Positions 1-64,000 of a stretch of DNA of 64,000 nt are shown here, piece by piece. Position numbers and translations under genes: made by a program. Each line of letters begins with the position of its first letter. Position 1 is the stretch's first letter. The stretch comes from Oculina patagonica. Taxonomy: Eukaryota. Under the pieces are notes generated by a model. The model had not been told where the DNA came from and did no database searches. It saw nothing but the letters and a program-made list of their open reading frames with translations. The DNA lies in the NCBI RefSeq assembly GCF_052425735.1, contig NC_135762.1, positions 14,570,001 through 14,634,000 on the forward strand, in the 5' to 3' direction.

Positions 1-1693
1 CAAGGGTGATAAGATTAAGCGAAGTGTCATGATAAACGACTATAAAAACAGAGGTTTGAGAATGGTTGACATTGTTTCTTTTACCAAATCGCTCAAGACT
101 GTTTGGATTAAAAAATATCTTGACGACTCTAACCGCGGGAAATGGAAAGAATTTTTTGAACTTGAACTTGGGAAGTATGGCGGCAAACTAGTCTTCAGAT
201 GCAACTTACATAAACGTGACATTTCAAAGTCGATATCGGTCCAAGACCCTTTTCTACAAGAAATTTTAGAAATATGGTCAGAGGCTAACTTTGATGACAA
301 AATCAAAACCGAGCAGCAATTTCTGGAACAACACATATGGCATAATTCACTAATTAGAATCGAAAACAGACCGGTTTTCTACAAACATCTTTTCCTGTAT
401 GGAATTACTAAGGTAGGCCAGTTAATGACGGACTCGCACAGTTTTCTCCCTCTTGCAGATCTTATCAGCACTCATATACGAATACAACCTATAAAGTATC
501 TAGGCCTCATTTCTGCCCTTCGGTACCATTACAATTCTAACTGTCTTTGCAAAGAATCTTGTAGCACAGAAAATCCCGATACCTTCTCCGAGACTTTTAT
601 TAAGAACGATTAAGCGAACAGATTTGTATACCAGAAGCTCCTCTCTTCCAAAAGAACCGCACCTTTAAGATGCCAAGAGAAATGGAACGACAGTATTAAA
701 TCTGATGAAAGATGTTCTGCTGACTGGACTAGTGCCTATTGTTTGGCAGCTAGTTGCACAAAAAGCACAAAACTCGTAAACTTGCAATTCAGATTTCTTC
801 ATCGTATTTTACCAACGAACCTTTTCCTAACAAAAATTGATATAAAGCAGGACCCAAACTGCTCTTTTTGTACCAACCATCCCGAAAACCTGATCCACCT
901 GTTCTGGAACTGTACAATAGTAGCAACCTTTTGGGAAACTTTGACTGAAAAACTTAAACAGGTTAACCTAATAACGATAGACTATCCAAAACACGCCGCC
1001 ATATATCTGGGTCTGAGACCAGACACCACCAAGTTTTCACTTCAATTAAATTTCTGCTTTCTTCTGGCAAGACATTATATATGGAGCTGCAGAGTCAACA
1101 AGAAGATCCCGGTTTTAACAACTTTTCTTATGTCCCTTAAATCGCAGTTTCATATAGAGTCCAACAACCTAGATACTACCTCTAAGAAATGGAATCTTTT
1201 ACTTCCACTTCTCGACATTACGTAGTCTCTTTTGCCAAAAAAAAAAAAACAACTCTCTCGTATATTAACCTTCTTTAAGCGAACCAAGGCCAAAGTGCAT
1301 TTGAGAGATAGATATACATTTTTTGTTTTATATTACTTATCTAGGATATCTTTCTGCACCAATTGTTATCAATTATTATCAACTATTAACTATAAATAAC
1401 ATTTAGGATTAAATATTAATTATTAGTAACTGCTGTTAATCAAACTGAACTATATGAAGTAGCTATCGCGTATAATATTTGTTAAAAAATAATAATAATG
1501 AACTGATGTAATAATAGGCAAAAGGAAACCTTTTTAGGCAGAGGAGTCGCTCCTTTATTTATTTATTTATTTATTTATTTAATTTTTCTTTCTTGTATGT
1601 TGTTAATGTAAGTAATATTTTTCGTAGTTTCTTTTCGTGTAATAAGTGTTATTGTTTTTGTGAATGAATAAAAAAATAAATAAAAAAAAAAAA
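1..1693 (+). mobile_element. 3' portion of an L1/Tx1-clade non-LTR retrotransposon (ORF2 C-terminus, 3' UTR, A-rich tail); 5' part lies outside the window
   Basis: Translation KGDKIKRSVMINDYKNRGLRMVDI resembles the post-RT motif of L1/Tx1 ORF2. C-terminal zf-RVT-like CSFC-x8-HLFWNC. AT-rich 3' UTR ends in AATAAA and an A/(AAAT) tail at ~1667-1693. Confidence 0.85.
2..1225 (+). pseudogene. LINE ORF2 C-terminal region with a single in-frame stop
   Basis: ORFs 29..613 and 743..1225 are in the same frame. 614-742 reads through (ANRFVYQKLLSSKRTAPLRCQEKW...DW). The only interruption is TAA at 611-613. Confidence 0.8.
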
Positions 1694-3163
1694 CACAAAA
1701 GTTGCCAGCTATGTTTATTTACGTTAATTTTTGGCAAATTTTCTGAAAATGTTTCAAGACCCTCTTGGGAATTGTCATCGCTTCAGCGATTATCCATTTT
1801 CCCCACTGATAAATTTGCTCAACACAATTTGTTGATGCGGTCAGCGGCAGTACTTTAAAACTAACTTGGCGGCTGGTTTTTCAAAACAAACTTGCTCGAT
1901 TTTCTTTCTTCCATTTGATGCTGCTGTTGTATTCGTCGACCAGAAAAATGTTAAGACGATTATCGTCACTTGTTCCACGGACCACTTCGGACACATTCAG
2001 TATTGATGCGGAGTATGGCAGCAATCAAGCAAGAGGAATTCGAACTCTACCGGACATAACAAGTAGCGTGGCCGAAAAAGGGGAAATAATTTCAAAAGTA
2101 ATGCCATGGAAATGATTCCTTAAAAGAAGAGCGGTGGCAATTTTAAGATGAGACTTAAAATATTCTCCTTTTTTATGATAACATGTTATTTCCGTTTGTG
2201 GATTAAAGTCAGCCGAAGTCGAAATTGATAAAATTTGGAATTGTGCTAGTGACATTTGAGTTCGGTTGTTTGCCGGATTTCTAAAACTTTACTCCGTTTA
2301 TATCTCCTCAAATTCTCGCGTGCTACTAAATATTTTTTCATGGTTTTAAAAAACTATCTTTGTACCTTTCAGAAAAATAGAAGACTTTCTCGGAGTAAGT
2401 CAGAATTTTAAGAAATTTTGATTTCTGCTACGGCCCTTTGCCCGCTACTTGCAAATGGCGTGGACATTGTCTTGTCTAAATGACTATCATTTAAAAAAAT
2501 TGAAATGATTTGATTTGGTTTTGCCACTTGTGTCAAGTACTATGGTATATCTATTACTTGCGTTATTCTTGTATTCGTCCGTTAAATATACGCTTGGCGG
2601 CAAGCATTTAAAATTGGGCTAATTTCGGCTTGCTGAAAGGCCCGTTTTGGGGGTTTCGGATATCGATGACTTTAGCTTCAAAATAAATCTCGAGTATTAT
2701 CAAGAACGAGAACCAACGTAATGTGTTTTCCTTTACCTTATATCAACCTTGTTTGGTGGAGAAATTTTGAAGGAAATCGAATTTTCATCCAACTTGAGCG
2801 GTCGATCCTTACACGGACAGTCACTTAAGTTTCTGTGGAAACGTTTATGCATGGAGCCACTACATACGCTCAAAACGGCGGCTTAAATTCAACTGGAGGA
2901 CAGGTGTTTTTGAATTATTCTGACTGGATGAACGACAGCTTGTAGATAGCTAATTTATTTTTCGTCGTCCAAAGAAGAATATTCATATTTCTGTTGAAAT
3001 TAATATTAAACAACAGTTGCCAAAAATGAAACACAATCTGCTATAATTAAATAGAAAAAAAACATTGAACGATAAGTAACATGATACTTACAAAATGTAT
3101 TTAAGTCCAAGTACGAAAGTAACCATCCAGACATATTTTTGCATTTACAGAATCCTTTATACT

Positions 3164-3586
3164 TGTTCGGGACAATTCACAGAATCTTTTCAACACGCAG
3201 TTGTAAACTCAACGCTTTAATTGCGATGCTCGTTGTACCAATGTACAAACATCTCCACGGCTTGACAACTTAATCGACACGCTGACTTGTTACGCCTACG
3301 GTAAAAAACTGAACAAAACAAACCTAATTTTACAATACATTCGGAATATAAGAAAAAACGGGAACTATGAAATCAAAACTTACATGTTCTGTGCGGTTTA
3401 GGTGGTAAAAACTGTATCAAAAAACAACACTGTCGAGCAATCCGCCCGACACGAAACTCTTTCCATCACAAAACCATGTGCGATCGAGTCACGTGACTCG
3501 ATCCAGTCCGAGCAACTTGTGCACAGTTAATAACGGACCTAAATCAATTTCCGGTTATTAATTTCGGCCGCTAGTCGGCCTCAACA
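3164..3586 (-). repeat. 3' LTR of BEL/Pao element
   Basis: Direct repeat of 10000-10422; TG...CA termini. Confidence 0.97.
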
Positions 3587-3597
3587 TCCACCCCGCC
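3587..3597 (-). other. Polypurine tract (PPT)
   Basis: Element strand reads GGCGGGGTGGA immediately 5' of the 3' LTR. Confidence 0.85.
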
Positions 3598-3668
3598 TTG
3601 GGGCGATCTCCTAAAGCGTCCCAAATATGTGGCTTCTCACATGGACTTCAGGTTACACGCACTTCTTC

Positions 3669-6600
3669 TTACATGGAATTCAGGTCATTTTCTAACAAAC
3701 ATAGTTTCTGTATAGGACGAACATAGACACTGTCCTTAGTTTTAACTTTAACAGTTCGCACCAAGCCATCTGGCCCAGGGTACGTCTCAATGACACGTCC
3801 AAGGTTCCAGTGTCCCCTCGGGGTGTTATCGTTGACTAGCAGCACCAATGCATTGGGTTTAACATTAGGCAACGCCTTTAGCCATTTAGCTCGAGGCTGC
3901 AGGATGGGTAGGTATTCTTTAAGCCATCTTTCCCAAAATAAGTTGGCAAGAAATTGCACCTGCCTCCACTTCTTCTTGTACATGTCAGTCTTGTTGAAGA
4001 CTCCGGGTGGTAAGCAAACAACCTTACGCTGCATCAAGAAGTGGGCTGGCGTCAGTGGCTCAAAATCACTTGGATCATCCGAGTTTGCTGTTAGGGCTCG
4101 GCCGTTCAGAACACGCTCGACCTCAGTAAGCAGCGTCTGCAGGACCGCGTCTGTGACCACATGTCCACCTAGGATAGATTTCAGGACCGTCTTCGCGCTT
4201 CGAACCAAACGTTCCCACACGCCGGACATGCTCGATGCAGTAGGGGGCTGGAATACCCATTTGCAGCCGTATTGGATAAGCTCACTCTCGATCCGTCCCT
4301 GGTTCCATTCATCAAGACTCTCCTTCAACTCGCGCTGAGCTCCGACAAAATTAGAGCCATTATCGCAACGTATCTCTTTCACTTCGCCTCTACGATTGAT
4401 AAAACGCCTCAAGCACAGGATGAAATCGTCGGTGTCCATTGAGTTAACCACTTCTAGGTGGACACAACGAGTGGTTAAGCAGGTGAAGAGACAGCACCAA
4501 CGCTTTGTGGTCCCGCGGCCATGTTTAACGTACAGGAGGCCAAAAAGGTCCATTCCTGAGTACGAGAATGGTGGTTCATATGCCATGAGCCGTGCCTCCG
4601 GTAAAGGTGCCATCTGCTGGACCATGGGTTTGGCAAGGACTTTCTTGCACTTGACGCATCGGCTAAGGACTGTGCGAACTAGAACGCGGATTTGTGGGAT
4701 CCAGAAGTCTTCCCGCAGTTTGGCTATCACATGCTCACGCCCCAAATGGCCAATGAAGTGGTGGACATGACGAACAATCTTCTCAGCTACGGCATGGTTT
4801 CTGGGCAGAATGGTTTGCCGGCCCATAGTAGATTCTGCTACTCTTTTCTGGCCACGTCCATTCACTCTCAGTACTCCCTGGGCATCCAATTCGGGATTCA
4901 AGGCAGCAATCTTGCTCGATGCTCTGACGACACCATTTGACTTCAAATCTTTAATCTCCTGTGTGTATGCTGAGCTCTGGACAATCTTCGCAATAGCCAC
5001 CGTAGCTGCATTCAAATCATCGACGGTTAACCTTCCAGTCACGACCTTGTCTTTATCTCTAATGAACTGTGTAAATCGTAAGAGCCATGCTACCTTGCGT
5101 CTGAGGCGGGTCCAATCTGAGCAGGTTGTTATCAGAACTTGGAGGGGGTGCTCCGCAGGATGAAGGAGGGATTCAAATTCTGGGTTTTCTTTCTTTGCTG
5201 CAGCTGGATCAGGGGTCAGTTCCAGAGAGTGTACATGAGTTTCTTTCTTCAGCTCCAGACCTTCAGTAGGCAAAGTTCTACATTCTTGTCCTGGCCAGGA
5301 GTCTTCTGGTCCCCACAGAAAGTCAGGTCCACGAAGCCAATTGTGGTTGGCGGTCAGAGAAGATGGGGTCATTCCCCTTGACACATAGTCTGCAGGATTC
5401 AAAGTTCCTGGCACATGATTCCAATCTTGCACAAGTGAGTGCTCTTTAATCTCTTCAACTCTGTTAGCTACGAAGGTTTGAAGTCTTCGTTTCTCATTCT
5501 TTAGATAGTGCAGTACTATCTCACTATCAGTCCATAGGAAAGTCCTGTCAATGTTCAGTTCTAATTCTTCTCGTAACATTTTGCACATGCGAGTTGCAAG
5601 TACAGCTGCCTGCAACTCCAGTCTAGGAATACTGACGAACTTCACTGGTGCATTCCTAGCCTTGCCCATAACGAAGGTACAATGGACTCGTCCATCCGTG
5701 TTCTCAACACGCAAATATGATGATGTCCCATAGCCAACCTCAGATGCATCTGAAAAGACATGAAGTTGCAACTTGCATTCTCGCGGGTCATCATCTGGTA
5801 GGAAATAGGATCGCGGGATGAGCAACTGTGATAAGGAAGGTAGCTGAGACTTCCAAGACCTCCACTTCAACAGAGACTCTTCGCTAATGGGTTCGTCCCA
5901 TCCTAAATTGGCCTTCCACAGGTTCTGCACTAAACATCTTGCAGCCAGCGCTACAGGCGCAGCAAACCCTAATGGGTCAAACAAGGAACAAACAGTTGAT
6001 AGGATACCACGTTTGGTCTCGGGGCGGTCAAGGTCCTTTATCTTGAAGCCCAGAGTATCATCTCCAACAAACCAAAGTATTCCCAGCGCTCTTTCAATGG
6101 GTGGATCATCCAAATCGAGGTTAAGTCCTTGCTTGGACAGCTTGTCGCTTGGAACTGCCTTGAGCACTTCCTTTGAATTTGACGTAAACTTAGTCAGGTT
6201 GAAGCTACCTCGGGCAAAGATGTTGACCATGTCTTGAGCCAGGTGAATGGCTGACTGCTCATCATTCTGGGAAGGGAGAGCGTCATCAACATAGAAATTT
6301 CTTTTTACAGCTGCGATGACACTGGGGCTGAAGTCCTCGGCATTGTCGTCAGCGACTCGCCGCAGAGTGGAATTTGCAACACAAGGGGAGGACGCTGCTC
6401 CAAATATGTGTACTTGCATAACATAAACATCGGGTGGGTCTTCATAGCCATTTGTCCACCAAAGGAACCTCAATGAGTCCTGGTCTTCTTTCCGTACACG
6501 TATCTGGTGGAACATTCCTTCAATGTCTGCAGCAATACCAATTGTACCTTGGCGAAAACGCAGGAGAACACCAACTAAACTGTTGGTCATGTCTGGCCCG

Positions 6601-8870
6601 CTTAATAGATTCTTATTAAGCGAAGTTCCTTCGTATTCGGCTGCCGCATCGAAAACTATGCGCACCTTTCCAGGCTTGGTAGGGCTAGTTACCGGGTGAT
6701 GTGGGAGATACCAATGGTTACTGGATTCCGTAGCCAACTCTTTCTCTGACAACTTGCGAGCGAATCCACTGCTGATGTAACCGTCCATTACTTCACGATA
6801 CTTAGTGGCCATCTCCTCGTTACCCGATTTCGTCAAGCGACGTCGCAAGGACTCTAGGCGTTGTTTCGCCATAGCAAGATTATTTGGAAACTGGCGCTCA
6901 TCCTTCTTCCAAAGCATGCCCACTTCATAACGTCCATCGACGAGACGTGTGGTATCTTCAATTATTTGCATTGCTCTCTTGTCTTCAGCTGAGAGGGGCT
7001 TCTCTCCTGACTTAACAGCTCCATGGTCTTCGAGTTTCCAGAATTTCTCAATTAGGTCAACTGGCTTATGATCAACTGAAACAAAGTTTACTGAGACTCC
7101 CTTCGGATCCTTGACGCCATAGCGACCAGCAACGCACCAACCGAGGGGGTATCGACAACCATAGAGTCCTTTCTTCTCATCTTCGGGAACTCTAACTTCT
7201 TTCTGTATGTGCGCGTAGGGGATGTTGTTTCCCACGAGAATGGAGACTCTCTTAACATCAACTGCTGGAAACTCAATGCCACATAAGTGAGGGTAGTTCT
7301 GGACGTCAATTTGCTCTGGCAGGGCTCGCTGTGACTGGTTAAGGTCAGGTAGAACATAGGCTTCAGAAACCTCGATACTTTCTCCAAAACTTTCCAAAGA
7401 GCTCAAGGTAAAGGATACTCGATTAGACTCCACAACATTGTCACTGCTTGTGATTGTATTAATTCTAACCTGCTCAGGTGTTCCTTGTATGTCAAGGTAA
7501 TCAACTAAACTGCGGTCAACGAGGGTGTCAGTACAGCCGCTATCTAGAAAGGCGTAGGTGGAGACAGCATTGCCATTCTCGGCGGTGATAATGACAGGAA
7601 CAACGTTCAACAAAACTTGTGTTTCTGTGGTAGACAAACTGGCAGATGATATGGGTGTTGTTTCAGGTTTGCCTGAATTAGCACTTGCAGTTTGCCCCGT
7701 ATTTACGCCCTCGTGACTTGTGGGATAGGAGGTAGCTGAAGGCTTGTCACCTTTATCCTTGGAATCCTTATTGATCGGTGGGTTGGGGCGGCGACTATCC
7801 TGGGTCTGATCAGTATGCAGAAGACTAAGATGACGACCAGGGCATTTTGAACATGCTGGCGGTTCAGGGCAAGAACCAGAACCGTGTCCAGGCCTTTCAA
7901 GGCCACAGTTAAAACAAAATCCACAAGATGCCGCATACTGTCGTCGGACTGCCACATGTTCACACTTCTTGATGATGGGGCAATGCTGAAGCTTGTGTCG
8001 CTTAGATTTACAGATTCCACAGTTTTTTGAGCTAGGGGCAGGAAGTTTAGTTTCAACATCCGTGGCACTGATTGTGCGATTCTTTAGTTGCTTTGGTGGA
8101 GGTGGAGGCTTAGGAGGCAACTTGGTTTCTTTATTCTCACGCTTCAACATTTGACCTCCAAACACCGGGTCGTTCCTAATGGATGCTTGTCTCTTTACAA
8201 AGGCGGCGATGTCCTTCAGCCGAGGAGACCTTCCGCTCTTGACAATCACATAATTCTCGTTTTGCCACTTGATGATGAGATCATTAGGCAGACGGCTAAC
8301 TATGCGCCTAAGGTTCGTTGCAACACTTGCTTCACGTTCAACGTCGCCTTGAAGGATTCTTGTAGCCGCATTCAGCTTCTCAGAAAAGTTCGTAAGTCCA
8401 ATATTGTCACCATAGGTCAACTTGGGACCTGATACGAGGTCTTCTATGCATGCTTGAGTCACCCTTATGGTCTGACCAAAGCGTTCCTCCAGGGTTTTCA
8501 TGATGTCGATGAAGGAGCAACCTCTGTTTCGTTTTACCACTTCCAATGCTTCTCCGGTAACAAACTTAGGGAGGTATTCAACACGCTGGGCATCAGTTAG
8601 CAAATCGCTTTCAAGGTGCGTACAAATTTGTTCACGAAAGGAGGGAAAATCCACTGGATTTCCACTAAACTGTGTCGGTCGCATTCCACTTAGCATTTGT
8701 GCCTTCCACATTGCTGCAACGGGATCATGTGGGACCTGTTCACCACGAGTAACACCCTGTGATGGTTTAACACCAGGTACTCTAAAGGACTGGAGTGACC
8801 TTATGCTGTCAGGGGTCTTACGCACATTAGATCCTATCGCTGAGAGGGATGACCTCGGCTGAGTTGTCAT
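3669..8870 (-). CDS. BEL/Pao Gag-Pol polyprotein (1733 aa): Gag core, 3 zinc knuckles, aspartic protease, RT, RNase H, integrase
   Basis: FSGNPVDFPSF (Gag); CGICKSKRHKLQHC, CFNC-x6-H-x4-C and CSKCPGRHLSLLH knuckles; AFLDSG protease; YLPHHPV, RIVFDAAA, DIEGMFHQI, FGAASSP, FYVDD (RT); FSDAS, PRLELQAA, WTDS (RNase H); HHCC region, GMDLFG, CDNGSNFVG, WERLVRS (integrase). Confidence 0.95.
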   Translation of the reverse strand: MTTQPRSSLSAIGSNVRKTPDSIRSLQSFRVPGVKPSQGVTRGEQVPHDPVAAMWKAQMLSGMRPTQFSGNPVDFPSFREQICTHLESDLLTDAQRVEYLPKFVTGEALEVVKRNRGCSFIDIMKTLEERFGQTIRVTQACIEDLVSGPKLTYGDNIGLTNFSEKLNAATRILQGDVEREASVATNLRRIVSRLPNDLIIKWQNENYVIVKSGRSPRLKDIAAFVKRQASIRNDPVFGGQMLKRENKETKLPPKPPPPPKQLKNRTISATDVETKLPAPSSKNCGICKSKRHKLQHCPIIKKCEHVAVRRQYAASCGFCFNCGLERPGHGSGSCPEPPACSKCPGRHLSLLHTDQTQDSRRPNPPINKDSKDKGDKPSATSYPTSHEGVNTGQTASANSGKPETTPISSASLSTTETQVLLNVVPVIITAENGNAVSTYAFLDSGCTDTLVDRSLVDYLDIQGTPEQVRINTITSSDNVVESNRVSFTLSSLESFGESIEVSEAYVLPDLNQSQRALPEQIDVQNYPHLCGIEFPAVDVKRVSILVGNNIPYAHIQKEVRVPEDEKKGLYGCRYPLGWCVAGRYGVKDPKGVSVNFVSVDHKPVDLIEKFWKLEDHGAVKSGEKPLSAEDKRAMQIIEDTTRLVDGRYEVGMLWKKDERQFPNNLAMAKQRLESLRRRLTKSGNEEMATKYREVMDGYISSGFARKLSEKELATESSNHWYLPHHPVTSPTKPGKVRIVFDAAAEYEGTSLNKNLLSGPDMTNSLVGVLLRFRQGTIGIAADIEGMFHQIRVRKEDQDSLRFLWWTNGYEDPPDVYVMQVHIFGAASSPCVANSTLRRVADDNAEDFSPSVIAAVKRNFYVDDALPSQNDEQSAIHLAQDMVNIFARGSFNLTKFTSNSKEVLKAVPSDKLSKQGLNLDLDDPPIERALGILWFVGDDTLGFKIKDLDRPETKRGILSTVCSLFDPLGFAAPVALAARCLVQNLWKANLGWDEPISEESLLKWRSWKSQLPSLSQLLIPRSYFLPDDDPRECKLQLHVFSDASEVGYGTSSYLRVENTDGRVHCTFVMGKARNAPVKFVSIPRLELQAAVLATRMCKMLREELELNIDRTFLWTDSEIVLHYLKNEKRRLQTFVANRVEEIKEHSLVQDWNHVPGTLNPADYVSRGMTPSSLTANHNWLRGPDFLWGPEDSWPGQECRTLPTEGLELKKETHVHSLELTPDPAAAKKENPEFESLLHPAEHPLQVLITTCSDWTRLRRKVAWLLRFTQFIRDKDKVVTGRLTVDDLNAATVAIAKIVQSSAYTQEIKDLKSNGVVRASSKIAALNPELDAQGVLRVNGRGQKRVAESTMGRQTILPRNHAVAEKIVRHVHHFIGHLGREHVIAKLREDFWIPQIRVLVRTVLSRCVKCKKVLAKPMVQQMAPLPEARLMAYEPPFSYSGMDLFGLLYVKHGRGTTKRWCCLFTCLTTRCVHLEVVNSMDTDDFILCLRRFINRRGEVKEIRCDNGSNFVGAQRELKESLDEWNQGRIESELIQYGCKWVFQPPTASSMSGVWERLVRSAKTVLKSILGGHVVTDAVLQTLLTEVERVLNGRALTANSDDPSDFEPLTPAHFLMQRKVVCLPPGVFNKTDMYKKKWRQVQFLANLFWERWLKEYLPILQPRAKWLKALPNVKPNALVLLVNDNTPRGHWNLGRVIETYPGPDGLVRTVKVKTKDSVYVRPIQKLCLLENDLNSM

Positions 8871-9945
8871 GCTGAACTGGATGGTTAGGAGGGATTGGCT
8901 CTTTCTGAGAAGGATTTAGTTGAGACACCTCACTAATAGCATAACTGGCACCTGGGTTGGTATTAGGTCTGCTGGTCTCCATTTTCTCAGAAACGACTGG
9001 GGTAGAATGTGGACGTTTATCAACTAGAAATGTGGCAGCATCCAAAGGACCAGCTGCTCCAGGTGTCAAAGCTTCCTCATCGTTGTACTCCATTTCAATT
9101 TTCCATTCTAGCTCAGCTAATGTTGCTTGCTCTTCAAGACGCCTAAGTTCCATTCTTTGTTTATGTTCGTATGCCATTCGAGCTGCTTCGGCTTCTTCCT
9201 TTGCCCTAGCCCTTGCTAGGTCCAATTTCATTTTTGAGACAAGCACCTTTTTCAAGGATTTCTTACGTGAGGATCCGGACACATTGGAAGACTTAGAGGA
9301 AACTGACACATTGTCATCACGATCCCCGTCCTGGTCTAGTAGTCCAGGATTCATCTGAGCATTTCCAGGCAAAAGGTCTATTTTTTGCAACAAACCTTCA
9401 CACTCATCAATAATGTCACGGGTCTCTCGTTTTAGATTGGAATAACGACTCTGTACATCTTCCAAGCGTTCTCTCTCATTTATCCCAGCAAGGTATTTCG
9501 TATGTAGCCCTTCGAGTGTCTTCCATTTTTCCGAGAGTAGGTCAAGGTATTTCTTAGCCTCCTCTGGGCCTTGGCTGGTATTAAGCTTAGACTGAATTTC
9601 TTTCAGTAAATTTTCAATTTCTTTGCTTACATTTGTCCACAGCATAGCCGTGCTGAGTTGCTCCCGGGAATCCCTTTGCCGTTCCAATTCCGTGAAATCG
9701 ACGCGGGTGTTTGGTGGGGGCCTGGGTCTGAGCGAGGGGCCATCGTAGTAGTTTAATGGCCGAGTAAACACATTTGTTGTAGTACAAATGGAACTAATGT
9801 TACCTTCTACGGCTTCTACTGTCGTCGTTCCGGGAAAATCGGGCAATCCACGATCCATTCCTGGTCCAGCATAACCCAAACGGCTCAAACCATAAACATC
9901 CATTCCACTATCGAGGCCGAAATCCAATTGATCCGACGCATCCAT
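8827..9945 (-). CDS. N-terminal Gag region of the BEL/Pao element (coiled-coil), out of frame with the main polyprotein
   Basis: First ATG at 9945, 55 nt downstream of the 5' LTR. Charged coiled-coil (LARARAKEEAEAARMAYEHKQRMELRRLEEQ) and Ser-rich linker. Overlaps the next ORF by 44 nt in another frame. Confidence 0.8.
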   Translation of the reverse strand: MDASDQLDFGLDSGMDVYGLSRLGYAGPGMDRGLPDFPGTTTVEAVEGNISSICTTTNVFTRPLNYYDGPSLRPRPPPNTRVDFTELERQRDSREQLSTAMLWTNVSKEIENLLKEIQSKLNTSQGPEEAKKYLDLLSEKWKTLEGLHTKYLAGINERERLEDVQSRYSNLKRETRDIIDECEGLLQKIDLLPGNAQMNPGLLDQDGDRDDNVSVSSKSSNVSGSSRKKSLKKVLVSKMKLDLARARAKEEAEAARMAYEHKQRMELRRLEEQATLAELEWKIEMEYNDEEALTPGAAGPLDAATFLVDKRPHSTPVVSEKMETSRPNTNPGASYAISEVSQLNPSQKEPIPPNHPVQHDNSAEVIPLSDRI

Positions 9946-9999
9946 CGCTCGACAAATCCAATCACAATCCAATATTTAGGAAGAACATTTTTTTACTGA

Positions 10000-10422
10000 T
10001 GTTCGGGACAATTCACAGAATCTTTTCAACACGCAGTTGTAAACTCAACGCTTTAATTGCGATGCTCGTTGTACCAATGTACAAACATCTCCACGGCTTG
10101 ACAACTTAATCGACACCCTGACTTGTTACGCCTACGGTAAAAAACTGAACAAAACAAACCTAATTTTACAATACATTCGGAATATAAGAAAAAACGGGAA
10201 CTATGAAATCAAAACTTACATGTTCTGTGCGGTTTAGGTGGTAAAAACTGTATCAAAAAACAACACTGTCGAGCAATCCGCCCGACACGAAACTCTTTCC
10301 ATCACAAAACCATGTGCGATCGAGTCACGTGACTCGATCCAGTCCGAGCAACTTGTGCACAGTTAATAACGGACCTAAATCAATTTCCGGTTATTAATTT
10401 CGGCCGCTAGTCGGCCTCAACA
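10000..10422 (-). repeat. 5' LTR of BEL/Pao element
   Basis: Direct repeat of 3164-3586. Contains a 22-bp palindrome, GTAAGT...TTCAG intron-like signals and an ATTAAA poly(A)-like signal on the element strand. Confidence 0.97.
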
Positions 10423-10712
10423 TCACTTTCTATGCAAATTGTTCTCCTTGAGGTCTTCCTCTGTAATTGCATTTCACTACGGAAAAGGCTCTAGAAGACT
10501 GCGATATTCAGACATGATATCATTTTTATTATCAAAAAAGAGATAACCACAAGTTGCTTCTTATACACCCACACTTATAAACCTGAGGGCTTCGATGTTT
10601 ATTGTTACGCACTTAAATAAACAAAAAATAATAATCATATCAAATCATATCACAAGTAACGGAAAGCATTGGAGATGCACGACGCAGTAATGGAAGCAAG
10701 GAATGGTTGTTG

Positions 10713-11762
10713 TTATAATGTAGTTTCCATATTGGTGGAACTCTTCTTCCGTCTGACTGTAATAATGGATTTCAGACTGAGGTTTTTACGAATCTGGCGC
10801 ATAAAAGTGGAGCAAATACATGGATTCACTATGCAATGACACAATGAAAACATAATGGCAAACTGAACAAATATTTCAAAGCTTAGACTGCAGCGCGGGA
10901 TTGAGCTTGAAAAATAAAGATGAATAAACTGTAAAGCAAGAAAAGGTAACCAGCACGAGGCAAATGCCAAAACGATCACTGCAGACATTTTAAGCAGCTT
11001 TTTGTTCCTTTTCTTGTGTCGTTGATTGACGATGGAAGTACGAAAAGGCGCCATTTCATCGTTCCTTAATTTCAGCAAGGTTATAGTTTGTAACATAGAA
11101 ACTGTTACTAGTGGCACAATCAAAACAGTAACTAGTAACGCAGTGTAATAGCGGGAATGTGTTAACTCGTGATTGAAGGCCGGCTCCCAGTTTGTGATGC
11201 AGAAAGTTTCTCCATTTCTTGTCTCCAAACTGAAAGTGTAGAAATATGGGGAGTGAATCGCCATCGCTAAAATCCAAGTCGAAAAGATGAGGATTCGTCG
11301 CTTTTTGACAGTGATTCGACGATATCTTCGTGGGAATACCACAGCGACCAACCTATCAATGGTAATTAGAACCAAGGACAGTGTGGACACAGCAATGGTG
11401 ACATCCGCGACTAAAGCACAAATCTTACAGAGCATCTCCCCAATCCAACCGTGGACTACAAAAACCGGCGACTCTTTAATATGAACCACTATCTCTCGAG
11501 GAAAGTGAGCTATGGAGAACAATAAATCTGAAATAGCTATGTTGGCCAAGATCAGGTTCATCGTCAAATTCGATTTTAGTGAGGCGAAGATAAGCAGGGT
11601 ATTTCCCACGAGCGAAGCAATCAGAAGGACACTGTATATGGTAGCAAAACTTATCATGATAGCCACAAAATCAACAGAAATCAAACACGTGCTATTTTGG
11701 GCATTGTGGCCTTGAAACTCCTCATCCTTTAAGGTTGTTGTTGAGCTGTTGTTGGCGAACAT
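10713..11762 (-). CDS. Intronless class A (rhodopsin-like) GPCR, neuropeptide-receptor-like, 349 aa
   Basis: ATG at 11762 (MFANNSS, N-glycosylation sequons). Seven hydrophobic segments; GN (TM1), NIAISDLL (TM2), C3.25, DRL, W4.50, CWLP (TM6), NPCIC (TM7). Confidence 0.92.
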   Translation of the reverse strand: MFANNSSTTTLKDEEFQGHNAQNSTCLISVDFVAIMISFATIYSVLLIASLVGNTLLIFASLKSNLTMNLILANIAISDLLFSIAHFPREIVVHIKESPVFVVHGWIGEMLCKICALVADVTIAVSTLSLVLITIDRLVAVVFPRRYRRITVKKRRILIFSTWILAMAIHSPYFYTFSLETRNGETFCITNWEPAFNHELTHSRYYTALLVTVLIVPLVTVSMLQTITLLKLRNDEMAPFRTSIVNQRHKKRNKKLLKMSAVIVLAFASCWLPFLALQFIHLYFSSSIPRCSLSFEIFVQFAIMFSLCHCIVNPCICSTFMRQIRKNLSLKSIITVRRKKSSTNMETTL

Positions 11763-12857
11763 CGTAATCGAAAACGGCAACCAGCGAAGGGGAAAAAGTT
11801 CGACTGATAAGCGCAACCAAGAGAGGCGAAACTGTAATAAAACCCAAATAATGATTGCGTTTATATTTTCGTCCGATTAGCATTTGATAGTTTAGGCTAA
11901 TACTTAGTCGTTGACTTGATTACAAAAAAGGATGCCGCTAAATGTAATTAGACCAAATGGATCCATCGATTTAGGATGAGATAAGAACATGAATGACTGT
12001 ATCAAAAAATATAAAATAATAATGTTATAATAGTAGTAATAATATAAGAAAAGATAAAATCTGCAAACTGATAGCAACACGGTGGAGAGATAATACTGAA
12101 ACTATCAAAGGCTGTTTTATTTTTGGAATAATGGGAAGTCATGTAACAGTGCACGCGCTTCATTTTTAGAATTTTAATTTTTTTTTCTTTTTGCACGGTG
12201 TTTTCCCTCGTGAGCTAACTTTCATGTGCAACTGAAAACATAAACGTCGTAAAAATGAATAGTGATGAATGGATGGAGTGTTAATCGGTAGATATCGAAT
12301 TAAAAACAAAAACGAACCTTATTCATCAGGCACCTTATGTCTGTCAATACTTCGTTACTGGATAATTGTAGTTGCCGACAAAAGCCCTTTTCACGTTAAC
12401 TTTTGCATATTTGCATAACAATACAATTAACTAATGTGGTGGCATTCTCCACCTTTAAAAATTTTAATTTTCTTTGACACCTGGAGCTATTTAAACAAAC
12501 AGACCGATTTACACGGAACGGAGGAAAACATCACGTACATTTTTACATGTAGGTTATGTTTGCCGTAAACATTGTCAGAGGATCACTTTGTTGTTTATTG
12601 GGATCTATTCTTAATTTGGGCGCTACTGTAATCAATGCACCAATGGAGATCAATATGGCCGAATAGGACTGGGAATTAGCTACCGGAATAAATATTACGC
12701 GAACAGAGATCTAGTTTACAGGAAATCGCCGCTAAAAACACGAAGCAAAATACTTCTAGAAAGTTAGAAATGACTGAAACAAAGTATTAAACGAAAAATA
12801 CACATTATATATTTGATGAGTTGTTTTTTAGAATCAGTATACAGACCTCTCTATAGT

Positions 12858-13564
12858 TTTTACTCGTGAATGCATAATGACGAGTATAGTGGGGAAGTTG
12901 AGCCATCCGTCCATCCGTCCTTCCTTCCATCGTTGTTAACATTATGCAAATTAGGTATGCTCACGGGGGCGCTTTCTAAATTTCGTTTCCCTCGGCTGTG
13001 GATAAAAATACAGCTTTACAAAGGTATCATTTCAAAGAAATAAGTGTAGAAAATACTTCACCCCTGTAAATGAGAAACAATCGTTTCCCAAACGATGAAA
13101 TATTGCCTTTTCTTATATAATAATCGCGAACATTCGGAAACGATGACCAGTGACTATGTATGTGTTATTAAAAGACTGGGAAGGTTAAATCACGGCACGA
13201 TTTATTAAAGGATAATCAGTAAAAGAGTAACGAAACTCTATACAAGACAGATATGTATATAATATCCGTGAAAAAAAAAATAAGAAGAAAAAAAGAATTT
13301 TAGCCACAGGGTATGAGAGTCGATCCCGGGTCACACGCTTCAGAACGCAGAGCAGTACCACTGAGCCATCGGTTTACTAAGCAATTAAAATGATGAAAAA
13401 AGTAATTCTTATACCTAAGCGACCTGTTATATGTTCACCCTCTTTAAATAAAGTTGATTAATATTATTAATCACTATAATGAATATTTTCCATCGATACT
13501 ATACTGTTCAAAGGAACGATTCAAATATATCTAACGCATTCACGAGTAGGTCATAGACCTCTTT
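12858..13564 (+). mobile_element. Non-autonomous Helentron/DINE-1-like element (HINE)
   Basis: Perfect 13-bp sub-terminal inverted repeats TACTCGTGAATGC (12861-12873) / GCATTCACGAGTA (13536-13548). 5' fold-back TACTCGT...ACGAGTA; CCAT/CCGT/CCTT microsatellite at ~12903-12931; 3' stem-loop AGGTC-ATA-GACCT; T-rich ends. Confidence 0.75.
13303..13372 (-). pseudogene. tRNA-derived (Pol III A/B box) segment inside the HINE
   Basis: Minus strand has TGGCTCAGTGG (A box) and GGGATCGACTC (B-box-like), followed by T-runs. No convincing full cloverleaf. Confidence 0.55.
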
Positions 13565-15182
13565 GATTAATACAATGGGCCCGTGTGGACGGCCTGTGCT
13601 AACAACTTCGAGACTGCGTTTGACCTTGCATGCTCGCTCGCGAGAAGTGTCGTATATCGTATATCAAATATATCGGATGTTACGCTACAAGATAGCGCAA
13701 CACAGAAGTTGTCAGCCGCGTTTACTTACGTTAAGTTTTGGCAAATTTCCTGAAAATGTTTCAATACCCCCTTAGGAATTGTCATCGCTTCTGCGTGTAT
13801 CGCATGTCGTTAATTCATGATATAATCAAGTTGACAATAACTCATATATATGTCACATAAAAATTCTCGGTGTATTATTTTTTTACCGCTATATACCTCT
13901 CAGTTCTATATTTTAGATCAACTAGTTCTTTGAATACATCAATATTTGGGATTTTTGAATGATTCCGACTCAACCAGATATGCGATTTTGCGAAGATTAA
14001 AGAATAATTCAATAAATCACTTTTGTCTATTTTCCCAATGAACACGTCTTTTAACGTAAGATCCTCCTGTTGGCCTGTTAATACAAACCAGAAATTTTTT
14101 AAGTGTTTTCCAATAGAGATGTGTCAATGCCCAACCATAGCGCGAGGCTGCACGTGGAGGGCGAGACTAATTAAAAATGCGTCCACTCTATCGGAGGCAA
14201 GGTGTTGGAGAAAGCCAAAAGTGTACTATCCTTGGTTATTTTCCATATTCTTAAATTACGGTGAGAGGCAGCCGGATCGAAAGTTTACTGTAGCGAAAGT
14301 ATGGTCTTCGAACTATAACCACGCGAAGTTTTGGAGTGAGCGGATGCAATAAAAAGCATTTTTTGGCTTGTTTTTGTCGAACAGTGGTGTTTATCGAACG
14401 TCGGAAGTGTTCACCCTTGCATTAATTTAGGTAACAGCAAACTAAAATTAAAAATATCGGTTAAAAAGGGTTTAAATGCTTTAGAACAGTTAAGAAAAAA
14501 CACATAGATAACATATGACGTAAAATGTAAACTTTATTAGCTGTTTATTATATTTTCTTTCGATATTAATTTTTGCTATAAAGTTTCATACAAATCCTTT
14601 TAATTTTGATGCGCCATTTTGACCGAGTTGTCAAAGCGTGAGCCTGGGCTCCGTGTGTTTAAACTTAAAGCATAGTGGTATAGAATGTAGCTAAAAATGT
14701 AAATGTAGGTTGATAGAAGTTTTTGCCCCTATAGAGACACTTTCATTTTACAGCCCAAGTCGAGCTTCCTCTTCTTGAAAAAAATACGTTGTGCCAAATG
14801 GTACATAGCATGAGACGATAATCCGTGTATTATGTAGAAGGGTCTTATTTGCTCTATTCAGTAATGTTCACAGGTACTGATAAAACATCTGAGTTGATAA
14901 ATACTTTTTTAGACAAAAATCTTTTGCACAATACTCCAACATTGAGATCAGGAGATACATAGCCAGCACACATGCTACGTGATCGCTGAAAAGGAACTGT
15001 TAATGTCGTACCGATGAAGTGATTGCCAACGTCAAGGGCTTTGATGTTATCAATTTGTTAAAAGATAAGTAAAACCAAATTTACGATACTCGATATTTGA
15101 TCGAAAGATGAAATATCTCCGTATTCCTTATATTTAATGATATAATTCCGTTTCCTAATGTACTTTTGGCTCTCTGTGTTCT

Positions 15183-15880
15183 TTAACCTATGCATTTCAG
15201 ACCAAAACGAATCCGGCGTATCAAAGTGAAGCAAATACATGGTTTCACTATACAATGACACAACGAAAAAAGAATGACAAACTGACTAAATATTTTAAAA
15301 CCTAGATTGCAATGTGGAATTAAGTTTGAAAAGTAAAGGTAAAGAAACTGAAAGGCAATAAAAGGTAACCAGCACAAAGCAAATGCCGAAGCGACCGCTA
15401 TAGACATCTTTAGCAGCATTTTGTTTTTCTTTTTGTGCCGTTGATTGGTTATAGTAGCCGAAATAGCGCCATTTTGTCGTCTCTCAGTTTCACCAAGATT
15501 ATTGTCTGAAGTATGCACACTGTTACTATAGAGACACAATCAAAACAGTAACTAGTAACGCAGTCTATTAGCGGGTATGTGTTGTTTCGTGATTGAAGGC
15601 AGGCTCCCAGTTGTGAAACAGAAAGTTTCGCTATTTTTTGTGTCTAGTTCAAAGATCAAAAGATATAGAAATACGAAGAATAAATTGCAATCGCTAAGAT
15701 CGAAGTACAAAGGATGAAAAGCCAACGCTTTGTGGCAGTGATTCGACGATGTAGTCTTGGAAATACAACGACGACCAACCTATTAGCGGTAATAAGAACC
15801 AAGGAGCTCGAGAGTGTAGACACAGCGCGTGAGAAAGGCACAAATCTTTGAAAGAGTCTGACCGATCCATCCGTGGTCCA
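15183..15880 (-). pseudogene. 5'-truncated, frameshifted GPCR pseudogene, paralogue of 17653-18655
   Basis: Fragments in several frames (ITANRLVVVVFP; ALCWLPFIAFQF...KPCICFTLIRRIRFGLKCIG) match the 17653 copy. Stops and indels present; N-terminal part missing. Confidence 0.9.
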
Positions 15881-17652
15881 TTAAAACGCTCCAACAGGCA
15901 CAGTATTGTCTTTTGGAAAAAGATACGGGAAACCCATCGATTTGAAAGCTATCCATGTATCACTTGAGGTGGTTTGAAAGACACACGTTTGCGCTATATA
16001 TAGTCACTTTCAAGAAATGACCACCGTTAATTTCTGTCACCAAGAAGAACATTTATTGACATACTTAAATAAATTCCTTACCCTAAAGATAAAGTCTAGT
16101 TAATATCACCGTAGGCAGTTTTATGGAGTTTTTTTGTTGTTGCTGTTTATGTGATACTTTGGAAGTCATTTGTAAAACAACTTTTTTTTTTCAGTCAGGG
16201 AGAATGGTGGTTTAATGAATAATTGCCTCCATTTCTAAGCGAATATTGGAGATGATGATCTCATGTGATACCAACAAGCGGAGATGAAAACAAACAAAAA
16301 ATTGACTTCATGTTGCTCTATTTTTAATTATAAGTAAACTAAGTGAATTATCCGATTAAATTTCGGTTACTCAGATGTAATGAGAATTTTTTTTTTTTCA
16401 TTTTCTGCTTTCTAAAACGTTCTATGTGTATTAGTGGTTCAGTTAGTGACGCCCCGGTAGACGGATATTGTCGTTTGATCTATTTCAAAAAGAGATACGG
16501 AGAACCTTCCATCCTTATATCAATATAAGGGGTTTGTTCAATTTAGAATTGGTTCACGTGCAGGCAGTACAGACTCATTGCAAAATGGCCACTTTAATTT
16601 TCGTCCCCCAGGAGGACAACTTGTTAACAGAATTAAGTTACTTCACGGGATATGGATGAAATCACTGCATGCAGAGGTTTAAAAGTTATTTACAGATTTA
16701 GTTGGAGATTACAGATCCGAACGGATTAGAGGGACATTTATATTATCAAAAACACAAAAACAAGCACGAGCTTGAATGAATGTAAGAATCTAATTTTGGG
16801 AGCCTGTTAGGCTAAAACTCGCCAATTAGACACCCTCTATAAAACAACCTCTTAAGCCTAAATTAGGAAACAGGTTCTTATTTTCAATAAATTAACTGAA
16901 AATGATTCATTTTAGGAAAAAATATAGTCGACTTCCTGGATCAACTTTGATAGACATGTAAGGAAGGAGGTGGGAAACTCAATAAACTATGGAAGAAAGC
17001 AATTCACGCAAGTAATCGGTTGATGAGATAGGAGGGAAAGGGTGCATTCATGGCTGCTTTTCCATAAACAAGCTGGTGTTCTATGAATGAAGGTTAATCA
17101 AATGCTCAACCAGATATACAAACGTGCATGCATGCACAATTTATTGATATCGAAGCCAAATTAAAACTCATTACGCCTATAGCTTAACAACTAATGAGTA
17201 AACGCGCACAACGCGTGATTACCGACCACTGAGTGATACTTTACGCCATAACTTTTTTTTCTGACACCACGATGTGTTGCGTCCTTCGTGTGTTGTTGAT
17301 AAAATTCAAAAACTTTGATTTAAAAAAGAATGGCAGTGAAAACATCTGAGTTGGTATATACTTTTTTAGACGGAAAGTCTTTCGCACAATACCCTAGCAT
17401 TGAGATCAGGAGGTATAGCCAACAGTCTATATGCTACGTGATCCCTGAAAAGACTGAAAAGAAAGTGTTAATGTCGAACCATTGTAGTGATTGCCAAACG
17501 TCAAGGGCTTTGATGTTATCAATTTGTTAAAAGATAAGTAAAACCAAACTTTTGAAACTCGATATTTGATACGATAGAAGAAATATCGCCGTATTCCTTG
17601 TATTAAATGATATAAATCCGTTTCCTAATGTATTTTTTGCTCTCTGTGTTTT

Positions 17653-18655
17653 TCAACCAATGCACTTTAAACCAATACGAATGCGGCGTATGAAAGTGAA
17701 GCAAATACATGGATTCACTATGCAATGACACAACGAAAAAAGAACGACGAACTGACCAAATATTTCAAAACCTAGACTACAACGTGGAATTAAGCTCGAA
17801 AAGTAAAGATAAATGAACTGAAAAGCAATAAAAGGTAACCAGCACAAAGCAAATGCCGAAGCAATCGCAATAGACATCTTTAGCAGCATTTTGTTCTTCT
17901 TTTTGTGCCTTCGATTGGTGATAGCAGCACGAAAAAGCGCCATTTTGTCGTCTCTCAGTTTCACCAAGATTATTGTCTGAAGTATGCACACTGTTACTAG
18001 TGGCACAATCAATACAGTAACTAGTAACGCAGTGTAGTAGCGGGTATGAGTTAGCTCGTGATTAAAGGCCGGCTCCCAGTTGGTGATACAAAACGTTTCG
18101 CCATTTTTTGTAGCCAATTCGAAGGTATAGAAATATGGAGAATGAATTGCCATCGCTGAAATCCAAGTACATAAGATAAAAAACCAACGCTTTTTTACAG
18201 ATATTCGACGATATTGTCTTGGAAATACAACGGCGACCAACCGATCAGCGGTAACTAGAACCAAGGACAGTGTAGACACAGCAATGGAAACATCTGTGAC
18301 AAAGGCACAGATTTTACAGAGGGTCTGACCAATCCATCCGTGGACCAGAAAAACCGGCGACTCTTTTATATGAACCACAATCTCACGAGGAAGGCGAATT
18401 ATGGAGAACAACAAATCTGAAGCTGCTATGTTTGTTATTAAAAGGTTGATTGTCATTCTACTCGATTTTAGGGAAGCTATAGAAAGGTAAAGAATTCCCC
18501 ACGACTGAAGCAATCAAAATGAGAGTGTATATAGAAGCAAAACTTATCATGATTGCATCTGGATCTATTGCTAGCGAACAGGTTCCATTTTCTTCCTTTT
18601 GTCCTTGAAGTACGGTAATAACGGGGGAGCTTGTTGAGCTGTTGTTGGCGAACAT
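17653..18655 (-). pseudogene. Class A GPCR with a single 1-nt frameshift in TM1 (recent pseudogene or assembly indel)
   Basis: ORF 18458..18655 (MFANNSS...VVGNSL) joins ORF 17653..18513 (LSIASLKS...DRL...CWLP...NPCIC) if one base at ~18486 is removed. Close paralogue of 10713-11762. Confidence 0.85.
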
Positions 18656-20038
18656 CTTACTTGTAATTCAAACAGCAATCTGTGAAGAGAAATAACTGAT
18701 CAAATCGACTGATCAACGAAGTTGTAGTAGCAGTGAAGTCAACTGACCATTGGGGCCTGACTTCAAGGCTTATGTTCTTCTTGGTTTTAATGATTGGTCA
18801 ACAAGGTTATATTATCAGAAAGGACAAACGTGATTGGTGACATGAGTGTCACGGTATTGTTAACGTAAATTATCTGGACCCTATTCTTAATTTGCTATTA
18901 ATAACACGTGACAGGAGTGCAACATTTTTAGTTAAGCTGAATTTATCAATACTCGCATTTTTATCAAAAGGGTGTTTCTTGTGTTTCTTGAATATGTTTT
19001 TGTGTAACCGCATTATGTCATACGTGTCTAGAAGCTGGGGTGTATACTAACAATGATAATAATATTATCAATATTCACATATCAGTCGTGTTATAAAATA
19101 CGTGATTGGAAAGTTGTTTTTTTTTTATTATTATTATTATTAAAGCGTATCAAGAAAACAGAACAACGGAGGGCCCAAGTCGTTTATTTCTTAATTTACG
19201 CTCCAGTTGACATAATATTGTATTTTGTAAAACCCACCGCCTTAAAAGCTATCCAAATATCACATTAAGTGGTTTTGCAAAAATTACTAATTGGTTCTTC
19301 TAAGTTATTAAGTAAACGTTTGCAAAAATGAATGCCGCTAATTTTTGTCACAAAGAAGAAGCATTTATCAACGTAATTAAGTTAATTACTTAACCTTAAG
19401 ATCAAGTCAAGATGAAATCACTGTATGGAGTTTCATGGAGTGTTATACCACATGATCCAATACAGTACAATGCAATGCAATACAAATACAAAACCTTTTA
19501 ATTATTTATACACGATATACATTAAAGCTGTCGCTTGTGGGTCGTGTATGGAGTTTGTGCTCATATTTTTTTTCTTGTGATACTTTGGAGGTCACTTCTT
19601 TGTATATACTATACCCCCCTTATAACAATTATTCTCTTCAGACTCGACCGTTGAATGGTAGGGTTATGAATATTTACCTCGAATTTTCAGAGCATTTTTA
19701 TACATTGCTCTGTAAGCGAACATTGGAAATAAGATAATGAAATTTGCAAACTTGACAAGCAGCGCTGATCGTGTACTATTAACAAGCGCAAATGAAAACA
19801 AAAAAGTTATTAACATGGTGTTGTATTATTATAACTACAAGTGAAATGCATTAAACGGTTAAATGTCTGTAAGGGGTCATGAATGGTCCATCAAAAGTTT
19901 GCAGTGCTCGCAAAATTAAGCTTCTGCTCAGAATGCTCGCAAAATTTTCAAAACAAGATACAAAACCGGTCATCCTTAGTATATCAATACTAATGGTTTG
20001 TTCAATTAAGAATAAGTTCCTGAATGTACGTACGTGCT

Positions 20039-20414
20039 ATAGACCTATTCCAAAAATGGCCACGTTAATTTTTGTCACCCAGAAGAAGAATTTGTTAACA
20101 CAATTAAATTACCTAATGGTGTATGGATGAAATCACTGCATGCAGCGACTTTAAAGATAAAAAAGTGTCTAATGAGGGATTATAGGTCTCATTACAGAGA
20201 CATTTTTATTTTATTGTCAAAACTACGAAAACGAACATAGGCTACAAAGGAGGCTTTTTCCATAGAAAACTTTCAAATTTTAATTTCAGTACCAATTTTG
20301 CAGCTTTTTACCAAAGGTTCCAAACTTCTCAGAATTTCATATAATTTTATCATTTTTCAAGTGTCGCCCTCAGACAACAGATGACAATGGCGACAATTTT
20401 TAAAATGGGTCTAT
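20039..20414. mobile_element. MITE-like element with imperfect ~25-bp TIRs
   Basis: ATAGACCTATTCCAAAAATGGCC at left versus reverse complement ATAGACCCATTTTAAAAATTGTC at right. Related partial copies near 16010, 16570 and 19325. Confidence 0.55.
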
Positions 20415-20809
20415 CGATTTAGATCGCACGGTTTTACCGGCATTAAGCGCAACTAGTATATACTTGAATTCGTTGTTTTAAGGTGGGATGTGTTTGATTA
20501 TTTCAACATCTTGCTCTATTATACTTAAAGGATAAAAACGGCGTTTTTATGTCTCTATACCTTGATAAAGATCGCAGGCACGTCTTCTCGCCCTCAAGAT
20601 GGCGTAGATAGAACTAGCTTAGAACTCGAGTCACAGATATCGAAATGTCGCGCCACAATCGACATCAGATTATATAGGTTTAGAAACGAAAGTTTTTTTT
20701 CCTTTTGTGAAATTGCTACTGAATATACTGAGAAACGTTAAGCACATTTCCATAAAGAAGATTTTGTTTTAGCTTGTTTTATATCACTATTCCAGCACAA
20801 CAGAAAAAA

Positions 20810-23800
20810 TAAAAATAAGCTTGAATCTACGGCGTGGTCCTATTTCAAAACTAGTGCCCAAATTCGTTAATTTCAGTGGCTCATGTACTACTTTCGTACT
20901 TAATTCGTTTGGGCCTGGAGTTAAAAATCAGTCTAAATTTAATCTGCGCGATGGTGGTTTTTCGAAAAGACGCAACCGGTACATTTCAAATCTCAAATTG
21001 GCCAGATTTGCTTGTACTGGAGTGAAAATATGGTTTAATCTAAGTTGTGGTATTTCAACACTACGGCCCGAACTCGTCATTTTCAGTGGCTCTGGTAGGA
21101 CTTTCGTATTAGATTCTTTTAGACCGGGAGTGAAAATCATGATAAATCCAGGTGATGGCGGTTTGTCCTAAAAAAAACCCAAACTGTAAATTTTAACTCT
21201 CAAACTGGACGGATATGCTTGATCCGGAGTGAAAATATGCCTCAATTTACCAGGTGGTATTTCAACACAAGGGCCCGAAATCATTATTTTGTGTCTCGTA
21301 ATTGTCGTCATGGAGTAAAAATCATGATGAATCCACGTGATAACCGTTTTTTTCAAAAACTCCCAAAATGCACATTTAAAGTGTCAAACTGGCCAGATTT
21401 GCTTGATCAGGAGGGAAAATAAAATTAATATACGTGGTGGTATTTCAACAAAAGGGCCTAATATAGTCATTTTCAGTGTCCCATGAACCACTTTCGTACT
21501 CAATTCTTTTGGACCCAAAGTGAAAATTAGTCTAGTCTGAATTCACGTGATATAAGTTAATCAGAAAGACCCAAACTGTACATTTCAAGACTCAAACAGG
21601 CCGGATTTTCTTCAACCGGAGTAAAAATAAGATTAAATCTATGTGGTGGTATATTAACACAAGGGCCCAAAATCGTCAATTTGAGTGGCTCGTGTAGCAC
21701 TTTCTTATTCGATTCTTTTGGACCAAGAATAAAAATCATGATGTATCCACGTGATGGCTGTAGTTTCAAAAAAGTCGCAAACTGTACATTTCAAGTCTCA
21801 AACTGGCCGGATTTCCTTGGTCAGTAGTGAAAATAACGGTGCTAGTATTTCAACAAAAGGGCATAGTAAAGTCACTTTGAGTGGCCTGAAGCATTTTCGT
21901 ACTTCATTCTTTTGGACCTGGAGTGAAAATTTGCCTGAATCCACGTGGTGGCAGTTTTTCAAAAAAAAAAACGAACTGCACCTTTCAATTCTCAAACTGG
22001 CTGGATTTGCTTGAGCTGGAGTAAAAATATGCCTTAAGATATAAGATAGAGAATGGAACGCAACGGCCCAGAAATCGTCATTTTCAGTGGCTCATGTAGC
22101 ACTTTTGTTATTCGCTTTTTTCACGATCCCATAATACATCTTGTTTTATTTAAATAACCCCCCAAAATGTTTGCATAAGCATTGTTTTCAATTTCTCTGG
22201 GGACGATTGCACGTCACTGTAAATCCCAAGAGAAATTGAAAACAATGCTTATGCAAAAATTTTGGGGGGTAAACAAGATGTATTATGGGAACGGTGAAAA
22301 CAGCGAATTCGACTTTTCTAGACCTGGAGTGAAAATTACGAAAACTTTAAGTGATGACAGTTTTTCGATAACATCCAAACGGTACATTTCAAGACTCAAA
22401 CAGGCCGGATTTGCTTGATCAGGAGTAAACATTAGATTAAATCTACGTGGTGTGATTTTAACACAAGGGCCCAAAATCGTCATTTTCAGTAGCCATTGTG
22501 GCACTTCTTATTCGATTGTTCCCGAAGTAGAGTGAAAATAACGACGAATCCACGTCATGGCAGTTTCTCGAAAAGGCCCAAACTGTACATTTCAAGTCTC
22601 ACTCTGGCCAAATTTTCTTGATCTCGAGTGAAAATATGCTTTATCTACGTGGTGGTATCTCAACAAAAGGGCCTTATATAGTCATTTTCAGTGGCTCATG
22701 AACCACTTTGGTACTCCATTCTTTTGGGCCTGGATTGAAAATTGGCCTGAATCAACGTGATGGTGGTTTTACAAAACAACCAAAACTGTACATTTCAAGT
22801 CTTTAACTGGCAGGATTTTTTGATCTAGAGTGAAATAAGTTTTAAAATTATTTAATTATACGTGGTGGTATTTCAACAAAAGCGCCTTATATAGTCATTT
22901 CCAGTGGCCCATGAACCACGTTCGTACTCCATTCTTTTGGACCTACAGTGAAAATTAGTCTGAATCAACGTGATGGCGGTTTTTTAAAAAGATCCAGACT
23001 ATACTTTGCGCTGGCCAGATTTGCCTGATCAAGAGTGAAAAAAGGTTTAATCTACGGCGGTATTTCAACACAAGGGAATAAAATTGCATTTACAGTGGCT
23101 CATGTAGCACTTTCTTTTTTGATTCTTTTTGACCAAGAGTGAAAGACACAATGTAACCATGTGATGGTGCTTTTTTTAATAAAATCCAAACTGTACACTT
23201 CAAGTCTCAAAACTGGCCGGTTTTGCTTGAACCGGTGTAAAAAGTGGCCTTAATCCACGTGGTGCTACTTCAAAACTAGGGCCCAAAATCGTCATTTTCA
23301 GTGGCTCATGTAGCACTTTCCTAGTCGATTCTTTTGGACCTGTATTAAAATCATGTTGAATTCACGTGATGGCGGTGTTTCAAAAATACCAAAACTGTAC
23401 ATTTCAAGTGTCACACTGGCCAGATTTTCTTGGTCGCAAGTGAAAATATGCTTAAATCTACGTGGTGGTATCTCAACAAAAGTGCCTGAAGTAGTCATTT
23501 TCAGTGACTCATGTAGCACTTTCTTATTTGATTCTTTTGGACCTGGAGTGAAAATCACGATGAATCCAAGTGATGGTGGTTTTTCAGAAGGACCCAAACT
23601 GTATATTTCAAGTCTCGAACTGGCCGTATTTGCTTGAACCGGAGTGAAAATAAGCTTTAATTTACCAAGAAAGAAAATTAAGATGAATCCATGTGATGAC
23701 GGTTTTTGAAAAGAACCAAACTGTACACTTCAAGTATCGAACTGGCCGGAATTGCTTGATCCAGAGTGAAAATATGCTTTAATCTACGTGGTGTTATTTC

Positions 23801-23812
23801 AAAAAAGGCTTC
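20810..23812 (+). repeat. ~204-bp satellite array, block 1
   Basis: Recurring motifs GGTGGTATTTCAACACAAGGGCCC, CATTTTCAGTGGCTCATGT, GGACCTGGAGTGAAAA, AATCCACGTGATGG, AAACTGTACATTTCAAGTCTCAAACTGGCC. Confidence 0.95.
22110..22308. mobile_element. Palindromic MITE inserted in the satellite
   Basis: ~90-bp inverted arms (CCCATAATACATCTTGTTT...TTTGCATAAGCATTGTTTTCAATTTCTCT / AGAGAAATTGAAAACAATGCTTATGCAAA...AAACAAGATGTATTATGGG) interrupt a satellite unit at ATTCG. Confidence 0.85.
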
Positions 23813-23829
23813 TTTTGTGAAAATCGTGA

Positions 23830-24565
23830 CAGGCCCGTAACCAGTAATTTGCATAGAAGGGTGCGTATGAGCGCCTCCGGCGCGAAATCTAGATCTTTAG
23901 CGCAACAGGCGTGATAACGTAGGCGGGGGTCTGGGGGTATCCTCCCCAAGGAAATGTTGAAAAATAGGTTATCTGAGACAGCATTTCGTGCGTTTGATGA
24001 CAGTTGGTTAGGAAAAAGGCAGGTAAATATGAAGGTAACAACGACAATAGTTCTGGTACATTTTTTAATTTAAATCGTATTTTTCGAAACACAACCTTGA
24101 AACGTAATTTACAAGTTATTTAGCTAACAATGACGGCAGTACAAAAAAGGAAGACAGGAAAAAAGATAAGTTTCTTCATTTCAGTATCAATTGGTAATTA
24201 CGTAAATCAGCCAGAAGCGGTTTGTTGATCTCTTAGCATTAGCACTGTGGCAAGCTCCAACATTCTTGGGTGCTTCAGAGCCCAACAAGTACTCAGTCTC
24301 CTCCCTTTTTGGTAGCGCCTAGGAATATTTATGGCACTTCGAACAATTCGACAATAAAGATCAATGACGGACATTAGGTAGAATGTATCGTTCAAATAAC
24401 CTAGAATCACCGAATTTAATCCAACATATACCACGCCAATCTACAAATGGTGGACCTTCAACCAAAAGGATAATATTGAATAAGAATATTCTCTTAATTT
24501 ATTTATTTTAATATATGTATTTTTTTTACAATAAGCGGACTTCCAAGTCTCGTGGGGTAAAGGGG
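23830..24565 (+). mobile_element. Truncated non-autonomous DNA transposon (hAT-like 5' end) in the satellite
   Basis: Non-satellite insert starting CAGGCCCGTAACCAG with a GGGGGTCTGGGGGTATCCTCCCC motif; no matching right TIR seen. Confidence 0.45.
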
Positions 24566-27451
24566 TAAACTGTACATTTCAAGTCTCAAACTTGCCGGAT
24601 TTGGTTAAACCGGAGTAAATATAAGCTTTAATCTACGTCGTGGTATATTTACACAAGGGCCCAAAATCGCATTTTTCAGTGGCTAATGTACCACTTTCCC
24701 GTACGATTCTTTTGGACCTGGATAGAAAATTATTATGAATCAACGTGATGCCATTTTTTCAAAAAGACCAAAACGGTAGATTGCAAGTCTCAAACTGGCC
24801 GGTTTTGCTCAATCTTAAATAAAAATAAGCTTTAATCCAAGTGGTGGTATTTCAACACAAGGGCCCAAAAATCATCATTTTCAGTGGCTCATGTAACACT
24901 TTCCTGTACGATTCTTTTGGACTTGGATTGAAAATTAGGATAAATCCACGTGATGGCGAATGTTCAAAAAGAACCAAACTGTACATTTCAAGTCTCAAAC
25001 TGGCCGGTTTTGCTGGATCTGAAATGAAAATAAGCTTTAAACCACGTGCTGGTATTTCAACACAAGGGCCCAAAAATCGTCATTTTAAGTAGCCCATGTA
25101 ACACTTTTTCCGTACAATTCTTTTGGACATGGAGTGAAATTTAGGACAAATCCACGTGATGGCAGAATTTCAAAGAGAACCATTAGGATAAATCTACGTG
25201 ATAGCGGATTTTCAAAAAGACACAAAATGTAGATTTACAAGTCTCAAACTGGCCGGTTTTGCTGGATCTGAAATGAAAATAAGCTTTAATCCATGTGGTG
25301 GTATTTCAACACAAGGGCCCAAAAATCGTCATTTTAAGTGGCCCATGTAACACTCTTACCGTACAATTCTTTTGGACATGGAGTGAAATTTAGGACAAAT
25401 CCACGTGATGGCAGAATTTCAAAGAGAACCATTAGAATAAATCTGCGTGATGGCGGATTTTCAAAAAGACACAAACTGTAGATTTAAAGTCTCAAACTGG
25501 CCGGTTTTGCTGGACCTGGAGTGAAAATAAGCTTTAATCAACGTGGTGCACGGTATTTCAACACAAGGGGCAAGAAACGTCATTTTCAGTGGCTCAGGTA
25601 ACAATTACCCGTACATTTCTTTTTGACCTGGAGTGAAAATTAGGATGAGTCAACGTGATGCCATTTTTCTCAAAAAGACCCAAAGTATAGATTGCAAGTC
25701 TCAAACGGGCCGGTTTTACTGGACCAGCAGTAAAAATAAGCTTTAATCAACTTGGTGGTATTTCAACACAAGGGTCCAAATATCGTCATTTTAAGTGGCT
25801 AAAATAGTACTTTCCCGTTCGATTCTTTTGGACGTGGTGAGGAAAATAGGATGAGTCCACGTGATGCCATGTTTTAAAAAAGAACCTAACTGTAGATTAA
25901 AAGTTTCAAACTTGCCGGTTTTACTGGATTCGAAATGAAAATAAGCTTTAATCCACGTGGTGGTATTTCAACACAACGGCCCAAAATTTTCATTTTCAGT
26001 GGTTCATGTAGCACTTTCCTGTACGATTGTTTTGGAACTAAAGTGAAAATTAGGATTAATCCACGTGTTATCGGATTTTCAAAAATACCCAAACAGTAGA
26101 ATTAAAGTCTCAAACTGGCCGGTTTTGCTTGAACAGGAGTCAAAATAACCCTAAATCTACCTGGTGGCATTTTACACATGGGCCCGAAATCGTCATTTAC
26201 AGTGGCTCATGTAACACTTTCCTGTACGATTCTTTTCGACCTGGAGTGAAAATTAGGATATTTCCACGTGATGGCGGATTTTCAAAAAGACCCAAACTGT
26301 AGATTTCAAGTCTCAAATTGGCCGGTTTTGCTGGATCAGGAGTGACAATTAGCCCAACACTACGTGGTGCTATTTTTACACAAGGGCCCGAAATCGTCAT
26401 TTTCAGTGTCTCATGTAACACTTTCTTGTACGATTCTTTTCGACCTGGAGTAAAAATTAGGATACTCCACGTGATGGCAGATTTTCAAAAAGACCCAAAC
26501 TGTAGATTTTAAGTCTCAAACTGGCCGGTTTTGCTGGATCTGAAATGAAAATAAACTATTATCCACGTGGTCGTATTTCAACACATGGGCCCCAAAATCG
26601 TCATTTTCAGTGGCTCAAATAGCACTTTCTTGTACGATTCTTTTGGACCTGGAGAGAAAATTAGGATGAGTCCACGTGATACCATTTATTCACACAGACC
26701 GAAACCGTAGATTTGCGCGCAGTCTCAAACTGGCCGGTTTTGCTGGATCTGAAATGAAAATAAGCTTTAATCTACGTGGTGGTATTTCAACACAAGGGCC
26801 CAAAAATCGTCATTTTTAGTGGCACATGTATCACTTTCCTGTACGATTCTTTTGGACCTGGAGTGAAAATTAGGATAAATCCTCATAATGGCGGATTTTC
26901 AAAGATAACCAAACTGTAGATTTCAAGTCTCAAACTGGCCGGTTTTGCTGGACCAGGAGTGAAAATTAGCCTAACTCTACGTGGTGGTATTTTCACACAA
27001 GGGCGCGAAATCATCATTTACAGTGGCTCATGTAACACTTTCCTGTACGATTCTTTTGGACCTCGAGTTTAAATTAGGATAAATCCACGTGATGGTGTAT
27101 TTTCAAAAAAGACCCAAACAGTAAATTTCAAGTCTCAAACTGGCTGGTTTTGCTGGATCAGGAGTCAAAATCAGCCTAAATTTAGGTGGTGGTATTTTCA
27201 CACATGAGCCCGAAATCGTCATTTTCATTGGCTAGTGTAACACTTTCCTGTACGATTCTTTGGACCTGGAGTGAAATTAGGGTAAGTCCATGTGATGACG
27301 GATTTTCAAAAAGACCCAAACTGTAGATTTCAAGTCTTCAACAGGCCAGTTTTGCTGGATTTGAAATGGAAATAAGCTTTTATACACGTTGTGGTATTTC
27401 AACACAAGGGCCCAAAAATCGTCATTGTTAGTGGCTCATGTAATACTTTCT
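24566..27451 (+). repeat. ~204-bp satellite array, block 2
   Basis: Same unit; period of 204 bp measured between 26881 and 27085. Confidence 0.95.
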
Positions 27452-29485
27452 TTTATCATATGACCCGTACGGACCCGCGCGCAATTTCCTTGGAAAACCA
27501 TATGAAAAAAAAAGGCCCGTATGAGGGACGTACGCGTCAAGTGACAGGGTCGGGAAAACGCGTACGGCCCCGCTAGAAAAGCGAACGGCCCCGCCACTGA
27601 TCGATGCGAGTTGAAACATTTTGTTGCCGTATTAATAATTTTCCTCTTGAAAAATGGACGATGAAAGTGAACATTTTGACAGCGAATTTTTATTATCCAG
27701 GTGAACTATCCGATGCAGAGTTTCTTCAAGTTCCAACTCTCTCCGAAAACGAAGAAAAAAAAGTGAAAACTTCTCACCAATGAAGAAGTTCACAATTTTA
27801 TTAGAAGCCAACAACAAGCAAGCACTGTCAAAAAAAAACAAGCTATGACATGAACGTTTTTCAAAGATTTATCAGTGAATGTGGCGAGAGACGGAAGGTC
27901 TTCGAAATTCCGCCGGATGAGCTGGACAGCCTCCTATGCAATTTCTATATCAATGCAAAGAAAAAAGACAACACAGAGTACGAACCTGACACGATGTCCT
28001 CCTTCTCGCGAAGTATCCAGCGATACTTGGACGACAACAACGCAAAGATAAACACCCTGAAGGACGAAGATTTCAAGGTCTTAAGAGAAGTCCTAAAATC
28101 GATGCGTCGTGAACTCAGGAAGCAGGGAAAAGGGAACAAGCCAAACGCCACAGTTCCCGTGACAAACGATGGAGTTGAGCGGATCTTTGACGAAAATCAG
28201 TTTGGCATCTACGCTCCAGAAGTACTTTCACGAACGATGTGGTTTTTGCTGACGCTCCAATTCGGGCACCGGGCGAGACACGAAGCAAGACAGATGAAAT
28301 TTGGTGACATCGATTTGAAAAAAGATGAAGCTAGTGGAAAAGAATACCTGGAGTGGACAACGGAGAGGGAAGGCAAGACCCGCCACGGCGACGAAAACGA
28401 ACACCAAAGATCTTTCCGCCCGAAGGCGTACGAAACAGGCGACAGAAAATGTCCAGTGTCTTGCTTCAAAGAGTTTGTTTACAGGAGACCAGAGGAAGCC
28501 AAATCACCAGAGAGCCCATTCTTCCTAGCTGTTCGTCACCGACGAAAACCAAAAGATCAAATTTGGTTTATTAACAGCCCCATGGGAAAAACAAGATTGG
28601 CAAGTTCCTTACCAGCGCTACGAAAGATTTACCGATGTCGACGAGCGGTAAATTTACCAACCATTCAGTACGCAAAACATGGATCAAGACCCTTCCGGAT
28701 TCTGGTGTCAGTCACAACACTGTGGCCCAACTGAGTGGCCACAAGAGCCTGAAGAGTTTGGATAGCTATGCCGTGGCATCGAGAGAGCAGCAACGCCAGA
28801 TGTCCGAAATACTCAGTGGCAAGGAAAACAACAACGCCAAGCCGAAACCGAACCCAAACACACCGAAGGAAAATCATGAAGCTCAGCCAAGTTGCAGCAA
28901 CGTCAAAGGTTCCCTGCCAGCAAGTAGCTTATTTTCGGTAGCAAGTATTGGCGTCCTAAACATCCAGAACCTTGTACTTCCCGAAGCCACCAGCCATCAA
29001 GCTCTTAGCATTTCAGCTTCGAAGAAACGTCGCCGCCATGTTATCCAGTCGTTAGACGAAGAGGATAAGCAAACGTCTTGCGTGAAATTTCTTTTAAAAT
29101 CGCTCTTTGTGCATTTCAAACAATTCCTTCGATCAACAGTTAAGAACTTCGATTTAAAATTCCTTTGTATCGAGCAGAAAACAGAACTTTTGATTGTAAA
29201 ATGCTTATGAATCTTTGTACTTTGCAGTTGTGAACTTGTTCAAATACACTTTGCTGGCTTTCCAAACTAATGGCGTGAAATCATTGGCTCCTTGAAAATT
29301 CGCGCGAAACGAGGCAAATGCTGCCATGAACACGTTTTCGCTAGATCGAAAAAATAAAAAAAAAACAATATTCACATGATAAAACGCTTATTGACTGAGT
29401 AAAGTCGGGCCGGACGGGAAAATATTTGACTCTCGGTCAGGACGCAAGGACCTCGCTGCGCTCGGTCCGTACGTCCTGACCTCGA

Positions 29486-29529
<44 letters not shown>

Positions 29530-29530
29530 A
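27452..29530 (+). mobile_element. Crypton-type (tyrosine recombinase) DNA transposon inserted in the satellite
   Basis: Cleanly interrupts one satellite unit (…AATACTTTCT | TACGATTC…). Encodes a tyrosine recombinase. TTTATCAT at the left end and ATGATAAA near the right end; ~140-bp terminal hairpin at 29387-29527. Confidence 0.82.
27654..29210 (+). pseudogene. Crypton-type tyrosine recombinase (DUF3504-like), frameshifted
   Basis: N-terminal MDDESEHFDSEF..YYPG (frameshifted); EYEPDT; FGHRARHE (catalytic R); CPV; after a 1-nt loss in the A-run at 28587-28591, TNHSVRKT (HxxR), LSGHKS (H) and LDSY (Y). Confidence 0.85.
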
Positions 29531-31560
29531 TACGATTCTATTGGACCTGCAGTAAAAATTAGGATAAATCCACGTGATGGCGGATTTTCAAAAATACCCA
29601 AACTATAGATTTCAAGTCTCAACCTGGCCGGTTTTGCTGGATCAGGAGTGAAAATAAGACTAAATCTACGTTTTGGTGTTTTGCACAAGGACCCGAAATC
29701 GCCATTTTCAGTGGCTCATGTAACACTTTCCTGTACGATTCTTTTGGACCTGGAGTGAAATTAAAAATAAATCCACGTGATGGCAGATTTTCAAAAAGAC
29801 ACAAACTATAGATTTCAAGTGTCTCAAACTGGACGGTTTTGCTGGATCTGAAATGGAAATAAGCTTTAATCCACGTTGTGGTATTTCAACACAAGGGCCC
29901 AAAAATCGTCATTTTTAGTGGCTCATGTAATACTATCTTGTACGATTCTCTTGGACCTGGAGTGAAAATTAGGATAAATCCACGTGATGGCGGATTTTTA
30001 AAAAGACCCAAACTGTAGATTTCAAGTCCCAAACTGGACGGTTTTGCTGGATCTTAAATAAAAATAAGCTTTAATCCACGTTGTGGTATTTCAACACAAG
30101 AGCCCAAAAATTGTCTTTTTCATTTGCTCATGTAACACTTTCCTGTACGATTCTTTTGTACTTGGATTGAAAATTAGGATACATCGAGGTGATGGCAGAT
30201 TTTCAAAAAGACCCAAACTGTAGATTTCAAGTCTCAAACTGGCCGGTTTTGCTGGATCAGGAATGAAAATATGCCTTAATCTAAGTTTTGGCGTTTTTCA
30301 CAAGGACCCGAAATCTTCATTTTCATTGGCTCATGTAACACTTTCCTGTACGATTTTTTTGGACCTGGAGTGAAAATTAGGATAAGTCCACGTGATGGCG
30401 GATTTTCAAAAAGACCCAAACAGTAGATTTCAAGTCTCAAACTTGCCGGTTTTGCTGGATCTGATATGAAAATAAGCTTTTATCCACGTGGTGGTATTTC
30501 AACACAAGGGCCCAAAAATCGTCATTTTTAGTGGCTCAAATATAAATTTCCCGTACGATACTTTTGTATCTGCAGAGAAAATTAGGATACGTCCACGTGA
30601 TGCCGTTTTTTTTTTTTTTTTTCAAAAAGACCCAAACTGTATATTTCATGTCTCAAACTGGCCGGTTTTGCTGGACCTGAAGTGAAAATAGTCTTTAATC
30701 AACGTGGTGGTATTTCAACACAAGAGCCTAAAATTATCATTTTTAGTCTCTCATGTAGCACTTTCTCATTCGATTCTTTTAGACCTGGAGTAGGAATTAA
30801 GATGAATCCACGTGATGGCGGTAATTATTCAATTGTTTTGGCCCTGTAATGAAAATTTGTCTGAATAAACGTGTTGGCAGTTTTTCAACAAGACCCAAAC
30901 TGTACATTTCAAATCTAAAACTGGATTCGGAGTGAAAAAAACGCTTTTAGCCACGTAGTGGTATTTCAACACTAGGGCCTAAAACCGTCATTTTCAATTG
31001 CTGCACGTGATGGCGGTCGTTCTAAAAGACACAAACTGTACACTTTTAGGCTCAAACTGGCCGGTTTCGCTTGATCGGGAGTGATAATAAGCTTTGATCT
31101 ACGTTGCAGTATTTTGATGCAAGAACCCAAAAAAGTCATTTTCAGTGGCTCTTGTGGCACTTTCTTCTTCAAGTGTTTGGACCTGGAGTGAAAATTAGTC
31201 TAAATCCACCTGATGGCGGTTTTTCAAAACTTCCCAAACTGTCCATTTCAAGTCTCAAACTGGCCGGATCTGGTTGATCAGTAGTGAAAATAAGCTTAAA
31301 TAGACGTGGGGTTATTTCAACGAAAATGCCTATTATAGTCATTTTCATGAAGCACTTTCGTACTCCATTCTTTTGGACCTGGAGTAAAAATTAGTCTGTA
31401 TCCAGATGATGGTGGCTTTTCAAAAATACCCAAACTGTACATCTAAAGTCTCACACTGGCAGGATTTCCTTGAACGGGAGTAAAAATAAGCCTTAATCGA
31501 CGTGGTGGTATTTCAACACAAGGGCCTAAAATCGTCATTTTAAGTGGCTCGTGTAGCTTT
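29531..31560 (+). repeat. ~204-bp satellite array, block 3
   Basis: Same unit; CCACGTGATG anchors recur about every 204-206 bp. Confidence 0.95.
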
Positions 31561-31571
31561 GTTTAATAATT

Positions 31572-32070
31572 CCAGCGCCGTAACCAGACTTCTGACATAG
31601 ACGAGGCAAACCCGAGCGTCAAAGGCATTCGCCGCTAGGGAAGTTTGGGGGCATGAGCTCCCCAGATAATTTGAAATATAGAAGCTCTGAAACGCTATTT
31701 CGAGCATTTTTATGAAGCAATTCTTAAATCTCGGTCAAGCTTAAAATGATACTTCTCGTCGCTTTTTTAGATATTATGGTAAGTGATACTTGTGCCATGA
31801 TAATGATAATTCTGTTTTCAGTTTTGTTTTAAGTTTTTCTCTTACCTATACATCTTATAAATCCCTAAAAGACATGCTAATGTGACGCGACCAGAAAACA
31901 CACATTAGAGTTCGTACAGGCATGTCTTTAACCTAGAGATGCAGAGATTGCATTAATTTGGTTTCAAGTGCCTGGCCTTTCTGACCATTATTTTTCCAAC
32001 CAAATTATTATTTCTATTAAAATCAAGACGAGGCAATGCGTCGTCTTGCCTCGTGCTTGCCTCGTGCAAT
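31572..32070 (+). mobile_element. Non-autonomous DNA transposon fragment (hAT-like)
   Basis: Starts CAGCGCCGTAACCAG (compare 23830). Sub-terminal GACGAGGCA / TGCCTCGT motifs near both ends; right TIR missing. Confidence 0.45.
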
Positions 32071-32818
32071 GTTCGATATTTGCCAAAATACACCACAATG
32101 ATCATTTATGACCAAAGTTTAATTTTTTACTGGTCACATAGTCACAAAGGTTACCATAGTAACGATTGTTGTTTCTTTTTGATTCAAAACAAGCCTAATT
32201 TTCTCGAAATCTAGATTGACTACTGGTATTCATTTTTTGATATGTTTAAGATTAGTAGATTAACTAACTGTTGACAGAATTTTAGAAAAATCTGTAAGAG
32301 CGTTTTCAAGGAAATCAAGAATGAAATGTTCAAAAATATTCCATTTTAATGTGAAAAAGATGCCTTTAAATTGTCTCGTAGTATTTGAACGCAGTTATTC
32401 AAAAAGAAATAAAAATACTTACACCATCAAAGACCATTAACTAAAAGCGAGAGAGGTTTTGCTTTGTTTTGGCAAAATATATCGACTGCCAATTATAGGA
32501 CTGCAAGAAGTTACATAAAAATTCTTTCTTGAATAACTCTAAAATGCTCTTACAGATTTTTCTGAAATTTTGTCTAAAAAATAAATACCAATTGTCAATC
32601 TAGATTTCGAGAAAATTAAGCTTTTTTGAAAACAAAAGAAAACGACAATCGTTGCTATGGTAACCTTTGTGACTAAGTGACCAATAAAAAAATTAAACTT
32701 TGGTCATATTTGATCATTATGGTGTATTTTGGCAAAAATCGAACGTTAGCTTCCTAGATAGTTTTCATTTTCAAAACGACCACCCAAGGGCTTAAAAAAC
32801 TACATCGAGCCTCCTTAA
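32071..32818. mobile_element. Foldback element with long inverted arms, ending CCTCC-TTAA (Kolobok-like); left end truncated
   Basis: 32071-~32320 is an inverted copy of ~32525-32745 (e.g. TAATTTTCTCGAAATCTAGATTGAC / GTCAATCTAGATTTCGAGAAAATTA). Confidence 0.65.
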
Positions 32819-33773
32819 ATCGTCATTTTCAGTGATTCGTGTAACACTTTCTTATTCGATTCTTTTGGGCCCAGAGTGAAAAGCATGATGAGTCCACGTG
32901 ATGGCAGATTTTTTTTAAAAAAAAAAAAAAAGACCCAAACTGCCATTTTAAGTCTCAAACTGGAAGGATTTGCTGATCAGTAGTGAAAATAAGCTAAAAT
33001 ATACGTAGTGTTATTTTAACAAAAGGGCCTTATATAGTCATTTTCAGTGGCCCATGAAATACTTTCGTACTCCATTCTTTTGGACCTGGGGTGAAAATTA
33101 GTCTGAATCCACGTGATGGCGGCTTTTCAAAATTTACCAAACTGTACATTTAAAGTATCACACTGGCAGAATTTCCGTGAACCGCAGTAAAAATAAGCTT
33201 TAGTCTACGTGGTGGTATTTCAACACTAGGGCCCAAAATCGTCATTTTCAGTGGCTCATGTAACATTTTTCAATTCGATTCTTTTGGAGCAAGAAGTAAA
33301 ACTCATGATGAATCCACGTGATGGCGGTTTTTCAAAAAGATACAAACTGTACATTTCAAGTCTCAAACTGGCCAGATTTGCTTGAACAGGAGCGAAAGTA
33401 AGTTATAATCTTAGGGGTGGTATTTCAACACAAAGGCCCAAAATCGTCATTTTCAGTGGCCCATGTCGCACTTTATTATTCGATTCCATTGCACCTGTGG
33501 TGAATATCATGATGAATCCAGGTGATGGATTTTTTTTTTCAAAAAGATACAAACTGTACATTTCAAATCTCAAACTGGCCAGAATTGCTTGAACAGAAGT
33601 GAAAATAATTTTTAATCTTCATGATGCTATTTCAATACAAGGGCCCAAAATCGTCATTTTTAGTGGCTCATGAAGCATTTTCTAATTCAATTCTTCTGGA
33701 GCTGGAATAAAACTTATGATGGTGGTTTTTCAAAAAGACACGAACTGTCCATTTCAAGTCTCAAACTGGCCGG
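32819..33773 (+). repeat. ~204-bp satellite array, block 4
   Basis: Same unit. Confidence 0.93.
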
Positions 33774-34125
33774 TGTAAGACAGAAAAATCCAGCACGAGG
33801 TCGATATGCTGCCCTCAGATAGAATGAGTTCCCTACGGAACTCACCAATCACTAAGACAGAATAATCCAGCACGAGGTCGATATGTTGCCCTCAGATACC
33901 ATGAGTTTCATAAGGGACTCACAAATTAAGTAAGACAGAATAATGCAGCACGAGGTCAATATGCTGCCTTCAGATAGCATGAGTTCCATAACGAACCCAC
34001 CAGCCAAGTAAGACAGATTTATCCAACACCAGGTAGATATGCTGCTCTGACATAACATGAGTTCTATTAGGAACTCGCTAACCAAGTAAGACAGAATAAT
34101 CCAGCACGAGGTCGATATGCTGCCT
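33774..34125 (+). repeat. 78-bp tandem repeat, left part
   Basis: Unit AAGTAAGACAGAATAATCCAGCACGAGGTCGATATGCTGCCTTCAGATAGCATGAGTTCCATAAGGAACTCACCAACC. Confidence 0.93.
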
Positions 34126-34412
34126 TATTTTATGACTAGTTCCGTGAGCGGTCAAGATGAAACGAATCCCGTGCTCTGATTGGCTACCCGAGCGGTCAAG
34201 ATGGAGCCATCTTGACCGATCGGGATCACCCGCTGTGTTCCCGCAAGCGAAAAAGCTTTTCAGTTCCGTCGACGCTACTACAAAAAGCTTTTCCGTCTTA
34301 AACTTGAGCTATGAAACCATTTTTCGAAACAACACAAATATTTTCTGTCTGTTTCTAGCGAAAGGGAGTCCGATATCAAAGAAAAAGGTCTTGAAGTGAA
34401 CGAGAACAAACT

Positions 34413-37400
34413 ATTCTCACTGCATACATAATTAGCCCGTCACGCGGGAATGGCTTAAGTTGTGTTGTGCCTGCGCGTTAGTAGCATGATGCATTGCGAC
34501 CTCCGCTTCAAATATCACAGTTTCAGTCACCTCGTGGCCAGTTCAACGGAGTTCGGTGAAGTGACGTTTCAAAGTTTCTTTGCATATGACCGCCACCAGC
34601 CCGTCTTGCTCGACGTTTAACCAGCTTTGCCGGCGGCCCCGGCTTTTTAACCTGCTGTGCCTGTGGAGCCCGCTCCGGCCCTCGTGGTCGAACAAGAGGT
34701 ACTTTTTTCAGTTGTGTTTTTCATTTTCCGTCTTGTAAGGTTTTTGTATCGCGGGTCGGGCCACGGTTTTGTCGTTTCGCTTGCTTATTCCGTTCCCACG
34801 TGCTTTCATGTCTGGCTTATTTTTCAAATGGTGTTTACTGCTCGCTACTTTCGGTTTAGGGATTTCATGCAGTTTTGGGTCCGGGAAATTTACCTTTTGG
34901 CCCGCTTTACGTTTCTTGGTTTGGTTTTCCGTTTTAATCGTTATTTTATTCTGTCTACATGCAGCGCGATTGCCTTTTGTGTTTTCTACCAATTATTTGT
35001 CATATTGTGTTATTAGTTCGCTGCTTGTCAGCTTTTATCCTCATGGGGCACGTTCTTTCATTTGGGATCCCTTATTTGCATATTTTTGTTTTTGAATTTC
35101 GTTTGTTTGGGTTTGTTTGTCTCGTATTTTGCGTTTGCCCTTCTGTTGTGGTTTAAATGTCCATGTTTCCATGTAGTCTATGTTGCTATCCCGTGGCGAG
35201 CGCGTGGGACCTGGGAAACCGCAAAGCAAATTTGCCCTCAAAGTCAGCGGTCTTGAGCCTTTGAATAATGTTTTAATGTTTTAAGTTTTATACGTTTGTA
35301 TGGCCCGGAGAGTCAGCAGCCTGGATAACTGTAAAATGTTTTGAGTATGGCCTGGAGAGATGTAAAATGATTTTTGAGTATGGCCCGGAGAGCCAACAAC
35401 TTGGAGAGCTGTCAGATGTTTTTTGAGTATGGCCTGGAGAGCCAGCAGCCTGGAGAGCTGTAAAATGTTTTCTGAGTATGGCCCGGAGAGCCAACAGCCT
35501 GAGAAGCTGTGGAAAGTTTTTTGAGTATGCCCGGAGCGCCAACAGCCCGGAGAGCTATGAAATGTTTTTTGAGTATGGCCCGGAGAGCCAACAGCCTAGA
35601 GAGCTGTGAAATGTTTTTTGAGTATGGCCCGGAGCGCCAGCAGCCTGGAGAGCTGTGAAATGTTTTTTTGAGTATGGCCCGGAGAGCCAACAGCCTGGAG
35701 AGCTATGAAATGGTTTTTGAGTATGGCCCGGAGAGCCAACAGCCTGGAGAGCTGTGAAATGTTTTTTGAGTATGGCCCGGAGTGCCAGCAGCCTGGAGTG
35801 CTGTGAAATAGATTTTAAGTTCGCTATGTTTGTATGGCCTGAAGGGTCAACAGCCTGCAGGTCTGTGAATTTCTGACTCAGTTAACGTTCGCTATGCTTG
35901 CATGTCCTGGGCAGCTGGCTGCCCGGAGAGCTGTGTGACACAGTAAGTTGAGTTTATTATGCTTGTACCGTTCGGAAAGCCAGCGGTTGAGAGAGTTTTT
36001 AGTATACTCAGTGAGTGTTCTATGCTTGTGGTCCCAGAAGAGCCAGCGGCCAGGAGAGCCGTAGCATAGTTTTCATTGCTGTTCTTTTTCAGAAGATTAT
36101 GTGGGCGTCTATCAGTAATGATTTCTTTGGTACATCATGCAACTCAGTTATTTGTAAAATTTGCTTTTCGTCTTAAATACAGATCATTTAATATTTGTTT
36201 TTACTTGTCTGTTTTTGCCTTGGGGTGGGACCTTCCCCCCTGGCCCTGTTGACCTCGGGGGGACCTTCTCAGTGTCTCAATTTCGGACCTAGTTCGGAGC
36301 CTGGGGTCAACAAAGGGTTGGGTTCCCTTTTACTTCTTTCGGGAATTTGTTTCGGCTTTCATGGAGTTTTAGGTAAATTCTCCTTTGTTCTCCGCAAGAC
36401 TAGATGCGGCACATTCCACAGGGAGCCCTCCCTTTGTTGGCCCCTTGCCTCCTTCGGAGCAAGTAGCGTCTCGCCCAAGTTTAAGTAATCTGGCTCGTTT
36501 GCCCTTGTGCGACCCGATTCACTTCAGGGATGGCAATGTAATAATCTGACCGTTTGGAATGACTTTCTTGAGAAATAACCTTGTAATGAAGTTGACATTT
36601 GGAAGTTATCAGACGAAGTTCGCGTCGTCCGCTCCTTTAAGCCATTTAAAGGGAATTTTAAGGACGGGTGTACAATTCCAATTATTCCAAGTTCTCCCAG
36701 TTCGTCTCCGATTTCGTAATGCAACGAGTGACCGCGGGGTTATGGCTGTTTGGGTCCCGGTGCATAGTGTGGCACCCCAGCGATTAGTCGCCCCCGCAGG
36801 GTTTCGGCCCCGAGGAGGCACCTTAAAGGTCCCCCGCGTATGTGAATAATTGTGTGCATTCGGCGAACTGCACCGGGAAAAATCTCAATCAGTTCTGCAA
36901 AGGATTTAAATGGCCGTTGAACTGCGTTCGCAAGAAACATCTTTTGGTTAAAGATATGGCTGGAACGTGTACGTTAGTTTTACTTACGTTGAAATGATTC
37001 CGAAAATGACATGGAAAGGATAATCCAGGGACGAATCTTTGATTGTGCCATATCTTGTTACTCGTAGAACTGTTGGGCTTTTTGGCCTGGGATGTTGAAT
37101 GTCATAAGCCTGGGAATTAGCTTGCGTGTTGTCACCACGAATAAAAGTTCAAGTGTTGTGCCTGAAGTTTTTAGGTAATTTCTGGAAGCCTATTAAGCCT
37201 CCTAGTGCCTACAAATACCCGAACCTCAGGCTTACCATACTATATTTGTGACTTTGTGATGTTTGTCAGTTTTTCACTTATCCATTGCGGGTTATCCGGG
37301 ATCCATCTCTCGGGTAGGCCCTAGCAGCAGTTTTATGTTATGTTTTATTTGCTCATTAAGGCTGATATTTCGTTGGTATTGATGAATCACGGGTGGCTTT

Positions 37401-40230
37401 TTCAACATGGGTGCTTTTTCTACGATTCATACGCGACTCTGTGCGTCACGCCTTTCCCGTCCCCGGGGAAAAGAGAATCAAGTTCTCAGCGTTAAGGGAA
37501 GATCGGGGGAAGATATTCATTTGTTCCCTTTCGTGGGCCTCAACACACTTCAACGATTTTCAGGGAAGGTCCTCTTTTTTAGCTTTTCCTCCCCGGGATG
37601 TAAATTTCAAAGTCTACTCGGCCTCCGTCAAGTAGAAGCTGGCCATCGCACAGAAATAGAGTATTGGCCTTTTCGTGACAACTGCAAGGATTACATTCCA
37701 TGGGAGACCGAACTCCACGATGTGCATACGCTTTATTGAGATGCCTCGAAGGGCCTGGGTTCGGAGCTTTGCTAAAGGACGGTCGCAGTTTAGTGTCGAG
37801 AGATTTCTGGATAGAAGACTCGCAAGGCATCAATATCTTAGAAGCTCGGGCTCTGCTGCATTCAATATTTTCGTTTAGACACCCTATTAGATCAAGTAGA
37901 GTTAATGAACACACTGACAGCTTCGATTTAAAGCTAACAACATTTTCAAGGACTTTGTTGATTGCTGCAAAGAATTCGCTATAAGCCTTCACGAACATTA
38001 TGTTTCCTTCAGGTAAGCCCGGCTGTTTTTCCTTCTAGAAACGTATCGGACATGGATTGTAAATTGTCAAAAGTGCTTGAGTGCAGGTCGAGCGTCTTTT
38101 TGGGCCTCACACCTTCGACCTCGTGTCTTTGAATAACAATTGTCAACCCAACAGGGCAGACCACTGCTTGCCCCACTTTACACCTTGTGCAGCTACGGTT
38201 TTTAGCAACATCAACGTTTTTGCAAAGTCTTGCCGTCGGAGCACAACTTGTATGCATTCCCGCCATTTGATTTAACAATGCCTCTTTTAAATGCATGCCT
38301 TAGCAGGAATTTTACGGTGCGTCTGCTATCATTATCCCGGACTTGAGGCCTTTAAAGCGCTTCTGGCGGGCGTTGCTTCAGTCGCTTCAGCTGCTGGAGT
38401 GATATTTATGAGGCCATCCGTTGCGTTTGTTAAGCTCATCTGGTCTCATCGTTTGCGTTATGTTTCCATGGAAGTCAGCCCGATGCTGTTCATCTTACCT
38501 TAATTCTAACGATTCTGATGCAAAATGTTGCCAGATATGTAAAACCGGACTTAAACGTGCCACTACGGCAACTGCCCGCGTGAATGAAGCCGCAATCCAG
38601 GAGCGATTTAAGGGACTTTAATCTGTCGTGCGCCCGAGCCCTTATCAAAGGCAGAAATCTGCACTGGAGCAGCAGCTTTTCCAGTTTTGGGGGCTTTGTC
38701 GCCCCCAGGACGGTGACTTTCTGTACTTTTGATAACTTTGTTATATTTCTAATTTCTAAGATAAGTCCGGTAAACTAGAGTGGATGCGTCCTCATGTTTT
38801 AAAGCTCTTTGTACCAGTCCAAAACACTTAGTAACGGGGTAAGACAATTTTCTTATGGGTCGTTTGAGAGCCGGCGTCGATAATCTGGGGCGTCTTAATG
38901 ATTCTAATTCAGTTGCCCTTCCCATTGTCGAAGAGTATTTTTAAACTTTCAGACAAAGGCAAGCGGGTTTTGCTAGTACACCTGCTTAAGCGTTCCCTTC
39001 GTTATTGTTTTGATTTGTTGTATAAAAAGTTATATGTTTCAGCGACTTATAGCTTTCCTCTGTGGTTAATATGTTAGTCAGGTGCCCCTTTCGCGCGCAG
39101 GTGAATATGTCCCCATTAGGGATGCGATATTTTTTTGTACTTGATATTTCCGCCGGGAGTAGGTTTCCGACCCTGGTCGCCTTCAATCTTGTAACGTATT
39201 TAAGTTTTAAAACGGGAAAACCATTTGCTCGAGTTTACTCTCGTTTAGAATTTTCGCGAAGGTTCGCCCTGCTCTTTCACCCTATTATGATGTTTGCCCC
39301 TTTGGCTGGATTCAGTATTACATAACAATATTACAACGGACCAAGGATACTTTTAGAGCCACAGAACGTATCGCAACGGATCAGTAGTTGACAAGCTCTT
39401 CACGAGTTCCGCGGTTCGGCTGAGAAAACTCAGTTTAGATTCCAAGCTCCATGCAGGGGAAACTTCGCATAGTTTTCGGGTAGAATTTTCCAGCTCTCTA
39501 AGGTTCTTAGGTTGTTCTCAGGAAGTTGTTACTCAATACTTGGGCTTGGGAAGTAGGTAAGTCGCGAAGAGGTATATGCAGATCTCAGATGCCAAGTTAT
39601 ACACACTCCTTACCATATTAGAAAGAGTGCTCCCTTGGGCGGCTTCTGGATTAGTAACGCCGGTGTCAAATCCCGGTCATTTGGAGGCTGCTGTAAAGGT
39701 TGCACTAAATGAACATGTGACTGGAGGTTTTGTGGGGTTTCTGAGTAATGGGGAAGATCTTTGTGAAAGTGTTTTCCCATGAGTTTTTCGCTCTTTTCGC
39801 ACTTCTTTCCGGAATCGACAGCAGAGTGTCTGGGGCAGGAGCGGGTATCCTCCCATATCTTAGCTTCCCGTGTCAGGGCAATTGTATTCAGTGAGAATGT
39901 TTTACTATTCTCACTGCATACATAATTAGCCCGTCACGCGGGAATGGCTTAAGTTCGTTAAATTCCGGTGTGTTGTACCTGCGCGCTAGTAGCATGATGC
40001 ATTGCGACCTCCGCTTCAAATATCACAGTTTCAGTCACCTCGTGGCCAGTTCAACGGAGTTCGGTGAAGTGACTGTAAAAGTTTCGCCCCTCCCATCTCC
40101 CCTGGTGGCGGTCGATCACTGCTGTATCCTACATTCTACACGCCAGCCAATTGCCCTGGCATTCGCGGGTATCCTCCCATAACTTAGCTTCCCGTGTCAG
40201 GGCGATTGTATTCAGTGAGAATGTTTTACT
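34413..40230 (+). mobile_element. Degenerate DIRS-order tyrosine-recombinase retrotransposon with split direct repeats (PAT-like)
   Basis: A1 (34413-34565), body, B1 (39841-39906), A2 (39907-40074), B2 (40166-40230). RNase H relic (DFW...INILEARAL...HTDS, ~37780-37920); methyltransferase-like relic (GPHTFDLVSLNNNCQ...LPHFTP...NVFA); YR relic (LHEFRG...Y, ~39400-39580). ACT is present at both junctions. Confidence 0.85.
35298..36060 (+). repeat. 49-bp minisatellite inside the PAT-like element
   Basis: GAGTATGGCCCGGAGAGCCAACAGCCTGGAGAGCTGTGAAATGTTTTTT at 35474, 35523, 35571, 35620, 35670, 35719 and 35768, then degenerate copies. Confidence 0.92.
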
Positions 40231-41072
40231 AATTAAACAACAAATGTTAACGAGTTTCGTGAATTTTATTTGCCAGAACAACCAGTTAATACAAGAATTA
40301 AAACGCAAAGCGACTTGAAGCCATGATATCGGTTTTGTTGGGCGGAAAAGGGAGAGAAGTCAGTGATATACCTGGAGAATAGAGAATTCGGCAAACTTGT
40401 TTTTTGTGTAAATTTTGATGGAAGAAAGCGGACGGCACGGCGAACCAGGCACTGTAAGCTTTTAAAACATCTTTTCACCGAGGCCTCCAACGCTCACGTC
40501 GAATAAGGTCAGGTCGTACATTTAAATCAATGATGTAGGAAAGTTCAAGTTTTTCCGTGAATTTGTAAGTCCCAAACACTTTCAACAATCGCAATTTCAA
40601 TATTCAGCTCGTGACATCGTGGCGGCAGGTTTGCACCACTACATAAAGCGCCAGAAGCGAACAAATACTCTGCAAAACGTCCAATAAACAAAAACTGGCG
40701 ACCAGATGGAATGGGAATTCCTGTTTTAAGGCTTCAAACTCAACGTTGATTCGCAATTTAAGCCATTTAAATATCCTTTAGAGGGTTAGAAAGAGGTGAA
40801 TTTCACTGTTGTCGCATCGTTTTACTTCGTCTCGATTCATTCAAGTATTTGACAGTCACTCAATAAACTTTTATAATTTAAACCAATGAAATGATTTAAG
40901 CGTGCGCCATTGAATGTGCATGGCTTCCTTTTCAGTACTCGAAAAAAAGCCATATAATAAATCGTTTTTTGACCAAGCTTCTTCGGTCAAGAAGACAGGA
41001 TCTTGGCCTCGATCATTTTTTTATGGACAATCTCCTGCCACCTTCACCTCACGCTTAGGCAATAACCCATAT

Positions 41073-43297
41073 TTCAGATAGCATGAGTTCAATAAAGAAC
41101 TCACCAACCAAGTAACACAGAATAATCCAGCAAGATCTCTATATGCTACCCTCAGATAGCATGAGTTCCATAAGGAAGTCACCAACCAAGTAAGACAGAA
41201 TAATGCAGCAGGAGGTCGATATGCTGCCTTCAGATAGCATGAGTTCACTAAGGAACTCACCAACCAAGTAAGACAGAATAATGCAGCACAAGGTCGATAT
41301 GCTACCCTAAGATAGCATGAGTTCCATAAGGAACTCACCAACCAAGTAAGACAGAATAATCCAGCACGTGGTCGATATGCTACCCTTAGATAGCATGAGT
41401 TCCATAAGGAACCCACCAACCAAGTAAGACAGAGTAATCCAGCACGTGGTCGATATGCTGCCTTCTGATAGCATAAGTTCCATAAGGAACTCACCAACCA
41501 AGTAAGACAGAATAATGCAGCAGGAGGTGGTCGATATGCTCCCCTTAGATAGCATGAGTTCCATAAGGAACTCACCAACCAAGTAAGACAGAGTAATCGA
41601 GCACGAGGTCGATATGCTGCCTTCAAATAGCATGAGTTCCATAAGGAACTCACCAACCAAGTAAGACAGAATAATCCAGCACAAGGTCGATATGGTTTCC
41701 TTAGATACCATAAGCTCCATAAGCAACTGACCAATGAAGTAAGAGAAAATGATCCAGCACGAGGTCGATATGCTGCGCTCAGGTAGCATGAGTTCCATAA
41801 GGAACTCAGCAACCAAGTAAGACAGAATAATCCAGCACGAGGTCGATATGCTGCGTTAAGAAAGAATGAGTTCCCTACGGAACTGACCAAATCAATTAAG
41901 AAAGAATGATCCAGCACGAGGTCGATATGCTACCCTCCGATACCAGGAGTTCCATAAGGAACCCACCAACCAAGTAAGACAGAGTAATCCAGCACGTGGT
42001 CGATATGCTGCCTTCAGATAGCATGAGTTCCATAAGGAACTCACCAACCAAGTAAGACAGAATAATGCAGCAGGAGGTCGATATGCTGCCTTCAGATAGC
42101 ATGAGTGCCATAAGGAACTCACTAACCAAGTAAGACAGAATAATTAATGCAGCACAAGGTCGATATGCTGCCCTCAGATAGAATGAGGTCCATAAAGAGC
42201 TCAACAACCAAGTAATACAAAATAATCCTGCACTTGGTCGATATGCTGGCCTTAGATACCATAAGCTCCATAAGGAACTAAACAACCCAGTAAGACAGGA
42301 TAATCCAGCACGAGGTCGATATGCTGCCCTCAGATAGCGTGAGTTCCGTAAGGAACTGACCAGCCAATTGAGACGGAATAATCTAACACGAGGTCGATGT
42401 GCCGCCCTCAGATAGCGTGAGGTCCATAAGAAACTTACCAACCAAGTAGGACAGAATAATCCAGCACTTGGTCGATATGCTGCCCTTAGATACCATAAGC
42501 TCCATAAGGTACTGACCAATCAAGTAAGGGAGAATGATCCAGCACGAGGTCGACATGCTGCGCTCAGGTTGCATGAGTTCCATAAGGAACTCACCAACCA
42601 AGTAAGACAGAATAATCCAGCACGAGGTCGATATGCTGCGCTCAGGTAGCATGAGTTCCATAAGGAACTCACCAACCAAGTAAGACAGAATAATCCAGCA
42701 CGAGGTCGATATGCTGCATTAAGATAGAATGAGTTCCCTACGGAACTGACTAATCAATTAAGCTAAGACAGAATGATCCAGCACGAGGTCGATATGCTAC
42801 CCTCCGATAGCATGAGTTCCATAAGGAACTCACCAACCAAGTAACACGAAATAATCCAGCACAAGGTTGATATGCTGCCATCAGAAAACATGAGTTTCAT
42901 AAGGAACTCACCAACCAAGTAAGACAGTATAATCCAGCACGAGGTCGATATCCTGCCCTCAGATAGCATTGGTCCCATTAAGAACTTACCAACCCACTAA
43001 GACATAATAATTCAGCACTAGGTAGATATGCTGCCCTTAATTAGATACCATGAGCTCCATAAGGAACTGACCTATCAAGTAAGAGAGAATGATCCAGCAC
43101 GAGGTCGATATGCTGCCCTCAGATAACATGAGTTTCATAAGGAACTCACCAACCAAGTTAGACAGAATAATCCAGTACGAGATCGATATATATGCTGCCC
43201 ACAGATAGCATGAGTTCCCTACGTAACTGACCAATCAAGTAAGACAGAAGAAACCAGCACGTGGTCCATATGCTGCACTCAGACAGAATGAGATCAT
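41073..43297 (+). repeat. 78-bp tandem repeat, right part (~28 copies)
   Basis: Same unit; gives 26-aa periodic ORFs on the minus strand. Confidence 0.95.
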
Positions 43298-43301
43298 TCT
43301 A

Positions 43302-44397
43302 AGGCCCTGTTAATACGTCGAATTTAATTCAGACTAATTTAATTCAAATTAAATTCGTCGATTAGTCAACGTTAATTGCCGCCTGATATAGATGTCGCAT
43401 TTAATTCAACCGAATTTAATTTTTCACCCGAGTCTTTAGCACTTTTGACCAGTGGCGGGGATAATTCCCGCCAAAAATAACGGGAGACCACGAAATGTTT
43501 CGGGCGCGTATATTTAACCAAAAAACGTGGCGAGGTTCTACGAAGGCATTACTGCTGGAGAAAAAAAATATCCAGCGAAAGACAGTGGAGAAAGCAGCTG
43601 CGACGTCGAATGTTAACACTGGTAGTGATGAAGAAAAGTTTTTCTTGTGCGAGTTTGTTTATCGATTTGTCTACTGTTACAATCAGTCCAAGATGAAGAT
43701 ATTAATACAATTTATTTAAAAGTTCTTCATCATTGACAATAATATCTACCATATCCGTGATTTGATCTTCATTCCAGCTCGGTTTTCGCCCACGCTGTGC
43801 CTTTTTCTTCCTCCTTTGGCGCTCAACTTTTCATTTTCCTCGGCTGAGTCAGCCTCACTCGCTGTTTCAAAGTTGTCAGTCAAAGTTGGCTCAAAGTGGT
43901 CATCTTTGTAAGATTCATCCCGAGAAGTCCCAGGAGCCGACTGCAAACATTAACCAACACTTTTGTTTGCCTCCCATCCCACCATTTCTTCGTTTTTTTT
44001 TCAGCAATCGAACATTCCAACCGAACACACACACTTCTCCCACAAGCTATGCATAAATATTTTGTGTCCTTGTTCCAAATTATGCAAGCGGACGGCAAAT
44101 TTTTCCTCCACAACGACATAGTTCAACAACTTGCGAAAAACGCAAGAAGACGCCTGTGCGCATGCGACACGAGCGAAACTTTCCACGAATCTTACTACAA
44201 ATCTACCATGGCCACGGGCTGAATGGGGTAATTCGATGCGTCTGTTGTGCGACGTCTAAACTGAAGAAGACGCGCTACCGATATTTTATACGTCCTATCA
44301 AGACGGATACAACGTCTAGGACGAATTTAATTAACCAGACGAATCTAATTCGATCTATACGTCGCACAACCGTCGAATTTAATTGCTAAATGGTCCT
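43302..44397. mobile_element. Non-autonomous TIR DNA transposon (possibly Harbinger-like) carrying a degenerate Cys-rich mini-ORF
   Basis: TA|AGGCCCTGTTA ... TAAATGGTCCT|TA ends; repeated sub-terminal (CG)AATTTAATT motifs at both ends; minus-strand CIIW-x7-CIAC-x4-C-x4-C fragment. Confidence 0.6.
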
Positions 44398-44400
44398 TAC

Positions 44401-45090
44401 TAATTTTAAAAACACGAAACAACTTTTTAAAGACATGTTTCGGCATGACTTATGCCATCTTCAGTTTATTGAGAATTTAAAATCTAGGGCTATATATATA
44501 CCCAAGCAACAAATACAAAAATAGAAATGTATACAAAGTAAAATTACAATAACAAAAGATAATGGTAAAGCCGTTACAAAGTGGCAGGTACTGTCTGGTA
44601 CTGTCTAGAACAGTAATTACTCCTCTTTTAAAATAAAGAATTTTTTCAGTTTTAAAGATCCCATTCCTGATGCTATTAGATCCTCTGTTGTTTATCAATT
44701 TACTTGTGCGGGATGTAACTCCCGTTATATTGGCGAGACTTCCCGTCATTTTTCAGCAAGGATCAAAGAGCATACTTTAACTGACAAAACTTCACATGTT
44801 TTTAAACACCTTAACAGTTCATCTAATTGCAAAAATTTATACACATCTGATTGCTTTAAAATTTTGGATTCTGCTAAAACCGTTTATTTTCTTAAATTAA
44901 AAGAGGCCTTTTACATTAATAGTTTAAAACCAGATTTAAACACTCAAGTGCAGCATGTCAACACCTTTTTATTTTAATCTTTTGTTCTATTAGTAACGGT
45001 CTAAAGCTCACACTGTGAGTAATTACTGTTCTAGATAGTACCAGACAGTACCTGCCACTTTGTAACGGCTTTACCATTATCTTTTGTTAT
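44401..45090 (+). mobile_element. 5'-truncated Penelope-like element with inverted pseudo-LTR
   Basis: Open frame 44621-44977 encodes a GIY-YIG domain (FKDPIP...SSVVYQFTCAGCNSRYIGETSRH...RIKEH...LKEAFYI...KPDLN). 45017-45090 is an inverted copy of 44549-44622. Confidence 0.92.
44428..44468 (-). ncRNA. Minimal type I hammerhead ribozyme (Penelope pLTR)
   Basis: UAAA-CUGAAGA-U-GGCAU-AAGUC-AUGCC-GAAA-CAUG-UC-UUUA: complete core, 5-bp stem II, palindromic stem III, GUC cleavage triplet, 4-bp stem I. Confidence 0.9.
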
Positions 45091-56644: not shown

Positions 56645-57850
56645 AGTTAAGTATGACAGTCAAATGTATTTTATGGTTTCTTAATGGAAGCTATGTCACG
56701 AGTCATTTCTTTATCATTAACAATGGAAAGAAACTTCGAAATAATAGTTTGCATAAAAAAGGACAAAAATTACCAAGATTGGGGAAGATTGATTCCGTTG
56801 CTAACTAAGAACTTGTATAATTTAGACGCATCTGCCATCTGTCATCAAAGCAAAAAAACAAAAACTTAAAAAAGCAAAAACTGAACACATGGCAACTTAA
56901 ATATTTTTGAAATGAATTTATGAAATCATAAAATACGCAACAGAACTGGTTTGAATAATTATACCAAGAAAGGATCCGGAACTTTTTCAACTTTGCAGCA
57001 TTTGACGAATTTTCAAGGCAACTTGTTTGAGTGAATCAAATGTATGATGGTCCTTTTTCTGCACGGGCTAGAAGCAAGGACAAGCATTTCAAGTATGAGT
57101 GCGTGTTCCATTTGCTTCGCTTTACTTTTCGTATTGCTTTTAAAGTGTACCTTTGCTAATTGGCTATTAAAGTGGTTGAATGATTGGGGTTGGAGAGTCA
57201 CGTTTAGCTGAGAGGGCTCGGGGTAGTTGCTACTTCATCTTAAATGTATTTTAGGAATGTAAAAGAAAAAGAAACTGAGAATAAAAAGAAAATCAAAATT
57301 TGAAGACTATTCCTATGAGGGTAGACAACAATGTAAAAACAATACTCGGAAATTTAAGAGTTCTTTGTTTTTGTTACAGACCATATGCTTGCAATTTCTT
57401 CAAAATAGTTCTGTTGGGGGAAGTTAAGGCAGGTAAATAATAGCATTAAAACTTGTCATCAAGATTAGACACAAGAGAGCACTGAGAGTTTGGAGTTGCA
57501 CTGCCACCTTAAAAGCCATGAAATATTTAATTTCATACGTAATTTATATGTCATACTCTTATGATTTCATTTGCAAAAAATATTTAAGATGCAATGTGTT
57601 AAGTTTTTGCTTTGAATATCCAATTAAAATACAGCGGCACAGATGGCAGATGAGTCTAAATCATACAAGTTCGTAGTTTGCAACCGATTCAATCTTCTCC
57701 AATCTTGGTAATTTTTCTTTTCTTTTTTTTCCCGGCAACTATTATTTCGAAGTTTCTTTCTATTGTTTATGCTAAAAAATGGCTCGTGACATACATGTAG
57801 CAATTTCCATTAAAAAAAAAAACATAAAATACATTTGACTGCCATGCTTA
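56645..57850. mobile_element. Foldback/TIR element with ~200-bp diverged inverted arms
   Basis: ~56650-56843 is an inverted copy of ~57640-57850 (GAAAGAAACTTCGAAATAATAGTT / AACTATTATTTCGAAGTTTCTTTC; CATCTGCCATCTGT / ACAGATGGCAGATG). Confidence 0.75.
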
Positions 57851-59385
57851 TTTCATACTTAATTTATATGACTGTCATAGCTATTATAAATTTCCAGTTT
57901 ATAACAATAGCCGAGGTTTATAAACCGACAATTTTTTTTCTGATATTCTTTCGGCGTAAAATGAGAAAACATTTTACCACTAGGTAAAACAGTAAAAATC
58001 AGAAGCTCTTATTTCTCAGAACGTTTTCCCCAGTATTGTTCAGACTGGTTTTTCGTCTTGTCCTTGTTTTTGTTCTTCTTGTTGTTGTTCGTCTTGTACT
58101 TGTTTTTCTTCTTCTGCTTTTCTTGAACATGAGAACAAAAGCAACTGCGGGCAGTCTCGTTTTCTCATGGAATATACTAAAGGAAGTAGTTTAATGTGTT
58201 CTTTTGTCATTTTCAGTTGCACAATACTAAGAAATTGGATCCCTTCAATTAAGATATTCGACGATATTTTGGCAAACAAGTGTCCTTAGAGTGGCTTCAA
58301 ACAAAGTTTTATATACTTTGCCTTTAAGACTCAAACTAACAAAACACTAGAGTAACATATATATTTAGTGCATTACCATAAGATCTATTTCGTGGCGACA
58401 GCATAAGTGATTGTAAGTGGCTTTCAGAATACTGTCAAAATGTTGTGTGTTTACCGCAAATTGCAATAAAGGGAGGATATATCCTTTCAATAAAAAAACT
58501 AAAATGATAAATTAAAAACAATAAAATGAAACAATACCCGAGGTTTATAAACTAACAAATATCTTTTAGGCGTCACATGAGTAAACATAAGCAGGGCTGG
58601 TCTTACAGAAAATTACAGCCAATTTTATATTTATTTTTCGGGCCGAGCCTTTTCCTGCATGCATTTAAGCGTAAAAAAATATACAACTGATCAAAAAACC
58701 TATATAAAATAATAGATTACTACGGCATTATCGCAAACTTTAAAGGGTTAATTTTCAAAGTGATAACAAAGTTGCGTTTGAGCACACGTGAAAAAGGTAT
58801 TTTCTATTTCCTTTGTTTTGAATAAAACTAATTCATCAAAAATTAACACTGATCTTTTTTGTAGGTCTTTTAATTATCAGCATACATACATCCCTAGAGC
58901 TTGTTAGTCGAGGGATTTTTTTCTTTAAGCTTAGCAATGCAATGATTTTTTAACAGGCTACAGTACGAGGTTAATATAAAATACGTTCTTTGATGTTCTT
59001 CTAAGCCTAACCCTTTACAGTTGATGCAAAATTTAAAAATTGACAAAATGCTACAGCAAGAGAAACCATTCAATTGATTTGCTTTCAGTGTTTCAAGGCT
59101 TCATTGCAAGTCACTTTATTGCATGTGATGACCTAGTCTTCACGTGACACTACGCACAGTTCCGGCAAATATGGTGCCATTCAAATACATTATTGTTCAG
59201 CCTTCTTTATAGTAACCATGGTGGCAAGGATAGAATCCCTTGAAAAGCGACTGAGTAATAGTTTATCTGAACGAATGCTGAGTACGAATGTATCGTAGAT
59301 GTTCCTTTGCCCCTCTACTACGGTACATTTCTTGAAGGAGAGAGGGCAAACTAAAGCGCTGTTATCCTTTTCTACTGCGTGTTTT

Positions 59386-60543
59386 TCAACGGATTTTAAT
59401 TCCATTGATGGCCGTGGCAGAATAGGAAAAACTATGCCGAGACTTCAGTGACTGAAAGTACTTACGAGGTCTAAAAATCAGCGCTTTAAAGGCTCGCTTG
59501 TAATGTTCGTTCAAGCAACCGTAGCAGATCGGATTAAGGGCGTTGGGCAACCACACAATCAGGTAAAAGTATTCTGATAACGGTTGCATGAAAGTAAAAT
59601 AGCCCAAATCTGGATTGAACTCGTAAATGAGGTACAGCGTTTGGAACGGAAGATAACAGAGCACAAATACAAGCAACACTGTCATTAGCATTCTAAGAAA
59701 CTTTTTCTCCATCATCTGTCTCCGTAGCGCGCCTGTGGGATTCATGTTCAGTTTGTTTAAATTAACAATCGAGGAATGCGGGCTCGCGCTGGGCGTGGAG
59801 TTTAGAGAGCTTGACCGTGTGGGTCTGAGGGCGAGTGGTATAAGACGAATATGCTTCAAAGTGGCTGTGATTTTCAGGCTCAGCACCGAAATATCAAGTA
59901 CAGGAAGAAGGGCTTGCAGAGTATACATTGTTATTGTGTAAATGCGACGATATAAAGTATCTTTTGTTAAGTCGTCTGAAAAAATATCCATGCAGTAGTA
60001 GATGTCAGGGTTATCTGGATAGATGACTACTGTCATAGCTCCATACGAAGGCAGAGAAAATAGGAAGGCTATCAGCCATAACAACGCTATGATAAGTCTT
60101 ATTTCCGATTTCGACGGTCGTGATACGAACGGGAACACAACGGCGCGAAAACGATCGCACGCAATGGCTACCAGCGTGTTCGTTGTCACGAAGTTGAACA
60201 TAACCACACTTGGTTTAAGAAGTTTGCACATGGCTTCTCCCATCAGCCAGTTTCCAATGTAGAGTTCTGGTAACAGGAATGGAAGACACAGTATAGATCC
60301 AATGTCGGAAACTGCTAAGTTCATTACCAAGCAATACGTACTAGTCTGAAGGCGACGACTGCGTGTGGAAATTATACATACAGCCACATTGCCCACCAGA
60401 GCAAACACGATGATAACGGCGTAGATTACAAAGCGAAATATCTTGAGAGCTGGTGGTTCGACGTAGAAGGGTGAATCATCTCTTGGTATTATGTAGGCTG
60501 AAGCGTTTGGAGGAGCGACAGATGTGTTCAGTTCAGATGCCAT
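59386..60543 (-). CDS. Class A GPCR, neuropeptide (NPY/RFamide-type) receptor-like, 385 aa
   Basis: GN, NLAVSD, W..GEAMCK, DRF, W4.50, CYLP, NPICY; long Ser-rich ICL3; probable 5' UTR splice acceptor (TTGCAG) near 60630. Confidence 0.93.
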   Translation of the reverse strand: MASELNTSVAPPNASAYIIPRDDSPFYVEPPALKIFRFVIYAVIIVFALVGNVAVCIISTRSRRLQTSTYCLVMNLAVSDIGSILCLPFLLPELYIGNWLMGEAMCKLLKPSVVMFNFVTTNTLVAIACDRFRAVVFPFVSRPSKSEIRLIIALLWLIAFLFSLPSYGAMTVVIYPDNPDIYYCMDIFSDDLTKDTLYRRIYTITMYTLQALLPVLDISVLSLKITATLKHIRLIPLALRPTRSSSLNSTPSASPHSSIVNLNKLNMNPTGALRRQMMEKKFLRMLMTVLLVFVLCYLPFQTLYLIYEFNPDLGYFTFMQPLSEYFYLIVWLPNALNPICYGCLNEHYKRAFKALIFRPRKYFQSLKSRHSFSYSATAINGIKIR

Positions 60544-60737
60544 TTATTCTCCTCGTTGCTACAACTGTTTTTAATTGTTAACCCCTAGACTTCGGTGTCG
60601 CGATGTTTTTGTATCAACTTACTCTGCCTGCAATTATAGAAATAAAAATATTAGAACAAGGTATTGTTAGATGCGTAGCAACTTGGTGTGTAATTATGAG
60701 CCTACGAAGCTTAGGAAAGGCTGGAATAAGGGAGTTT

Positions 60738-61030
60738 AGTATAATTTCCAGAGGTGAATTCAAGAATGGGAGATTCTGATTGGTCGAGAAACTCGGACTA
60801 TGGCGCTATATTCACCGCGCTAGGCGGTGAATATAGCATTGCAAACCTTGGCTACCAAGCCATGCCTACTTTGCCATCCAGGCAAGTAAACATGGCGGTG
60901 TTTGCTGAATGAAATTTTCGCTCATTTGAAAGAAATTACTCCAAGTCCTGGATGTTTAAAAAACTGAGAATTTTGCAAGTAAACTACCAAGGCTTCCGGA
61001 CCGAAAATATTTTCAAGAGATGGTTTTCAA
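60738..61030 (+). mobile_element. 5' fragment of a Crypton-like non-autonomous repeat
   Basis: TTCTGATTGGTCGAG followed by a 14-bp-stem hairpin GCTATATTCACCGC-GCTAG-GCGGTGAATATAGC; boundaries approximate. Confidence 0.4.
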
Positions 61031-61084
61031 GGCATTAGAATTAAGAATAAGAATTATAACTTTAATAGTAAACTCCCCACAGGG

Positions 61085-62235
61085 CTTTTTAGTTACTATT
61101 TACAATTATAAAATCACTCAGATACTACGCGCGCTCTGATTGGTCAAAAACCTATGTACTAGTATTGTACCGGTAAAGTCCCGCTTCTGTCCCGACATGG
61201 CCGCATTACGCTCGATTACGCATAAGGACCAAGAATTAACGTTAGTTGAATGTATTCTTTTGGTCTATATTATGGTTAAAACGGAGGTTATATGATTATC
61301 GTAAATGATCATTATGAAAATGTACTAAGGGTGGATCACAAAATTGGGCAAAGGAACTAGAGAATGACTGAAACGAAAACGCAGAGGCAAACACTGACTG
61401 AGTAAGAAAAAAACAGAATGAACAGGTCTGCTTTCACTGGACTGGAAAAATATGGATATAGTTCCATTCAACATTAACTCGGAAATGTTATTTGAAAAGA
61501 ATTAAAACTGATCAAATTTGTCGCGATGAACTAGAATTATTTTGATGGCAGAACCTCACACTGAGTTCTTGTACGCGCTTAAATTAAGTCTGTTATTCGG
61601 CGAAAACGAAAGAATACGGAAAAAATTCAGAACAAATTTCTAAAGCAGTGTTTGTGGAACTAACCTTTATTCTCAATATCTTCGTCAGTCTGTGAAGTTT
61701 GTAAACTTGCAAAGTTTTCGTGCAGTCTTTTACCTGCTTTTACTTTCGCGGTGAATGACTCCGGCCACAATTTGCTAGATTTCCACGTCAAAGAACTTTA
61801 AAATCGTTGAATACATTTTATACCGTGACAGTTTGCCTTTTTCCTTTCCTTTCTTATGACTTTCATAGCTTTAAAAGAACTTTTAAACGTTTTTGTCGCG
61901 TCGATTTGTGGATTTTGTGTGTGGAGCTGAACCTGTGATTTATTCTTTCGGCCGCTGTGATTGGTTTACCGCGTCATTTTGATCACGAAAAATAAAACAG
62001 ATTCCTATTTCTTTGAAGAACGTTTTCTATAGCTATTTCATAAAAGCAATAGACCACACTTTCTAGGGCTTTACTGGCGTAATAAAGACACTTGGGATGT
62101 TGGGAGAACAATTGAAAAGCTTGTAAATCACTCGCCTGCGGCTCGAGATTTACAAGCTTTTCTCGTGTTCTCCCAACATCTCGCGTGGCTTTATTACGCC
62201 AGTAAAGCCCAAGAAAGTGTGGTCTATTGCTTAAT
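61085..62235 (+). mobile_element. Crypton-like non-autonomous element with ~190-bp terminal hairpin
   Basis: 5' CGCGCGCTCTGATTGGTC; 3' hairpin ~62045-62232 (AAGCAATAGACCACACTTTCT...CTCGCCTGCGGCTCG...AGAAAGTGTGGTCTATTGCTT). Confidence 0.65.
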
Positions 62236-62504
62236 AAAACTACGTAACTCTAATATTTAAACAAGGTGGTTGCGGAGATCGCACGTGGCCATGAAAAACT
62301 CAGTCAGATCGATTGACCAAATAGTCCAAACATTATTCAGTTCTCTTCTGCCCGGAGCTGCTCATTTCGAGAGGAATCACACAACTGTTCAAAAGTCACC
62401 AACGATTAAACAAAAGTACAGACATCTTTCTTTTACGTACGTAGTGTTTGTTTTGTCCCGTTTTATTGCTTAAACTTCGGATTCACTCGATGAAATAAAC
62501 TGTA

Positions 62505-62620
62505 AATAAACCCCTTCAGGCGGCTGGTATAATGGAGGATATTGCCCGAGGCTGAAAGATTGTCGAAAAATGAACAGTTGGCCGAGAAGCGAAGCTTCGA
62601 GGGCAACTGTGAAATTTTGA

Positions 62621-62651
<31 letters not shown>

Positions 62652-63000
62652 CAATATACTAGCAAGCCAAAAAGGGGTTTATTTATTTTGTAACCCTCCG
62701 ATTTATTTCTACAACGCGCTTCACCGCCAGTAAATTTATAGGAAAAACCTACGTAATAAACCCGGCTTAACTGTGGTTGAAACAAATGTAAGTTGATTGG
62801 TTTACGTGATTTTTAACTCTGTGATTTCATTAAAAGTTAGAATTGAGTAAGGTGACTTCATTCGTTTGTTTTGTGCCTGCCTACAAAATCGGGCGACGGA
62901 TATCAAATCGGACGGGGTATATTCGCTGATACCCGTCGTCCGATTTTGTACCACGTGATGCGTTTTGTCCAATGAGCGCGCGCAAAAATTAATGTTACAA
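62505..63000 (-). mobile_element. Crypton-like non-autonomous element, opposite orientation
   Basis: Hairpin ~62510-62680 (GGAGGATATTGCCC..GGCTGAAAGATTGTC / GACAATCTTTCAGCC..GGGCATTATCCTCC); CCAATGAGCGCGCG at the other end. Confidence 0.55.
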
Positions 63001-64000
63001 GGGTCTCAGTTCCCTGACCACGCCCAAAGAAGCAATGTTCAAAGGCTGCATTTCGGGTTATAAAATGTTTTTATAACAACGCGTCTCTTCTATGAAATTT
63101 GTCTAATGCACCTGCAAACATAATATTTAGCTTCTTAGATTTTTAATTACCTAAAGCCTCAAAAATTTTGATATATACAGTGGTAAAATAAGAAAAAGAA
63201 GTTAAAATGACTGGCAATGAAGCCCTTACTCGCTCTTTTATTCGGCCATGTGTAATAAGTGGATAATTATGCTCTGTTACCTAGTCATTCGTTTTGCCAA
63301 TATAATTCCAAGCTGTTCCTTTCTTAAACAACCTAACTTCCAGTTTCGCCCCATTGGTAAGAAAATTATCACCTCATTCAGTGTGCCGATCAAACACATT
63401 TTGTATTTCGTTTTAGAAAATGCTCTATAAGTGAGGGCGCGCTAAAAACTGTTTTCCTGTCCTTTATATTCAGAACTAATGGACAAGAATAGGTGTGCAG
63501 CTGCCACTGTTAGTCAGAGTGTTTATTGCTTTCCGTTTAAAGTCACATGGCTCAAAGCAAAGTCGTAACAGAGAACCTCAATACTGATACGGAAAGCCCC
63601 AAAACGCAATGAATAAAATGGCAACGTTGCAGCTCCACAAAATAGATAAAGGTTAAAGGTCAACTATAGTCATAAAATGACATCGAAAAAAATATAAAAG
63701 TTGACTGTTTGGGAGCTGAGATGACTACAATTATAGCATCGATCCTTATACAGTCTGGTGAACCTTCATTTAGGAGAGATGTTTGCCTATGTAAAGTTGT
63801 TTTTATGTGGCTGGTACCATGACCAAATATCAGTTTACGGGAGTTGTCCCCTTGACGGAAATTCACTGTATATAGGACAACGTTACAATTTGCACATCTT
63901 TTTGTGATGTTTTGATTGCTCCGAAAGCGGTAGGCAACTTGGCCACCCAGTAATCCCACCCTGTCTAGGTCGCACTGCGGTAAACGGCGGCTAAGCTAAC

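Follow-up and report, generated by a model that had tools for sequence, protein, structure and literature searches.

A BEL/Pao retrotransposon on the minus strand

The window, that is the whole stretch of 64,000 nucleotides of Oculina patagonica DNA that was analysed, contains a minus-strand LTR retrotransposon of 7.26 kb, and the presumptive self-priming feature described below lies at the 5' end of this element (Table 1). The architecture of a BEL/Pao element is present throughout: a coding region between the LTRs, TG...CA ends and a polypurine tract. The 5' LTR ends in ...CCCGAACA, a terminus at which about 30 other genomic copies of the LTR also end. Comparison with Pfam identified DUF1759 (gag), Peptidase_A17 (5.9e-50), RT, Integrase_H2C2 and DUF5641 (1e-31); matches to rve and RVT_1 were also seen but below the curated cut-off. 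An earlier reading made from the sequence only had taken the element for a BEL/Pao retrotransposon, and the domain set agrees with it: both the set and the order of the domains confirm, at the level of sequence, that the element belongs to BEL/Pao (Belpaoviridae). Its closest named protein relatives are BEL/Pao polyproteins of stony corals and of one sea anemone. No sign of membership in the Tf1/sushi group of Ty3/gypsy was found, as Pfam assigns the element to Pao and its best homologues are cnidarian BEL/Pao elements.

Table 1. Features of the element, all on the minus strand. Positions are those of the window; positions within the LTR are given in brackets.
Feature	Position	Strand	Remarks
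5' LTR	10000..10422	-	423 bp, TGTTG...GAACA; aligned to the 3' LTR, one mismatch
Palindrome GAGTCACGTGACTC, E-box core	10322..10335	-	in presumed U3; conserved among close LTR families
First CAG-T-run motif TACAGTTTTTACC	10240..10252 (LTR 171-183)	-	5' of the intron; candidate start site; shared by closely related LTR families
Exon-1 primer half AGAACAT	10220..10226 (LTR 197-203)	-	directly 5' of the donor
Intron of spliceosomal type, 75 nt	10145..10219 (LTR 204-278)	-	GTAAGT donor, pyrimidine tract and CAG acceptor
Exon-2 primer half TTTTTTAC	10137..10144 (LTR 279-286)	-	directly 3' of the acceptor, within the second CAG-T-run motif
Putative polyadenylation signal ATTAAA	10052..10057 (LTR 366-371)	-	by motif
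Spacer TCA, 3 nt	9997..9999	-	between the LTR terminal CA and the PBS
Primer-binding site (PBS) GTAAAAAAATGTTCT	9982..9996	-	perfect complement of the joined halves; conserved in full-length copies
gag-pol coding region	3669..9945	-	two overlapping frames in the window copy, 9945-8827 and 8870-3669
Purine-rich tract AAGGCGGGGTGGA	3587..3599	-	abuts the 3' LTR; presumed plus-strand primer, by position
3' LTR	3164..3586	-	by alignment to the 5' LTR
3' LTR copy of the intron	3309..3383	-	LTRs identical there; offset 6836

The 529-Mb genome holds about 10 full copies of the window family, together with many LTRs and diverged LTR families, and the many young copies suggest that the system is active. 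Several of the other copies encode a single unbroken polyprotein frame of about 2106 aa. At the point where the frame is split in the window (8827-8890), contigs from other copies carry extra letters; since other genomic copies have a continuous frame, the window copy is probably defective. Within the LTR, the placement of the ATTAAA motif predicts that R ends near LTR 385-395 and that U5 is short, and the E-box core has counterparts, CACGTG or CATGTGAC, in the LTRs of families B, D and E.

Several minor features of the locus were recorded on the way. The 5-bp flanks of the element are unequal (AGTGA at 10423-10427, AGTAT at 3159-3163), in contrast to those of the solo LTR described below, possibly owing to change after insertion or to recombination between copies. 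A dispersed repeat of 300-600 bp is present in three copies of 72-84% identity just outside the 5' flank of the element (10787-11378, 15206-15805 and 17676-18267), and tandem-like repeats of about 200 bp (D1-D6, 60-82% identity), unrelated to the element, form a long array at 20943-25000. In one run (X8), summed contig depth at 9813-10260, a segment that covers the 3' two-thirds of the LTR and the start of gag, exceeded that over the remaining element by a factor of 7-9, perhaps owing to related LTR families or to a short, abundant RNA.

The presumed primer-binding site complements a predicted exon junction in the LTR

Immediately downstream of the LTR the element reads TCAGTAAAAAAATG, without TGG, and no TGG-type site occurs in TCAGTAAAAAAATGTTCTTCC, the sequence that follows ...CCCGAACA, or anywhere in the 54-nt leader between the LTR and the gag ATG. 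The sequence-only reading had already noticed that a tRNA-type site is absent, and had proposed that transcription starts at a CAGT motif of the LTR and that the unspliced 5' end of the RNA, AGUUUUUUAC, folds back onto GUAAAAAA to prime reverse transcription as in Tf1. The two CAG-T-run motifs on which this proposal was built are indeed found at 10252-10240 (TACAGTTTTTACC) and 10149-10135 (TTCAGTTTTTTACCG), CAGT is initiator-like, and 8 nt are complementary. However, these 8 nt (TTTTTTAC) are the longest contiguous match between the LTR and the PBS, and a match of this length is not above chance: when the first 14 post-LTR bases were compared with the T-rich LTR, 35% of 2000 dinucleotide-preserving shuffles reached 8 nt (P ~0.35).

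The second motif, taken as initiator-like, is a 3' splice acceptor, with a GTAAGT donor 75 nt upstream. When LTR 204-278 is removed, the sequences on either side join to AGAACAT^TTTTTTAC (the caret marks the junction), which is a perfect 15-nt reverse complement of 9996-9982; without splicing only 8 nt match. The complement begins 3 nt past the LTR terminal CA. Thus the pairing that had appeared short and A/U-rich is a 15-mer, the other half of which, AGAACAT, lies upstream of the intron, and removal of the intron explains the extra A and the ATGTTCT of the PBS that contiguous pairing leaves over. All 15 of 15 positions of the site are therefore complementary to the element's own LTR-derived RNA once the intron is taken out. 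In an alignment of diverged LTRs, few parts are as well conserved as the block around the second motif, and 75 nt upstream of it a block ACAT/GTAAGT (the slash marks the splice site) is conserved as well.

Of the original proposal, then, the Tf1-like principle held, in that the PBS position complements the element's own LTR and no tRNA-type site is present; the anatomy did not. Folding of an unspliced 5' end onto the PBS leaves unaccounted for the seven further complementary bases beside the donor, fails in families without a T-run (see below) and invokes a motif that is located at the acceptor site; moreover, since the host is a cnidarian, the argument from the arthropod TCAGT initiator is not transferable. 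We consider this earlier model very improbable. The first CAGT motif (LTR 171-183) is still, as far as its sequence goes, one candidate transcription start. It was also observed that this motif upstream of the donor (CAGTTTTTACC, 10240-10252) nearly repeats the acceptor and the start of exon 2 (CAGTTTTTTACC, 10135-10149); an old duplication, an alternative acceptor or a start site may lie behind the near-repeat.

How far could such a junction match arise by chance? In a very permissive null model, in which every GT..AG pair was allowed, the maximum over 300 trials was 11-12 nt, against the 15 nt observed; across the null runs, matches at a junction come to 10-13 nt by chance, so that single families are only modestly significant alone. 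The case, as read from these sequences, rests on a common canonical intron, a fixed position of the PBS and covariation between the two.

A retrotransposed copy of the spliced LTR was found. A solo LTR (L022:1501-1849, at G000:C8:11210852-11211200) lacks exactly LTR 204-278 and reads ...CAGAACATTTTTTTACCG... across the junction; it is flanked by a perfect 5-bp target duplication, TATTG. The precise loss of the 75 nt indicates that a spliced RNA was reverse-transcribed. No other intronless LTR of the window family was found in the genome, and a search for intronless copies of family B gave two matches with one mismatch against one in the control, which is the level expected by chance. Contigs from sequencing runs, which also extend over the flanks of the element and so look like DNA, show neither a joint between 10220 and 10144 nor molecule ends.

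Junction and primer-binding site covary across BEL/Pao families

The layout, in which the LTR holds an intron and the PBS complements the exon junction, recurs with dissimilar sequences in about 18 other BEL/Pao families. Families B, C, D, E, G and I all obey this rule with their own sequences. Family B, from the same genome and with 38% gag identity, reads CAC AGAAT/GTAAGT...TTAG/TTTTCAC in its LTR and TT-GTGAAAAATTCT after it; compared with the window family, a 2-nt indel is mirrored on both sides of the pairing (AGAACAT vs AGAAT, with partners ATGTTCT vs ATTCT). In family C, AACAT^TTTTTCA pairs with TGAAAAAATGTT, and contigs of public assemblies with homologous polyproteins carry the junctions AAAAT^TTTTCAC, AGAAT^TTTTCAC and CAGATT^TTTTCAC. 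Families without any A-run have the same layout, as in a family at 38% pol identity, where AATTCG^TGAAC faces GTTCACGAATT. The locus L055, of 29% identity, was left out of the interpretation. The in-genome comparison covered part of the BEL/Pao content of the genome, which holds about 750 further candidates.

We extended the comparison with an RT profile search of metagenome contigs, which yielded 80 coral-associated BEL/Pao loci. These loci were scanned blindly for canonical introns of which the two flanks, once joined, are complementary to a sequence located 30-400 nt further downstream, with the complemented, unreversed sequence as control. A junction-spanning complement of at least 11 nt was detected in 21 of the 80 loci; the control gave a single match, at 11 nt, and none longer. 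Among the matches are CAAA^TTCGAAC, AAATATCT^TCAAAC, CACAGTTTT^TTGAAT and CACT^GATTGTTAC, each with a perfect partner, and several loci that the scan missed have the same type of PBS next to a damaged or truncated LTR. Contiguous complements of the Tf1 type were not enriched in the LTRs (15 loci vs 10 in the control). The spacer between the LTR CA and the PBS is mostly 2-4 nt in the other families and five in L135.

A pairing profile was then drawn up for 22 loci with about 18 different primer sequences. The core, made of positions -4 to -1 of exon 1 and +1 to +5 of exon 2, is Watson-Crick paired in all 22, without one G:U among about 260 core pairs. This pairing is kept while the bases change: three or four types of pair occur in eight of the nine core columns and two in the ninth (exon-2 +1). 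Outside the core, pairing drops to chance beyond 11-15 nt. The donor is GTAAGT in 19 of the 22 loci, and the introns measure 67-164 nt.

This pattern bears directly on the possibility that a cellular RNA (a tRNA, a tRNA half or an snRNA) acts as the primer. In its favour, the ICTV description of Belpaoviridae gives an 18-nt PBS complementary to tRNA-Arg or tRNA-Gly (PMC8742986), and a sister clade does carry TGG-type sites (see below). Priming by tRNA-Arg or tRNA-Gly is a descriptive feature of the family that does not exclude membership, and the coral site shows nothing of it, having no TGG and containing an A7 run; a cellular primer would need a U7 run. Such a run is a Pol III terminator and is impossible inside a tRNA gene. 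Furthermore, the genome contains the 15-mer no more often than its control (19 occurrences each); five of the 19 are the element's own sites, and none of the 10 non-element matches examined falls in an Rfam family or a tRNA. Last, the PBS varies in step with each family's own LTR, so that no common host RNA fits. Priming by a half tRNA, as in copia-like elements, is likewise spoken against by the U-run argument and by the element-specific covariation. On these grounds we consider a cellular primer very improbable.

A model for priming by a spliced leader

In our best reading, which we hold to be probable, this BEL/Pao element primes itself in the manner of Tf1, using a primer that has to be made contiguous by splicing. 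We infer the start of transcription, the splicing of the 5' copy, the priming duplex and its cleavage as follows. The transcript of the 5' LTR would consist of a short exon 1 ending in AGAACAT, the 75-nt intron and an exon 2 starting with TTTTTTAC; splicing of this leader would build the 15-nt primer stretch, and this stretch would pair with the PBS, which lies about 150 nt further on and 3 nt beyond the LTR. In Tf1, the PBS complements the first 11 nt of the element's own RNA, and RNase H cuts between nt 11 and 12 (PMC7175516); by analogy, the RNase H of the coral reverse transcriptase would cut after ...AC and provide a 3'-OH (PMC7175516). Synthesis would proceed through the spacer and U5 and along R as far as the cut, and then jump to the 3' R; for everything 5' of the cut, the intron among it, the template would be the 3' LTR copy in the RNA. 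Progeny would thus keep the intron, and a rare spliced 3' copy would give rise to an intronless LTR. The PBS itself would be rewritten at each cycle by plus-strand copying of the primer, which would explain why the covariation is perfectly Watson-Crick, why G:U pairs are missing and why the complementarity stops so sharply. We know of no demonstration that a BEL/Pao RNase H cuts an RNA duplex, a point against the model, as is the finding of a single intronless LTR.

An alternative is that the duplex between junction and PBS is a regulatory or packaging structure of the RNA, for instance one by which the RNA switches between translation and packaging, and that the true primer is a different one. 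Long-range pairings of the 5' leader are common in retroelements. However, in all families the site lies a few nt, mostly 2-4, past the LTR CA, and minus-strand synthesis must begin there to yield the observed LTR end; the 54-nt leader contains no other candidate PBS. The lack of any G:U in the core is moreover expected of templated copying and not of selection at the RNA level. We therefore regard a purely regulatory duplex as unlikely.

The predicted folds separate spliced from unspliced leaders. For spliced leaders beginning where the complementarity begins, the predicted minimum-energy fold includes the duplex in 14 of 17 families; with 25 upstream nt added, it does so in nine of the 17. 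Among the folds of unspliced leaders, the full duplex appears in none of the 17 families, and partial bipartite pairs appear in three. The latter pairs are what would be expected if both halves bound the PBS on unspliced RNA, with the 75 nt looped out as a third arm, and the primer were cut from there; indeed, the halves flank a segment in every family and a three-way junction is geometrically possible. Against this stand, besides the missing full duplex, the near-invariant GTAAGT and the pyrimidine tract with YAG acceptor in LTRs that are otherwise unalignable, the one precisely spliced LTR copy, and the consideration that copying of such a primer would yield no contiguous PBS. We give bipartite pairing without splicing little credit, and return to priming by a spliced leader.

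Where the RNA would begin was approached from the sequences around the 5' edge of the pairing. This edge is preceded by a conserved CAC in the clade of the window family. Families B, D and L111 have a TATA box 29-31 nt upstream of it, which together with the CAC speaks for a start at the edge; TATA-like motifs at -42, -65 and -70 in families E, I and G, respectively, speak against it, as does the fact that many edges do not resemble initiators. The folding predictions favour a start at the edge of the complementarity, and plus-strand transfer would be simplest with such a start; the counter-argument is that exon 1 would then measure 4-9 nt, which is unusually short for splicing. A start well upstream would leave a non-complementary 5' tail on the primer and would complicate plus-strand transfer.

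A stricter version of the model, which we put forward only tentatively, would have transcription start at the first complementary base, so that a capped micro-exon of 4-9 nt is spliced to the first 5-9 nt of exon 2 and the spliceosome itself builds the primer. The primer would then be formed by the 11-15 nt at the very head of the spliced RNA, exactly as in Tf1, and only spliced RNA could be reverse-transcribed, the unspliced 3' copy passing the intron on. Splicing would in that case be a switch gating replication in a clade of cnidarian BEL/Pao elements that is both large and old.

Relation to known priming systems

The closest parallels are Tf1 and Tf2 of Schizosaccharomyces pombe and the Tf1/sushi group, which likewise have no tRNA site and in which the post-LTR PBS complements the element's own 5' RNA over 11-15 nt. 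Tf1/sushi elements are, however, Ty3/gypsy elements with a contiguous complement, whereas the coral element belongs to BEL/Pao and its complement is assembled across an exon junction. For Tf1/sushi, the Tcn1 chromoviruses and the plant elements TAR, Houba and Osr-1, self-priming has been predicted from a 5' LTR complement of at least 10 nt located 0-5 nt past the LTR (PMC6317226). The Tcn1, TAR, Houba and Osr-1 lineages fall within Ty3/gypsy and Ty1/copia, and searches for contiguous matches of this kind would miss the split type. Experimentally, self-priming has so far been established only for Tf1 and Tf2, with predictions for a few Ty3/gypsy and Ty1/copia lineages; on our best reading, it is new for BEL/Pao.

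A splice donor in the LTR-derived leader has precedents among viruses. Foamy viruses and HTLV/BLV have their major splice donor inside R and the acceptor far downstream, and their subgenomic mRNAs lose the PBS. The coral element resembles them in having a donor upstream of the PBS, but differs in that its LTR holds both donor and acceptor, and what splicing produces is the pairing partner of the PBS. The position of the PBS is also familiar, as those of ERVs sit a few nt past the LTR terminal CA as well (PMC7472051).

Our literature search found no report of self-priming or of a spliced self-primer in BEL/Pao, within an incomplete full-text coverage that leaves room for an earlier description, and the main survey of BEL/Pao elements says nothing about primer sites, tRNA or introns (PMC3118150). 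Nor did we find any primer described that is present solely at a junction of two exons; such a primer would tie splicing directly to reverse transcription. Both of the usual annotation rules, a TGG or tRNA match and a contiguous LTR complement of at least 10 nt, overlook the split type. The rule that junction and PBS match is simple and can be tested throughout cnidarian genomes. In addition, without a tRNA-type PBS the element would escape silencing by tRNA fragments that target this site (PMC7472051).

In gene content and order, TG...CA LTRs and polypurine tract the coral element is the same as canonical Belpaoviridae, from which it differs by the absence of the tRNA-type PBS. In the sister clade (L117, L119, L120 and L124), LTRs are short and a conventional TGG-type site, TGGTC.A.TCGAGCCGG, stands just after the LTR, though unmatched to any tRNA. 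In the unrooted RT tree, this TGG-type group is set off from all split-type families by a single branch (support 100/97). The largest clade with split primers (L092, L095, L097, L101, L107, L108, L115, L128 and others) has the PBS core GTTCGAA, in which TTCGAA is palindromic. This core resembles the consensus of the tRNA T-loop, a likeness that, speculatively and judged from the motif, might hint at the origin of the split type.
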